A DNA stretch of 28,423 bases, taken from positions 1 through 28,423 of IMG/VR virus record IMGVR_UViG_2537562173_000011; one strand, written 5' to 3'. This document shows, piece by piece, positions 1 to 28,423 of this stretch. The position numbers and the translations under genes were made by a program. The stretch comes from a virus (Duplodnaviria > Heunggongvirae > Uroviricota > Caudoviricetes). Positions within the stretch are counted from its first letter, which is position 1. The number at the start of each line of letters is the position of its first letter. The notes under the pieces are model-generated. The model saw nothing but the letters and a program-made list of their open reading frames with translations. It had not been told where the DNA came from and did no database searches.

Positions 1-1158
1 ATGCTCACCGTTAAGCAGATTGAAGCAGCAAAGCCGAAAGAAAAACCATACCGCCTACTCGATGGTAATGGCCTGTACCTTTATGTCCCTGTATCAGGGA
101 AAAAGGTATGGCAGCTTCGCTACAAGATTGACGGTAAGGAGAAAATCCTGACCGTCGGAAAATATCCACTTATGACTTTGCAGGAGGCAAGAGATAAAGC
201 ATGGACCGCGAGGAAAGACATCTCGGTTGGCATCGATCCGGTAAAAGCGAAAAAGGCTTCGTCTAACAACAATTCCTTTAGTGCGATTTACAAGGAATGG
301 TACGAGCACAAGAAGCAAGTCTGGTCAGTAGGCTATGCAACTGAACTTGCAAAAATGTTTGATGACGACATTTTACCTATCATCGGCGGCCTTGAAATTC
401 AGGATATTGAGCCGATGCAACTGCTGGAAGTAATCCGCAGATTTGAAGATCGCGGTGCAATGGAGCGAGCCAACAAAGCCCGCAGAAGATGCGGCGAGGT
501 TTTCCGTTACGCTATTGTCACTGGTAGGGCTAAATATAACCCGGCACCTGACCTTGCTGACGCCATGAAGGGATACCGCAAGAAGAACTTCCCGTTTCTT
601 CCTGCAGACCAGATCCCTGCATTCAACAAAGCACTGGCAACATTTTCAGGAAGTATCGTATCGCTCATTGCGACCAAAGTTTTACGCTACACAGCCCTAA
701 GAACGAAAGAGCTTCGTTCCATGCTATGGAAGAACGTCGATTTTGAAAACAGGATTATCACCATCGACGCCAGTGTGATGAAGGGACGCAAAATTCATGT
801 GGTCCCGATGTCAGACCAGGTGGTTGAACTTCTCACTACGCTAAGCTCCATCACCAAACCAGTATCAGAGTTTGTTTTTGCCGGGCGCAACGATAAGAAG
901 AAGCCAATCTGCGAGAACGCAGTTCTACTTGTGATCAAACAAATCGGCTATGAGGGTCTAGAAAGCGGTCACGGATTCAGGCATGAATTCAGCACGATTA
1001 TGAACGAGCACGAATGGCCTGCTGACGCTATTGAAGTGCAACTGGCACATGCCAACGGCGGATCTGTGCGCGGTATTTACAACCATGCTCAGTATCTCGA
1101 TAAGCGCAGAGAAATGATGCAGTGGTGGGCGGATTGGCTTGATGAGAAGGTAGAGTGA
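1..1158 (+). CDS. intS: Tyrosine recombinase, P4/IntS-family prophage integrase (385 aa, full length)
   Basis: ATG at position 1; the 385-aa translation matches what I recall of E. coli CPS-53/KplE1 IntS (argW-targeting). The C-terminal catalytic region (HGFRHEF ... HANGGSVRGIYNH) is typical of tyrosine recombinases. Confidence 0.9.
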   Translation: MLTVKQIEAAKPKEKPYRLLDGNGLYLYVPVSGKKVWQLRYKIDGKEKILTVGKYPLMTLQEARDKAWTARKDISVGIDPVKAKKASSNNNSFSAIYKEWYEHKKQVWSVGYATELAKMFDDDILPIIGGLEIQDIEPMQLLEVIRRFEDRGAMERANKARRRCGEVFRYAIVTGRAKYNPAPDLADAMKGYRKKNFPFLPADQIPAFNKALATFSGSIVSLIATKVLRYTALRTKELRSMLWKNVDFENRIITIDASVMKGRKIHVVPMSDQVVELLTTLSSITKPVSEFVFAGRNDKKKPICENAVLLVIKQIGYEGLESGHGFRHEFSTIMNEHEWPADAIEVQLAHANGGSVRGIYNHAQYLDKRREMMQWWADWLDEKVE

Positions 1159-1309
1159 TCCGCCTTAACAACTATCGAAGAGCACAAAGCCTTGTGTGTC
1201 TCATAGGCTATGAAACAATCATTTTACATGGTTACTTCACTACTTCCGCACAATATGATATCGTTCACAATCTAAAAACATTAATAATTTATCCATTACC
1301 GCGGTTAAT

Positions 1310-1336
1310 GCCCGTCGCTTCCAACGGGCTTTTTTG
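1310..1336 (+). terminator. Rho-independent terminator downstream of int
   Basis: Hairpin gcccgt-cgcttcca-acgggc followed by TTTTTT, beginning about 150 bp after the int stop. Confidence 0.5.
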
Positions 1337-1397
1337 TAAATTATATTTTTATTACCTTATATTAATATTGGTAATATGTCTGCATGATGTTTTATAT

Positions 1398-2153
1398 TTA
1401 TTGCGTGAGCTTCGCATGATAGCTGGAGCATCTCTTGTCATCACTAATTAGCTCCGCTTTATCCGTTCTTGCCCATATTATATTTCTTTTTATTATTTTT
1501 GCTGGATTACCGGCTGCTGCACACATAGATGGCACATCTTTAGTTACAATACTCCCATACCCAATGACAGATCCGCTTCCAACAGATACTCCTTTCATTA
1601 TAGAGACATTTCTCCCTACCCATACGTAACTAGATATAATGATATCTTTTGCCCAATTAATCCTTTTTTTGCTATGAATATCAAATATAGGATGCCCATC
1701 TGATGCACGCAAAATAACATCTCTTGCTATCATGCAGTCATGGCCAATTGTAACATTGCACTTATCAGTGACGACTTCAAAACCTGCACCTATTGTCGTT
1801 CTTCTACCGATAATAACTTTTGAACCTTTTGTTGCGACAATATCACCTTTAATCTTACTGTTTTTATGTATTCTTACGTAATTATTATCACCCCTAAATA
1901 TTACGGTAAGCCATCGACACTCAACATCATCTTCTATAATAAGTTTGTTATTGTTTCCATTGAACTGAACTTTATTCTCTTTGCTATTTACAAGATCTCC
2001 ACATACAAAAACATTACCTGACCCATTATCATCAACGGAAAACGAGTCTTGAGTCTTGAGTCTTGAGACTTGAGTCTTGAGGCTTGAGTCTTGAGTCTTG
2101 AGTCTTGAGACTTGAGTCTTGAGGCTTGAGTCTTGAGTCTTGAGTCTTAACAT
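1398..2153 (-). CDS. neuO: Polysialic acid (K1 capsule) O-acetyltransferase, hexapeptide-repeat family, phase-variable
   Basis: 251-aa ORF starting at ATG 2153. N-terminus is built from RLKTQDS-type heptads encoded by AAGACTC repeats; the rest has left-handed beta-helix acetyltransferase character (IGAGFEVV, VGSGSVIGYGSIV). AT-rich, sits between int and tailspike as in CUS-3. Confidence 0.85.
   Translation of the reverse strand: MLRLKTQDSSLKTQVSRLKTQDSSLKTQVSRLKTQDSFSVDDNGSGNVFVCGDLVNSKENKVQFNGNNNKLIIEDDVECRWLTVIFRGDNNYVRIHKNSKIKGDIVATKGSKVIIGRRTTIGAGFEVVTDKCNVTIGHDCMIARDVILRASDGHPIFDIHSKKRINWAKDIIISSYVWVGRNVSIMKGVSVGSGSVIGYGSIVTKDVPSMCAAAGNPAKIIKRNIIWARTDKAELISDDKRCSSYHAKLTQ
2044..2148 (-). 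repeat. Heptanucleotide VNTR, 15 tandem units (coding strand 5'-AAGACTC-3') at the 5' end of neuO
   Basis: Counted directly: 15 contiguous 7-bp units, 11 perfect AAGACTC plus 2 AAGCCTC and 2 AAGTCTC, arranged as a 42-bp super-unit. 15 is a multiple of 3, so the ORF reads through in frame (ON state). Confidence 0.95.
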
Positions 2154-2306
2154 ATTAGTATCCTACGTTATTTTACCACTAGTTACTTTTCTTGTCATTA
2201 AAAAGCATTTAAATTTTTATATTTAATTTCGTTGACGTCAATGTTTTTTGCCAATGTACTTACTTCTTTATGTGATCAGTTCATATTTTTGACGCCAACG
2301 AAACAT

Positions 2307-5252
2307 TTAGTGCTTCCCTTCTATTAAGTCTAACCTAGCTTTTATTCTTTCTATTTCTCTGCGCTGCCATGCTGCCTCGATATAGAATAAGAGATCAGGT
2401 CTGACCCCCCATCTAGATCCTGCTGGCGTTATTTCAACGCGCTCAATGATGTCTTCCATTACCATCACTGGATTATCATCCTCATCAACAATGATGCTCC
2501 CGTCATTATCAGTCAGCGGCATTTCCCTTTGGCCAGTAATGACGTCATCATATACTGCGGGATAATCGTCATAGCAAAGAAAGGCATAGCGGCATGTTGT
2601 GCTTTCTTCTTCCATGAGTCCGTGAGAAATAAGAACATCACGAAGTTGCTGCGCGATTACACCATGATGTATCCTCGCCCCTTCTTCCCCCTTTATAGCG
2701 ACAGCGTTCAGCCATTTATAAGCGATATACCTGACGTCACCCCAGGCATCCAGCAATGTTTCGTCAGGAGAGACCGGCTCTGTCTTTAATGTTCCGTCAC
2801 TGGTAACCACAGGATTGGAGCCAAGATAAACTATCGAGAACCTGTTTCCCGGACCACCAAGAGCATTTACATTATCAAGATAAGGTTTAACATCTCCGTT
2901 CTCAAAAAGATGTTCGAGTGCGTTATATACCGCGCGACGTGGAGTACTGCTTCTGGAACCATGCAACGTTATCATTGCACCATCTGCTGAAGACGTTGTT
3001 TCACCGCCGCTAACGATTAATCTCTGAGCGGTAACATCATCAGACGGTACTTTCTTCGCAATAATGGCGTAATTACCCTCAAGTTTGACTTCCGCGCGAA
3101 CTTGTCCTGATGTACCTGCATGGACAGTCAGTGACTGGACGGCAACATCATCTGTGAAATCAACGGGTACAGGAACCGTCCTCACGCCTGACGTCGACAT
3201 AAAAGTAGGAAGCGTTCTGTTAGGAGTGGCTCCGTAGACAAAATCCCTTGAAACAAATTCTTCCTGTTTAATTTTCACCCTGAAACAATACAAATCAGCC
3301 GGGTGACCATCGTGAACATAAGGATATTTTCTGTTGTTATCCCCTATGCTCCATGGGTTTAGAAAGTCTTCCCCACCGAAAATGTAGTACAGCCAGTTGT
3401 CTTTGATACAAACTGAACCAACACCAACCGCAGAGTTAACTATTCCGCCCTGATAAATCTGATCAGTAACATTAACCCACTCTACATTATCCAGACTCCA
3501 CTCATTGACGTTAACTCTGGTCATAAATGTTCTTGGATAGTTTCCTGCATAACGGTTATCAGGTTCTCCTCCTTCCCACTCACCAAATGCGCGCTCACTG
3601 CCAAAAATAATCAGCTCATCGCCAACTTTGGCAAAAGGAAGGTTTGAGTGATGAACATTATTTGGGAAGCGAAGAGAATTCCATGATGTACCTAAATCAG
3701 AGCTTCTGTGCAATGAACTACCGGGTTGAGTACTTAATGTCCCCCTGGTCGTCAGATACAGAATGCCATCATAATATTTTACACATGGCTCAGATGCATT
3801 CGCCTCATATTCTGCAGGTATGCGTCTGCGAACAAAGCTACCAGGAGAACCGAAAGCATCAGAGAAATAGAGTATCCCAAGCTCGCGTGGACCAATATCA
3901 CCATTATGGTAGCCAACAGCAAAACTGTTATCGCTAATCGTCGCAAAACTGTGAATCTCAGTAACAGGAGTGCTTCCGTCAACAAAAGAAGGAATAGTTC
4001 CAAGACTGGTTTTTCTCCATGGTGACGAGTGAAATGATGTACCAAAACTCCAGTATCTACCCTCGTTATTCTGATCCACATCCTGGGTATTTTGCGTCGT
4101 AACTGTAAAAGTATTTTTATCAATAACAGTAGTCACCGTCATATTCCCGGTAACACCTGTAACACCAGAGTTTGAGAAGTTGACAAAATCACCAGCAAAT
4201 AATCCGTGATCAGTAATGCGAATATAAGCGACTTGCTGATTTGCTGCTTTCGTTATACCACCATAAACGCGAAGGCTGCGACTCATTGGGCGATCCCACA
4301 ACTCTGCAACCTGCAGTTTATTTCCGCTCACGGTCCGCGTCTCAATTACAGCAAAAAGGCGATTTCTGACAACCCCCATACTCATGCAGTGATAGTTAAC
4401 TGTGGGATAGTTTTCATGTAAATCTGTAAGCCATTCCGGCGTTGTCCAGGTCTTCCCGTCATCTCCTGAGCGAACCCATGCAACATGGAGGTTATTTACA
4501 CCATGGCGGTCCCCAGCCATAAAAGGCGCATAGATGACATTGTCATATACAAACGTTTTATCCTGCGTCCAGGCGTTGTACCACGGTGTATCTGTAATTT
4601 TAAATAACTCTCCCTGGATAAAATCTTCAGAAACATAAAAAAGAGGCTGACCCGGTATTCTCTCAAATAAAAAACGAGCATTTTTAAATCGACTGACATC
4701 TGGAAGAGTTGATACTTTAAAAGTAAGCCCTCGCCCATCTATCTTTTCACCACCTGTTGCAACAGAAAGTAATTCTGATAGAGCTGATGTATCATCATGA
4801 ACACCATCACCAATAGCCCCCCAACCTCTTACATCATAACTGTCTCTCCATCTTGCTATCTGAAGTTTTGGGTATTTATTCGCTCCATCTGGGTCTTCTA
4901 ATTGCTGCCGTAGTTGATCAGGATCATACTTCAGCACATTCTGGAAATAGAACTGCTGTACGCCATACGCATCGTACACAGCCATAGAATGGCCTTGCAC
5001 AGTTACGAACTTGGCAATCCGTCCGTTATATACAGGGTAACCAGCAGCGTTAATGATGATTGGTTGCGAAACAGGAACGTGAGAGCCGTCTTCGTTCTCT
5101 ACATAAACCTGAATCCGGTTTTCAGGATTTACCGGGTCAGTGTCAATTTTACCGATATAAATTTTGCCATTGGCTACGGCTTTAAAAGAACGCGCCATAG
5201 TGAAGAGTTGCGAAGGCATCGATACAATCACATTGGCTGTAATGTCTGTCAT
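2307..5252 (-). CDS. Tailspike with P22 gp9-like head-binding N-terminus fused to an endo-N-acetylneuraminidase (endosialidase)
   Basis: 981 aa. N-terminus MTDITANV...[13 protein letters not shown]...VLKYDPDQ is near-identical in pattern to the P22 tailspike head-binding domain; the remainder is consistent with K1-phage endosialidase tailspikes. Position next to ant matches P22 gene 9. Confidence 0.85.
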
Positions 5253-5308
5253 TTAATTTGCTCCAGATGCAAAGAATCGCCGCAGCATGGCCACGGTGAA
5301 TTTTGGGC

Positions 5309-5334
5309 ATAAAAAAACCCAGCCGAAGCTGGGT
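5309..5334 (-). terminator. Rho-independent terminator between ant and tailspike
   Basis: On the minus strand: hairpin cccagc-ttcg-gctggg followed by a T7 run, located between the ant stop (5353) and the tailspike start (5252). Confidence 0.55.
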
Positions 5335-5352
5335 CGTTGCGTTGGTTATCTG

Positions 5353-6255
5353 TCAGTAATTATGTACTGAAGGAGGTAATTCTTTATTCTTAAGTCTCAT
5401 CCATGCGGAAAGATTCGTTGGTCCGTCTGGCTCATTGATATCAACATCTCGTGTGTGATTGATTAAAACGTCTCTCGCCATATCGATAATACGGGAGAAC
5501 TCATAACCGCAGTCATGACATCTGCCGGAATAGTTCGATTGAATTTGTTTTAGCGCCGGATACAGTTCGCGGAATAATGCCTGTGAGCGGTTGGCATAAT
5601 CCCATAGCCATACAAGGCTGTTTGCTTCTTTTGCAGAAAGCTCGTTGGTTTTCTTCTCTTGTTTGCCGATGAACTCACCTTCAAGCACTACCCTGTGGAT
5701 GTACTCTACTGCTTGTGGTATCTGAGATGCATCAAGCTCTTCAATACTTTCCACATTGAAACGCTGATGAATCATTGCATAAGCTTCTGGGTACATTAGA
5801 TGCTTTTTGCTGACTAGCATATTTACAGCATCACGAAGCGGAGTCCTGTCATCAACAGATGTTTTCTTCCGTGCATTTGCTGCCTCTCCCTTTGTCCAGT
5901 AGTCATGCAGCACAGTAAAGCATTCTTCCTGGTACTGAATCAGTTTATCGCGGATGTCAGCACGAACTTTCTCAGGGTTGATGCTGAACAGCCATCCATT
6001 TAACTTCTTCAAAGGAAGGCAGAGTAGCTTACGAAGCTTACCATCAGCGGCAACCATGTTCATATGAACACAGTTGAATTTGCTAATCTGCTTCATGAGT
6101 TTTGTTTGCTGCGTTGACCAGCTCATTCCGAGGTTTTCAACGATTGGCTTCATCGCAACATATGCAACTCCGGCAGCCATGGCGGTGATAATTTGCTGAC
6201 CGTTGAATGGCACGTAAGAGGTGTTCACTGCTTCTAAAATTGCTATACTATTCAT
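5353..6255 (-). CDS. ant: Antirepressor Ant (immI)
   Basis: Position immediately upstream of the tailspike and downstream of arc, as in P22 immI. I chose ATG 6255 ([10 protein letters not shown]...); the track's longer ORF begins at a GTG at 6321 just after an in-frame stop. Confidence 0.75.
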
Positions 6256-6487
6256 GTTGGTTTTTCTCCACGGATTTACCGACAACCGAAGCCCTGACTG
6301 TTCCAGCAGTTGGGGCTTCACTGTTTTGATTTCTTTGCCGCATCAAGCATCACTTCTGAAAACGTGCGCTTGCCACTGAATACTCTTTCTCTTCTCAATT
6401 TTTCGTTCGTGCCAAATGATTCGCCATGAACAAAATTTGGTCTTAAAATGGTAATCGCAATCTCTTTGACTACTGCATCCAAGCGAA

Positions 6488-6640
6488 TCACACCGTTACC
6501 CCCTCTCTCTTCAGGCTGTCTATCAGGCGCTTGATAACCTCTGAGTTAAACGACCTGCACTCTTCCTTTGCCCTGCTACCGATAGCATCCTTTAACGACT
6601 GCGGCATCCTTACCAAAATCTTACTTATTTCTTTCTCCAT
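6488..6640 (-). CDS. arc: Arc-like ribbon-helix-helix repressor
   Basis: 51 aa from ATG 6640 with a GGAGGG Shine-Dalgarno. Sequence ...RMPQSLKDAIGSRAKEECRSFNSEVIKRLIDSL resembles P22 Arc (GRSVNSEI motif region). Divergent from mnt. Confidence 0.7.
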   Translation of the reverse strand: MEKEISKILVRMPQSLKDAIGSRAKEECRSFNSEVIKRLIDSLKREGVTV

Positions 6641-6754
6641 GTTACCCTCCACGCAAACAACTCTTTTCGAATACAAAAGATAGCAAAGTGAGTATATCTA
6701 GTCAAAATTTTTTTGCATACACTTTGCTATCAAATTGAATACCAAAGGTGTTAT
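6641..6754. promoter_or_regulatory. Divergent immI promoter/operator region between arc and mnt
   Basis: 114-bp AT-rich spacer between divergent RHH repressor genes; contains 12-bp inverted repeats gatagcaaagtg (6679-6690) and cactttgctatc (6720-6731). Confidence 0.4.
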
Positions 6755-7003
6755 ATGGCAAAGGGTGTGTCAATTTCTCCAACTACGGTAAGAATCCCTG
6801 AATCTTTACGCGAGGCTCTTGCTGTCAGAGCATCAAAAAATGGTCGCTCTGTTAACTCCGAGATCGTCATGATTTTGCAAGCCGCGATTGATGAAGATAG
6901 GTCGCCAAAGTCAGTTGAGTCATTTGCTCAGCAAGAAGCTGATAAATTCAAAGAGGCGCTACTTGAGACGCTAAAGACCATGTATGCTAAGGATGAAAAA
7001 TAA
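6755..7003 (+). CDS. mnt: Mnt-like ribbon-helix-helix maintenance repressor
   Basis: 82 aa from ATG 6755 (SD AAGGTG). ...RIPESLREALAVRASKNGRSVNSEIVMILQAA... resembles P22 Mnt; length and divergent orientation relative to arc match P22. Confidence 0.75.
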   Translation: MAKGVSISPTTVRIPESLREALAVRASKNGRSVNSEIVMILQAAIDEDRSPKSVESFAQQEADKFKEALLETLKTMYAKDEK

Positions 7004-7539
7004 TGCTGCACACAATTCATTTCTTATGCCCTGTTAACACTGCCACTGTTGGGCAACTTCAGAACCACTGTCTCACCGCATTATCTCAAGGCGCAACTGA
7101 ATTAAATATCCATATATCAAGTCAGGGAGGGGAAACTGCTGCTGGCTTTACTGCGTATAACTTTCTTAAGTCACTCCCTGTTACCGTTAGAACTCACAAC
7201 ATAAGCAATGTTGAATCCATAGCTAATATCGTTTTCCTGGCTGGCTCAGAACGTTTCGCAAACCCATTATCAAGATTCCTGTTACATCCTCTATTATGGT
7301 GCTTTGCCTCCCCAGCCGCCGACCATGCCAGATTGAGAGAGTACGGGAAATGCCTCGATAACGATCTTGATCGCTTCGTTGAGACGTTCAATATCGACAT
7401 CGGAACCCATATTAGGTGGGCATCCCTGATAGCAGACTCGACCATTTTGGATGCTAACAAGGCTCTTGAGCATGGCATAATTAATTCCATAAAAACTGCA
7501 AGGCTGGCATCCAATCAGGCAAACTGGTGGGTTGTTTGA
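7003..7539 (+). CDS. ClpP-fold (S14-like) serine protease homolog, 178 aa, translationally coupled to mnt
   Basis: Start ATG overlaps the mnt stop (TAATG). HISSQGGETAAGFTAYNFL...ISNVESIANIVFLAGSERF...SRFLLHPLL aligns by eye to the ClpP core (INSPGGVITAG...GQAASMGAFLLTAG...RVMIHQP), with Ser, His and Asp at the catalytic-triad positions. Confidence 0.6.
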   Translation: MLHTIHFLCPVNTATVGQLQNHCLTALSQGATELNIHISSQGGETAAGFTAYNFLKSLPVTVRTHNISNVESIANIVFLAGSERFANPLSRFLLHPLLWCFASPAADHARLREYGKCLDNDLDRFVETFNIDIGTHIRWASLIADSTILDANKALEHGIINSIKTARLASNQANWWVV

Positions 7540-7566
7540 TGGGTAAATCATGATTACTCCTTATAA

Positions 7567-7589
7567 AAAACCCACCTGACGGTGGGTTT
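7567..7589. terminator. Bidirectional rho-independent terminator between convergent hotspot genes
   Basis: aaaaaa-cccacc-tgac-ggtggg-ttt hairpin flanked by A and T runs, between the stop at 7539 (+) and the stop at 7588 (-). Confidence 0.5.
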
Positions 7590-8004
7590 AGTCAAACATA
7601 GTGTTTCTAAAGTCTCTCGCATACCCTGCTAACACTCTCATTCTATTATGATTGTTAGCAGACATGTGAGCTACAGGATGAAAAAGAGCAATCAATGAAT
7701 GCCTGTTCTCATCAAAAAGATTTTGTGCATAAACGAGAGCGGTATTGGATGTTTTATGCCACTGCAACTTTTGCGGTGTGCTGATATCTGTGCCATTTTT
7801 TATTGGCTCAAATTTATTTTCACCAATTGCTAAATGAAGGTGCATAAGGCCTGCATCTTCAATATCAGGAGGTCGATGATAAGAGGTGTCTCTGCCAAAA
7901 TAGCTGGGCAACGTTCCCGTAGACTTGTAGATGATTTTATCATCTACAAGTGTTTGTTTTAAATCAGGAAACTCAACAAAAACCGGGGAGAAAAAAATAG
8001 TCAA
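7588..8004 (-). CDS. Hypothetical protein (138 aa if the TTG start is used), second gene of a two-gene hotspot operon
   Basis: Open frame with AGGA 5 nt upstream of a TTG at 8004; first in-frame ATG would give about 85 aa. No family recognised. AT-rich. Confidence 0.4.
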   Translation of the reverse strand: MTIFFSPVFVEFPDLKQTLVDDKIIYKSTGTLPSYFGRDTSYHRPPDIEDAGLMHLHLAIGENKFEPIKNGTDISTPQKLQWHKTSNTALVYAQNLFDENRHSLIALFHPVAHMSANNHNRMRVLAGYARDFRNTMFD

Positions 8005-8046
8005 AACTATCCTGATTATATTCCACGGTTACTTGCATGTTTTACC

Positions 8047-8613
8047 TCAGTGGAAGTTACCAGAGTGAAACACACGAGTCCCGTGCTCAGCAAGCGCACG
8101 CAAACCAGCCATATCTACGGAACTATCAAAAACAACCGGAACACATGAGCGTTGTTTAATAAGACTATTCAGGTTGGTTACGGCAGATCTGGCATCAGCA
8201 ACAACGATATAGATATCTCTTGCGATCTCTTTAAAATCAGCAGAAGCTTCTTTGAATACCGATTTCATTGCCCCTTCAAGTCCTCTCAATTGATGCTCTA
8301 TCAATCGAGACTTTTCTGGTTCAATGATAGACAACACATTGTCTACATTCTCATCGGTAGCGTTTGCAAGAACACGATAAGCGTATTTCAGCATTCGAGA
8401 CAATTCTTTAATCGAAGACACCGCCTCATGAAGCTCATCATTAGCCCGTTCACTGCTGAATGAGGATTGATGGTAAGCGTGCTGAACGTTATCAGTAACA
8501 ACCACCTCACAACTGAACGCAGAAGCTTGCTGTAATAGCAAACCTATTGCGACTCCAGCTTTGGCAGCGTTCAAGCTAAACATTTCATCAATCCCATTAG
8601 TCTCATTGCTCAT
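8047..8613 (-). CDS. Hypothetical protein (188 aa), first gene of a two-gene hotspot operon
   Basis: ATG at 8613 preceded by a perfect AAGGAGG Shine-Dalgarno; predicted largely helical; no family recognised. Confidence 0.5.
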   Translation of the reverse strand: MSNETNGIDEMFSLNAAKAGVAIGLLLQQASAFSCEVVVTDNVQHAYHQSSFSSERANDELHEAVSSIKELSRMLKYAYRVLANATDENVDNVLSIIEPEKSRLIEHQLRGLEGAMKSVFKEASADFKEIARDIYIVVADARSAVTNLNSLIKQRSCVPVVFDSSVDMAGLRALAEHGTRVFHSGNFH

Positions 8614-8788
8614 ACAAACCTCCTTCTTATCGGAGATTATCAATAGCTATGCATCCATTGAATACACGCTATGCGCAATAAGTTTACGTCACGTGATATC
8701 ATTATGCAACCACCGTTCTATCACCGACTAACTTTACTCCCACTCCTATACATCATCTGGTATCCTGCGCAAAACTAAGGAGGTTGGT

Positions 8789-18438: not shown

Positions 18439-20306
18439 TTACTGCTGTGGTTGTTGCTGAGTTGATTTTTGCAGGATGCTGCTGATGTCCATGCGCTGCG
18501 CATGGCCCTGTGCCTGACTTTTCAGGACAAGCTCTGCATCAGCACGGGCATTGTCTCCTTGCTGTTGCTGGAACTGTCCGAGCAGTTTCAGAGCCTCGCG
18601 GATATCAGATTTCTGCTGGCTATCGGCAGATGCGAGGATTTTCACAACATTTGCCGCTGCAACCTGAGCATCAGTCTGTGCCTGGAATGCTTTAACCTGA
18701 ATGGCTGCCTGCTCGTTCTGCGCTTTCTGCAATTCAGCCTGACCAGCAAGAAGCTGACCTTGCGCAGCAACCATAGCCGGATCTGGCTGACTGGCCTGTT
18801 GTTGTTTCGCCTGCTCAACCATCTGCTGTTCTTCTGGCGTTCTCGGCTTGATAACTCCAGACAGAAGCAACTGATTGCGGTTGTATTCTTTAAGGTCGTC
18901 CATCCCTTCGCCGTCCATATTGTCGAGGATCATCGACGATACAAGGTCGTGTTTCGGCGTTCCGGGCGGGATAAGTGCCAGCATGGAAAGTAACGACTTA
19001 ACCGTTGCGTCACGGCGAGTAGCGAACGCCTGACCGACATCGACAGTCACAGCCCGGCAAGAGCTGGAGGCATTTGTGTCGGAGGCGTATAACTGCTGAC
19101 CTGAGCCTGCGCAGTAATATCTCCGTTTTTGTTTTTCAGACTGACCATCGGCAGGAACGCCGGGCGCTTTTTGTTGCGCTCCGCCCAATGAGTGGCGAGA
19201 GGACCAGGAATCATGTCAACATCAACTACAGGAATGCCATCACCGCCAGCCTGAGTAGCGTTATCTGCAATCATGGAAACCATCAGGTTCTCAAGACGCT
19301 GTGCATCCATCGCTTTTGCTGCGTGGCCTTCGATTCGTTCCTGATTATCAACAAATGAGCGACGTCCATATACCGGGATGAGAGGAATATGTTCGCCCGG
19401 AATACGCTTCGGTTCTTCCAGCCATTCAGCGCCAGACAGAAGGCCGCAATAAACGCGGCGTTTCTTCACCGTTCGCTCGCCAATCAGTTCGAATGCACCA
19501 TCGGTCAGCTCGTCGACAATATCTTTGATTTGCTCTTCATCATAGATTGCCGTTTCTCCGCTAACAGGGTTGCGCCATGCCGTGAGCTTCACCTTCTCTA
19601 TGCGAACTTCGTAGTAGCGCCCAACATAGATGGCATCTGGCGTTGACCAGTCATATTGAGTGCCAGTCTCATCACGAGAAAGGCCTGCCGCGATGGAATC
19701 AGGGTATTCAGCCTCGAACGCTTTAGGCGTCATGGAGAACATTTCCATAGCCCACATAGCATCAGAACGGTCATATTGCTTGCTGTCCTGATCGAAGAAG
19801 ACGCATGTCGCTGGGTCGTAAACAGGAAGAAGGCTGATGCGTCGCTGCTCGTTACTTGGGTCCATTTCATCTTCGTAATCGGCACACATGCGGAAACAAC
19901 CGAATCCGCCCGTTACAGCATCATCAAATGCGTTATCACACGCTTCGCCACCTGATGTTTCCTGATAGTCAGCGCGGAATTTGCCGTTCATCTTTTTGGC
20001 TAACGCTTCCGATGCCTTGTCATCCTTCGGCCTGAATTTAACGCTGATGCGATTCTGTCGATACTCGCCAATGATGCGATCACATTCACGGGCAATCTTA
20101 TTCAGTTCAAAGCGCGGGTAATGCTCAAACCTGCCTTCATCAAATGAGTAACCAGCGTTTGTGCTGCCTTCCCACTGTGCGCCGGATACCCGGACGAAAC
20201 GTTGAGCCTCAATAATCTGCTCACGCATATCCTGCGTTGCTGACCAGGCATTATCAAAGTTGCACAGCACCTTGCGATGCCAGTCAGTCATCTTTTTTTC
20301 TGCCAT
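18439..20306 (-). pseudogene. Portal protein (P22 gp1 family), apparently split across two overlapping reading frames
   Basis: ORF 19047..20306 carries portal N-terminal motifs (RTVKKRRVY, GEHIPLIPVYG); ORF 18439..19188 carries the C-terminal barrel region (KPRTPEEQQ...DPAMVAAQGQLLAGQAELQKAQN). The two are in different frames and overlap by 142 bp. Confidence 0.65.
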
Positions 20307-20307
20307 A

Positions 20308-21723
20308 TCAACCTACACCACAAGGAATTGAGTAACTGGAATAGTCGGGTTGCGCAGCCGACTCCGGGCAATGCATACACATCATCAGCGCATCAGCCAG
20401 GTTAGGAGATGGGATACCGAGCTTCTGCTTCATTTCGACCTTAGTCATAAGCTCCAGTTTCCCGTTATTATTGAATTTGCGCTGAATCTGCGTCAGTTCT
20501 GCAAACAGTTTCTCCAGCATCTTCTCGCCTATCGCTTCTTTGTCGAAGCTCAGCATGTCGTCGGGGTCTGCATACTCACCGTGGACAACCGCCCGATATG
20601 TCAGATACAGCCTGTCAGCCAGCGCGTAATAGAATTGCGCTCGCTTATTGCGGAATACATCGCCAATAGTGCGAACGTTGTCACCCTGTACGACTTCATC
20701 AGCCCATGCTCCGGCCTGATACGGAGCATCTTCATCGAATGGCGATTCGCTGCCCTTGAACATCGTGGCGGTAATTTTCTTGCCGGAGAATGCTTCCGTT
20801 GTCTGTCTGCGTAGCCCTGCACCGACACCATCGCCATCCCACAGGTAATGGTCAGCGCCGTCTTCAATCGCCAGCGAAGTAGCCCAGTCAGCACCCTCGT
20901 TGATGTCCATCAGCAGACCTTCGGCAATGCGCTTAACTACCGAACCGTGACGCGATGCATAACCTTTAGCATCTGGCCCTGTATCTGATGGGTCATGCGC
21001 AGAGACAACAGCGCCTTTCGCTTTCCATCCGAGTTTCTTGTGCGCATCGGTTGCGGCTTCAAGCCATTCACGTTTGATGATTGCCATATCACTTGCGCTT
21101 ACTGGCTCACCAAGCCAGATGTGACGATACAGTGTCGGGTTTCTGCGTTTACACTCTTCCATCTCCAGACGGAGAACTTCAGGAAAGTGCGGGTTGTCGG
21201 TGTAGTTCACCGTCAGCAGGCAAATATCATCGGGAGGATTTACGACGAATCGCTGATAGGTATCGTCGAGGATGTTCTTCGGGTTAAAGCTCACCCATAT
21301 TTCAGAGAACGGCTTACGGATGGGTGGGGTCAGGATATCCCATGATTCCTTCGTTACCGCTTCCGCTTCTTCCACCCAGCAGATATCAATGCCTTCGAGC
21401 GATTTAATCTTCGTCGGGTTGTTTTTGATGCCGTAGAACATGAATTCAGCATTCGTTCCGAGATGACGAATCATTGAACGCTGAATTTCAAACTCAGCCG
21501 AATACCCTTCCCGCTCGATGGTGTCTTCAAGCAACCGGATTACCGAATCGCTGATACTGTTTTGCAGTTCACGAGCACAGAGGATGCGCACAGGCTGCCG
21601 ACGCGCCGCTTCAACAAGCAGCCTCGCAATTGCCCATGACTTACCGCTACCTCGACCGCCTTTGGCGACTTTGTAGCGATGCGCCTCAATGAACGGTTCA
21701 AAGATAGGATTAATCGAGGTCAT
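20308..21723 (-). CDS. Terminase large subunit
   Basis: 471 aa; Walker A KGGRGSGKS near the N-terminus; C-terminal nuclease-like domain; stop abuts the portal start. Confidence 0.9.
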   Translation of the reverse strand: MTSINPIFEPFIEAHRYKVAKGGRGSGKSWAIARLLVEAARRQPVRILCARELQNSISDSVIRLLEDTIEREGYSAEFEIQRSMIRHLGTNAEFMFYGIKNNPTKIKSLEGIDICWVEEAEAVTKESWDILTPPIRKPFSEIWVSFNPKNILDDTYQRFVVNPPDDICLLTVNYTDNPHFPEVLRLEMEECKRRNPTLYRHIWLGEPVSASDMAIIKREWLEAATDAHKKLGWKAKGAVVSAHDPSDTGPDAKGYASRHGSVVKRIAEGLLMDINEGADWATSLAIEDGADHYLWDGDGVGAGLRRQTTEAFSGKKITATMFKGSESPFDEDAPYQAGAWADEVVQGDNVRTIGDVFRNKRAQFYYALADRLYLTYRAVVHGEYADPDDMLSFDKEAIGEKMLEKLFAELTQIQRKFNNNGKLELMTKVEMKQKLGIPSPNLADALMMCMHCPESAAQPDYSSYSIPCGVG

Positions 21724-22160
21724 TTTCCGAATAGAGTGCTCATCGGTGATGTTTCAATCTGGATTGCGCCGCCGTCTTTGCCTGTTAGCTCGTGATCAAC
21801 CTTGTCGCGCCATTTATCCTTCTGTCGGTTCTTAAGCCAGAAGATGGCAGCTGTTGTATCAGGCGGGTAATACTTCTCAAGAGGAGTTTCGACAATTCTG
21901 TTTTCAATAACACGAATATCGATGTCTGGAGCCACGAAGCCCATAGCGCGTTGATAAAGACGGTCACTAACTTCTGCATCAGCGACGGCCTTACCCTTTT
22001 TTATGGACTCCGAAAACTCAGGATAATCAAGCTTCCACTTGTTAATAGTTGACTCACTGACTTCGAAGAAATCAGCAAGCTCTGCATCGGTGTAGCCCAG
22101 CAAGCACAGTTTGCGTGCCTGTTCGGCATACGCCTCTTGATACTTTGTTGGGCGCGCCAT
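21720..22160 (-). CDS. Terminase small subunit (putative)
   Basis: 146 aa directly upstream of and overlapping the large terminase start (ATGA); N-terminal HTH-like segment (TDAELADFFEVSESTINKWK). Confidence 0.6.
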   Translation of the reverse strand: MARPTKYQEAYAEQARKLCLLGYTDAELADFFEVSESTINKWKLDYPEFSESIKKGKAVADAEVSDRLYQRAMGFVAPDIDIRVIENRIVETPLEKYYPPDTTAAIFWLKNRQKDKWRDKVDHELTGKDGGAIQIETSPMSTLFGK

Positions 22161-22162
22161 GT

Positions 22163-22405
22163 TTATGCTCCGGTGGTGAACAGGTCTAACGCTTCCTTCG
22201 ATTTACGCACCGCTTCGATAGTGCGGGTCGTGATATCTGAATTAGCGCCGCCTGACTGGAAGTGAATTTTGAATAGCTCAAGCTTCAGTTCGTCAGTGCC
22301 AATGAACTGAAATGCTTCCTCTGCGGCTGCGTTCTGGTTCATGACCAGCTTGTAAATCTCTAACTGGAATTTCTGTTCTTCAGTCATGGGAATAATCTCT
22401 GCCAT
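22163..22405 (-). CDS. Hypothetical small phage protein (80 aa)
   Basis: ATG 22405 with GGAG upstream; tightly packed ahead of the small terminase. Confidence 0.4.
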   Translation of the reverse strand: MAEIIPMTEEQKFQLEIYKLVMNQNAAAEEAFQFIGTDELKLELFKIHFQSGGANSDITTRTIEAVRKSKEALDLFTTGA

Positions 22406-22508
22406 TGTTGGCTCCGTTTATCCGTTAAAAGGGATATCAGTTAAGTTATCCCGTGTAGGGTATAAGCCATTGTCAAAGCCACTCTGTAGGGAATGGCTTT
22501 TGTAATAA

Positions 22509-22889
22509 CTACTGTTCGCTTAGCTTCTGCTTCAGCAAGTAACCTTCGAGCATCCAGATTTTGTTTACAGCATTCTGCCGGGCAATCTTCCGACCAATTT
22601 CTGCATCAAAGTTTTCCGGGCTTGCACAGGCACTCTCTCCGGTGACGGTGAAGCCATTCTTCAGCACCAGTACGCAGAAAGTGAGCAACTTCAATGGTGA
22701 TAAATCACGATCGCCTTCTTCTGGTTTTTCCCTGCCACAATATTCGTTGCTGGAAATGGCACCATTTCGTCCATCATAAGCAGTAAAGTAATGCTCGCTT
22801 TTAATCACGTCTTCGATGTGCTGCGGGGTGATTCGCGGTGCCGTTTTGCCTTTCTCAACGATTTCTTTTTCGATTTGCTGGTCGTTCAT
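22509..22889 (-). CDS. Hypothetical phage protein (126 aa)
   Basis: Clean ATG start, consistent codon usage; between rha and the packaging genes. No function recognised. Confidence 0.45.
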   Translation of the reverse strand: MNDQQIEKEIVEKGKTAPRITPQHIEDVIKSEHYFTAYDGRNGAISSNEYCGREKPEEGDRDLSPLKLLTFCVLVLKNGFTVTGESACASPENFDAEIGRKIARQNAVNKIWMLEGYLLKQKLSEQ

Positions 22890-23047
22890 AATTATGACCC
22901 TGTAGAGTGGTTGCTTGATTAGGATGTCTTTCCATCAGTCCGCCACCACAAAGAATCTTTTTTGCCATAAGGCAGGAGGTTCATCTTTCAGTGGCTGCCA
23001 GTGTTATTTCCCCACTTTCTGGCTTGGGTTGTTTCGCTGTACTGCCG

Positions 23048-23590
23048 TTAATTGGTGAGTCCGGGGATTACGGTTTGCCCGTGCTGTTCAAGGCGTTCAA
23101 TTCTCGCCAGTAGCTGAGGCTTCTTAATTTTTCCCCAGCGATTAAGCAGGCGGCCTGACATGCTGGCAACATCCTTCTCTTTCATGTACTCCAGCATTAC
23201 GGCATTTCTCTCTTCTTCAAATTGACGATGACCAACCTGAAGCATGGCGTACATCCAGTTGAATGCGTTGATGTAAGCAATTTTGATACGCATTGCTTCT
23301 TTTTTGGTGTAGGACATAACCAAAAGCATCAACCCATCCTTGCGGAGACGGTAGAATTTTTGCGGCTTACCATTCTGTAACTCATTGTTTTTATAGCAAA
23401 GCTCAAAGTTGAGCTTTGTATCAAACTCAGGAGGGCAAGCTTCTATGGTTCGTTCAATGTCACGAACCACGTTCTTCGGCAGCTTTCCAAATGCTTTTGC
23501 CACCATAAAAGAATCTGTAACCGGATCGTTGTTTGCTACAAAAATTAGGTCTCTGAAATCTATATCGTTAACAACGGTTGGGTAGTTCAT
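23048..23590 (-). CDS. rha: Rha-family phage regulatory protein
   Basis: N-terminal VTDSFMVAKAFGKLPKNVVRDIERTIEA resembles the Rha/ORF6 N-terminal domain; P22 carries rha between lysis and packaging genes. Start chosen at ATG 23590 (MNYPTVV...); the track ORF extends to 23659. Confidence 0.6.
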   Translation of the reverse strand: MNYPTVVNDIDFRDLIFVANNDPVTDSFMVAKAFGKLPKNVVRDIERTIEACPPEFDTKLNFELCYKNNELQNGKPQKFYRLRKDGLMLLVMSYTKKEAMRIKIAYINAFNWMYAMLQVGHRQFEEERNAVMLEYMKEKDVASMSGRLLNRWGKIKKPQLLARIERLEQHGQTVIPGLTN

Positions 23591-23737
23591 TGCGTCTTTA
23601 CCTTTTAGAAAGATGAGCCTGTTCGCACAGAAAAGCCGCCCCGAGATGGTCGCCACCATATACGGCAGTTCTCAGGCTCAGCTTTCTGAAAGACTCGGGA
23701 TTGTTACGCGCTGCGATGCGCGGTTTACTGCAGATAT

Positions 23738-23761
23738 AAAAAAGCCCCGCGAATGCGAGGC
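23738..23761 (-). terminator. Possible rho-independent terminator downstream of the lysis cassette
   Basis: Minus-strand gcctcgc-auuc-gcggggc stem (one G-U pair) followed by UUUUUUAUAU, in a 276-bp ORF-free spacer between Rz and rha. Confidence 0.4.
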
Positions 23762-23935
23762 TAAATCCTGGTATTTGTAATGACTGGCTCTTATCTCAAC
23801 GCAGCCCCTTACCGCGCGCCAGATGCTCAATATCAAGCATCAGCAATGAGATGTTTAATCTGGATTCACTCCAGAAGTGATCACCACCCTGTCTACAGAG
23901 CCAGATGTGAAGGATGATGAGTAAAATTATCGCTA

Positions 23936-24373
23936 TCATCGAAGGCATTGCGTCCTGATGTACTCCTGCAGGTAGTTAACCTGCGCGGTTATCCTGTCGA
24001 TTCCACTTCGGAGACGGTAATAATTGAGTTCAGCATCTGCTGTAAGTCTTGGGTTTTCTCCATCGCCCATGCTGCTGGCTCCGGTCGTTGACTTTGCACA
24101 GGTGGCGGCGACTTGCAGGCGCTTACGCCCAGCAGAAACATCAGCACGGAGACTTTCGATAGTCGCGTTAGCATCAGCAAGCTCCTTTGTGTATCTTGCG
24201 TCGAGTTCTGCTACATCACGTTGACGCTTCCGCATATCAGCGATGATGGATGTGGCTTTATCTCGCTGCTCTTTGTAGGCGATTGCATTATCACGGTAAT
24301 GATTAACAGCCCATGACAGGCAGACGATGATGAAAATAATCGGAGCGGAGATAATCGCGGTGACTCTGCTCAT
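23936..24373 (-). CDS. Rz: Inner-membrane spanin Rz (lambda type)
   Basis: 145 aa, [31 protein letters not shown]... closely matches lambda Rz; start overlaps the R stop (ATGA). Confidence 0.85.
23989..24174 (-). CDS. Rz1: Outer-membrane lipoprotein spanin Rz1, embedded in Rz in the +1 frame
   Basis: 61 aa from ATG 24174; lipobox LLGVSAC; proline-rich PPPVQ segment as in lambda Rz1; fully nested within Rz. Confidence 0.75.
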
Positions 24374-24846
24374 ACCTCAATCTCTCTGCCCGTCCCGCCA
24401 GCCTCTTTGAATTTTGCAATCAGGTTGTCAGCCTTATGCTCGAACTGACCATAACCAGCGCCCGGCAGTGAAGCCCAGATATTGCTGCAACGGTCGATTG
24501 CCTGACGAATATCACCGCGGTCAATCATCGGTAAAGCGCCACGCTCTTTAATCTGCTGCAATGCCACAGCGTCCTGACTTTTCGGAGAGAAGTCTTTCAG
24601 ACCAAGCTGCTTACGGTAGGCATCCCACCAACGGGAAAGAAGCTGGTAGCGTCCGGCGGCTGTTGATTTGAGTTTTGGGTTTAGCGTGACAAGCTTGCGA
24701 GGGTGATCGGAGTAATCAGTAAATAGCTCTCCGCCTACAATGACGTCATAACCATGATTTCTGGTTTTCTGCCGTCCGTTATCAGTTCCCTCTGACCACG
24801 CCAGCATATCGAGGAACGCCTTACGTTGATTATTGATTTCCACCAT
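24370..24846 (-). CDS. R: Endolysin, lambda R-type lytic transglycosylase
   Basis: 158 aa, [53 protein letters not shown]... is near-identical to lambda R as recalled. Confidence 0.9.
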
Positions 24847-25082
24847 CTTCTACTCCGGCTTTTTTAGCAGCGAAGCGTTTGATAAGCGAACCAATCGAGT
24901 CAGTACCGATGTAGCCGATGAACACGCTCGTTATATAAGCGAGATTGCTACTTAGTCCGGCGAAGTCGAGAAGGTCACGAATGAACCAGGCGATAATGGC
25001 GCACATCGTTGCGTCGATTACTGTTTTTGTAAACGCACCGCCATTATATCTGCCGCGAAGGTACGCCATTGCAAACGCAAGG
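24830..25082 (-). pseudogene. S: Holin S (lambda type), lacking its native N-terminus and start codons
   Basis: From ...[45 protein letters not shown]... to the C-terminus the translation matches lambda S, but the first ~24 codons ([24 protein letters not shown]) are replaced by the foldback/homopolymer junction. Confidence 0.8.
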
Positions 25083-25139
25083 CATCGGGGCAATCCTTGC
25101 GTTTGCAATGGCGTACCTTCGCGGCAGATATAATGGCGG
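25038..25139. repeat. Perfect 45-bp inverted repeat (foldback) with 12-bp spacer
   Basis: Left arm 25038-25082 is the exact reverse complement of right arm 25095-25139; both are holin S codons ~22-40, once in each orientation. The plus-strand copy plus spacer reads [21 protein letters not shown]. Confidence 0.95.
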
Positions 25140-25167
25140 GGGGGGTGTAAAAAAAAAAAAAAAAAAA
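25138..25167. repeat. Homopolymer tract G8-TGT-A19
   Basis: Read directly: gggggggg tgt aaaaaaaaaaaaaaaaaaa, between the foldback repeat and the argE-derived sequence. Confidence 0.95.
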
Positions 25168-25170
25168 TCC

Positions 25171-26022
25171 CCGCCATTTATCGAGATTTACCGTGCTCTG
25201 ATTGCCACACCTTCAATAAGCGCCACGGAAGAGGCACTCGATCAAAGCAATGCAGATTTAATCACTCTGCTGGCGGACTGGTTTAAGGATTTAGGCTTCA
25301 ATGTGGAAGTACAGCCTGTGCCAGGAACTCGCAACAAATTTAATATGCTGGCCAGTTGCGGACAGGGGGCTGGCGGTTTGTTGCTGGCGGGGCATACCGA
25401 TACGGTGCCATTTGATGACGGACGCTGGACGCGCGATCCATTTACGTTGACGGAGCATGACGGCAAGCTTTACGGCTTAGGCACCGCCGACATGAAAGGC
25501 TTTTTTGCGTTTATCCTTGATGCGCTACGCGATGTCGACGTCACGAAGCTTGCAAAACCGCTCTACATTCTGGCGACTGCCGATGAAGAAACCAGTATGG
25601 CCGGAGCGCGTTATTTTGCCGAAACTACCGCCCTGCGCCCGGATTGCGCCATCATTGGCGAGCCAACGTCGCTGCAACCGGTACGCGCGCATAAAGGTCA
25701 TATCTCTAACGCCATCCGTATTCAGGGCCAGTCGGGCCACTCCAGCGATCCAGCACGCGGAGTTAACGCTATCGAACTGATGCACGACGCCATCGGGCAT
25801 ATTTTGCAATTGCGCGATAACCTGAAAGAACGTTATCACTACGACGCGTTTACCGTGCCATACCCTACGCTCAACCTCGGGCATATCCACGGCGGCGATG
25901 CATCTAACCGTATTTGCGCTTGTTGTGAGTTGCATATGGATATTCGTCCGCTGCCAGGCATGACACTCAATGAACTTAACGGTTTGCTCAACGATGCATT
26001 GGCTCCAGTGAGCGAACGCTGG
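25171..26022 (+). pseudogene. argE: Internal fragment of acetylornithine deacetylase gene argE (about codons 6-289), no start codon, truncated 3' end
   Basis: Translation [62 protein letters not shown]...SERW matches E. coli ArgE as recalled; homology is lost after SERW, followed by VGL-stop. Confidence 0.85.
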
Positions 26023-26059
26023 GTGGGCTTGTGATGGTTGCTGAATGCAAAAGCAGCAG

Positions 26060-26100
26060 CATATGTGAATATTATGGCTAAATGGCTAATTGCATGTCAA
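26060..26100 (-). promoter_or_regulatory. Candidate late promoter pR' (sigma70-like TTGACA-N18-CATAAT) overlapping the 3' end of Q
   Basis: Minus-strand TTGACAtgcaattagccatttagcCATAAT; directed toward the lysis genes, at the position where lambdoid phages place pR'. Confidence 0.35.
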
Positions 26101-26596
26101 GGCTTTTAACAGCAACATGCTTAACTTTCTCAACACGTTTACGCATTTTGAAAGCATTTTGCATTGGTTGGTACAAAACAAATAACGACGCTTTCAGGAT
26201 GTCGTCAATTTCGTTTCTACAGGTTGCCATTGAAGGTTTTCTCCATCCCTCGCCACCACGTCCACACATCTTGCGTGGCTTTGCAGTCGCGTGATAGTAG
26301 GATGCAATTGCTCGCTTAGATGAACCATGAGCGTAGTAGCTGAGGAGGATGCCAAAGGCTTTCTTGTCAATGTACATGACGGAATCAACGACCTGAGAAA
26401 TCAACATTCCATCATCATCATTACACATTGGCCTTGTCATAATTCTTCCCGGCTCTACGCTCTCCATGAACTTCGCTATTACGCTGCTCATGCGCTTTTC
26501 CAGACGACCTGAATAAACCCATGCGCCCCACAGTTCAAGCCAGCCATTCAGCCACTCGTGCTGCTCTTTGGTGAGGTTTAGTTCTCTTATGCTCAT
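26078..26596 (-). CDS. Late-gene antiterminator Q (putative, non-lambda type)
   Basis: 172 aa at the canonical position between ninH and the lysis cassette; start overlaps the ninH stop (ATGA); contains a WLELWGAWV motif like the WGAW motif I recall in phage 21/82-type Q proteins. Not lambda Q. Confidence 0.55.
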   Translation of the reverse strand: MSIRELNLTKEQHEWLNGWLELWGAWVYSGRLEKRMSSVIAKFMESVEPGRIMTRPMCNDDDGMLISQVVDSVMYIDKKAFGILLSYYAHGSSKRAIASYYHATAKPRKMCGRGGEGWRKPSMATCRNEIDDILKASLFVLYQPMQNAFKMRKRVEKVKHVAVKSLDMQLAI

Positions 26597-26781
26597 CGTC
26601 TTCCCCTCTTGCCTTGTTTGACCATCAGGACGCCGTTAACTATTACGTGACGCTCGCCTTTGCTGTCTCGGTTGTACTTGAGCACTGTTCCTCTTGCGCA
26701 GGAAAGCATCCTCGCCACTTCGGTCTGATTGCCTCGTGTCTGGATAAGAAGCTCTGGTATCGTTTGAATTGTGGCGTTCAT
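26593..26781 (-). CDS. ninH: NinH-like DNA-binding protein
   Basis: 62 aa, ...TIPELLIQTRGNQTEVARMLSCARGTVLKYNRDSKGERHVIVNGVLMV resembles lambda NinH (GNQTEVARRLKCSRGTVRKY); start overlaps the rusA stop. Confidence 0.7.
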   Translation of the reverse strand: MNATIQTIPELLIQTRGNQTEVARMLSCARGTVLKYNRDSKGERHVIVNGVLMVKQGKRGRR

Positions 26782-27140
26782 GCGTTCTCCAGTTCGGTGA
26801 TTTTTATTCCAAGCCGTCCGCCTGGTACTTTCACACCACGAATTACGCGAATGTCATCGAATTGCTCGTCGTCTTCCGCAAATCCGGCGTGGATAAGGGA
26901 GTCGAGTAAACCTTTCAGGATGTTGTCGAGGTCGCGGCGGCGGGAGTCTGGAACGTCTGCGATGACTTTGATACGGAGTCGTGATTTGGTGAAAATGTCT
27001 AACTTGAGTTGGCGGATGATTTGCTGAACGTCTTTTCGGTATTTCTGGCCTTTATCGCTGATGTAGTATTGGCTTCCCCGTCTTCGCCAGTAGGTATTCA
27101 CCGACGGCGGGTATGGAAGCACAAACTGATATTCGTTCAT
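26778..27140 (-). CDS. rusA: Holliday junction resolvase RusA
   Basis: 120 aa, ...LPYPPSVNTYWRRRG...DVPDSRRRDLDNILKGLLDSL... matches the RusA family signature (PDxRRRDLDN). Confidence 0.85.
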   Translation of the reverse strand: MNEYQFVLPYPPSVNTYWRRRGSQYYISDKGQKYRKDVQQIIRQLKLDIFTKSRLRIKVIADVPDSRRRDLDNILKGLLDSLIHAGFAEDDEQFDDIRVIRGVKVPGGRLGIKITELENA

Positions 27141-27412
27141 TGGACAAACACCCTCCCATTGTTAACCAATTTTTTAAGGGTAAGCACAATGGCCCGATCC
27201 ATTTCAGCCCTTCGCTCTTCCCTGCTCATATCTCTCCCATTATCAATTCTTGAATGACAATCAACACATAGCGCAGCAGTAAGGCAATCATCTACTTTAA
27301 TCCCAACCCCCTTCCCTTCATTTCTGTGAGCGGCCTGAACTCCGTATCTTCCGCAAAGAACGCAAAATTCAATATCCCTGACTGCCTGAAGCCATTTTTT
27401 GCTTCTAAACAT
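27137..27412 (-). CDS. Cys-rich nin-region protein (YbcO/DUF1364-like)
   Basis: 91 aa from ATG 27412; cysteine pairs CVLCG ... CVDCH suggest a zinc-binding nuclease-like fold; sits upstream of rusA as in DLP12-type nin regions. Confidence 0.5.
   Translation of the reverse strand: MFRSKKWLQAVRDIEFCVLCGRYGVQAAHRNEGKGVGIKVDDCLTAALCVDCHSRIDNGRDMSREERRAEMDRAIVLTLKKLVNNGRVFVQ

Positions 27413-28423: not shown

Follow-up and report, generated by a model that had tools for sequence, protein, structure and literature searches.

The heptanucleotide array at the 5′ end of neuO in the virus record IMGVR_UViG_2537562173_000011 is best explained as the known neuO VNTR in an interrupted ON allele, in which one-unit switching would be damped. 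We give this reading as a whole a probability of about 60%. That the tract is the neuO VNTR is, judging from its sequence, very nearly certain, and the on/off repeat switch of neuO is already known. The interrupted, 42-bp-periodic form is probably a rare and modest natural oddity on top of this known switch, one that switches less readily. All positions refer to the window, i.e., the whole stretch of 28,423 nt that was analyzed.

The neuO locus and its repeat tract

The features of the locus are:

1–1158, plus strand: prophage integrase (IntS/CUS-3 int, tyrosine integrase), the downstream neighbor of neuO (Pfam Phage_integrase, 4.9e-39); the gene call on the source contig begins before the window
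1398–2153, minus strand: neuO ORF, 251 aa, five N-terminal heptads and a left-handed beta-helix O-acetyltransferase body (ORF list, Pfam Hexapep, 3JQY)
2044–2148, minus strand: neuO poly-psi VNTR, 15 units, aaaCaTaaaCaTaaa (TRF, unit parsing, self-match, pattern count)
2107–2148, minus strand: first 42-bp block, units 1–6, aaaCaT, with variants at 2124 (A>C, Arg>Ser) and 2110 (A>T, Asp>Val) (unit parsing, alignment to AH21I008)
2065–2106, minus strand: second 42-bp block, units 7–12, identical to the first, with variants at 2082 and 2068 (unit parsing, alignment, self-match)
2044–2064, minus strand: terminal half block, units 13–15, three canonical units adjoining the unique neuO body (unit parsing)
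2149–2153, minus strand: ATG plus two bases (ATGTT); the array starts two nucleotides past the start codon, as published (PMC3046976)
2154–2306, minus strand: intergenic region upstream of neuO (promoter side), with no mismatch to strain AH21I008 (alignment)
2161–2164, minus strand: AGGA, a Shine-Dalgarno-like motif 7 nt upstream of the ATG (read from the sequence; putative function)
2307–5252, minus strand: endosialidase tailspike (siaK1-type), the upstream neighbor of neuO (Pfam End_beta_propel, 1.2e-233, Head_binding and Peptidase_S74; CUS-3 annotation)

Tandem Repeats Finder (TRF) reported a single strong array, located at 2044–2148, with a period of 7, 15.0 copies, 91% matches, zero indels and a score of 182. 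The unit reads GAGTCTT on the plus strand and AAGACTC on the coding (minus) strand, where the ATGTT of neuO is followed by 15 heptanucleotide units in the order aaaCaTaaaCaTaaa (a = AAGACTC, C = AAGCCTC, T = AAGTCTC). Eleven of the units are AAGACTC, two are AAGCCTC (units 4 and 10) and two are AAGTCTC (units 6 and 12). The 15 AAGACTC-type repeats described in the initial annotation are thus borne out by TRF and unit parsing, with the gene on the minus strand. The same holds for the mixed tract and its 42-bp period, for which unit parsing is joined by an exact self-match: at an offset of 42 bp the tract matches itself over 63 nt with 0 mismatches, and the exact periodicity corresponds to 2.5 copies of a six-unit block. 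Every substitution is found at position 4 of its unit (2068, 2082, 2110, and 2124 on the plus strand). The longest pure run is 3 units, and three such runs are present. The pattern AAGNCTC x3 has 13 matches in the window, all of them inside the tract, and 0 in 100 dinucleotide-preserving shuffles.

The ORF at 1398–2153 is assigned by its sequence to the hexapeptide-repeat (left-handed beta-helix) acyltransferases. The Hexapep domain (PF00132) was detected by Pfam with 41.4 bits against a cut-off of 27 (E 9.4e-11), and residues 11–251 align with the NeuO crystal structure 3JQY (E = 4.9e-157), the body being identical and the differences confined to the four heptad substitutions. NeuO is the polysialic-acid O-acetyltransferase encoded by CUS-3, and it modifies the K1 capsule of E. 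coli. NeuO is the polysialic-acid O-acetyltransferase that CUS-3 encodes and that modifies the K1 capsule of E. coli. The gene had been called neuO from the start; acetyltransferase homology, the absence of which had been named beforehand as a possible refutation, is present in both the domain and the alignment. Further structure matches were OatWY and the galactoside and maltose O-acetyltransferases. OatWY of Neisseria meningitidis W-135/Y (PDB 2WLC family), a left-handed beta-helix sialate O-acetyltransferase, is the closest solved homolog after NeuO (E = 1.1e-30) and aligns to the NeuO body alone (query residues 60–243) and to none of the heptad region. OatWY is not known to be switched by a repeat of this kind.

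The five heptads of the ORF are, in order, RLKTQDS, SLKTQVS, RLKTQDS, SLKTQVS, and RLKTQDS, and both changes in the variant heptads (Arg>Ser and Asp>Val) are non-synonymous. The poly-psi domain is disordered in the crystal and has been proposed to widen the polysialic-acid binding surface via its Arg and Lys residues (PMC3046976). A triple coiled-coil, as might be suggested by the Leu/Val spacing, was rejected, as it is ruled out by the crystal structure (PMC3046976).

Each RLKTQDS heptad is encoded by three units (PMC3046976, PMC13001214, PMC8653822), and isolates carry between 2 and 93 repeat copies (PMC3046976). Full-length NeuO is made only at unit numbers that are multiples of three; this published poly-psi VNTR rule is the established on/off mechanism that the initial annotation had ascribed to CUS-3 neuO (PMC3046976, PMC13001214). 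In silico, 15 units leave the ORF open over its full 251 aa, while arrays of 13, 14, 16, or 17 units run into a stop after 35–59 codons. The annotated genomes fetched from RefSeq behave in the same way: arrays of 9, 12, 15, 21, and 39 units have a full-length annotated CDS, and at unit numbers not divisible by three only a 111-aa C-terminal fragment is annotated. The allele as assembled, with 15 units, is ON and has five heptads. The in-frame state read earlier from the sequence is thereby upheld, as simulated changes of ±1 and ±2 units truncate the ORF.

The setting is that of the known neuO locus, a P22-like prophage at argW in which the gene is flanked by int and the endosialidase tailspike. 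The order int-neuO-tailspike is the one found in prophage CUS-3 (GenBank CP000711), in agreement with the CUS-3 carriage proposed for this gene. As in AH21I008, which has a tRNA-Arg ahead of intS, the source contig runs on into yfdC and mlaA. A tRNA search of the window found none; the tRNA of the argW site lies outside it.

The window allele and the neuO VNTR of CUS-3 RS218 (Deszo 2005, King 2007; CP000711) have the enzyme body, the AAGACTC unit, the post-ATG site, the neighboring genes and the multiple-of-three rule in common. They differ in the array itself. The RS218 tract consists of 19 pure units, is OFF and is annotated as "poly(psi) domain," whereas the tract in the window has 15 units, is ON and carries four variants, all at position 4, within a higher-order repeat of 42 bp.

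Other neuO arrays and the reliability of the assembly

The neuO locus was found in 178 of 5426 complete E. coli genomes, the best matches being 99.6% identical. Another 28 neuO arrays were read at single-base level: 10 came from contigs in IMG/VR, and the other 18 from complete genomes or the CUS-3 record. They range from 8 to 53 units and are all pure, giving 0/611 variant units as compared to 4/15 in the window (Fisher p = 2e-7). With a purity run of 3 units vs. 8–53 in these comparators, the tract in the window is an interrupted repeat. The ST95-32 and AH21I008 arrays are pure and have 15 units, equal in length to the tract in the window. Positions 1–5300 differ from AH21I008 at 6 positions, and 4 of these are the variant bases of the tract.

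A broader survey of the 5′ side was made in 158 genomes with BLAST probes consisting of the flank and eight pure units. The first 8 units were pure in 153 of them (94 with the ATGTT flank and 59 with ATGTC). Two of the five genomes with non-exact matches were read and turned out to be TAAC flank variants, both pure; the remaining ones look like either additional flank variants or arrays of very few units among the matches listed. The corresponding survey from the 3′ flank reached ∼107 genomes, as other flank variants gave no seed. Here, exact matches were obtained in 95/100 and 6/12 genomes, and the three non-exact records that were read were all pure. In the BLAST results, mismatches to the eight units at either end of other arrays had hinted at interruptions, but these were flank SNPs (ATGTT>ATGTC, TAAT>TAAC, or a downstream G>A) in every case read. 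The base before the array also splits the neuO alleles into two groups, with ATGTT (MLRLK...) in 94 complete genomes and ATGTC (MSRLK...) in 59, and a few alleles have TAAC for TAAT before the ATG.

The exact 251-aa protein (WP_000944992.1/EHG00335.1) is found on one contig only among ∼15 billion proteins. The 21-mer AAGCCTCAAGACTCAAGTCTC, which spans C-a-T, has 0 matches in IMG/VR, and its 9 metagenome and 4 GTDB matches all fall in unrelated contigs that are rich in GC, have mixed AAGNCTC heptamers and lack a neuO flank. The interrupted allele is a singleton among the sequences surveyed.

Three further observations concern heptanucleotide arrays elsewhere. A NeuO homolog in IMGVR_UViG_3300011706_000037 (1–3042) is 85% identical, has a GTG start (VAQDVDKSFTIQDQGTGNSF...) and lacks a heptanucleotide array. 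The VNTR seems to be confined to the CUS-3 lineage of neuO. In IMGVR_UViG_3300007747_000060 (∼1095–1199) a 13-unit array directly follows ...AACGTAGGA, and the 12 nt TACTAATATGTT, and with them the start codon, are absent, owing either to a deletion or to faulty assembly of the metagenome. Unrelated environmental metagenome contigs (∼940–1040, ∼60–200, and ∼6040–6180) carry mixed AAGCCTC/AAGTCTC/AAGACTC arrays without neuO context.

The NeuO protein sits on contig AEYT01000031.1 of E. coli "cloneA_i1," to which the window is identical over the overlap. Clone A i1 is a urine isolate from a woman with acute cystitis and is a kps-positive ST95 strain near APEC O1; its sequence is a 2011 paired-end Illumina GAIIx draft in 79 contigs (PMC3203180). 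The capsule locus lies outside the window. The window also contains a foldback at 25083, where the next ∼57 nt (25083–25139) are the reverse complement of the sequence flanking the break. The inverted match extends over 62 nt in full (window 25078–25139 = CUS-3 25229–25168) and leads into G8-TGT-A19, after which the continuation differs from that in CUS-3. The holin gene (ORF 24830–25177, minus strand) has had its 5′ end replaced in this way. The foldback, with an artefact span of 25083–25170, is almost certainly a product of the draft assembly. Since the sequence comes from a short-read draft of 2011 that is visibly misassembled at another place in the window, the variant bases and the number of units are both provisional.

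The tract itself might be an assembly or sequencing artefact as well. The real tract would then be an ordinary AAGACTC array, either fully pure or with one variant island and longer pure runs, through which the assembler or gap-closer had threaded error-bearing or looped k-mers, producing the variants, the 42-bp period and an arbitrary unit count. Both the nature of the draft and the foldback chimera with its G8-TGT-A19 point in this direction, and so does the absence of the variants from every other sequence in the genomes, IMG/VR, metagenomes, GTDB, and protein collection searched. A>C changes are, moreover, a common type of miscall on the Illumina GAIIx. Errors seldom reach an assembly consensus, however, and the C and T variants, being 14 nt apart, must share k-mers or reads and yet appear twice in perfect register.

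The behavior of short-read assemblers at such repeats can be read both ways. Pure arrays usually break short-read contigs, and many cluster members are "partial" and start inside the array. The pure stretches between the variant bases, or between a variant base and the flank, measure 24–27 nt, which is the minimum for a k = 18–24 graph; they are the output expected of a de Bruijn graph with k of ∼18–24 that collapses longer pure runs, and unit number and phase could then differ. On the other hand, a tract anchored by variant bases can be crossed by a short-read assembler, while a pure 105-bp tract cannot, and the flanks, with the promoter region, show no difference from those of other ST95 strains, only 2 other differences occurring in 5.3 kb. 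We regard an artefact as rather unlikely, and the variant units as probably real. Our confidence in the exact count of 15 units is somewhat lower. Counting the 42-bp loop requires reads of at least 65 nt, and k-mers of up to 63 nt recur within the tract. A wrong block count would leave the frame unaffected, whereas collapsed pure runs would affect it.

Origin of the pattern and predicted switching

Two substitutions followed by a six-unit duplication are the simplest and most likely origin of the pattern. An A>C and an A>T change may have arisen two units apart in a short array, and one 42-bp (six-unit) duplication through misalignment would then have copied both. This is favored because all four variants are at position 4 and the 42-bp repeat is exact, and four independent hits would be very unlikely. 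The six-unit block duplication claimed in the initial annotation is accordingly the most economical reading of the exact periodicity. Ten hypothetical relatives (9-, 12-, 15-, 18-, 21-, and 27-unit block variants and single-substitution ancestors) were looked up in the ∼15-billion-protein collection, and no exact match was found; the absence from this collection of 9-, 12-, 18-, 21-, or 27-unit relatives and of single-substitution intermediates counts against our best explanation.

Translation from the ATG (2153–2151, minus strand) enters the array two bases on, with multiples of three units reaching the enzyme body and every three units adding one N-terminal heptad. The interruptions change the registers in which such an array can misalign. 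At a one-unit offset the longest exact self-match is 20 nt, as compared to 98 nt in a pure 15-unit tract, and misalignment of the whole tract by one unit meets 8 mismatches in 98 nt. On/off switching should be damped by this loss of perfect one-unit pairing, from 98 nt down to 20 nt; if the variant units are real, we consider such damping fairly likely. One-unit slippage would pair perfectly over at most 20 nt, and ON/OFF frame shifts would be expected to be much rarer than in a pure tract.

Only a misalignment of ±42 bp would pair without mismatch, in which case the frame is kept and the protein gains or loses 2 heptads. As 42 bp are 14 codons, gain or loss of a block leaves the phase unchanged, and block slippage therefore gives no on/off switching. 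Slippage in larger steps, as proposed in the initial annotation, would alter the heptad number but never the phase. The allele would act as an ON-biased, quasi-locked switch with at most a stepwise tuning of activity.

Background on slippage agrees with this prediction. Repeat number and purity are its cis determinants (PMC4085013), and in the polyG tracts of C. jejuni engineered interruption or recoding abolishes detectable switching (PMC8437040). As in the window allele, the interruptions in locked C. jejuni polyG shorten the longest pure run, the principal cis determinant of slippage; there, however, the rates are measured and the units are of the 1–3 bp class, whereas the effect in the window allele is predicted, the unit is 7 bp and block duplication adds an extra in-frame register (PMC8437040). 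Laboratory locking of neuO has likewise been achieved by recoding of the repeat (Schulz 2011, PMC3046976; J Bacteriol 2026, PMC13001214). Engineered and window alleles both keep the heptad extension in frame and have the nucleotide repeat broken up. The engineered neuO is fully recoded, with RLKTQDS kept and no DNA repeat left, while the window allele is natural and only partly interrupted, has two SLKTQVS heptads and retains a 42-bp repeat.

Interrupted repeats that stabilize their tracts are also represented by the variant repeats of yeast and the AGG interruptions of FMR1, cases in which, too, the units are of 1–3 bp and the rates are measured. At contingency loci, De Bolle in 2000 and Petes in 1997 are said to have found that slippage drops steeply with fewer and less pure units.

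The allele might instead be real and functionally ordinary, with neutral substitutions and single-unit slips in the three-unit runs at a relevant rate, which was the implicit view of the initial annotation. Three pure three-unit runs do remain, each with a 20-nt exact one-unit self-match, and some one-unit slippage can still take place within them, a point that also weighs against damping. Single-unit changes are the commonest at neuO according to PMC3046976 (citing King 2007), and in a 21-unit strain the −1 form made up 1.9% and the +1 form 5.4% (PMC13001214). Short arrays exist, too, with 3 units in complete genomes (PMC13001214) and 8 units in arrays read here. Nevertheless, every one-unit misalignment reaching past a pure run runs into mismatches, slippage at contingency loci declines steeply as uninterrupted units become fewer and less pure (PMC4085013), and the loss of detectable switching upon interruption of the C. 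jejuni tracts argues in the same direction. We find an ordinary allele unlikely.

A selective effect on the protein, with the effect on slippage being incidental, seems to us very improbable. SLKTQVS would in that case have been selected for altering the function of the poly-psi extension, for instance polysialic-acid binding or self-association. Both changes are indeed non-synonymous, NeuO activity scales with the number of heptads, and heptad residues Arg1 and Lys3 have been proposed to contact polysialic acid (PMC3046976); furthermore, the Val is placed four residues past the Leu, which might give an a/d-like hydrophobic spacing. The variant heptads have not spread, however, and the allele has been seen once.

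Going one step beyond damped switching, the allele might be a naturally arisen, ON-stabilized neuO in an ST95 cystitis isolate, in which two point interruptions and a six-unit duplication have turned the binary switch into a mostly fixed ON state with ±42 bp changes tuning activity only. We put this forward tentatively and would not insist on it; it would be a concrete case of a contingency locus decaying or being locked in nature. Whether the K1 capsule is O-acetylated by NeuO bears on resistance to phages, on killing by neutrophils and serum, and on recognition by Siglecs (PMC13001214, PMC8653822, PMC9659370). If the interrupted allele is real, it would provide a natural experiment on how repeat purity acts at a contingency locus with a 7-bp unit, and it would mean that a uropathogenic ST95 lineage can fix O-acetylation ON. 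The unit count modulo three, as used in genome surveys, would then miss switching potential. If the tract is an artefact, it would serve as a warning against phase states read from short-read drafts.

The remainder of the prophage

Farther along the window, the prophage is a mosaic relative to CUS-3 RS218 and ST95 strain AH21I008 (5686–12224 and 12225–15278). The part from 5.7 to 12.2 kb, which encodes an antirepressor, a ClpP-like ORF (7003–7539) and ejection proteins, is mostly unmatched in CUS-3 RS218 except for one 243-nt stretch, and the match to AH21I008 extends to ∼8.8 kb. The 3 kb after this region (12225–15278) are only 92% identical. They contain a 21-bp tandem duplication at 12811–12852 (2.0 copies, 86% matches), which overlaps a 230-aa ORF at 12249–12941 (minus strand), and several more two-copy short repeats were reported in the window by TRF.

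Follow-up and report, generated by a model that had tools for sequence, protein, structure and literature searches.

The region under study is almost certainly the integrase-proximal arm of a P22-like (Lederbergvirus) prophage of the CUS-3 type, integrated at argW in the chromosome of a K1-lineage E. coli, and in this prophage the tailspike would cleave, and the product of neuO would modify, the same capsule. Within the window (the whole stretch of 28,423 nucleotides that was analysed, from IMG/VR record IMGVR_UViG_2537562173_000011), the sequence was shown to share 98.4% nucleotide identity across 4.25 kb with phage CUS-3 (CP000711), the annotation of which carries int, neuO, siaK1 and ant, while the locus was present in at least 145 of 5,426 complete E. 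coli genomes. At the level of sequence, the domain and identity matches of neuO and the tailspike gene lie far beyond chance, and no evidence against the identification was found. Our own analysis covered gene identities, domain architecture, catalytic residues, frame state, synteny, mosaic boundaries and copy-number polymorphism, and the features located are listed in the table below.

Features of the int-neuO-tailspike-ant region, with positions in the window
Feature	Coordinates	Strand	Basis
Integrase, IntS/Sf6 type, 385 aa	1..1158	+	Pfam Arm-DNA-bind_3, Phage_int_M and Phage_integrase; 99% aa identity to Sf6 Int
GC-rich hairpin followed by a T-run, likely int terminator	1310..1329	+	Terminator scan
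neuO, polysialic acid O-acetyltransferase, 251 aa	1398..2153	-	PDB 3JQY match; neuO annotation in CP000711
Poly-psi tract, 15 heptanucleotide units AAGACTC	2044..2148	-	TRF: 15.0 copies of a 7-nt unit
Putative neuO promoter, sigma-70-like	2170..2198	-	ATGACA-17-TAAAAT, extended -10 TG, 10/12 matches, consensus only
Endosialidase tailspike, 981 aa	2307..5252	-	Pfam; 99% identical to CUS-3 SiaK1
Tailspike aa 818-981, C-terminal intramolecular chaperone (Peptidase_S74)	2310..2801	-	Pfam Peptidase_S74 at aa 818-878
Tailspike aa 146-817, endosialidase N-terminal extension, six-bladed beta-propeller and stalk	2802..4817	-	Pfam; alignment to endoNF 1V0E/3GVL
Tailspike aa 1-113, P22/Sf6-type head-binding (particle-attachment) domain	4914..5252	-	Pfam Head_binding, E 4e-64, 113/113 positions
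P22-type antirepressor Ant, neighbour upstream of the tailspike gene	5353..6321	-	Pfam P22_AR_N and P22_AR_C; 84% nt identity to P22 ant

The integrase gene is the immediate neighbour of the neuO cassette, and its transcription runs in that direction. In the source contig (L005) and in complete genomes, int adjoins the tRNA-Arg(CCU) gene argW, which falls outside the window because the window begins at the int ATG. The order int, neuO, siaK1 and ant at argW was the same in complete genomes, as in a CUS-3 prophage at this site. In several genomes, neuO was kept while the tailspike gene or ant was broken by an IS. Alignment to CUS-3 covered only 73% of the first 25 kb of the window, and in the late region the 5′ end of the holin gene and the Q-dependent late promoter region were found to be replaced by an argE fragment. 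The junction in this lysis region consists of a 62-nt inverted duplication, followed by G8 and A19 homopolymers and then by the 864-bp argE fragment; it was found in no other E. coli genome. Either the replacement is artefactual or the prophage is genuinely defective here, in which case expression of the tailspike within a functional phage may have ceased.

The initial annotation had placed neuO beside an endosialidase tailspike gene, and both open reading frames were recovered with the ends it had given (1398..2153 and 2307..5252, both on the minus strand), the former encoding NeuO, which is identical to PDB 3JQY outside the heptads, and the latter a protein 99% identical to SiaK1. The exact tailspike protein occurs on 646 contigs. 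Its proposed architecture, i.e. a P22-type head-binding domain joined to a polysialic-acid-cleaving domain, was borne out by a domain search, which returned six Pfam domains, with the head-binding domain at the N-terminus, the endosialidase domains behind it and the chaperone at the C-terminus. The head-binding domain matches PDB 1LKT, 2VKY and 7SG7, and the corresponding region exhibited 88% nucleotide identity to the 5′ end of Sf6 gene 14 and 71% to P22 gene 9. The endosialidase part was resolved into End_N_terminal (aa 146-212), End_beta_propel (aa 213-662, E 1e-233), End_beta_barrel (aa 324-406, inserted in the propeller, E 1e-46) and End_tail_spike (aa 663-817, E 7e-78). Endosialidase homology thus extends over the full catalytic part of the tailspike and is followed by the chaperone.

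Alignment of the tailspike to the endoNF structures 1V0E and 3GVL was gap-poor, and H250, R456, E488, R503 and R554 correspond to H350, R549, E581, R596 and R647 of endoNF (residue list from PMC12632334). PDB 3GW6 was shown to align to tailspike residues 698-979, and mature endoNF chains terminate exactly at the residue aligned with T817, indicative of a predicted self-cleavage between T817 and S818. Both S818 and K823 are present, which we take, from Schwarzer et al. 2007, to be the positions of the Ser/Lys dyad. With its propeller, barrel and stalk, active site and C-terminal chaperone, the protein carries the sequence features of a GH58 endoN-type tailspike.

The 251-aa product of the neighbouring gene matched Hexapep in Pfam (E 9e-11) and aligned to PDB 3JQY with an E value of 5e-157, being identical from the last heptad through the C-terminus, i.e. 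across the entire catalytic part. All active-site residues are present (M141, R144, H154, W178, R181, W227 and R229), which represent the published M134, R137, H147, W171, R174, W220 and R222 shifted by +7; of these, H147 and W171 are the catalytic His and Trp in the +12 numbering (PMC3046976). The protein therefore combines the three hallmarks of the NeuO family (a hexapeptide-repeat catalytic domain, the catalytic residues and N-terminal poly-psi heptads), and the enzyme is NeuO itself (3JQY) rather than a member of an unrelated acetyltransferase clade. Based on catalytic-domain identity to assayed enzymes (PMC3046976; PMC13001214), the gene product is predicted to O-acetylate polysialic acid in an acetyl-CoA-dependent manner. 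The earlier suggestion that a moron acetylates the polysaccharide recognized by the tailspike is consistent with this prediction, since the catalytic part is identical to that of the crystallized polysialic acid O-acetyltransferase 3JQY.

The gene is AT-rich, as previously noted, with a GC content of 0.37 (0.36 when the tract is excluded) compared with 0.47 for the window, 0.44 for the tailspike gene and 0.48 for int; the spacers flanking neuO have values of 0.34 and 0.28. The best promoter match in the region was located 17 nt 5′ of the neuO ATG, while promoter-like sites across the region were no more numerous than in shuffled sequence. The hairpin between the convergent int and neuO genes is likely to be the int terminator and may act bidirectionally; a minus-strand RNA fold at the same position was shown to contain the same 8-bp stem (z = -2.7). 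We infer the use of both promoter and terminator, as well as the behaviour of the interrupted neuO allele described below.

The description of neuO as phase-variable in the initial annotation holds for the gene family; it may not extend to the allele in the window, the repeat tract of which is interrupted. The tract starts immediately after ATGTT, and its 15 units encode five N-terminal heptads, leaving the frame open for 251 amino acids (phase ON). Features of a contingency locus were observed in that the repeats lie within the 5′ coding region and their copy number sets the frame, and in that copy number is polymorphic: 19 other, otherwise near-identical loci carried 8-32 units, with six in frame, while loci with 8, 11, 13, 14, 16, 19 or 32 units were out of frame and annotated as truncated or without a gene call. 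The in-frame proportion agrees with the ON fraction of 34% reported for 64 complete genomes (PMC13001214).

Conversely, the long uninterrupted tract of a contingency locus is lacking here. The sequence is AAGCCTC in units 4 and 10 (variant bases 2124 and 2082) and AAGTCTC in units 6 and 12 (variant bases 2110 and 2068); these four substitutions generate a perfect 42-bp super-period and, as a consequence, heptads 2 and 4 read SLKTQVS and the encoded heptads alternate between RLKTQDS and SLKTQVS. Because the longest perfect runs comprise three units, frequent ON/OFF switching should not be assumed for this allele. None of the 19 other neuO loci examined carried an interrupted tract, all being perfect; a perfect tract of 15 units is found, for example, in strain AH21I008.

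The substitutions may have damped the switch, such that, with runs of only three units, single-unit slippage (from ON to OFF) would be rare and the gene would be quasi-locked ON, whereas slippage of the 42-bp super-unit (six units) would keep the frame and retain hybrid RLKTQDS/SLKTQVS heptads. Interruptions generally stabilize simple-sequence contingency tracts, and the structure of the tract itself points in this direction; furthermore, its perfect 42-bp periodicity suggests a single origin for the two point changes, which slippage would later have duplicated, a pattern that speaks for a biological cause and against random errors. We nevertheless consider a damped switch rather unlikely, given the rarity of the allele. 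In addition to its absence from the 19 other loci, the exact 251-aa protein was recorded from a single draft-assembly contig only, and a short tract-spanning query against complete E. coli genomes met at least the four expected mismatches in every record that it covered in full. The motif AAGACTCAAGBCTCAAGACTC had no match in IMG/VR. In JGI metagenomes it was found in 96 stretches, 80 of which were listed as loci, and a version with N at the variable base was found in at least 120 stretches of GTDB genomes; in both collections, the loci fetched lacked a neuO flank and represent unrelated heptamer arrays in environmental bacteria.

The uniqueness of the allele is also what would be expected of a sequencing or assembly artefact in the source draft genome (E. 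coli cloneA_i1, assembly GCA_000233675.2), the true allele being an ordinary perfect tract. The same contig contains the argE junction described above, a pattern typical of chimeric assembly, and we regard an artefact as possible, though not probable. Against it, the substitutions affect the same base of the unit with a strict six-unit period, unlike random consensus errors, and misaligned reads of a perfect repeat would be unable to generate substitutions. A natural, stabilized neuO allele, in which two changes were fixed and duplicated as a 42-bp super-unit so that six-unit slippage would alter the enzyme dose and never switch the gene OFF, is in our estimation unlikely. If genuine, such an allele would make the locus constitutive and tunable, with altered SLKTQVS heptads, in place of a contingency locus that switches ON and OFF stochastically.

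The identification as a CUS-3-type prophage places this locus among known ones, being that of the well-studied CUS-3 prophage of E. coli K1. Its functional reading (a receptor-cleaving enzyme together with a phase-variable receptor modifier, resulting in superinfection exclusion) has been published and was experimentally tested in 2022 and 2026; it is from the literature that the activities of the enzymes, the mechanism of switching and the protection from phage are taken. In the proposed mechanism, the tailspike would attach to the virion via its Sf6/P22-type N-terminal domain, while the endosialidase propeller would bind and depolymerize the alpha-2,8 polysialic acid K1 capsule, the phage receptor; the C-terminal chaperone would fold the tailspike trimer and then be removed by a cut at S818. 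Immediately downstream of the tailspike gene, neuO occupies an AT-rich cassette of 1.2 kb, which has a putative promoter of its own, and would encode an acetyl-CoA-dependent O-acetyltransferase of the left-handed beta-helix type, by which the same polymer is esterified. Expression of neuO would be gated at translation, as slipped-strand mispairing of the 5′ AAGACTC repeats alters their copy number and full-length NeuO would be produced only from repeat numbers that are multiples of three, the 15 units found here corresponding to ON. A higher number of heptads increases the catalytic efficiency of NeuO, both the mechanism and this dose effect having been published (PMC3046976).

Acetylation would make the capsule less suitable as a substrate or receptor for phages specific to K1 and would alter host-immune interactions, so that the prophage may convert its host and lower superinfection in a reversible and stochastic manner. 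Lysogenic conversion combined with superinfection modulation, as proposed in the initial annotation, corresponds to the published view of CUS-3, and NeuO-dependent protection from K1 phage has been demonstrated (PMC9659370; PMC13001214): a neuO deletion mutant exhibited larger plaques and complete lysis (PMC9659370), and the protection phenotype was also shown with a locked-ON complement (PMC13001214). The published protection assays employed lytic K1 phages, and we found none in which the CUS-3 tailspike itself was used on acetylated polymer. The locus is a well-known case of a temperate phage that carries an enzyme destroying its capsular receptor along with a stochastic switch that chemically masks this receptor, which has a bearing on the virulence of K1 strains, on vaccine antigenicity and on phage therapy directed at neonatal-meningitis and ST95 E. 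coli. As all of this has been published, its rediscovery here contributes nothing general.

The adjacency of the two genes might instead reflect a general cargo slot without functional coupling, with neuO being kept mainly for the benefit of the bacterium (immune evasion, neutrophil resistance and desiccation tolerance) and phage exclusion being a side effect. The base composition of neuO differs from that of the tailspike gene (0.36 versus 0.44), and homology to the tail fibre gene of phage ZX5 ends 30 nt inside the 3′ end of the tailspike gene, which together indicate separate origins for the two genes. The retention of neuO in several genomes with an IS-disrupted tailspike gene or ant, and published host-interaction phenotypes (PMC8653822; PMC13001214), are also in line with such a slot. 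We regard this reading as rather unlikely, as two independent strain-phage pairs gave measurable phage protection (PMC9659370; PMC13001214), and as Sf6 likewise carries, in a slot with the same flanks, an acetylase that acts on its own receptor, arguing for recurrent functional pairing. The cargo-slot view and that of functional coupling, as published for CUS-3, are not exclusive.

Compared with other endosialidase-bearing phages, the endosialidase catalytic core, chaperone and catalytic residues are shared with K1F endoNF (PDB 1V0E, 3GVL) and with the tail fibre of Uetakevirus vB_EcoP_ZX5, the latter exhibiting 99.4% nucleotide identity over window positions 2339-4731. The N-terminal regions differ, being a T7-type adaptor in K1F (PMC5380687) and a 204-aa region without a Pfam match in the ZX5 fibre. 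No neuO was found within the 2.5 kb of annotated flank on either side of the ZX5 fibre gene. A classification of ZX5 as a lytic T7-like phage was ruled out, its record being that of a Uetakevirus with an integrase. OatWY of Neisseria meningitidis (PDB 2WLC), a sialic-acid capsule O-acetyltransferase, belongs to the same left-handed beta-helix fold family (E 1e-30) and has an active-site set in common with NeuO (PMC3046976), but it is chromosomally encoded, lacks the poly-psi heptad domain and acts on another polymer (serogroup W/Y).

The CUS-3 prophage of E. coli RS218 (CP000711) displays the same order of attL/argW, int, neuO, siaK1 and ant; its tract differs in comprising 19 units (OFF) as opposed to 15 (ON), the four tract substitutions occur only here, and the holin and late-promoter region of CUS-3 is replaced in the window. 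In P22, receptor-modifying cargo is likewise found between the integration module and the 3′ end of the gene for the tailspike, which has a homologous N-terminal domain (PDB 1LKT), and ant lies upstream of the tailspike gene. The initial annotation had assigned neuO to the slot in which P22 carries gtrABC, which is topologically correct and fails on orientation and attP position. In P22, gtrCBA and gene 9 converge, whereas neuO is co-oriented with the tailspike gene, and attP lies between gtrA and int, placing the prophage gtr and int genes at opposite ends, whereas the att core is found here on the far side of int. P22 also carries a different type of int, and its cargo mediates O-antigen glucosylation by three membrane proteins (gtrABC). 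P22 gtr varies in phase through an epigenetic mechanism (Dam/OxyR) and not through repeat slippage. Based on the P22 and Sf6 annotations, gtrABC was consequently rejected as the closest slot analogue.

The closest counterpart is Sf6 oac. Sf6 carries an endorhamnosidase tailspike (gene 14), the O-antigen acetylase gene oac (gene 15) and int (gene 16), and shares with the window the integrase (99% aa identity), the head-binding domain (88% nucleotide identity) and the order tailspike, receptor acetylase and int, with attP beyond int. In both cases, the acetylase modifies the polysaccharide that the associated tailspike cleaves. The two acetylases are unrelated, as Oac is a membrane-located Acyl_transf_3 enzyme whereas NeuO is a soluble hexapeptide-repeat protein; furthermore, oac runs in the direction of int and converges on the tailspike gene, the opposite of the orientation of neuO, it lacks a repeat switch, and the receptor concerned is O-antigen rather than capsule. 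A mosaic map against Sf6 showed that a block consisting of the catalytic part of the tailspike and the receptor modifier has been replaced between the conserved head-binding domain and int.

The initial annotation had placed neuO directly beside an endosialidase tailspike gene. Both ORFs were present with exactly the ends it had given, flanked by an integrase and an antirepressor gene, and the observation was confirmed in every particular. The 4.25 kb stretch at 1150–5400 of the window exhibited 98.4% identity with Enterobacteria phage CUS-3 of E. coli RS218, where the same genes are annotated as int, neuO (with a poly-psi domain of 19 heptanucleotide copies), siaK1 (endosialidase tailspike) and ant. 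Using a cut-off of ≥80% of this stretch, it was identified in 145 of 5,426 complete E. coli genomes, in which the genes are annotated as intS, acyltransferase, phage tailspike protein and Ant. Both in complete genomes and in the contig AEYT01000031.1, int adjoins tRNA-Arg(CCU), i.e. argW. Across the first 25 kb of the window, 73% of the length aligned with CUS-3, at 97.4%; the window represents a P22-like prophage of the CUS-3 type, showing mosaic differences of the usual kind.

Features of the neuO–tailspike locus, mosaic segments and lysis-region junction (window positions, or residues where marked aa)
Feature	Location	Strand	Details
Integrase gene	1..1158	+	Flanks the neuO/tailspike pair
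GC-rich hairpin	1310-1329		T-run follows it on + strand
neuO, polysialic acid O-acetyltransferase	1398..2153	-	251 aa ORF
Repeat tract	2044-2148		7-nt unit, 15.0 copies (Tandem Repeats Finder)
Putative promoter	2198-2170	-	ATGACA, 17-nt spacer, TAAAAT, upstream TG
Endosialidase tailspike	2307..5252	-	981 aa ORF
P22-type antirepressor gene	5353..6321	-	Flanks the neuO/tailspike pair
178-aa ORF	7003-7539	+	Beside arc/mnt-like immunity region
Head_binding	aa 1-113		Pfam, E 4e-64
End_N_terminal	aa 146-212		Pfam
End_beta_propel	aa 213-662		Pfam, E 1e-233
End_beta_barrel	aa 324-406		Pfam
End_tail_spike	aa 663-817		Pfam
Peptidase_S74 chaperone	aa 818-878		Pfam
Sf6 int match	1-1151		97% nt; protein 99%
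AT-rich neuO cassette	1152-2338		Without similarity to Sf6, P22 or ZX5; matched in CUS-3
Uetakevirus vB_EcoP_ZX5 tail fibre gene match	2339-4731		99.4% nt
Sf6 tailspike gene 5' end match	4915-5267		88% nt
P22 gene 9 5' end match	4914-5318		71% nt
Inverted duplication arms	25024-25082, 25095-25153		62-nt duplication
G8 and A19 homopolymers	25149-25167
argE internal fragment	25159-26022		864 bp, 99.7% identical

The proposed fusion of a P22-type head-binding domain to an endosialidase was borne out by a Pfam search, which identified six domains in the tailspike, including the chaperone. The protein is identical to SiaK1 at 975 of 981 residues, and its exact sequence occurs on 646 contigs. It aligned nearly without gaps to the coliphage K1F endosialidase endoNF (1V0E/3GVL), with H250, R456, E488, R503 and R554 corresponding to endoNF H350, R549, E581, R596 and R647, the catalytic and substrate-binding residues of a recent deep mutational scan (PMC12632334). 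Exchange of tailspike modules has been described with CUS-3 as an example, its P22-type N-terminal domain being joined to an endosialidase (PMC5380687). T817 aligned with the last residue of the mature endoNF chains and the Pfam chaperone model starts at S818, a predicted boundary that fits the known self-cleaving chaperone. K823 lies five residues beyond S818, and these two residues presumably constitute the dyad for the predicted cleavage.

The assignment of neuO also held, as its product is a hexapeptide-repeat transferase (Pfam) identical at every residue outside the N-terminal heptads to crystallised polysialic acid O-acetyltransferase NeuO (PDB 3JQY). When residue numbers are shifted by +7 from the structure paper (four heptads; PMC3046976) to the window protein (five heptads), catalytic H147 and W171 become H154 and W178, both of which are present; M141, R144, R181, W227 and R229 are also retained. 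The exact protein is on record for a single contig, AEYT01000031.1 of E. coli cloneA_i1, evidently the source of the window. The reported AT-richness was reproduced, with a GC content of 0.37 for neuO (0.36 without the tract) and 0.34 and 0.28 for its flanking spacers, compared with 0.44 for the tailspike gene, 0.48 for int and 0.47 for the whole window.

The strongest sigma-70-like site of the region, a putative promoter, has its end 17 nt upstream of the neuO ATG, and a GC-rich hairpin, a putative terminator, separates int from neuO, which are convergent; both represent consensus matches. A terminator scan detected no terminator-like site between the tailspike stop codon and neuO, so late read-through from the tailspike gene into neuO is conceivable. 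The host regulator DsdC activates neuO transcription (PMC9659370).

Slipped-strand mispairing of the AAGACTC repeats is known to alter their copy number; full-length NeuO is obtained only from multiples of three units, with three units adding one RLKTQDS heptad and catalytic efficiency increasing linearly with heptad number (PMC3046976; PMC8653822). In the window, the tract directly follows ATGTT at the 5' end of the ORF, and its 15 units place neuO in frame. The tract is imperfect, with units 4 and 10 reading AAGCCTC and units 6 and 12 AAGTCTC, while its 42-bp super-period is perfect and heptads 2 and 4 are SLKTQVS. At 19 other neuO loci (CUS-3, nine complete E. coli genomes and nine IMG/VR contigs), every tract consisted of 8 to 32 AAGACTC units without a variant; six of these loci were in frame, close to the 34% ON reported among 64 genomes (PMC13001214). 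Among complete E. coli genomes, none gave a closer match to the interrupted tract than would a perfect tract of 15 units, the interrupted motif was not found in IMG/VR, and the neuO flank was not found at any fetched metagenome locus carrying this motif. The interrupted allele is unique in the data reached and may have arisen as a draft-assembly error. If it is genuine, slippage by one unit is expected to be rare, since no perfect run exceeds three units, and slippage by the 42-bp super-unit would keep the frame; the switch would then be damped or quasi-locked ON.

Two neuO start contexts were observed, ATGTT plus repeats (M-L-RLKTQDS; window and CUS-3) and ATGTC plus repeats (M-S-RLKTQDS), the latter linked, in most of the nine loci listed, to a G-to-A substitution in the flank downstream. 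There are therefore at least two allelic lineages of neuO. AAGACTC/GAGTCTT tandem arrays, some with single-base variants, also occur in many unrelated environmental bacteria (metagenomes and GTDB genomes), including Planctomycetota, Acidobacteriota, Phycisphaerae, Gemmatimonadales and a Methylococcales sponge symbiont with several arrays; no neuO flank was found among the metagenome and GTDB loci listed.

The proposed role in lysogenic conversion and superinfection modulation agrees with published work (PMC9659370; PMC13001214). Cells that lose NeuO are killed more by K1 phage, which forms larger plaques and lyses them completely (PMC9659370), and protection is restored by a locked-ON complement, the authors' own term being superinfection exclusion by CUS-3 (PMC13001214).

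Homology to CUS-3 continues through the lysis genes and ends inside the holin gene at 25082, followed by an inverted duplication, two homopolymers, an internal fragment of chromosomal argE and 48 unmatched bases, before resuming at 26071, immediately ahead of Q. The junction within 25024–26070 was present in none of the complete E. coli genomes. Either the source contig is chimeric at this point through assembly, or the prophage has really lost the start of the holin gene together with the late promoter region and is hence defective, in which case the tailspike would no longer be part of a working phage in the source strain. Several complete genomes showed a decaying CUS-3 arm with neuO retained: ISEc52 splits ant in AH21I008, insertions of IS3-family elements or ISEc12 break the tailspike region of NCTC11151, FY26, ATCC 11775 and SF-088, and an IS3 element adjoins neuO in N32. 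In a matching genome, the 178-aa ORF carries the annotation ATP-dependent Clp protease proteolytic subunit, an unusual cargo for a P22-like immI region.

A mosaic map was obtained by local blastn against Sf6, P22 and ZX5. ZX5 carries the same endosialidase domains behind a different N-terminal part, indicating that this K1 module is also present in a second type of temperate podovirus, attached there to another N-terminal adaptor. Its tail fibre is 1039 aa long, shares the catalytic and chaperone part (ZX5 locus 2501-4893) and is accompanied by an integrase gene; in the protein cluster, a 1039-aa variant also occurs on 30 contigs. Homology to ZX5 ends 30 nt inside the tailspike 3' end, which, together with the different base composition of neuO, shows that the tailspike part and neuO have separate origins.

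The initial annotation had assigned neuO to the gtrABC slot of P22, of which the topology stood. The P22 order is ant, gene 9 (both +), gtrC-gtrB-gtrA (-), attP and int, so that its cargo is convergent with the tailspike gene and attP lies between cargo and int. In Sf6, the order is tailspike (+), oac (-) and int (-), with attP beyond int, and the CUS-3 att core is likewise on the far side of int; from these layouts, the closest counterpart is Sf6 oac rather than gtrABC. With this refinement the interpretation is supported, and it is already published and thus known. Compared with Sf6, a block comprising the tailspike catalytic part and the receptor-modifying gene has been swapped in the interval that runs from the conserved head-binding domain to int, with neuO inverted relative to oac, which encodes an O-antigen acetylase of the Acyl_transf_3 family, unrelated to NeuO.

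Follow-up and report, generated by a model that had tools for sequence, protein, structure and literature searches.

The window, a stretch of 28,423 nucleotides, is an E. coli K1 prophage that resembles CUS-3 and P22 (Lederbergvirus). Its positions 6256-6700 match E. coli ATCC 11775 and other K1/APEC strains at 100% identity, and the identity to phage phiv205-1 over 6150-6760 is 99.7%. The part of the prophage described here is its immI region (Table 1), in which the minus strand carries arc, then orf57, then ant, with mnt divergent on the plus strand. Pfam matches identify the products of arc and the divergent mnt as ribbon-helix-helix repressors and that of ant as a P22-type antirepressor, and these are the same flanking families as in immI of P22 and epsilon34. 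The arc gene has its own Shine-Dalgarno (SD) sequence, and the Pant-like promoter upstream of it agrees in position with Pant in P22 and epsilon34. With the ant ATG at 6255-6253 and the arc stop codon TGA at 6490-6488, the arc-ant interval occupies 6256-6487, exactly as an earlier note on this DNA had placed it, and its 232 bp are indeed larger than the 68 bp found in P22. The operon is accordingly a P22-type immI that fails in a single feature, the direct abutment of arc on sar and ant: in place of an arc standing immediately before the sar/ant leader at a spacing of about 68 bp, orf57 lies between the two.

Table 1. Features of the immI region and the tailspike gene by position in the window, followed by the small-protein cassettes found between the arc stop codon and the sar terminator, by number of contigs
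Feature	Position or occurrence	Strand	Basis or remarks
Endosialidase tailspike with P22 head-binding domain	2307-5252		
ant, antirepressor, 300 aa	5353-6255	minus	Pfam P22_AR_N (4e-45), P22_AR_C (2e-28)
Psar promoter (predicted), within the 5′ end of ant	6221-6249	plus	gapless alignment to the annotated Psar of epsilon34
sar antisense RNA	6256-6322	plus	Rfam RF00262, full length
ant Shine-Dalgarno sequence, GGAG	6269-6266	minus	within the region that pairs with sar
sar Rho-independent terminator hairpin, 14-bp stem	6288-6319	plus	terminator scan; hairpin then ACTGTTTTGATTTCTTT
orf57, 57-aa accessory gene	6318-6491	minus	ORF list; phrog_17642; annotated CDS in phiv205-1 and RefSeq
arc, Arc-family ribbon-helix-helix repressor, 50 aa	6488-6640	minus	Pfam Arc, E 5.1e-12
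Pant-like promoter (TTGACT, 17-nt spacer, TG TATCTT)	6677-6705	minus	promoter scan; consensus match only
mnt, Mnt-like ribbon-helix-helix repressor, 82 aa	6755-7003	plus, divergent	Pfam Arc 9.5e-11; phrog_2685 1.3e-31
67-aa CxxC zinc finger	at least 15 intact and at least 3 damaged contigs		no significant Pfam match
orf57 cassette	at least 8 contigs, window included		
89-aa predicted membrane / coiled-coil protein	at least 6 contigs		
73-aa protein cassette	at least 6 contigs		
74-aa zinc finger	at least 2 contigs		weak ClpX-finger match (Pfam, E 0.0015)
80-aa protein cassette	at least 2 contigs		
60-aa zinc finger	at least 1 intact and at least 1 damaged contig		ClpX-type, Pfam PF06689, E 7.6e-11
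63-aa zinc finger	at least 1 contig		weak ClpX-finger match (Pfam, E 0.2)

No Rfam family other than that of the antisense RNA sar exceeds its threshold anywhere in the window, and the match to RF00262 scores 83.9 bits (cut-off 43; E 1.8e-17) over model positions 1-68 of 68. From position -1 upstream, the complementarity of the 67-nt RNA to the ant leader is perfect and includes the ant SD, and the RNA overlaps the last 5 nt of orf57, including the orf57 stop codon. Its computed fold consists of the two hairpins expected of the family (minimum free energy -32.4 kcal/mol, z -5.24), and the second of these together with the U-tract behind it is the only terminator returned by the scan, with the true 3′ end of the RNA probably at the U-tract at 6324-6327. 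The terminator hairpin is invariant in P22, epsilon34 and a K. aerogenes locus. The extended -10 element of Psar, TGcTATACT at 6241-6249, is likewise identical in P22, epsilon34 and the window, and the predicted start of a transcript from this promoter would be 6256, one base upstream of the ant ATG. With its score, its antisense position, a Psar inside ant and two stem-loops of which the second is the terminator, the sar of the window is a canonical member of RF00262 on every criterion that can be tested on sequence. The suggestion in the earlier note that the gap holds an antisense sRNA is thus borne out by a full-length sar on the plus strand, a textbook example of an RNA that goes unannotated in most genome records.

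In P22, sar pairs with the ant leader and SD and blocks ant translation (Liao et al. 1987; Wu et al. 1987; Schaefer and McClure 1997, as cited in PMC2629481). By analogy, the sar of this prophage would repress ant translation through pairing with the leader and SD. The ant SD had earlier been described as weak, and the sequence is indeed a GGAG, 10 nt before the ATG. It is not peculiar to this locus, however, because the stretch from the ant ATG through GGAG is identical to that of P22 and the GGAG falls at the potential ribosome binding site annotated there.

The sar RNAs of P22 and epsilon34 share with that of the window the same position, antisense to the ant leader and 1 nt upstream of the ATG, as well as the Psar -10 element, the two-hairpin structure and the terminator. 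Positions 6150-6320, which cover the 5′ end of ant and sar, are 98% identical to epsilon34 and 88% identical to P22, and a query of 5300-6320 covering the ant and sar region is 97.3% identical to epsilon34. Homology to both phages extends from inside ant to about 6320 and then ends. The sar terminator directly adjoins the end of arc in P22 and epsilon34, whereas in the window it abuts the end of orf57 and overlaps it by 5 nt, and as a result of this overlap the U-tract of sar is templated by the C-terminal Lys-rich codons of orf57. The last codons of the gene, KKSKQ and stop, are the complement of the U-tract, the stop codon TGA at 6320-6318 lies in the foot of the terminator, and the spacing of 62 bp between orf57 and ant compares with 68 bp between arc and ant in P22. 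The Arc of the window is of a divergent type relative to the Arc of P22 and epsilon34, with a different N-terminal half. A separate observation concerns ant, whose frame continues without a stop upstream of the ATG, across the sar hairpin and as far as a GTG at 6321. The resulting extended ORF of 322 aa (5353-6321, minus strand) was discarded as an artefact, and the open frame is probably incidental, because the same upstream frame is open in epsilon34.

The remainder of the interval is occupied by orf57. The earlier description of the gap as ORF-free, with only very short ORFs in it, does not hold: a 57-codon ORF on the minus strand fills 170 of the 232 bp, and its GTG start is probably the reason that it escaped the first reading. 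This GTG, at 6491-6489, overlaps the arc stop codon as GTGA, and an SD-like GAGGGGG at 6505-6499 lies 7 nt upstream of the start, inside the last codons of arc. The absence of an in-frame stop across the 56 internal codons is reproduced in 1.3% of shuffles. When scored with codon frequencies trained on the long genes of the window, orf57 has a log-odds of +0.147 bits per codon against -0.12 to -0.74 in the other five frames. The neighbouring genes arc, orf138 and orf198 score 0.09, 0.11 and 0.16 bits per codon, respectively, and 0% of the off-frame 57-codon windows of real genes reach +0.147. In orf57 an open frame is thus combined with a plausible start codon and SD, and codon usage is gene-like in this frame only. 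The ORFs of 39-52 aa on the plus strand of the gap were rejected as coding candidates, with negative codon scores in all three plus-strand frames.

The earlier note also proposed that the enlarged gap might hold a longer antisense RNA or an additional regulatory site, which could take the form of sar read-through, a second plus-strand sRNA, or an extra cis-regulatory RNA or DNA site for ant. This explanation is very improbable. Some read-through of the sar terminator is possible, with a product that would be antisense to orf57 and arc, and the promoter scan finds one plus-strand promoter-like site at 6421-6449 with 9 of 12 consensus matches. However, the two promoter-like sites found, of which this is the single one on the plus strand, equal the 2.0 expected from shuffles, and the full-length sar match ends at a 14-bp hairpin with a U-tract. 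The plus-strand promoter and terminator prediction that had been recommended as a check therefore recovered the sar terminator, while the additional promoter-like site is at chance level. Positions 6323-6487 give no RNA-structure signal (folding z of 0.21 on the plus and -0.39 on the minus strand), and no second Rfam match appears even at E values up to 10. The sar RNA is of canonical length with a canonical terminator, and the remaining 170 bp or so are a protein-coding cassette. Other phages swap this same stretch for unrelated sequences whose sole common property is an intact minus-strand ORF, which argues for protein coding and not for a conserved RNA or DNA site. The note had itself held that a conserved small protein in the interval would speak against its reading, and with orf57, the predicted gene for such a protein, the ORF-free, long-sRNA reading fails. 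As the apparent intergenic gap is mostly a small gene with a GTG start, it is not to be pursued as a new sRNA locus.

Several lines of comparison place orf57 within a small and closely knit family. It matches phrog_17642 over its full length (E 1.3e-43) and is annotated, by independent pipelines, as a CDS for a hypothetical protein in phiv205-1 (QGF19908.1) and in RefSeq E. coli genomes. The hypothetical protein WP_000620145.1, at the same position in strain PA45B, has a translated sequence identical to that of the window, and orf57 is no different from this entry and phrog_17642, a family without known function. The variant of O104:H4 is not called as a gene by PGAP. Of 5,426 complete E. coli genomes, 93 contain orf57 DNA at full length and at least 95% identity, APEC O1 and O104:H4 among them. 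A prophage of K. aerogenes contains an intact 57-codon copy, 86% identical and at the same position between arc and ant, in which the GTG start is retained despite a shifted arc stop and the downstream Ant is of the KilA-N type.

Wider searches add little to this group. A word-indexed search of 5.8 billion proteins returned close relatives of orf57 only, and an exhaustive HMMER search of 1.84 billion representatives gave no credible distant homologue. The long repeat proteins P0011 to P0015 were considered and rejected as artefacts, as their scores add up over near-identical repeat units: no single-unit alignment exceeds about 27 bits, P0013 has FG-GAP-like repeats, P0015 is an unrelated simple repeat, and orf57 matches no FG-GAP Pfam model. 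Among the GTDB species-representative genomes, a peptide-pattern scan for orf57 gave 79 unconfirmed stretches and an exact degenerate DNA pattern gave 0 matches, which indicates that the gene is absent from the representative genomes at that stringency. The protein has no match in Pfam, NCBIfam or PADLOC and none in a sequence search of the PDB (best E-value 0.35), and its AlphaFold2 model is of low confidence (pLDDT 53.5), with three weak helices.

The low-confidence structure prediction, together with the confinement of homologues to a narrow group of enterobacterial prophages, is in keeping with the notion that orf57 is nonfunctional, either as a decaying remnant or as a fortuitous open frame in spacer DNA that is carried along with arc. 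The substitution pattern shows no sign of purifying selection, with 3 synonymous and 8 nonsynonymous differences between the window and K. aerogenes copies, but the resulting dN/dS of about 0.72 derives from only 11 substitutions and has no statistical power. The comparison with the O104:H4-type copy yields 1 synonymous and 2 nonsynonymous differences, again at few sites. The variants of orf57 include a C-terminal frameshift (77 aa), truncations, a 45-nt duplication and a 135-nt deletion. The deletion is found in at least three contigs (L034, L068 and L129), lies between short GATGC repeats, and leaves a 12-codon remnant of orf57 in which the coupling to arc is kept. These deleted, frameshifted and truncated variants indicate that orf57 is dispensable, and the gene may be decaying in some prophages.

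A nonfunctional orf57 is nonetheless unlikely. The 45-nt duplication and the 135-nt deletion are each in frame, the chance of the open frame is low in the shuffles described above, and gene-like codon usage is confined to the annotated frame. The gene starts and stops in the same geometry as seven other families of intact cassettes, the DNA is kept at 95% identity or more in the 93 E. coli genomes, and the copy of K. aerogenes is intact. As a separate observation, the frameshifted variants P0004 and P0006 (77 aa) read into the extended ant frame.

The cassette families are apparent from a scan of IMG/VR for the sar terminator, which listed at least 119 contigs and, with the window, made 120 sequences, of which 105 could be analysed (104 from IMG/VR and the window). 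Among the matches listed, arc abuts sar in the P22-like manner in 60 of the 105, and an insert is present in 45; 41 of these 45 inserts, again among the matches listed, are one intact small ORF coupled to arc. The intact ORFs of the slot begin 4 nt inside the arc stop (ATGA, or GTGA for orf57) and end at the same TGA at the foot of the terminator (...AAAACAG TGA AGCCCC). They belong to at least eight mutually unrelated families, among them four CxxC zinc fingers of which one is confirmed as ClpX-type. This confirmed finger is the 60-aa cassette of the AR_0118 prophage. Zinc-finger cassettes occupy the slot in the prophages of both E. coli AR_0118 and AR_0017, and phages vB_EcoP-611R6 and EC.P3 carry the 73-aa and the 89-aa cassette, respectively. 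As for orf57 being a ClpX-type C4 zinc finger itself, it has no cysteine and no match to PF06689. CxxC...CxxC mini-proteins of 60-74 aa are seen in the slot at loci L006 (1563-1745) and L008 (about 1240-1500) and in IMG/VR contigs L029, L035, L051 and L060, and the 67-aa zinc finger, the commonest finger type, is unannotated in E. coli AR_0017.

The cassettes sit behind arc genes with three different N-terminal halves and stand before at least five N-terminal types of Ant, and the cassette-bearing arcs have in common the C-terminal tail ...DSLKREG(V/I)xV, which encodes the SD. The large number of unrelated cassettes and the variety of their arc and Ant neighbours point to recombination as the means by which cassettes are exchanged, with the arc tail and the sar terminator as its two conserved anchors.

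A small ORF that lies behind a ribbon-helix-helix gene and overlaps it by 4 nt also shows the typical geometry of a toxin-antitoxin locus, and Arc has weak, sub-threshold matches to the ribbon-helix-helix antitoxins FitA and VapB. It is nevertheless extremely unlikely that arc and orf57 form a translationally coupled type II pair of a ribbon-helix-helix antitoxin and a small toxin. In Pfam, NCBIfam and PADLOC, orf57 has no match to a toxin family, and the 50-aa Arc is essentially the ribbon-helix-helix core without a C-terminal toxin-binding extension. The same Arc C-terminus precedes at least eight unrelated partners, among which are zinc fingers and a membrane protein, and in P22 it precedes none. 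One Arc tail with so many unrelated partners is incompatible with cognate toxin-antitoxin pairing, and orf57 also suffers in-frame deletions in which arc is kept. With no toxin family, no Arc extension and eight unrelated partners, this reading of the arc-orf57 pair was rejected.

The account that likely explains the arc-ant interval is that it consists of two slightly overlapping elements, both of known kinds, the canonical 67-nt sar and the protein-coding cassette orf57. In the proposed arrangement, sar would be transcribed from Psar inside the start of ant, end at its strong hairpin terminator and pair with the ant leader, and orf57 would have been inserted exactly between the arc stop codon and the sar terminator. 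The order of the operon by sequence is Pant, arc, orf57, sar (antisense) and ant. Translation of orf57 would be coupled to that of Arc on an arc-orf57-ant mRNA from Pant, a coupling suggested by the overlap of its GTG with the arc TGA and by the SD in the last codons of arc. In the P22 lysogen Pant is kept repressed by Mnt, and during infection it is Arc that turns this promoter off. A comparable circuit in this prophage would produce orf57 in an early burst with Arc and Ant after infection, before Arc shuts Pant off, and the gene could also be expressed by read-through from the late operon, which has been described for the P22 ant moron in the consulted passages of PMC2629481. The transcription, translation and timing of expression of orf57, as well as any function, are predicted here from its sequence and position. 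The best guess is that Orf57 would be a dispensable, moron-type accessory small protein that acts on a host or phage partner at an early stage.

ClpX-type fingers occur among the alternative cassettes, which invites the speculation that small proteins encoded in the slot modulate host machinery. A broader and tentative proposal, possible but rather doubtful, is that the junction of the arc stop and the sar terminator serves specifically for the exchange of single small genes, whose products would be effectors that act on host machinery, such as decoys of the ClpX domain that binds substrates and adaptors, or that modulate the Arc/Ant switch, with orf57 as a member that influences the lysis-lysogeny decision or superinfection. 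If so, the genes of the slot, being coupled to Arc, would be made in the immediate-early burst from Pant. A swappable small gene is in any case found in immI of P22-like prophages of E. coli, among them those of K1, APEC and O104:H4 lineages, and of a K. aerogenes prophage, and the gene in the slot would be co-expressed with the antirepressor. The slot cassettes are thus a concrete set of small proteins to test in the lysogeny decision, superinfection and host proteolysis.

The region between gene 16 and the tailspike is known as the hypervariable ant moron, which is in rapid flux and falls into ten types among sixteen genomes (Villafane et al. 2008, PMC2629481). Relative to the ant moron of P22-like phages as presented in the consulted passages of that paper, orf57 and its alternative cassettes are further examples of the same flux. 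The flux seen at the window is of a finer scale than that in these passages, as it is confined to a precise slot between the arc stop and the sar terminator and involves coupled cassettes of a single ORF; no description of this precise slot was found in the passages of PMC2629481 consulted. The same paper on the epsilon34 genome (PMC2629481), in those passages, has ant morons of the CUS-3 type apparently without arc. The CUS-3-like window, in contrast, has a clear Arc-family gene (Pfam 5e-12), which contradicts and corrects the older statement, as it appears there, that CUS-3-type regions lack arc. Earlier work or annotation already covers the sar RNA, orf57 and the hypervariability of the ant moron, and the precise cassette slot is a modest extra observation.

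Three further features of the window were observed outside the arc-ant interval. A hexapeptide-repeat acyltransferase ORF at 1398-2153 on the minus strand carries, at its 5′ end, a run of 15 tandem GAGTCTT heptads (2044-2148). Such repeats are the hallmark of neuO, the phase-variable polysialic-acid O-acetyltransferase gene of CUS-3-type prophages. As 7 is not a multiple of 3, the number of repeats sets the reading frame.

Downstream of mnt, a ClpP-like protein of 178 aa is encoded at 7003-7539 on the plus strand (Pfam CLP_protease, 2e-11). The ClpP-related head-maturation-protease families fall well below their cut-offs for this protein, and its gene lies outside the virion-assembly cluster. 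The start codon of this gene and the stop codon of mnt overlap (TAATG), and the protein would therefore be made together with Mnt in the lysogen. In vB_EcoP-611R6 and the AR_0118 prophage, the zinc-finger or other cassettes lie a few hundred bp from the ClpP-like gene, across the divergent promoters. Further along, positions 7588-8004 and 8047-8643 on the minus strand encode a homologue of the YafO family of type II toxins (Pfam 4e-21) preceded by a 198-aa ORF that has no family match, and the two may form a toxin-antitoxin pair inside the ant moron.

Follow-up and report, generated by a model that had tools for sequence, protein, structure and literature searches.

The family to which the protein described here belongs is already known, since one of its homologues, ClpP1 of Pseudomonas plecoglossicida (PpClpP1; PDB 9UXT), was solved by cryo-EM and assayed in 2026 (PLoS Pathog, PMC12900304). 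PpClpP1 is an N-terminally truncated protein of 183 aa that assembles into a homo-14-mer with a 42.7 Å pore and is ~13-fold less active than the housekeeping ClpP2 (PMC12900304). Its peptidase activity is abolished by the substitutions S73A and H96A, and ~60% of it is left in mutants of the proline that occupies the third position (PMC12900304). PpClpP1 does not pull down ClpX; together with the canonical ClpP2 it forms a stable 7+7 complex, which has a higher activity than either homo-complex and supports ClpX-dependent degradation (PMC12900304). Deletion of PpClpP1 impairs growth and motility, and the word 'prophage' does not occur in the paper that reports these results (PMC12900304). The possibility that PpClpP1 is itself prophage-borne was considered and rejected, because the chromosomal surroundings of its close Pseudomonas homologues (~67-88% identity to PpClpP1) are conserved and contain no phage genes. 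These homologues are flanked by genes for a KGG stress protein and a DUF6555 protein, whereas the gene dealt with here is found in the immI region of a prophage.

Two further groups of described proteins invite comparison. P. aeruginosa ClpP2, Listeria ClpP1 and Mycobacterium ClpP1P2 share with the proposal made below the concept of an extra ring that relies on a second ring to be activated or to dock the ATPase, and Listeria ClpP1 likewise departs from Ser-His-Asp, with Asn as its third residue. These paralogues, however, are chromosomal, have full or nearly full N-termini and carry Asp or Asn in the third position, and none has been reported to be phage-borne. In sequence the phage-borne protein is no closer to them than to ordinary ClpP. 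The ClpP-related prohead proteases (NF045542, PHROG 94) resemble the present gene in being phage-encoded and in their distant ClpP-fold homology. They differ from it in their greater length, in a late-operon position between the portal and capsid genes, and in frequently being fused to the scaffold.

The window analysed here, that is, the whole stretch of 28,423 nucleotides, belongs to a P22-like prophage: the identical E. coli region in RefSeq lists a P22-family coat protein, portal, gp4, gp10 and ejection proteins. The prophage is also CUS-3-like, with an endosialidase tailspike that has a P22 head-binding domain and a hexapeptide acyltransferase. A 7-nt unit is repeated 15 times at the 5' end of the acyltransferase gene. 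The gene of interest occupies positions 7003..7539 of the plus strand and encodes 178 aa. Together, the ORF list, Pfam, the match to 9UXT, an AlphaFold model, column counts and dN/dS show that the gene is genuine and well conserved and that its product is a ClpP-type protease subunit of reduced length. The original prediction, made from the letters of the window, had described the product as a ClpP-fold serine protease. This was borne out by a match to Pfam CLP_protease (PF00574) over residues 24-165, which scored 44.4 bits against a gathering threshold of 20.2 (E=2.2e-11). The score for the clpP model TIGR00493 was 19.2 bits and fell below the cut-off of 308.6. A phmmer comparison with 9uxt_A gave E=1.6e-35 over residues 3-175, and the identity to PpClpP1 is ~40-50%.

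Structure prediction and superposition on ClpP had also been suggested as a check, and both returned the head-and-handle fold of ClpP. The AF2 model was built from an input of 36 family members, so that the fold is a predicted one, and has a mean pLDDT of 89.6. Foldseek superimposed this model on 9uxt_A with a TM of 0.92, and on the ClpPs of E. coli, Listeria, Thermus and M. tuberculosis with TM values of ~0.76-0.80, E. coli ClpP lying at ~0.76-0.77. A dN/dS of ~0.08, calculated against alleles at 69-80% identity, indicates strong purifying selection on the gene. Two antisense ORFs (7194-7514 and 7294-7551, minus strand) are present within it; the homology and the low dN/dS belong to the plus frame.

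The protein resembles PpClpP1 in length (178 versus 183 aa), in its start point, in the absence of the axial loop and helix A, and in a near-C-terminal Trp with Val or Ile. Both have a Ser-His pair with a non-acidic residue in the third position. With canonical E. coli ClpP (MEROPS S14) it shares the fold, the Ser nucleophile, the His and the oxyanion Gly-Gly. Unlike canonical ClpP it has an extra C-terminal WWV strand, which forms part of a conserved NWWV tail, and it lacks both an equivalent of Asp171 and the ~23 N-terminal mature residues.

These residues were counted in an alignment of the query with 64 enteric and 119 Pseudomonas homologues (n=183 family members) and E. coli ClpP. For the last we used what we take to be the E. 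coli sequence, which has the expected Ser, His and Asp at residues 97, 122 and 171 of the mature protein. The original prediction held that the catalytic triad was apparently intact. Two of its three residues stand: in the alignment Ser72 (NVESIAN; codon 7216-7218) falls on E. coli Ser97, and His95 (RFLLHPL; codon 7285-7287) on His122. Neither residue varies among the 183 family members, and the oxyanion-hole glycines G42-G43 are equally invariant (183/183). The third does not stand. The proposed Asp (IADST) is Asp145 (codon 7435-7437), which lies one residue early, on E. coli Arg170, in a variable column that holds Asp in only 7 of 64 enteric and 6 of 119 Pseudomonas sequences. The column of E. 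coli Asp171 (RDRF) is occupied by Ser146 (codon 7438-7440), and Asp is found there in 0/64 enteric and 0/119 Pseudomonas homologues. The enteric set has Ala in 36 sequences, Ser in 21, Gly in 4, Thr in 2 and Met in 1, and the Pseudomonas set has Pro in 107, Ser in 6, Ala in 5 and Thr in 1. The phage-borne protein thus differs from PpClpP1 in its third position, which is occupied by Pro in Pseudomonas, by Ala or Ser in the enteric relatives and by Ser in the protein itself. In the HMMER alignment to 9UXT, Ser146 stands opposite the proline of 'AYPRIL', and structural superposition places that proline in the third 'triad' position (PMC12900304). As Asp is thus absent from the Asp171 column in every family member, the alignment shows a Ser-His dyad in place of the supposedly intact triad, the third position being taken by Pro or by a small residue that is not acidic. 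Overall, the 178-aa protein is very probably an active Ser-His accessory subunit of the ClpP family, expressed from the prophage.

The surfaces through which ClpP meets its ATPases have changed as well. The axial loop and helix A, which provide the gate and an ATPase contact, are absent. The missing axial-loop segment had been recognised in the original prediction, and Met1 indeed aligns with approximately mature residue 23-24 of E. coli ClpP. The E. coli ring-ring 'sensor' pair Arg170/Asp171 has no counterpart in the aligned ClpP-like protein. The pocket for the IGF/LGF loops of ClpX and ClpA, which we take from ADEP-ClpP structures to consist of Y60, Y62, F82, I90, M92, F112 and L114, corresponds in the alignment to N35, H37, S57, H65, I67, F85 and N87. 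Thus five of the seven residues examined are polar (Y60, Y62, F82, I90 and L114 are replaced by N35, H37, S57, H65 and N87). Because of this change, and because the solved homologue gave no ClpX pull-down (PMC12900304), direct docking of ClpX or ClpA on the phage-borne protein appears unlikely.

A subunit altered in this way might act as a ClpR-like modulator or poison of host ClpP, one that occupies the host ClpP rings and so lowers or redirects ClpXP/ClpAP activity, for example so that a phage protein is spared, with its own catalysis of minor importance. The loss of the Asp, of the N-terminal gate and of the ClpX pocket would fit such a role, as would the low intrinsic activity of PpClpP1, and a modulation of ClpXP assembly has been reported for P. 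aeruginosa ClpP2 (PMC13056064). However, the invariance of Ser72, His95 and the oxyanion glycines in 183 sequences argues that catalysis is under selection, and the PpClpP1P2 complex is more active, not less, than the homo-complexes. We therefore regard a modulator of this kind as improbable.

In the explanation that we prefer for the locus as a whole, the gene encodes an accessory ClpP subunit that is expressed from the prophage and probably partners host ClpP; we give this explanation a probability of roughly 0.55. By analogy with PpClpP1, the 178-aa protein would assemble into ClpP-like rings of seven subunits, and a mixed particle would consist of one such ring stacked on one made of host ClpP. 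ClpX or ClpA would dock on the host side, and the phage side would contribute a second proteolytic half-chamber that has no gate. Clp-dependent protein turnover would be altered in the lysogen as a result, and the possible payoffs are stress fitness of the host, stable lysogeny and exclusion of other phages. Action through a mixed complex with host ClpP is itself an extrapolation from PpClpP1, a protein of ~40-50% identity in a different setting, the Pseudomonas chromosome, that pairs with ClpP2. Taken separately, this step is possible, at odds somewhat short of even. The missing Arg170/Asp171 sensor pair, the lack of a clear sigma-70 promoter in the direction of mnt and, for a defence role, the negative PADLOC result count against the explanation.

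The same homologue also offers a model for a gate-less peptidase that stands alone, forming its own 14-mer without mixing with host ClpP and degrading diffusing peptides or unfolded proteins, perhaps those of incoming phages. PpClpP1 by itself is a homo-14-mer with the wide pore (42.7 Å) and measurable peptidase activity, the family always occurs as a single gene that has no conserved partner, and the pocket for the ClpX/ClpA loop is mostly polar. Against this, the lone PpClpP1 is weak, ~13-fold below canonical ClpP, and is activated by pairing. In addition, no family in PADLOC-DB v2 was matched at E values up to 1, so that a defence role finds no support there. A stand-alone peptidase is in our opinion unlikely, although it is the alternative to which we give the most weight, and we retain the accessory subunit that partners host ClpP.

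The gene is embedded in a regulatory region of the prophage. Directly upstream, at 6755..7003 on the plus strand, lies a gene for an Mnt-like ribbon-helix-helix repressor (82 aa; Pfam Arc domain, E=9.5e-11), which is 43% identical over its full length to the P22-Mnt-type allele of a related prophage (L024). The stop codon of this gene (TAA, 7001-7003) and the ATG of the ClpP-like gene (7003-7005) overlap by one base, to give the TAATG read at 7001-7005, in agreement with the overlap given in the original prediction. A putative ribosome-binding motif, AGGA, was read from the sequence at 6990..6993 on the plus strand, 9 nt upstream of this ATG and within the 3' end of the mnt-like gene. On the other side of the mnt-like gene are an arc-like repressor gene (6488..6640, minus strand; Pfam Arc, E=1e-11), the sar antisense RNA (6256..6322, plus strand; Rfam RF00262, 83.9 bits against a gathering score of 43, E=2.5e-17) and the antirepressor gene ant (5353..6255, minus strand; Pfam P22_AR_N and P22_AR_C). 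RefSeq annotates the arc-like gene in the identical region and names the product of ant 'phage antirepressor Ant'. The divergent arc gene, ant and the sar RNA together identify this site as a true immI region of the P22 type. In P22 lysogens, Mnt keeps ant repressed.

The divergent arc/mnt intergenic region contains a perfect 12-bp inverted repeat, GATAGCAAAGTG ... CACTTTGCTATC, with its arms 29 nt apart (6679..6731), a candidate operator/promoter region for the transcript of the mnt-like and ClpP-like genes. A promoter-like site directed toward ant is found at 6705-6677; the promoter scan for Pmnt gave no convincing sigma-70 match on the plus strand, in the direction of mnt. Downstream, a GC-rich hairpin, AAACCCACC-TGAC-GGTGGGTTT, lies at 7568..7589 between the ClpP-like gene and a convergent YafO-like gene. 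The terminator scan made no call at this hairpin, and its energy of -14.5 kcal/mol comes from direct folding; the same 42 bp as this hairpin region are annotated 'terminator' in Salmonella phage Emek. The hairpin is probably a two-way terminator, and it marks the right edge of a mobile cassette. A functional tie to the convergent YafO-like toxin gene was rejected, since a YafO-like neighbour occurs in only 1 of 91 loci, the near-identical ATCC 11775 region (L004), and the downstream neighbours vary. The position of the ClpP-like gene directly downstream of the mnt-like gene, with overlapping stop and start codons, makes its expression in the lysogen plausible, and this position together with the hairpin that follows suggests that it would be made together with Mnt. 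The corresponding position in P22 is presumably the one occupied by sieA. In P22, sieA is expressed from the prophage (PMC10883804), and the paper on SieA makes no mention of a ClpP-like gene (PMC10883804).

The E. coli allele of the gene is a cassette of 600-680 bp. As delimited by blastn extents at 40 loci, the mosaic cassette corresponds to 6911..7589 on the plus strand and is 97-99% identical among prophages with differing mnt alleles. The edges of the cassette are sharp. The left one varies among these loci, falling at 6911, 6922, 6963 or 6983; nucleotide similarity starts 20-90 nt ahead of the mnt stop codon or even further to the left, and the right end is at 7561 or at 7586-7589 in most loci. 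Copies at least 94% identical are found directly after an Mnt-like gene across ~40 loci, where the mnt alleles are 36-100% identical to that of the window. Each intact copy examined directly follows mnt; apart from these, two copies are cut by the end of the locus and two are interrupted. Most of the mnt-linked loci also carry ant. The allele is present in 128 of 5,426 complete E. coli genomes (~2.4%), always on the chromosome, and in 28 of the 30 E. coli genomes listed the match also spans an 'Arc family' gene. Its carriers include K1, APEC and ExPEC strains with CUS-3-like prophages. Among 50,697 sequenced phage isolates the allele occurs in 6, and members of the family are found on more than 100 IMG/VR viral contigs. 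One further arrangement is seen in the lambda-like siphophage PhiR12_1, where the gene and its mnt-like gene have an antirepressor gene beside them and tail genes L and K on either side.

Such linkage raises the possibility that the protein is part of the immI switch, as a protease that removes stray Ant or Arc and so stabilises lysogeny. The constant position of intact E. coli alleles directly after mnt, the presence of ant at most of these loci and the arrangement in PhiR12_1 all point in this direction. However, homologues at 51-75% identity occupy unrelated sites without mnt, arc or ant, and the Pseudomonas branch is chromosomal. Moreover, the left edge of the cassette lies within the 3' end of mnt and looks like a recombination joint rather than a product of co-evolution. 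A role in the switch thus seems less probable still than a modulator of host ClpP. An obligate two-gene module of the ribbon-helix-helix (Mnt) and ClpP-like genes, of a toxin-antitoxin-like or defence type, was likewise considered and rejected, as the distant homologues stand alone. Linkage to mnt was found only in the E. coli allele and in one relative of 80% identity. Since the 51-75% identical homologues are found elsewhere in prophages and on their own, we consider this linkage a peculiarity of the E. coli allele and not of the family.

Each of these more distant homologues is a lone gene, encoded on the other strand from its neighbours. Prophages of Klebsiella and Leclercia have the short ClpP gene between the lysis cassette and terminase, in Proteus prophages it adjoins the N gene, and in a myovirus-type prophage of Chromobacterium it lies between lysis and tail-fibre genes. 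The downstream gene is convergent in almost all loci of the neighbour census, and the upstream gene is divergent in most of the stand-alone forms. The orientation opposite to the neighbours implies that the gene has its own promoter at the stand-alone sites. Some of the distant homologues are preceded by ORFs on the same strand, and for these ORFs (182, 162 and 195 aa) Pfam returned no match. The PpClpP1-type family as a whole comprises 524 representatives at 50% clustering (E<=1e-10), many of them of 180-190 aa. Across these loci the gene has the marks of a 'moron': it is a discrete insert, lies on the opposite strand or in a slot expected to be expressed from the prophage, has its own probable terminator hairpin and occurs at several sites and in several phage types.

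In the GenBank record of phage phiv205-1 the product is auto-annotated as a head-maturation (prohead) protease. Matches to PHROG 94, 'head maturation protease' (E=7e-21), and to the NCBIfam model Clp_rel_HeadMat (NF045542) would agree with that annotation, but the latter score, 49.3 bits, falls far short of the cut-off of 120, and the gene lies outside the late and head genes, on the opposite strand. To our knowledge, P22-type phages build their heads without a protease. The Leclercia prophage (L098/L099) is instructive here, since it has two genes: one between portal and capsid for a true prohead protease of the ClpP type (284 aa), and a short one on the other strand whose product is 75% identical to the query. 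This coexistence rules out a head-maturation role for the short gene, and the prohead reading was rejected; we give it hardly any credence. The original prediction had already argued from the position outside the morphogenesis genes that a role in virion maturation was unlikely, and strand, position and the double carriage in Leclercia agree with it. Thus, as its context shows, the gene is a prophage accessory gene without a role in virion maturation.

A search of the literature returned nothing relevant on a phage or prophage role for a ClpP of this type, and the spread of the gene as a prophage accessory gene in Enterobacterales appears to be undescribed. Its annotation should be corrected, because the product is neither the host 'ATP-dependent Clp protease proteolytic subunit' nor a 'head maturation protease'. 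We suggest, tentatively and as something that may well prove otherwise, that temperate phages of Enterobacterales (P22-, lambda-, HK97- and myovirus-like) disseminate, as a lysogenic-conversion gene, a ClpP subunit that has no gate, is blind to ClpX and would reprogram host ClpXP/ClpAP. If this is true, a phage ring placed on a host ClpP ring would hijack the proteolytic core of the machine with no separate effector added. The consequences could be stabilised lysogeny, altered regulation of the stress or RpoS type, or the destruction of proteins of superinfecting phages. ClpXP and ClpAP control RpoS, components of the SOS response, antitoxins and several phage proteins, and pairing would therefore bear on the stability of the lysogen, on stress tolerance and on competition between phages. 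Should the phage subunit indeed pair with host ClpP, it would provide prophages with a compact, one-gene means of retuning a central bacterial protease.

The short ClpP family differs from canonical ClpP in a conserved C-terminal tail, which the family alignment shows in the short forms and not in the canonical enzyme. Enteric members have N-W-W-V there, Pseudomonas members usually x-W-S/C-V/I-H. In the 178-aa protein of the window the tail comprises residues 174-178 (window 7522-7536), and the structure model of this protein predicts the tail as an extra beta-strand (residues 173-177). The tail might substitute for the missing N-terminal segment, or it might block the ATPase pocket. For the solved homologue, Pseudomonas plecoglossicida ClpP1 (PpClpP1), there is a minor numbering discrepancy: the third-position proline named Pro151 (PMC12900304) is residue 150 of the deposited 9UXT chain as counted in the HMMER alignment, while Ser73 and His96 agree with the deposited-chain count.

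Directly upstream of the ClpP-like gene, some prophages carry a tandem array of Mnt-like RHH genes, two or three in number and all different (L024 4209-5001, + strand; also L022 2059-2567). One of these closely resembles P22 Mnt. In one Klebsiella-type subgroup (L073-L079), a 182-aa ORF (about 3760-4308, + strand) runs in the same direction as the short ClpP gene and lies 78 nt 5' of it. This ORF had no match in Pfam, and together with the short ClpP gene it may form a two-gene accessory unit. A Leclercia prophage (L098/L099) carries two ClpP-type genes on opposite strands: that of a 284-aa prohead protease, between portal and capsid (43-897, - strand), and that of a 179-aa short ClpP, 75% identical to the protein of the window, between the lysis genes and terminase (6001-6540, + strand).

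Downstream, two genes on the - strand separate the ClpP-like gene of the window from the gp16-like ejection gene: a homologue of the YafO toxin family (7588-8004; Pfam YafO_toxin, E = 4e-21; PHROG 1651) and, 5' of it, a gene for a 198-aa protein (8047-8643; PHROG 8416, no Pfam match). In P22 this slot is occupied by sieA. The two genes may act as a pair, in a toxin-antitoxin system or in defence; neither showed a known antitoxin domain (7588-8643), and the sole PADLOC match was a weak, ZorA-like one (E = 0.004).

On the other side of the ClpP-like gene, the immI identity of the region is confirmed by a full-length match (6256-6322, + strand; Rfam RF00262, 83.9 bits) to sar RNA, which in the immI region of P22 is the antisense regulator of ant. 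The 3' end of a 57-aa ORF in the arc/ant interval (6318-6491, - strand) overlaps the sar region by 5 nt; this ORF is a hypothetical protein in RefSeq and had no Pfam match. Further left, adjoining the integrase (1-1158) and the endosialidase tailspike (2307-5252), is a hexapeptide acyltransferase gene (1398-2153, - strand), which looks like the gene for NeuO, the phase-variable O-acetyltransferase encoded by the K1 prophage CUS-3. Inside its 5' end a 7-nt unit (GAGTCTT on the + strand, AAGACTC on the coding strand) is repeated 15 times in tandem (2044-2148), and with 15 copies the reading frame is kept.

Members of the Pseudomonas branch, including close relatives of PpClpP1, lie in a conserved, non-phage neighbourhood (chromosomal loci L092-L097, around 6000-8300), flanked by genes for small KGG-repeat stress proteins and a DUF6555 gene. 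This neighbourhood is a hint that the chromosomal form of the short ClpP has a role related to stress.

Follow-up and report, generated by a model that had tools for sequence, protein, structure and literature searches.

A probable type II-like toxin-antitoxin cassette with an unrecognised antitoxin family in the moron slot of a P22-like E. coli prophage, and the probable decay of its toxin gene in one copy

The analysed stretch of viral DNA (28,423 nt, hereafter the window) represents the right arm of an E. coli prophage that is P22-like and of the CUS-3 type. Its gene order is integrase, acyltransferase, tailspike, ant, arc and mnt, followed by the two-gene cassette described here, by genes 16, 20 and 7 for ejection and by the head genes. 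Over positions 2044-8793 it shares 99.85% identity with a prophage of strain S88 that is also of the CUS-3 type. The cassette is flanked by the gp16 ejection gene (8995-10836) on one side and by the immI genes on the other. This position is a variable moron slot, which bears out an earlier reading of this DNA made from the sequence only, according to which the two genes lie in a prophage hotspot. This slot holds accessory genes that are expressed in the lysogen, and in P22 and many of its relatives sieA is found there (PMC10883804). As the sequence-only reading had also described, the pair is convergent with an operon of mnt and protease type, namely an Arc/Mnt-like repressor gene and a ClpP-like protease gene (6713-7539, plus strand). 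The ClpP-like neighbour was considered as an obligate third component and rejected, since the pair is present without a ClpP-like gene in other P22-like prophages. The two genes form a self-contained cassette of approximately 1.2 kb, which includes a conserved upstream region of its own and a terminator. Elsewhere in the window a 52-nt piece of zwf lies inside gp10, which might be an assembly chimera.

The first gene of the cassette (8047..8613, minus strand, ATG at 8613) encodes a protein of 188 amino acids (aa), a putative antitoxin of the all-helical phrog_8416 family, to which we refer as the partner. The Shine-Dalgarno sequence AAGGAGG, read from the sequence, is located at 8619..8625 on the minus strand, so that start codon and SD are as previously proposed. 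Among four aligned P22-like loci, GGAGG is present in all four and the full AAGGAGG in three. The partner gene is intact in the window and its product is 100% identical to the S88 copy. Upstream of it, 180 bp are conserved among the P22-like versions, and a candidate promoter with TTGCAT, a 17-nt spacer and TAAACT (8681..8709, minus strand) is proposed on the basis of this conservation: the blocks TTGC and GTA.ACTTATT are invariant in four prophage versions, which are 55-65% diverged at the protein level. A scan for consensus promoters upstream of the partner called none, and the candidate fits 7 of 12 positions.

At the other end, a plausible intrinsic terminator hairpin (7565..7589) is common to the cassette and the convergent mnt-protease operon. 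The hairpin itself (7568-7589) has a stem of 9 bp and a GTCA loop, is followed by a U-run down to position 7565, and shows a dG of -15.9 kcal/mol with a z-score of -2.75. The identical 42 bp carry a terminator annotation in phage Emek, and the hairpin suggested for this site was confirmed. Scanning against Rfam gave sub-threshold terminator-like matches only, such as a weak one to the terminator end of sroH with 19.5 bits (gathering score 80).

The second gene (7588..8038, minus strand), which encodes a YafO-family toxin, is disrupted in the window. According to PF13957 and intact homologues, its ancestral start is the ATG at 8038 and its stop codon the TAA at 7588-7590. In S88 and ExPEC XM the intact gene comprises 450 nt encoding 149 aa and starts with an ATG equivalent to window position 8038. 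This ATG is preceded by GAGG at 8045-8048, and in intact copies the gap between the stop codon of the partner and the ATG of the toxin is 8 nt. A homopolymer at toxin codon 16 (7991..7997, minus strand) consists of seven T residues (T7) in the window, while the copies aligned with it have six (T6), and the additional T results in a +1 frameshift. The toxin gene is thereby divided into a stub of 21 codons and an open reading frame of 138 aa with a TTG start at 8004 (7588-8004). The sequence-only reading had taken this open reading frame for the second gene, 40 bp apart from the first. It exists, but it is a remnant of the frameshifted gene, and therefore the real spacing between partner and toxin is 8 nt and not approximately 40 nt.

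YafO is among the least understood toxins of the RelE superfamily, and its dependence on the ribosome is disputed. Its biology is known almost entirely from the K-12 yafNO pair, and we know of no solved structure. The downstream protein matched Pfam family PF13957 (YafO_toxin) with 75.4 bits (gathering score 25) over profile positions 3-101 of 101, and phrog_1651 at 1e-47. Its identity to K-12 YafO is 38% over 120 aa, and the NCBIfam YafO equivalog PRK09885 was matched with 71 bits at a cutoff of 153, which is below the equivalog level. Judged by these matches, the downstream protein is a member of the YafO family, but it belongs to a distinct clade and is no equivalog of K-12 YafO. In RefSeq (PGAP) the S88 copy is already named 'type II toxin-antitoxin system YafO family toxin'. 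Hence, of the two proteins that had been regarded as lacking a known relative, this applies to the upstream one only, while the guess that the pair is a module of the toxin-antitoxin (TA) type gains support from the YafO-family gene downstream. Of the residues that are invariant in nine diverse YafO proteins (for example D33, F34, Y37, G48, H66, E110 and H124), H66, E110, H124 and most others are kept in the window, and F34 is replaced by K.

The AF2 model of the intact toxin has a pLDDT of 85.7 and a beta-alpha-alpha-beta4-alpha layout. When this model was compared to the PDB with Foldseek, nothing was found at E < 0.04; the best TM-scores were obtained with the RelE-superfamily toxins HigB2 (5mje_A, 0.53) and YoeB (6l8e_E, 0.57), neither of them significant with E = 0.5-1. 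A sequence search of the PDB gave no match for the toxin, and none of the defence models of PADLOC-DB v2 matched it. It is mainly through Pfam and published work (PMC11980606) that the toxin is assigned to the BECR fold (RelE/ParE superfamily).

The additional T is not the only peculiarity of the toxin gene in the window. A perfect 13-bp palindrome is located within the toxin ORF (7923..7951), and its 3-nt loop (7936-7938) is inverted when compared to all other copies. This leads to the exchange F34K, at a position which is invariant in the nine diverse YafO proteins including that of K-12. Further, a private missense change at 7701 (minus strand) results in Y112H and affects a residue which is nearly invariant in the clade alignment. 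Along the 6750 bp common to the window and S88 there are 8 differences. The toxin gene, 451 bp in length, accounts for three of them (binomial p = 0.013) and the partner gene for none; between 4513 and 8793, the three in the toxin gene are the only differences. Among the 55 complete E. coli genomes with the locus no T7 run was found, and 54 of them have both genes intact (1025-nt pair); all nine close IMG/VR copies have T6 and are intact.

In the window the toxin is inactivated by the +1 T frameshift at codon 16, while the partner gene is untouched. Since the toxin is disrupted as sequenced, this copy is probably no working module. It probably consists of an orphan antitoxin and a toxin pseudogene, which at best could give an N-terminally truncated, mutated toxin from the TTG at 8004. 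According to the AF2 model, such a restart would cost the toxin beta1 and half of alpha1. For the window this means that the downstream gene had already been annotated, that the gene model of the sequence-only reading was a frameshift artefact and that the copy is probably dead.

Two other explanations of the T-run have to be weighed against decay. One is that in the source organism the cassette works fully and its toxin has the normal 149 aa, so that the T7 run at 7991-7997 would go back to an error of sequencing or assembly. A change of a homopolymer by a single base is the commonest sequencing error, and the zwf piece in gp10 hints at an assembly chimera elsewhere in the window. However, the +1 T is the sole indel across the 6750 bp shared with S88, and only one of the 11 homopolymers of at least 6 bases is changed. 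Because of this, a sequencing error is possible, yet a poorer reading than real decay. Moreover, the same 451-bp gene carries two more private changes in conserved residues, and separate toxin frameshifts exist in other genomes: SF-088 has a 1-nt deletion of its own in a C/G-rich stretch of the toxin gene, and the toxin of the P0041 lineage, represented by at least 9 contigs, is frameshifted at an A-run and truncated after K80. Altogether, we regard a functional cassette in the source as unlikely. The second alternative sees in the T-run a phase-variable or programmed-frameshift switch which tunes toxin output. It would fit the position of the frameshift, in a homopolymer close to the 5' end of the toxin gene, and the fact that the frameshifts in P0041 and SF-088 are also at short runs. 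On the other hand, a length change of this T-run was seen in none of the 55 complete genomes and none of the 9 IMG/VR contigs, the deletion in SF-088 being a different one nearby. In addition, 6-7 nt is short for phase variation, no context of a slippery heptamer or stimulatory structure was seen, and the added missense changes suggest decay over switching. A switch is therefore very improbable.

Decay of the toxin gene was observed in both SF-088 and P0041 with the partner gene intact, as in the window. Thus, there are three independent toxin frameshifts, and no disrupted partner gene was seen in the loci examined. Such an asymmetry is predicted by a relationship between toxin and antidote; the erosion of the toxin only therefore speaks for a costly toxin and a protective partner. 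Of the indirect evidence for protection by the partner it is the strongest.

The partner gave no matches in Pfam, NCBIfam and the PDB, and its sole profile match was phrog_8416, to which no function is assigned there. Against PADLOC-DB v2 there was no convincing model, only a coiled-coil-like match of 14 bits to the C-terminus of ZorA (E = 0.004), and the abortive-infection or exclusion role considered in the sequence-only reading gained no support from it. The remote-homology and structure searches that had been advised for the two proteins thus gave PF13957 for the toxin, while for the partner they gave no convincing match in any of these four resources and for the toxin structure they yielded nothing better than the non-significant Foldseek matches given above. 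Homology of the partner to the antitoxin YafN was rejected (BLASTP E = 36, hhalign probability 0.5%), and profile searches revealed no recognisable DNA-binding domain. The AF2 model of the partner is a helical bundle with a pLDDT of 73, in which the linker 36-53 and the C-terminus are poorly defined. The family is rare: it accounts for six clusters (90% identity) among 5.8 billion proteins, and a profile search retrieved 23 representatives among 1.84 billion proteins. Its best conserved part is formed by the C-terminal 50 residues with the pattern ARSA..LN.L..Q....F.S..D..GL..LA.HGT.....FH, which within the enterobacterial clade ends in an invariant His. Modelled in isolation with AF2, this C-terminus was of low confidence.

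The two genes are strictly paired. In every locus examined (about 40, in various prophage slots and with near-identical copies included), a YafO gene (PF13957, 136-150 aa) is located directly 3' of the partner gene at a distance of -4 to +16 nt. When database members of the partner family were tested down to E = 2e-4, the next gene was a PF13957 gene in 7 of 7 cases, at -4 to +13 nt. The pair was also found in all four species-representative genomes recovered by a narrower alignment scan with the partner family (Serratia, Acerihabitans, Buttiauxella and an Enterobacterales MAG), in 22 of 22 IMG/VR contigs, in the phages HK639, YMC11/02/R656, PhiR40_1 and, weakly, pJN2-26, and at one chromosomal locus outside phages. 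Co-occurrence is thus clearly not confined to this locus, which would have refuted the sequence-only reading by its own criterion; both genes were present at each locus, over deep divergence and in different prophage contexts. The sites of insertion vary and include the P22 gp16/mnt slot, lambda-like tail regions, a position beside an integrase and the chromosomal site. Since the insertion contexts differ, the pair moves as a unit. The distance matrices of partner and toxin are congruent (Mantel r = 0.88, p <= 1e-4), a result which is also expected from linkage of the genes alone, and of the two proteins the partner is the faster-evolving one, its mean distance being 0.73, compared to 0.55 for the toxin. 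The layout is that of type II TA systems, with co-oriented adjacent genes, the putative antitoxin first and tight spacing.

Based on the YafO family membership, the strict pairing and the asymmetry of erosion, we interpret the pair as a TA system. In our opinion the data are likely to reflect a TA cassette that resembles type II, has an antitoxin family not recognised so far and is defunct in the window, and the 188-aa partner is most likely the dedicated antitoxin of the YafO toxin, as far as this can be judged from sequence. That the partner binds and neutralises the toxin is inferred from what has been established for type II TA pairs in general and for the YafO toxin (PMC2814082, PMC8546651, PMC11980606), and lysogen expression and the role of the cassette are inferred as well. 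As a member of its family, the toxin would be an mRNA endoribonuclease that blocks translation. The partner would be translated first, coupled to the toxin gene that starts 8 nt further downstream, and would sequester the RNase by direct binding, for which the conserved C-terminal 50 residues are the putative toxin-binding element. Loss of the partner would then free YafO, leading to cleavage of mRNA and a stop of translation. Expressed from the lysogen, the cassette may act as an addiction and/or abortive-infection module. An intact cassette is a candidate prophage addiction or defence unit in the sieA slot.

The N-terminus of the partner deserves separate consideration. In about 23 of 26 family members it harbours an uncharged hydrophobic run of 15-27 aa, and most members begin at the position which corresponds to Met11 of the window protein. 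The distant members have an N-terminus resembling a Sec signal, with a basic n-region and cleavage motifs of the types ALA, ASA and AMA. Within the enterobacterial clade, the motif GLL(L/M)QQ is invariant in this hydrophobic stretch, for which AF2 predicts a helix of moderate confidence. The earlier description of the protein as helical and soluble therefore stands with respect to the helices, but not to its solubility as such, given the conserved, signal-like hydrophobic N-terminus. A lipoprotein (AFSC motif) was considered and rejected because the cysteine and the residue at -1 are not conserved in the family alignments. A true transmembrane helix is unlikely, with a 19-residue hydropathy of mostly 1.0-1.6, which is below transmembrane values. 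For a protein that counteracts an RNase in the cytoplasm, it would be unusual to have a signal peptide. Together with the lack of a recognisable DNA-binding domain, the signal-like N-terminus makes the partner atypical for a type II antitoxin.

These properties have led us to consider that the 188-aa protein is exported or targeted to the membrane and has a role of its own, for example in superinfection exclusion at the inner membrane as SieA does, and is only co-transcribed with YafO or controls it indirectly. Besides the hydrophobic run, the Sec-like features of the distant members and the missing DNA-binding domain, the location is in agreement with this, since the slot is that of the inner-membrane exclusion protein SieA in P22 (PMC10883804). 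However, the one-to-one pairing with an 8-nt coupling everywhere is difficult to reconcile with an independent role, as the cassette contains no other candidate antidote, and it is the toxin that decays while the partner is kept. Further, the GLL(L/M)QQ motif and the AF2 helix are atypical of a signal peptide, and the hydropathy values mostly under those of transmembrane segments do not argue for membrane insertion. We consider such an exported protein to be quite improbable, and return to the partner as antitoxin.

If the partner is the antitoxin, its N-terminal segment could still have a regulatory role. It is tempting to speculate that export, membrane targeting or capture by Sec or a chaperone, rather than proteolysis, sets the availability of the partner in the cytoplasm, although we give this idea little credence. 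If it were true, YafO would be released depending on the condition of the inner membrane or of the secretion machinery. From the slot that SieA normally holds in P22, the prophage could then fire the RNase in response to superinfection by a phage that disturbs the membrane or stops synthesis in the host. In the TAC system HigBA-SecB, the behaviour of the antitoxin depends on the chaperone that recognises it (PMC11980606). This can serve as an analogy only for the N-terminus of the partner; the cassette has no chaperone gene, and its hydrophobic segment is N-terminal.

The toxin is already known, and what is new is the unrecognised antitoxin family in the cassette. The YafO toxins of phages and prophages are accompanied by a helical protein which is conserved, has about 180-190 aa and is missed by current TA and defence finders. 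In a study of Pseudomonas prophages YafO toxins were tabulated without a cognate antitoxin (PMC10449497), so that the partner went unnoticed there. Leplae et al. reported that the partners of YafO toxins were either Phd or unclassified proteins and that none of these toxins was on a phage (PMC3141249), and in an E. coli survey known antitoxins accounted for only 8% of the YafO partner clusters (PMC10790755). Adding the partner family would complete many annotations of 'solitary toxins', and this family with its odd N-terminus is of more interest than the window copy itself. One phage depositor labelled the partner 'YafM antitoxin' without giving evidence. No experimental study of the prophage partner-YafO pair was found in the literature; a study of yafNO in APEC concerns the canonical locus.

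With the best-known relative, yafN-yafO in the dinB operon of K-12, the cassette shares the toxin family PF13957 (with the 38% identity over 120 aa given above) and the order of antitoxin followed by toxin, with a gap of 2 nt in K-12 and of 8 nt here. Cleavage of mRNA and translation arrest, as in the K-12 pair (PMC11980606, PMC8546651), would likewise be expected for the cassette toxin as judged by its sequence. In contrast, YafN is a Phd/YefM-type protein of 97 aa, and the cassette partner is a 188-aa helical bundle without similarity to it. The toxins also differ in length: YafO has 132 aa, while the cassette toxin, which is extended at its N-terminus and contains an insertion, has 149 aa. 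Finally, the K-12 pair belongs to the SOS dinB operon, while the cassette is prophage-borne and has a frameshifted toxin in the window.

With sieA of P22 the cassette has the slot in common, between gene 16 and the genes for immI and tailspike. SieA, however, is a single multi-pass inner-membrane protein which blocks DNA injection, whereas the cassette comprises two genes including one for an RNase toxin, and the profile libraries did not detect homology to SieA in it. Related cassettes are found in other phages. Genes 17 and 18 of HK639 are the same cassette, with 38% identity for the partner and 60% for the toxin, and the Pseudomonas phages YMC11/02/R656 and D14L harbour distant members of both families. 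In HK639 and the Pseudomonas phages the cassettes are located among tail genes or at the genome ends, and not in the slot that is used in P22.

Inactivation of the YafO-family toxin gene is not confined to the prophage in the window, since independent frameshifts interrupt the same gene in further E. coli prophages, namely in SF-088 and in the P0041 lineage. The SF-088 copy (L007) carries a 1-nt deletion near codon 18, while in the P0041 lineage (loci L049 and L050) the reading frame shifts at an A-run after K80 in at least nine contigs. The gene of the 188-aa partner, the putative antitoxin, is unbroken in SF-088 and the P0041 lineage alike.

The toxin coding sequence also harbours a perfect 13-bp palindrome (7923-7951). 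On the coding strand, its 3-nt loop reads AAA in the window, where the further close copies that were compared have TTT, and this loop change results in the exchange F34K in the toxin. The change looks like a hairpin-loop inversion through template switching.

Phage PhiR40_1 (PV340560.1, positions 222-761) encodes a distantly related protein of the partner family, which the depositor labelled ‘YafM antitoxin’. This label is probably a pipeline artefact, because yafM of K-12 is the name of an unrelated REP-associated transposase gene. A ‘YafO/YafM’ toxin-antitoxin system is listed in a Pectobacterium paper.

The convergent operon on the plus strand (6713-7539) consists of an Arc/Mnt-like repressor gene and a gene for a 178-aa ClpP-like protease, which abut at 7003. 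The protease matches the Pfam family CLP_protease with 44 bits and lies under the NCBIfam cutoffs. Its presence within the immI region was unexpected, and other P22-like prophages with the YafO pair lack this protease gene. The 3’ portion of this gene in the window (7400-7539), taken together with the terminator, is matched in 256 E. coli genomes and also in the phages EC.P3, phiv205-1 and E212. Divergently from the toxin-partner cassette, a 62-aa hydrophobic ORF (phrog_21338) is located on the plus strand at 8789-8977. Its Shine-Dalgarno sequence and the stretch immediately upstream are kept across prophages, but its body is replaced in other prophages by unrelated ORFs of 107-297 aa, and thus we place a mosaic junction at the start of this ORF, at approximately 8793.

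The packaged-DNA stabilisation gene gp10 (minus strand, about 14100-15501) is split into the ORFs 14100-15230 and 15277-15501. Approximately 95 nt of it are swapped for a patch which is 17 nt shorter (window 15279-15356), and the first 52 nt of this patch (15279-15330) are 98% identical to chromosomal zwf, a gene present in 5420 of 5426 E. coli genomes. Either the prophage is defective and the patch is a scar left by illegitimate recombination, or the assembly is chimeric at this point.

Finally, four of the five non-toxin differences to the near-identical prophage of E. coli S88 fall in 57 nt (window 2068-2124) close to the 5’ end of the gene for the acyltransferase, which occupies 1398-2153 on the minus strand. 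This stretch may be hypervariable or phase-variable.

Follow-up and report, generated by a model that had tools for sequence, protein, structure and literature searches.

The prophage and its portal locus

The window, by which we mean the whole 28,423-nucleotide stretch that was analyzed, starts at the ATG of intS and spans int to nin in a CUS-3-like (P22-like, Lederbergvirus) prophage of Escherichia coli. It contains the elements of a CUS-3-type K1 prophage: an IntS module, a neuO gene with an AAGACTC VNTR, an endosialidase tailspike and P22-like virion genes. Gene-by-gene tblastn comparison returned 100% identity for intS and 99.9% identity for the 981-aa tailspike, on which End_* Pfam domains were found. 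As in CUS-3, intS lies beside tRNA-Arg/yfdC and the late genes follow the order terS-terL-portal-scaffold-coat.

Relative to CUS-3, the window is mosaic in gp7, gp20, gp16, a Gp49 moron and the nin region. The ejection-protein genes at 8794-12225 (gp16-, gp20- and gp7-like) have diverged strongly from both CUS-3 and E. coli ZJ3920, with only 48% amino acid identity over the N-terminal half of the gp20-like protein; as their ORFs are intact and of normal length, this divergence is a mosaic replacement and not damage. At 22510-22922 the window carries, relative to CUS-3, an extra 413 bp, a natural moron encoding a 126-aa Gp49-family protein between DUF2560 and Rha; the possibility that it marks a faulty join was considered and rejected, since the segment is contiguous in 146 complete E. 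coli genomes. Finally, at 27141-27896 the hkbD/roi segment of CUS-3 is swapped for a module that includes a 169-aa HNH_3/NUMOD4 endonuclease ORF (27405..27914, minus strand), which is probably ordinary nin-region mosaicism.

Two smaller loci differ from ZJ3920. In the neuO ORF (1398..2153, minus strand), the VNTR at 2044-2148 comprises 15 heptads of AAGACTC (GAGTCTT on the plus strand), a multiple of three that sets the phase to 'on' as written, although the copy number taken from a short-read draft is unreliable; the array is 42 bp longer than in ZJ3920, with four variant units (two GAGACTT and two GAGGCTT) present as a 42-bp duplication. In a yafO-like toxin gene on the minus strand, a 4-nt hairpin loop between 12-nt inverted arms is flipped at 7936-7939 (TTTT versus AAAA), and an extra A in an A-run (~7991-7997) frameshifts this YafO-family gene.

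The portal gene occupies its expected place between terL (20308..21723) and the scaffold gene (17455..18348), all on the minus strand, and is present as two pieces (Table 1). The ends of the two ORFs given in the initial annotation, 19047 and 19188, agree with the ORF list: the downstream ORF, as listed, runs from 19188 to 18439 (249 aa) and shares 142 bp with the N-terminal ORF over 19047-19188. That overlap arises because the C-terminal frame happens to be open for 46 codons upstream of the junction described below. The extension, which begins 'MGGAQQKAPGVPADG...', lies over genuine N-terminal coding sequence and has no portal match of its own; in both Pfam and tblastn, the portal match of the downstream ORF begins only at residue 530.

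Table 1. Coordinates of the portal features and of the other altered regions in the window.
Feature	Position	Strand	Description	Basis
N-terminal portal fragment ORF	19047..20306	minus	419 aa; TGA stop at 19049-19047	ORF list, tblastn, Pfam
C-terminal portal remnant	18439..19050	minus	Codons 530-732 plus stop; shifted one base relative to the N-terminal fragment	tblastn, Pfam
Upstream extension of the C-terminal frame	19051..19188	minus	46 codons from TTG; open by chance, not part of the gene	ORF list, three-frame translation
Deletion junction	19050..19051		331 bp missing, nt 1257-1587 of the 2199-nt portal CDS	Exact two-sided comparison, megablast
Private A>C substitution (Ser537Ala)	19029	plus	21-22 nt from the junction	Comparison with ATCC 11775
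T5GT5 run	19126..19136	plus	Unchanged relative to intact genes; not the lesion	Identical string in ATCC 11775
gp10 patchwork	15279-15358	minus (gene, about 14100..15501)	~97 reference bp replaced by ~80 bp	Comparison with references
Holin/late-promoter chimera	25083-26022		Fold-back, G8/A19 and argE; replaces the holin 5' end and the Q-S intergenic/late-promoter region	

The two ORFs were compared with the intact 732-aa portal WP_000818371.1 from E. coli ZJ3920, which is also the portal of CUS-3 (ABQ88400.1) and of the ST95 strains APEC O1, UTI89, S88 and ATCC 11775. In tblastn, residues 1-419 of this query match in frame -3 (419/419 identical) and residues 530-732 match in frame -2 with 99.5% identity. 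Both fragments exceed the gathering cut-off of 26.1 bits for the Pfam family P22_portal (PF16510): the N-terminal fragment scores 348.5 bits over profile positions 2-376 of 594 and the C-terminal remnant 90.9 bits over positions 489-594. The intact relative spans positions 2-594, so that the window copy lacks positions 377-488, and no single ORF covers the whole core profile (wing, stem, stalk and crown). Judged by these alignments, the two ORFs represent collinear stretches of a single P22-family portal gene from which the middle is missing; at the DNA level, with 99.9-100% identity to the CUS-3 portal either side of the junction, this gene is essentially the CUS-3 allele carried by ST95 strains. 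The split over two frames claimed in the initial annotation is therefore borne out, as is its suspicion that part of the central domain had been lost, with amino acids 419/420-529 of 732 absent; the alignment to CUS-3/Sf6/P22-type portals that it proposed places the deletion and gave no sign of non-collinearity.

A flush 331-bp deletion breaks the reading frame

Base-by-base comparison with CUS-3 and ATCC 11775 places the break between 19050 and 19051, with a flush join. In agreement, a megablast search of phages and 5,426 complete E. coli genomes with positions 18300-20450 gave matches of 98-100% identity that always fell into two pieces and spanned 2,482 bp for the 2,151-bp query; the block ends pair 19050 with 25407 and 19051 with 25739 of an intact relative. 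As 331 is 3 × 110 + 1, the reading frame shifts. Codons 1-418 are unchanged from the intact gene; the join recreates codon 419 as CTG in place of CTA, which still encodes Leu, and the TGA stop comes directly after it. When the 331 bp were returned in silico, a 732-aa ORF was restored, with S537A as its sole difference from the reference. Compared with the CUS-3 portal gene, the window copy is thus distinguished by the missing block, the S537A substitution and the broken frame.

The junction reads GGGCT/GTGACTG where the intact type reads GGGCTAT..., and the contexts of the two breakpoints are ...CAGTCAC/TTCATAG... and ...CTGCAAT/AGCCCGG... (slashes mark the breaks), with 0 nt of microhomology and no filler. 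A search of the intact gene for direct and inverted repeats at the breakpoints revealed neither kind, and no direct repeat has a spacing of ~331 nt. Spontaneous deletions in E. coli usually use short direct repeats, and a repeat-mediated (slipped-mispairing) deletion was rejected here because the breakpoints carry none.

The sequence around the junction is otherwise nearly free of change. From 19051 to 21219 the window is base-for-base identical to the intact gene region of E. coli ATCC 11775, and over the longer interval 18044-21219 the A>C substitution at 19029 is the only difference from the ATCC 11775 prophage apart from the deletion itself. This substitution is absent from all of the best E. 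coli matches to a 120-nt query across the junction (99.2% identity); the chance that a random position falls as close to the junction as it does is ~1%.

The same comparisons dispose of a simpler account, in which a homopolymer indel in the T5GT5 run, arising by sequencing error or slippage, causes the frame change. The initial annotation had pointed to this run, which is indeed present, within the 142 bp that the two ORFs share, but it is not the site at which the frame changes. The run, like the sequence on either side of it, matches the intact gene; the N-terminal frame reads reference residues 1-419 unchanged through it; and no 1-2 nt difference in a mononucleotide run was found, the sole indel being the 331-bp block. 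That block alone accounts for the frame change, as its reinsertion demonstrates, and for the shortening as well. The alignments thus refute the homopolymer explanation, to which we attach virtually no likelihood.

What the portal would lose

End-to-end alignments were obtained between the intact relative and both the portal gp3 of Shigella phage Sf6 (PDB 7SFS, E 1e-248) and the portal gp1 of Salmonella phage P22 (PDB 3LJ5/5GAI, E ~1e-119 to 6e-119); these portals, the latter also represented by PDB 5JJ3, belong to the same Pfam family, PF16510. Residues 419-529 correspond in the alignment to ~416-527 of Sf6 and ~404-515 of P22, the segment that is absent from the window copy; everything downstream of it is out of frame. 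Work on P22 (PMC5290284) divides the portal into wing, stem, stalk, crown and barrel, with the stalk at residues 344-398, the 'hammer' loop of the wing at 456-505, the crown at 525-600 and the barrel at 600-725. On this plan, the deletion would remove the post-stalk segment, including the hammer loop, and end just before the crown, and the frameshift would additionally remove the crown and barrel. The C-terminal remnant is out of frame, so ribosomes that initiate at the portal start codon would not read it. The sequence as it stands would yield a 419-aa N-terminal stump alone and, considering the established role of the portal, no portal ring.

It could instead be proposed that the portal is functional in two pieces, through recoding or re-initiation, or that the 331 bp are an insertion in the relatives and the window holds the 'empty' form. 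The TGA stop shares bases with a GTG, which was codon Val530 in the intact gene, in the string GTGA, a classic geometry for translational coupling. Against this proposal, the portal is a single continuous ORF in all relatives from CUS-3 to Sf6 and P22, and every relative examined (drawn from 416 E. coli and 11 phage records covering most of the region) has the 331 bp in place, with no indication of a programmed frameshift. Furthermore, the missing residues belong to the conserved core, aligning with profile positions 377-488 and with the known structures of the Sf6 and P22 portals, no Shine-Dalgarno sequence precedes the GTG, and the split arrangement occurs in no other sequence among the E. 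coli genomes searched. A two-piece portal made by re-initiation at GTGA was accordingly rejected on the grounds of conservation and of the missing ribosome-binding site, and we regard a functional split, or an ancestral 'empty' form, as extremely improbable.

The junction is confined to one draft genome

The 120-nt junction query, when run against 5,426 complete E. coli genomes and 50,697 phage records, always split into two matches 331 bp apart, and a 40-nt junction query had no match in the 5,426 complete E. coli genomes. Exact 32- and 50-mers over the junction were likewise absent from IMG/VR, the GTDB species representatives and the JGI metagenomes.

An exact-protein look-up with the 419-aa product returned two Logan contigs (SRR26926509_103684 and ERR10986533_7454), which initially seemed to back the deletion independently. 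Both come from unrelated run assemblies, and both end 2-3 nt from the portal breakpoint yet continue there with the intact sequence GGGCTAT.... They do not carry the deletion, as both are of the intact type and merely end at this point. We judge them to be a selection effect of looking up an exact protein; a recurrent graph branch at the portal breakpoint may exist in Logan assemblies.

The window itself is 100% identical, over the 18,116 bp compared and including the portal junction, to contig AEYT01000031.1 (GCA_000233675.2; 55,760 bp). The TerL allele of the window has an exact-protein match in this single public contig, with no Logan assembly of the i1 run among the matches, and the NeuO look-up matched the same contig. 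AEYT00000000 is the genome of E. coli clone A strain i1, an ST95 strain close to APEC O1, and is an unfinished draft from 2011, sequenced with Illumina GAIIx paired-end reads, assembled into 56 scaffolds including 79 contigs and ordered on APEC O1 (PMC3203180). For i1, no assembler and no PCR checks are reported, and, unlike for the other genomes in the same paper, no finishing is mentioned (PMC3203180).

Other private joins in the same contig

Two further late-gene regions of the window depart abruptly from its relatives. In the gp10 region, the window matches the references up to 15278 and again from ~15359. Of the filler between these points, 52 nt derive from the core gene zwf (a mismatch comes after 47 exact nt) and 27 nt duplicate positions 17938-17964 in the scaffold gene exactly, with a few stray bases besides; the zwf piece had no 100% match in any E. 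coli genome. As a result, gp10 is split into ORFs of 74 aa and 376 aa in two frames. The patchwork looks like a wrong gap-fill or a set of chimeric contig tips, and the similar lengths of the filler and of the DNA it replaces fit a wrong gap-fill.

The second region lies at the holin and late promoter. Here, the 57 nt at 25083-25139 reverse-complement exactly the bases just before them, folding back around a 12-nt loop that is flanked by a natural CAAGG/CCTTG inverted repeat. The fold-back is followed by G8 and A19 runs that resemble the argE leader copied with many errors, and then, at 25159-26022, by 864 bp of argE itself (nt about 4-867, 99.7% identity). Natural sequence from downstream of Q restarts at 26023, inside one arm of a terminator hairpin. 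The argE join creates a spurious 321-aa 'Peptidase_M20' ORF (25069..26034), and the holin/argE joins were found in no other genome. A SNP at 26086 was considered as a second example of a SNP next to a join and was rejected, being natural sequence common to 41 genomes. The altered hairpin loop and A-run of the yafO-like gene add a third private departure in this prophage.

The contig also contains 6 kb of host flank, which is identical to ZJ3920, although this is too little sequence to decide the matter.

Origin of the deletion

The initial annotation had left the choice between a homopolymer error and true inactivation. With the homopolymer refuted, the choice between error and inactivation still stands but is recast, as one between a misassembly or collapsed gap and a real deletion, and the source record, together with its faulty joins, tilts the balance toward error. 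We therefore consider, with moderate confidence, that the most likely origin of the 331-bp loss is a local assembly error in the unfinished short-read draft. The segment would then represent a collapsed or wrongly closed gap, or the point at which two contig ends were abutted.

Several observations favor an assembly error. The junction is unique to this record in all of the collections searched; the same prophage, on the same contig, carries further private chimeric joins; the breakpoints show no microhomology or direct repeat; and on an otherwise pristine background the single SNP close to the junction fits an erroneous contig tip. As a group, the joins appear typical of the faulty gap filling, chimeric tips and contigs abutted without Ns that occur in an early short-read draft, here one with an undocumented assembler. 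They share with early short-read misassemblies the private joins, the read-sized unrelated fillers, the low-complexity runs, the fold-back at a small natural inverted repeat and the error near a join. Unlike such misassemblies, the portal join has no filler, and the gap history of the record, like its assembler, is undocumented. Two further points argue against an assembly error: close ST95 relatives have one copy of the portal gene, which leaves no obvious repeat at which an assembler would fail, and the host flank of the same contig is error-free.

Second in likelihood, and put forward tentatively, is that the i1 prophage has undergone a true and very recent deletion of 331 bp by homology-independent joining. 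With no portal ring there would be no DNA packaging, and the prophage would be defective while still supplying neuO and the lysogenic-conversion genes. The flush join between flanks identical to intact relatives has the look of a correctly assembled true deletion and, having no filler, is tidier than the faulty joins elsewhere in the prophage. For a graph assembler working on short reads to make such a junction, reads across it are normally required, and the adjacent SNP could be associated with repair; the single copy of the portal gene in close relatives points the same way. Moreover, late genes of prophages are often inactivated, and frameshifted injection or coat genes occur in related prophages of finished genomes. 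If real, the deletion would follow the same pattern as in defective lambdoid and P22-like prophages, with a morphogenesis gene hit and the conversion genes (neuO, the tailspike region and immunity) intact.

What weighs against a real deletion, besides the uniqueness of its junction and the lack of microhomology or direct repeats, is its company: in the neighboring late genes of the draft, two or more joins are chimeric and bring in pieces of core genes and low-complexity junk, and three independent knock-outs of the late operon on a nearly mutation-free background would be unlikely biology. Classical prophage decay comprises several point mutations, IS insertions and repeat-mediated deletions, whereas here the background is nearly free of mutations and the joins are flush or chimeric.

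A further account takes all of the private joins as real, the late operon of i1 having suffered repeated double-strand breaks that were healed by filler-capturing end joining. The 52 nt of zwf, the 27 nt of the scaffold gene, the 864 bp of argE and the hairpin fold-back would then be templated fillers, and one of the healing events would have left the flush 331-bp loss in the portal gene. We consider this account improbable; if true, it would be a natural case, in E. coli, of a prophage silenced through filler-DNA end joining.

Implications

Whether artefact or real deletion, the split portal is nothing new in kind. Contig AEYT01000031.1 serves as a caution, with several faulty joins inside one prophage, and calls of pseudogenes, 'defective prophage' or chimeric ORFs from it, such as the 321-aa argE-derived ORF and the split gp10, are untrustworthy without the reads. 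A real deletion would mean that a single ST95 isolate has a CUS-3-like prophage which makes no particles and yet keeps neuO, a known kind of prophage domestication.

Follow-up and report, generated by a model that had tools for sequence, protein, structure and literature searches.

Palindrome, homopolymers and argE fragment beside the holin gene of a CUS-3-like prophage in Escherichia coli clone A i1 as probable products of mis-closed assembly gaps

In this study, a 28,423-nt stretch of viral DNA (IMG/VR record IMGVR_UViG_2537562173_000011, hereafter the window) was analysed. The gene content of its minus strand (Rz, R and S, followed by Q, ninH and rus) marks it as a CUS-3-like prophage of the P22 family. 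Between the holin gene S and the antiterminator gene Q, the sequence folds back on itself, passes through runs of eight G and 19 A residues, and continues into a fragment of argE. We consider it highly probable (roughly 85%) that the foldback, the homopolymers and the argE fragment are products of sequencing and assembly, namely mis-closed gaps, and not bacterial DNA. The initial annotation had regarded the junction as either an artefact or a real hairpin-mediated scar, with no choice made between the two; the source of the contig, a miscall signature within the homopolymers and the occurrence of other lesions support the former and make a real scar the less likely of the two. The features of the S-Q region are as follows (window coordinates).

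24830 to 25082, minus strand: 3′ part of the lambda-family holin gene S, approximately codons 25-107, with 100% identity to ST95 prophages, UTI89 included, as far as 25082
25038 to 25082: left arm of the 45-bp inverted repeat, native holin S sequence
25083 to 25094: 12-nt spacer between the arms, native holin sequence in inverted orientation
25095 to 25139, plus strand: right arm, repeating holin codons ~25-39 in inverted, S-sense orientation
25140 to 25170, plus strand: corrupted native argE leader of 31 nt (Shine-Dalgarno sequence, ATG and first five codons), in-register match 19/31
25171 to 26022, plus strand: 852-nt fragment of the acetylornithine deacetylase gene argE (codons 6-289), with 100% identity to the ST95 gene
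26022 to 26077, minus strand: phage DNA just downstream of Q, with the right half of a tR′-like hairpin and a short transcribed leader
26071 to 26100, minus strand: predicted pR′-like late promoter (TTGACA-18-CATAAT, 11/12), retained, with an equivalent site in the intact relative L006
26078 to 26596, minus strand: antiterminator gene Q, intact (Pfam Phage_antitermQ)

The perfect inverted repeat consists of 25038-25082 and 25095-25139, and the next base on either side breaks the match. With the spacer included, the inverted holin segment is 62 nt long in full (25078-25139) and is the reverse complement of CUS-3 S, corresponding to positions 2100 to 2039 of the CUS-3 locus (L001) at 100% identity. 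Comparison with CUS-3 and UTI89 placed the strand turn at a native 5-bp inverted repeat in S, CAAGG-N12-CCTTG. The homopolymers follow in the order G8 (25138-25145), TGT, A19 (25149-25167) and TCC. The 45-bp perfect inverted duplication and the two homopolymers described initially were therefore all present where they had been placed. The arms had been assigned to S codons ~22-40; the holin origin was correct, and the codons are ~25-39, or ~19-39 with the spacer. G8 and A19 were the sole homopolymers of at least 8 nt in the 28.4-kb window, and the 45-bp arms were its sole inverted repeat of at least 18 nt. Folded as single-stranded DNA, the palindrome region gave −65.5 kcal/mol, compared with −22.9 ± 3.1 kcal/mol for shuffled sequences (z = −13.6), and none of 200 shuffles was as stable, which is far beyond chance.

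The S fragment is colinear with CUS-3 (CP000711) and with the UTI89 prophage up to 25082. It matched Pfam Phage_holin_3_1 (PF05106) at profile positions 22-99 of 99 only; the full-length match with dual Met1/Met3 starts was not found in the window S. By comparison with CUS-3 and UTI89, the deposited S lacks its initial 71 nt and with them Met1 and Met3, in agreement with the earlier statement that both S start codons had been removed. The accompanying statement that S had been separated from its late promoter did not hold, since the predicted pR′-like promoter at 26100-26071 is kept on the same strand as S and ~1 kb upstream of it, the distance in intact relatives being ~1.3 kb. What has been lost between promoter and S is the intervening DNA and half of the tR′-like hairpin. 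A tR′-like terminator was not called in the terminator scan of the window, and a predicted terminator was called in the intact relative L006 at 3008-2988. The near-consensus promoter overlaps the end of Q and the hairpin terminator lies ~50-60 nt further on (window 26071-26100, L006 2988-3008); going by consensus scans only, the two look like a very short pR′-tR′ unit for this type of Q.

Intact relatives carry, in order, Q, the pR′-like promoter, a short hairpin terminator, an HNH endonuclease gene and the same S, with an S-Q interval of ~1.2 kb. Colinearity of the window with CUS-3 and UTI89 resumes at 26071, and with E. coli 317, APEC20/16 and AH19B041 already at 26021/26022; from 26022 on, the window is contiguous at 99.5% identity with E. 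coli 317 and others. Relative to APEC20/16, the window has 939 bp of other sequence in place of 1,220 bp. The missing DNA covers the initial 71 nt of S and ~500 nt lying upstream of that gene, together with the HNH gene and the terminator hairpin's left half. The HNH gene, situated between the Q terminator and S (L006 2350-2862, L007 2349-2861), is absent from the window and also from CUS-3 and UTI89. Because CUS-3 and UTI89 are without this gene that other relatives carry, the S-Q interval can be considered a mosaic hot spot. Searches of 5,426 complete E. coli genomes, phage records, IMG/VR and JGI metagenomes yielded none of the junctions of the window; at least 120 viral contigs carry native holin sequence at the site of the turn. 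Comparison with CUS-3-like prophages, which had been proposed as a check on the palindrome, thus showed S to be colinear to 25082 and the palindrome junction to be absent from relatives, supporting the interpretation as an artefact.

The argE copy, which had not been reported previously, stands between the truncated S and Q, directly after the A run. No mismatches were observed over its 852 nt when compared with ST95 strains such as UTI89. A complete 383-codon argE with its own start is not present; only codons 6-289 remain, and the ATG reads AAA. Pfam domains Peptidase_M20 and M20_dimer were detected in the fragment, with M20 covering profile positions 1-113 of 206. The right argE/phage junction is nearly blunt, with a 1-nt overlap, and falls inside the loop of the tR′-like hairpin. 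In GenBank the ORF bearing the fragment is named acetylornithine deacetylase of E. coli cloneA_i1 (EHG00362.1). When the argE locus was compared with the S-Q interval native to an intact relative, no shared k-mer of at least 12 nt was found, and simple de Bruijn repeat confusion was therefore rejected as the reason for recruitment of argE.

The chimeric 321-aa ORF was found on 1 contig only in the whole gene index, AEYT01000031.1 (assembly GCA_000233675.2), the sequence of which is identical to the window. This contig belongs to the 2011 draft of E. coli 'clone A i1', which was built from Illumina GA IIx paired-end reads only. Use of the GA IIx for strain i1, a paired-end insert of 300-700 bp and a mate-pair range of 1.5-4.5 kb in the same study are documented (PMC3203180). 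The 9 kb of chromosomal backbone upstream on this contig were 99.98% identical to UTI89, with no indels.

In-register and lag tests showed that the homopolymers, to which no origin had been assigned before, are a corrupted copy of the argE leader. Positions 25140-25170, containing most of G8 together with TGT, A19 and TCC, matched the native argE leader CAGAGGTGTGTCAACAATGAAAAACAAATTA in register at 19/31 positions, a score equalled by 7 of 94,010 background 31-mers (p = 7e-5). All 12 substitutions are identical to the reference base located 1-3 positions earlier in the read direction of the minus strand (seven at lag 1, four at lag 2 and one at lag 3), with 7.0 expected (P = 6e-4). In the plus read direction, no lag enrichment was observed (6/12 versus 5.7 expected, P = 0.54). 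The first minus-strand error falls on the base right after ...AAATGGCGG, which holds GGCGG with a GGC motif, and the 45-bp palindrome adjoins. Reads from the Genome Analyzer (GA) are known to contain strand-specific runs of miscalls after GGC motifs and inverted repeats, in which the wrong bases match the preceding reference; these errors were ascribed to lagging dephasing and hinder de novo assembly (Nakamura et al. 2011, PMC3141275). The homopolymers are read as miscalls because the in-register leader, the lag pattern and the start at GGC match this published signature. The likeness extends to platform, strand specificity, a GGC start beside an inverted repeat, persistence over ~30-40 nt and miscalls at lags 1-3 (12/12), the difference being that the published errors were seen in mapped reads whereas those described here are fixed in a deposited consensus.

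Since the adjoining 852 nt of argE contain no mismatch, 12 changes in 31 nt do not represent natural divergence. The string G8-TGT-A19-TCC is most likely the argE ribosome-binding site, ATG and five codons as they appeared in dephased reads, and not DNA that existed in the cell. Such errors should enter a consensus only where no better reads were used. Here the error version from one strand stands in the consensus, joined to a perfect arm, and therefore no accurately read molecule supports the adjacency of arm and leader. The in-register, lag-direction test is thus a simple way of spotting fossilised GA dephasing errors in old drafts for which reads are not at hand.

Two other origins of the homopolymers were considered. 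The continuation of the inverted holin copy matched the same 31 nt in register at 14/31 (p = 0.018); a consensus of two overlapping ends was rejected, as the window has A at three positions where both templates agree on a base other than A. Adapter read-through followed by poly-A was also discarded, no convincing adapter being seen before the A run on inspection by eye.

Whole-window comparison with UTI89 revealed two further lesions.

15279 to 15358: chimeric patch in gp10, 80 nt in place of 97 native nt, unique to the draft
19050/19051: blunt 331-bp deletion in the portal gene, unique to the draft

A 47-nt segment of the chromosomal gene zwf comes first in the gp10 patch, followed by 5 nt in which two A/C errors occur and by a 27-nt exact copy of 17938-17964, which lies in the scaffold gene on the same strand, 2,606 bp away; all joints of the patch are blunt. 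It splits gp10, the product of which functions in packaged-DNA stabilisation, into ORFs of 74 and 376 aa, the latter deposited as EHG00347.1. The 331 bp missing from the portal gene were present in all of the best-matching complete genomes, and their deletion splits the gene into ORFs of 419 and 249 aa. The flanks of both lesions were ~100% identical to UTI89, and mosaic boundaries were for this reason rejected as the cause of contig breaks at gp10 and portal. A spread search of window positions 1-25000 for other chromosomal patches yielded only zwf. The 419-aa N-terminal portal fragment was found on two Logan contigs, both of which end there after continuing 2-3 nt into native sequence; the look-up selects for contigs ending at that place, and the idea that the portal deletion is common to other assemblies was accordingly given no weight. 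As the 27-mer adjoins the point where gp10 resumes, the patch has the geometry of a circularised fragment, with 2,606 bp falling within the 1.5-4.5 kb range. A mate-pair circularisation junction could conceivably be its source; however, only paired-end data are mentioned for i1 (PMC3203180), and the foldback would be left unexplained.

On the basis of these observations, the S-Q interval was probably an assembly gap that was closed with wrong sequence. We infer the presence of this gap, and the exact order of the assembler steps, from the pattern of the lesions. On the S side, the sequence would fold back at the 5-bp inverted repeat, either through a snap-back chimeric library fragment or through a tail-to-tail join of ends. 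The fill on the Q side would run across 852 nt of argE, by greedy extension into an unrelated gene. Both fills would meet, among low-quality read tails, in the 31-nt argE leader as miscalled by dephased minus-strand reads. Dephasing would turn GAGGTGTGTCAACAATGAAAAACAAATTA into the G run, TGT, the A run and TCC, the wrong bases repeating ones read 1-3 cycles before, and minus-strand reads of the native argE would be expected to carry the same ...GGCGGGGATTTTT... miscalls at low quality.

The replacements are gap-sized, in keeping with gap closure: 80 nt for 97 nt in gp10 and 939 nt for ~1,220 nt between S and Q. As in misjoined assemblies, the junctions occur in this assembly only and are accompanied by other chimeras and collapses, namely the gp10 patch and the portal deletion. 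Read-based gap closers tested on E. coli added 10-19 local misassemblies per ~100 gaps closed (PMC4091766, Table 3). The draft resembles the misassemblies of GapCloser, GapFiller and IMAGE described in that study in having several gap-sized local replacements and a collapsed 331-bp gap, all unique to it; membership in this class is judged from the pattern, the i1 paper naming no assembler or gap closer. Snap-back chimeric fragments are a known library artefact arising at short reverse-complementary regions during end repair (PMC8458033). The foldback is like them in that segments of opposite strands from one locus are joined at 5-nt CAAGG/CCTTG sequences 12 nt apart, and unlike them in that those fragments came mainly from heat-damaged FFPE DNA whereas the DNA here was from a bacterial culture. 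Tail-to-tail joining of ends by the assembler could account for this anatomy just as well. Mispriming during PCR-based gap closure was rejected, the phage sequence at the right junction matching argE poorly at the primer 3′ end and the left 'primer' being misdirected.

Several points count against mis-closed gaps. The 852 nt of single-copy argE, together with the clean, near-blunt right junction, exceed what one stray read could supply, so that greedy extension or misplacement of a whole contig would have to be assumed for argE, and no k-mer of at least 12 nt links argE to the S-Q interval. The gp10 and portal genes are single-copy in most relatives, and gaps are therefore unexpected there. 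Furthermore, all three lesions disable essential late functions, and real prophage decay would look alike.

The alternative that survives best, although we regard it as unlikely, is a real complex rearrangement in strain i1, in which the DNA between Q and S broke, or a fork stalled there, and template switching or end joining carried out the repair. The strand would have folded back at CAAGG/CCTTG, ~880 nt of argE would have been copied from 1.8 Mb away, and rejoining would have taken place in the tR′ loop, with deletion of ~1.2 kb that included the S start and the HNH gene. Miscalls would then be confined to the 31 nt beside the palindrome and would reflect the poor performance of the GA on palindromes and GGC motifs. 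Both breakpoints are indeed hairpin-capable (the 5-bp inverted repeat in S and the terminator loop), the 852 nt of argE are copied without a mismatch and end cleanly on the right, and a true duplication, being a repeat, would explain why the assembler broke argE exactly there. The HNH endonuclease gene that intact relatives have in the deleted interval is a possible source of the break, and the two other inactivating late-gene lesions fit a decaying prophage. However, at ~100-fold coverage of both strands, error-free plus-strand reads and reads of the native locus would have given the correct leader, yet in the assembly a perfect arm adjoins the leader with its minus-strand errors. The gp10 patch, with its zwf segment, phage 27-mer, blunt joints and A/C errors, also has no known simple in vivo mechanism in E. 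coli, and nothing similar was observed in 5,426 complete genomes.

E. coli is not known to have classical nonhomologous end joining, and the relevant in vivo comparators are quasi-palindrome template switching, MMBIR/FoSTeS and alternative end joining. The S-Q region resembles such events in its strand switch at a short inverted repeat, the insertion from a distant locus, the near or complete lack of microhomology at the second junction and the net deletion; the short inverted microhomology of 5 nt (CAAGG/CCTTG) is located at the strand switch itself. It differs in that real events copy faithfully, whereas here 12 of the 31 bases next to the junction are wrong in a sequencer-specific pattern, and in that the 80 nt of the gp10 patch combine sequence from two unrelated sources. 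Independent confirmation of a rearrangement was sought in complete genomes, IMG/VR, the gene index and JGI metagenomes, and none was obtained.

Chimeric library molecules could by themselves have been followed faithfully by the assembler, a snap-back S fragment having been ligated to an argE fragment. The foldback anatomy is that of described artefact fragments (PMC8458033), and the blunt junctions resemble ligation products; yet the insert of 300-700 bp (PMC3203180) is too short to span both the foldback and the Q-side junction with 852 nt of argE between them, and two independent chimeras at the same loci in consistent order are very unlikely. As an assembler step would still be needed, this explanation, to which we give very little credence on its own, is a sub-case of gap mis-closure and no true alternative. 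Hardly credible is RNA-templated insertion by reverse transcription of polyadenylated S mRNA and argE mRNA with template jumps and A19 as the poly(A) tail: S-sense sequence in the right arm does precede the A run and argE-sense sequence, but the A run aligns in register with the leader of argE, itself A-rich, and shows the dephasing signature, so that no untemplated tail is needed, and no reverse transcriptase was evident among the window ORFs.

With mis-closed gaps as the preferred explanation, the palindrome and argE feature most likely have no biological significance, and they serve as a warning on data quality. The mis-built stretch is present in public databases as two proteins, the 321-aa 'acetylornithine deacetylase' EHG00362.1, the N-terminus of which derives from holin-derived and miscalled sequence, and EHG00347.1, a truncated gp10. 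Surveys of prophages could misread the locus as a moron, a lysis-defective prophage or the capture of a host gene. It is improbable, and more so than a real rearrangement between S and Q, that the lesions as a whole are genuine, that is, that the CUS-3-like prophage of a single ST95 clinical isolate suffered breaks in several late genes, which were then patched using templated filler (argE, zwf and scaffold gene), a foldback included. Lesions that were genuine in this way would provide one of few documented instances of multi-template patch repair in a prophage, resembling chromoanasynthesis in a bacterium without classical end joining, and the break could start from the HNH endonuclease encoded by relatives between Q and S.

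Other observations were made in the window. A fortuitous 115-aa ORF on the minus strand (24830-25177) starts in antisense argE and stays in frame through T19 (read as FFFFF) and the palindrome until it enters S; this ORF is a misassembly artefact, and no called gene on record corresponds to it. Tandem repeats of 7 nt at 2044-2148, detected as self matches shifted by 7 nt in the comparison with UTI89, lie at the 5′ end of an acyltransferase gene beside the integrase gene. We take these repeats to be the phase-variable heptanucleotide tract of the CUS-3 O-acetyltransferase NeuO; the acyltransferase copy is an intact 251-aa ORF and is unique to this contig. A NUMOD4/HNH_3 endonuclease gene at 27141-27896 (ORF 27405-27914) in the nin region replaces the DUF1364 and antirepressor genes of UTI89 and is an ordinary mosaic difference. 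A segment of ~440 bp (22485-22922) that is absent from UTI89 contains an ORF (22509-22889) for a 126-aa protein of the Phage_gp49_66 family.

Follow-up and report, generated by a model that had tools for sequence, protein, structure and literature searches.

An argE fragment between the phage genes Q and S in an Escherichia coli ST95 draft genome is probably an assembly artefact

A fragment of argE is deposited between the antiterminator gene Q and the holin gene S of a prophage in E. coli strain i1. We find, from comparison of the sequence with its relatives and with the known error behaviour of its sequencing platform, that this fragment is most probably an assembly artefact of an Illumina Genome Analyzer (GA) IIx draft and would not be DNA that lies there in the cell. 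The record is an unfinished short-read draft with scaffold joins, one junction of the fragment carries platform-specific miscalls, and the breakpoints fall at motifs where reads fail, namely GGC ends and, at the Q side, a hairpin. The real prophage probably has a normal Q–pR′–tR′–(HNH)–S interval, like its relatives.

The source record and the Q–S interval

The stretch of DNA analysed here, which we call the window, comprises the last 28,423 bp of contig AEYT01000031.1 (55,760 bp; NCBI GCA_000233675.2). The parent record, AEYT00000000, belongs to an ST95 isolate from urine, strain i1 of E. coli clone A, and is a GA IIx paired-end draft from 2011 with 79 contigs in 56 scaffolds. There is no N anywhere in the window, so that scaffold joins inside it, if any, are unmarked. 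The window holds the left 28 kb of a P22-like (CUS-3-like) prophage, beginning at the integrase ATG and with the late genes on the minus strand. Between int and the nin region, the window is collinear, at 92–99.8% identity, with CUS-3 (CP000711.1), a prophage of E. coli K1. CUS-3 is a P22-like Lederbergvirus located at argW that carries neuO and an endosialidase tailspike, and it has the S-R-Rz, Q, terminase, portal and coat genes in common with the prophage of the window. Unlike the window, however, CUS-3 and the prophages of ATCC 11775, APEC O1 and AH19B041 all have a normal Q–S interval and intact gp10 and portal genes. Beside the prophage, the same contig carries host DNA in one piece that is 100.0% identical to APEC O1 and other ST95 genomes, although the accuracy of host sequence in the i1 assembly was gauged on these 8.5 kb only. 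Outside the lesions described below, the contig is essentially error-free.

The features that bear on the argument are as follows.

15279–15358, no strand: second patchwork lesion, in the gp10 gene; 97 bp give way to a zwf piece (52 nt), the dinucleotide AC and a scaffold-gene piece (27 nt)
19050–19051, no strand: third lesion, in the portal gene; 331-bp deletion with frameshift and 0 nt of microhomology
23936–24373, minus strand: Rz/Rz1, downstream of R
24370–24846, minus strand: R endolysin gene, intact, 99.8% identical to CUS-3
24830–25082, minus strand: remainder of the lambda-type holin gene S (nt 72–324), collinear with CUS-3 up to CUS-3 position 25212
25069–26034, plus strand: fusion open reading frame (ORF) of 321 aa; 22 S-derived residues, a junk-encoded linker and ArgE residues 6–289, uninterrupted
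25078–25139, plus strand: inverted 62-nt copy of S (S nt 55–116, sense on the plus strand), between S and the junk
25140–25170, no strand: 31 nt of homopolymer-rich junk (G6 of a G8 run, TGT, A19, TCC), corresponding to argE −18 to +15 with dephased base calls
25171–26022, plus strand: argE nt 16–867 (codons 6–289 of 383; translation of 284 codons), an exact copy of the ST95-type allele
26023–26030, minus strand: surviving 5′ arm (AAGCCCAC) of a tR′-like terminator hairpin; loop, 3′ arm and T-run are gone
26071–26100, minus strand: pR′-like sigma-70 promoter with 11 of 12 consensus matches (TTGACA-18-CATAAT); it overlaps the end of Q
26078–26596, minus strand: Q antiterminator gene, 172 aa, intact ORF with Pfam Phage_antitermQ

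The original prediction had placed about 850 bp encoding roughly ArgE residues 6–289 between Q and S, antisense to the late genes and lacking both the start codon and the last 95 or so codons. As a description of the deposited letters this is accurate. The coordinates are exact, and the fragment agrees with argE of E. coli ATCC 11775 at 852 of 852 nt, with 0 mismatches; a megablast of window positions 25159–26022 gave 99.7% identity to ST95 genomes such as UTI89, S88 and APEC O1. The fragment reads on the plus strand, opposite to Q and to S-R-Rz. It begins at codon 6, with the start-codon region replaced by the A19 junk, and the final 94 codons are missing. The called fusion ORF that contains it has the Pfam domains Peptidase_M20 (PF01546) and M20_dimer (PF07687); it is initiated at a TTG that lies within a perfect palindrome, and the junk encodes its linker, A19 being read as K6. 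Within the argE fragment, promoter and terminator matches are at chance level only. Viewed as a gene, the piece is an argE pseudogene fragment.

It is also a substitution that wrecks the adjacent phage functions, and not a simple insertion or an added cassette. Measured against the AH19B041 prophage, 1,310 bp are missing between Q and S, covering the 3′ arm of tR′, an HNH endonuclease gene, the leader and S codons 1–23; against CUS-3, about 660 bp are missing. A repeated HNH gene was considered as the cause of the gap and rejected, there being no DNA similarity between the HNH gene in the Q–S interval of AH19B041 and the HNH gene of the window (27405–27914).

On the Q side the junction lies at 26022/26023. 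Q shows 99.2% identity to the Q/ninH/rusA regions of other prophages, and the pR′-like site is also present in the intact relative E. coli AH19B041 (sequence L002). In L002 a full hairpin occupies positions 3008–2988 on the minus strand (AAGCCCAC-CTCCT-GTGGGCTT, followed by TTTTTT), about 45 nt downstream of the strong pR′-like promoter. The window matches L002 only down to L002 3000/3001, so that the phage-side end at Q falls within this GC-rich hairpin. The junction itself is clean, with 1 nt of microhomology: argE ends in GAACGCTGG, and the phage sequence resumes with GTGGGCTTGTGATGG. In the deposited sequence, a transcript from pR′ (26100–26071, minus strand) would indeed cross the argE fragment antisense, as originally proposed.

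On the other side, S is without its first 71 nt, and codons 1–23, including the dual start, are missing; the gene caller reports only a 58-aa holin ORF there. The S remnant is followed by the inverted S copy, a 100% match to CUS-3 25229–25168 in reverse orientation, and the turn lies at S's own CAAGG...CCTTG mini inverted repeat of 5 nt. Together they form a palindrome with 59-nt arms (25024–25082 and 25095–25153) and a folding energy of −66.8 kcal/mol (z = −13.5). A double-strand break in S followed by simple self-primed fold-back was rejected as the origin, the orientation of the 12-nt loop being wrong for it. As far as the letters can tell, the structure needs a strand switch at CAAGG/CCTTG, whether in vivo or in vitro.

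Miscalled bases, breakpoint motifs and further lesions

Aligned without gaps and in register with argE −18 to +15, the junk between the inverted S copy and argE matches at 19 of its 31 positions, a score reached at about 1e-4 of positions when the junk was slid over 150 kb of background. On the minus strand, the errors begin right after GGCGG, and 10 of 11 miscalls copy either the preceding (7) or the second-preceding (3) true base (P about 0.0014 under random miscalls); the corresponding count for the plus strand is only 5 of 11. An origin of A19 as a retro-insertion tail or as non-templated addition is ruled out by the same register, since the run stands in place of authentic argE sequence of equal length.

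Such lagging miscalls are a documented property of the platform. GGC and inverted repeats set off runs of miscalls, the sequence-specific errors of the Genome Analyzer (Nakamura et al. 2011, PMC3141275). Between 49 and 64% of the mismatches are the preceding reference base and about 20% are the base before that; the authors explain the errors by lagging dephasing, and gaps and false branches in assemblies result from them (PMC3141275). The window resembles this published behaviour in its platform, in miscalls that directly follow GGCGG and mostly lag, and in segment ends enriched at GGC and hairpins. It differs in that the paper covers miscalls, coverage gaps and spurious branches, but does not describe how a foreign contig of 850 bp could be set into a gap. 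A dephased consensus also indicates that the left junction is not DNA sequenced at normal depth, because reads starting inside a real junction would give a clean consensus there.

The junk can be read from its other end as well. An 8-mer, AATGGCGG, is common to the sense strand of S and the antisense strand of argE, and the junk sits exactly between two inverted copies of it. The junk is also compatible with the dephased tail of S-sense reads after AATGGCGG, and fits a read tail coming from either side.

Two further lesions lie in the same 11 kb. Both the gp10 and the portal lesion stand out when the window is compared with CUS-3 and with the prophage of ATCC 11775, the sequence around them being nearly identical. 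The native copy of the 27-nt scaffold-gene piece in the gp10 lesion is at 17938–17964; in the lesion the piece adjoins a point 2,605 bp upstream of the native copy, with the strand unchanged and the order reversed. The 52-nt zwf piece differs by at least 1 nt from each of 5,420 genomes and by 2 nt from SK1144, both mismatches to SK1144 falling within the last 15 nt of the snippet. By eye, these two mismatches show no clear fit to the lag pattern. The truncated product of gp10 occurs on this contig alone, and in the complete genomes the gp10 and portal junctions were never spanned by a single alignment, the flanks aligning as two pieces, bar one 81%-identical alignment over the gp10 stretch.

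Two other accounts of these lesions were set aside. Contigs stitched together from two different prophages would leave borders between identity blocks against CUS-3; this was rejected, as either side of every lesion shows 0–3 single-nucleotide differences per 250 bp. Two Logan contigs that end 2–3 nt from the portal breakpoint were considered as a recurrent branch point, but probably do so by chance, given the many short contigs in that collection.

Taken over all 7 junctions, 6 of the 14 segment ends stop at GGC or no more than 3 nt after it, in the direction of extension. Against a background of 5.9% this gives a binomial P of 9e-5, in a post hoc test defined after the junctions had been seen. 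Strand-specific breakpoints at GGC fit the chemistry of the Genome Analyzer, and there is no biological reason for such breakpoints. Microhomology at the measurable junctions is 0–1 nt, except for the 5 nt at the S turn; the gp10 and portal lesions have 0 nt, and the filler consists of several pieces. E. coli has no non-homologous end joining (NHEJ), and its illegitimate joints are mostly mediated by microhomology.

These observations suggest how the artefact could have arisen. Contig extension would have stopped where GA reads lose phase, that is, after GGC motifs and at short inverted repeats, leaving a gap of about 1.3 kb in the Q–S interval and smaller ones in gp10 and in the portal gene. 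Failure sites of the same kind would have delimited a piece of about 880 bp of argE, at GG|C at nt 867 and, on the other strand, at GGCGG at nt 15. The dephased tail of this piece may then have met that of the S-sense reads, which follows the shared 8-mer AATGGCGG; the argE piece would thereby have been linked to the S locus through the shared junk and the S-derived arm, and put into the Q–S gap. The remaining gaps would have been closed without Ns. In this scheme we infer the exact behaviour of the assembler, the meeting of the two bad read tails in low-complexity sequence, and the step in which an 850-bp foreign contig is placed into the gap. Since 852 bp of error-free argE is far longer than a read, an artefact needs a whole small contig to have been misplaced or duplicated. 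Dephasing also leaves the S fold-back unexplained, which requires either chimeric reads or a real inverted junction.

Searches and competing explanations

A search of other genomes had been suggested as a check on the arrangement. With the Q–argE–S stretch as query, no place in 5,426 complete E. coli genomes covered 80% or more of it; the arrangement had no match in phage records, and the junction was not found in viral contigs or in the contigs of species-representative genomes. An engineered or otherwise known strain as the source was rejected on the same searches. In a very large assembly collection the fusion ORF (25069–26034) occurs on exactly one contig, AEYT01000031.1 itself. A search for C-terminal ArgE fragments, aimed at the native argE locus of the i1 assembly, returned only fragments of unrelated assemblies. 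The idea that the argE piece is a physical insertion of biological interest is not supported, and the indirect evidence speaks against its physical linkage to Q and S: it is set against a GA IIx draft, a dephased junction, breakpoints at GGC, further lesions nearby and a count of 0 in 5,426 genomes.

Were the arrangement real, it would be a very recent, strain-specific rearrangement in which a break or a collapsed fork in the late region was resolved by illegitimate joining or serial template switching. The gaps would have been filled by repair with an inverted copy of 62 nt of S, with about 880 nt of argE and, in the other lesions, with the zwf and scaffold-gene snippets. With tR′ and the start of S lost and the portal and gp10 genes broken, the prophage would be dead, and it may have been kept because lysis was abolished. 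We consider such an origin unlikely, though several observations speak for it. The sequence stands in a public record without N. The argE piece is an exact copy of the allele of the strain type, as expected of a recent templated copy, its right junction is clean, and its 852 perfect bp extend far beyond read length. The turn in S falls at an inverted microhomology of 5 nt (CAAGG/CCTTG), in keeping with strand-switch models, and a lysogen whose prophage had lost the S start and the leader of the late operon would be spared lysis, so that a real event could be selected. E. coli has Ku-independent end joining (A-EJ) and stress-induced template-switch rearrangements. Against this, the left-junction consensus consists of dephased base calls in register with true argE, the strand-specific coincidence of breakpoints with GGC is not predicted by biology, and the zwf snippet has errors at its end. 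Joints with 0–1 nt of microhomology and multi-piece filler resemble the NHEJ that E. coli lacks. A real origin also needs either three independent complex lesions or one catastrophe within 11 kb of a prophage that is otherwise intact and 99–100% conserved, and the result is seen nowhere else among the 5,426 complete genomes and the assembly collection. We hold it quite improbable that one catastrophic repair episode patched at least three breaks with argE, zwf, a phage gene from 2.6 kb away and inverted S. If it did, the outcome would be a chromoanasynthesis-like patchwork, nearly free of microhomology, in a bacterium without NHEJ, with the lysis and morphogenesis genes disarmed.

The bridging reads might instead have been made in vitro, as library chimeras from blunt ligation, from mate-pair circularisation, or from hairpin formation or strand switching in end repair or PCR. 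This would be a sub-case of the assembly artefact with another first step, in which a greedy assembler or a gap closer followed the chimeras; we regard it as possible but on balance doubtful. Junctions without microhomology are what blunt ligation produces. The reversed scaffold-gene join over 2,605 bp has the geometry of circularisation and lies within the 1.5–4.5 kb mate-pair range used for other isolates of the same study, the 331-bp portal gap is close to the inner distance of a 300–700 bp paired-end insert, and the S fold-back needs a strand-switch product. However, i1 is stated to be paired-end only, mate pairs being stated for the clone D isolates; rare chimeras should lose to abundant true reads, so that a coverage gap would still be needed; and the size coincidences are weak, with one observation each. 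A functional role, finally, would make the piece moron-like cargo, an antisense regulator of argE, or a holin–ArgE fusion acting in lysis control or arginine metabolism. The ORF is uninterrupted over 321 aa, and the pR′-like promoter would transcribe argE antisense with no terminator between them. Yet the ORF starts at a TTG in a palindrome and reads through a linker of translated junk, its ArgE part is without the last 94 residues, conservation is zero (one contig in the collection, 0 of 5,426 genomes), and the adjoining phage functions are destroyed, not preserved. Such a role is extremely improbable.

Comparison with known systems and meaning

The slot between Q and S is a known place for cargo. 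In lambdoid phages it holds, downstream of pR′, the stx genes and tRNAs of Stx phages, and some P22-like phages have HNH endonuclease genes there. The argE piece shares the slot with these morons, and the closest intact relative, AH19B041, has an HNH endonuclease gene in it. Morons, however, are complete genes, usually with a promoter and a terminator of their own, between intact neighbours, whereas the argE piece is truncated, lies antisense and replaces tR′, the leader and the start of S. The statement that it is not a known moron type is borne out on three counts: it is not an intact gene but truncated at both ends; its neighbours are damaged, S lacking nt 1–71 and tR′ its 3′ arm; and it does not recur in related phages or lineages.

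Illegitimate recombination, A-EJ and template switching of the microhomology-mediated break-induced replication (MMBIR) type in E. coli offer a second comparison. They resemble the window in combining a deletion with DNA copied from elsewhere, and in an inverted duplication that arises from a 5-nt inverted repeat. Known events of these kinds in E. coli mostly show microhomology and clean junctions. Here, by contrast, the junctions mostly have 0–1 nt, one of them consists of miscalled bases, and the breakpoints track a motif of the sequencing chemistry. The best match to a known system, for the structure as a whole, is the published GA error together with its assembly-gap behaviour.

If the lesions were real, they would show that E. 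coli can patch its DNA from several templates and that a prophage can be inactivated at one stroke, which would be of interest for studies of bacterial double-strand-break repair and of prophage decay. If the argE fragment is an assembly artefact, as we think, the matter is one of data hygiene: the GenBank contig carries a chimeric holin–ArgE ‘protein’ and three false prophage lesions. It would also show that GA dephasing after GGC can seed mis-joins that leave no N behind, and the resulting false lesions could be mistaken for prophage domestication or for the capture of a host gene.

Lesions in the gp10 and portal genes

Two structural lesions interrupt the prophage genes:
window 15279-15358, a substituted patch in the gp10 (packaged-DNA stabilisation) gene, with 97 bp lost
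window 19050/19051, an internal 331-bp deletion in the portal gene, with zero microhomology

The gp10 patch is composite, consisting of 52 nt of chromosomal zwf, the dinucleotide AC, and 27 nt of the scaffold gene, whose native copy lies at window 17938-17964. Compared with SK1144 zwf, the zwf piece carries two mismatches, both close to its end, and it differs by at least one mismatch from each of 5,420 E. coli genomes.

The portal deletion leaves two ORFs of 249 and 419 aa and was absent from all complete genomes compared. L010 (SRR26926509) and L011 (ERR10986533), a pair of short Logan contigs whose runs are unrelated, both end 2-3 nt beyond the portal breakpoint (...CCGGGCTAT/T). These ends could reflect a recurrent graph branch at the breakpoint, or a site of read failure (GGC motif). 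Because short contigs are numerous, we consider the coincidence probably due to chance.

The junction between S and argE

The truncated holin gene S and the argE fragment have in common the 9-mer AATGGCGGT, which is sense in S and antisense in argE. Across window 25131-25178 its copies oppose each other, forming an 8-bp inverted repeat that flanks the homopolymer-rich 31-nt junk segment. On the late-transcript strand, the junk gives rise to a terminator-like site, made up of a weak hairpin at window 25169-25186 (-) and, after it, a long T run (T19). This site is a by-product of the junk rather than a conserved element.

Mosaicism, the neuO tract and variable cargo

The ejection-protein region (window 8793-12225) has nearly no DNA match to the K1 prophage CUS-3 or to the prophage of ATCC 11775, with only short matches confined to 10444-10871. 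Over the following 3 kb (window 12225-15278), identity is only 92% and SNPs are patchily distributed. Divergence across 8793-15278 is ordinary lambdoid/P22-like mosaicism, and its patches do not coincide in position with the lesions.

At window 2044-2148, neuO carries its known phase-variable poly-psi tract, here an array of 15 copies of the heptanucleotide GAGTCTT, which reads AAGACTC in the coding direction. CUS-3 carries 19 copies and ATCC 11775 about 30, and short-read assembly may have collapsed the array in the window.

Position 1 of the window is exactly the integrase ATG, and position 28423 is the exact end of AEYT01000031.1. This contig ends within a ninX-like gene, placing the right part of the prophage on another contig. 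The nin region also contains an endonuclease-like gene:
window 27405-27914 (-), an HNH/NUMOD4 homing-endonuclease-like gene

On the Q side the closest relative is AH19B041, whose own HNH gene, a different one, lies between the terminator tR' and S (positions 2349-2861 of its Q-S locus, L002) and is missing from CUS-3. The HNH genes in the nin and tR'-S slots are consistent with mobile endonuclease genes being ordinary variable cargo.
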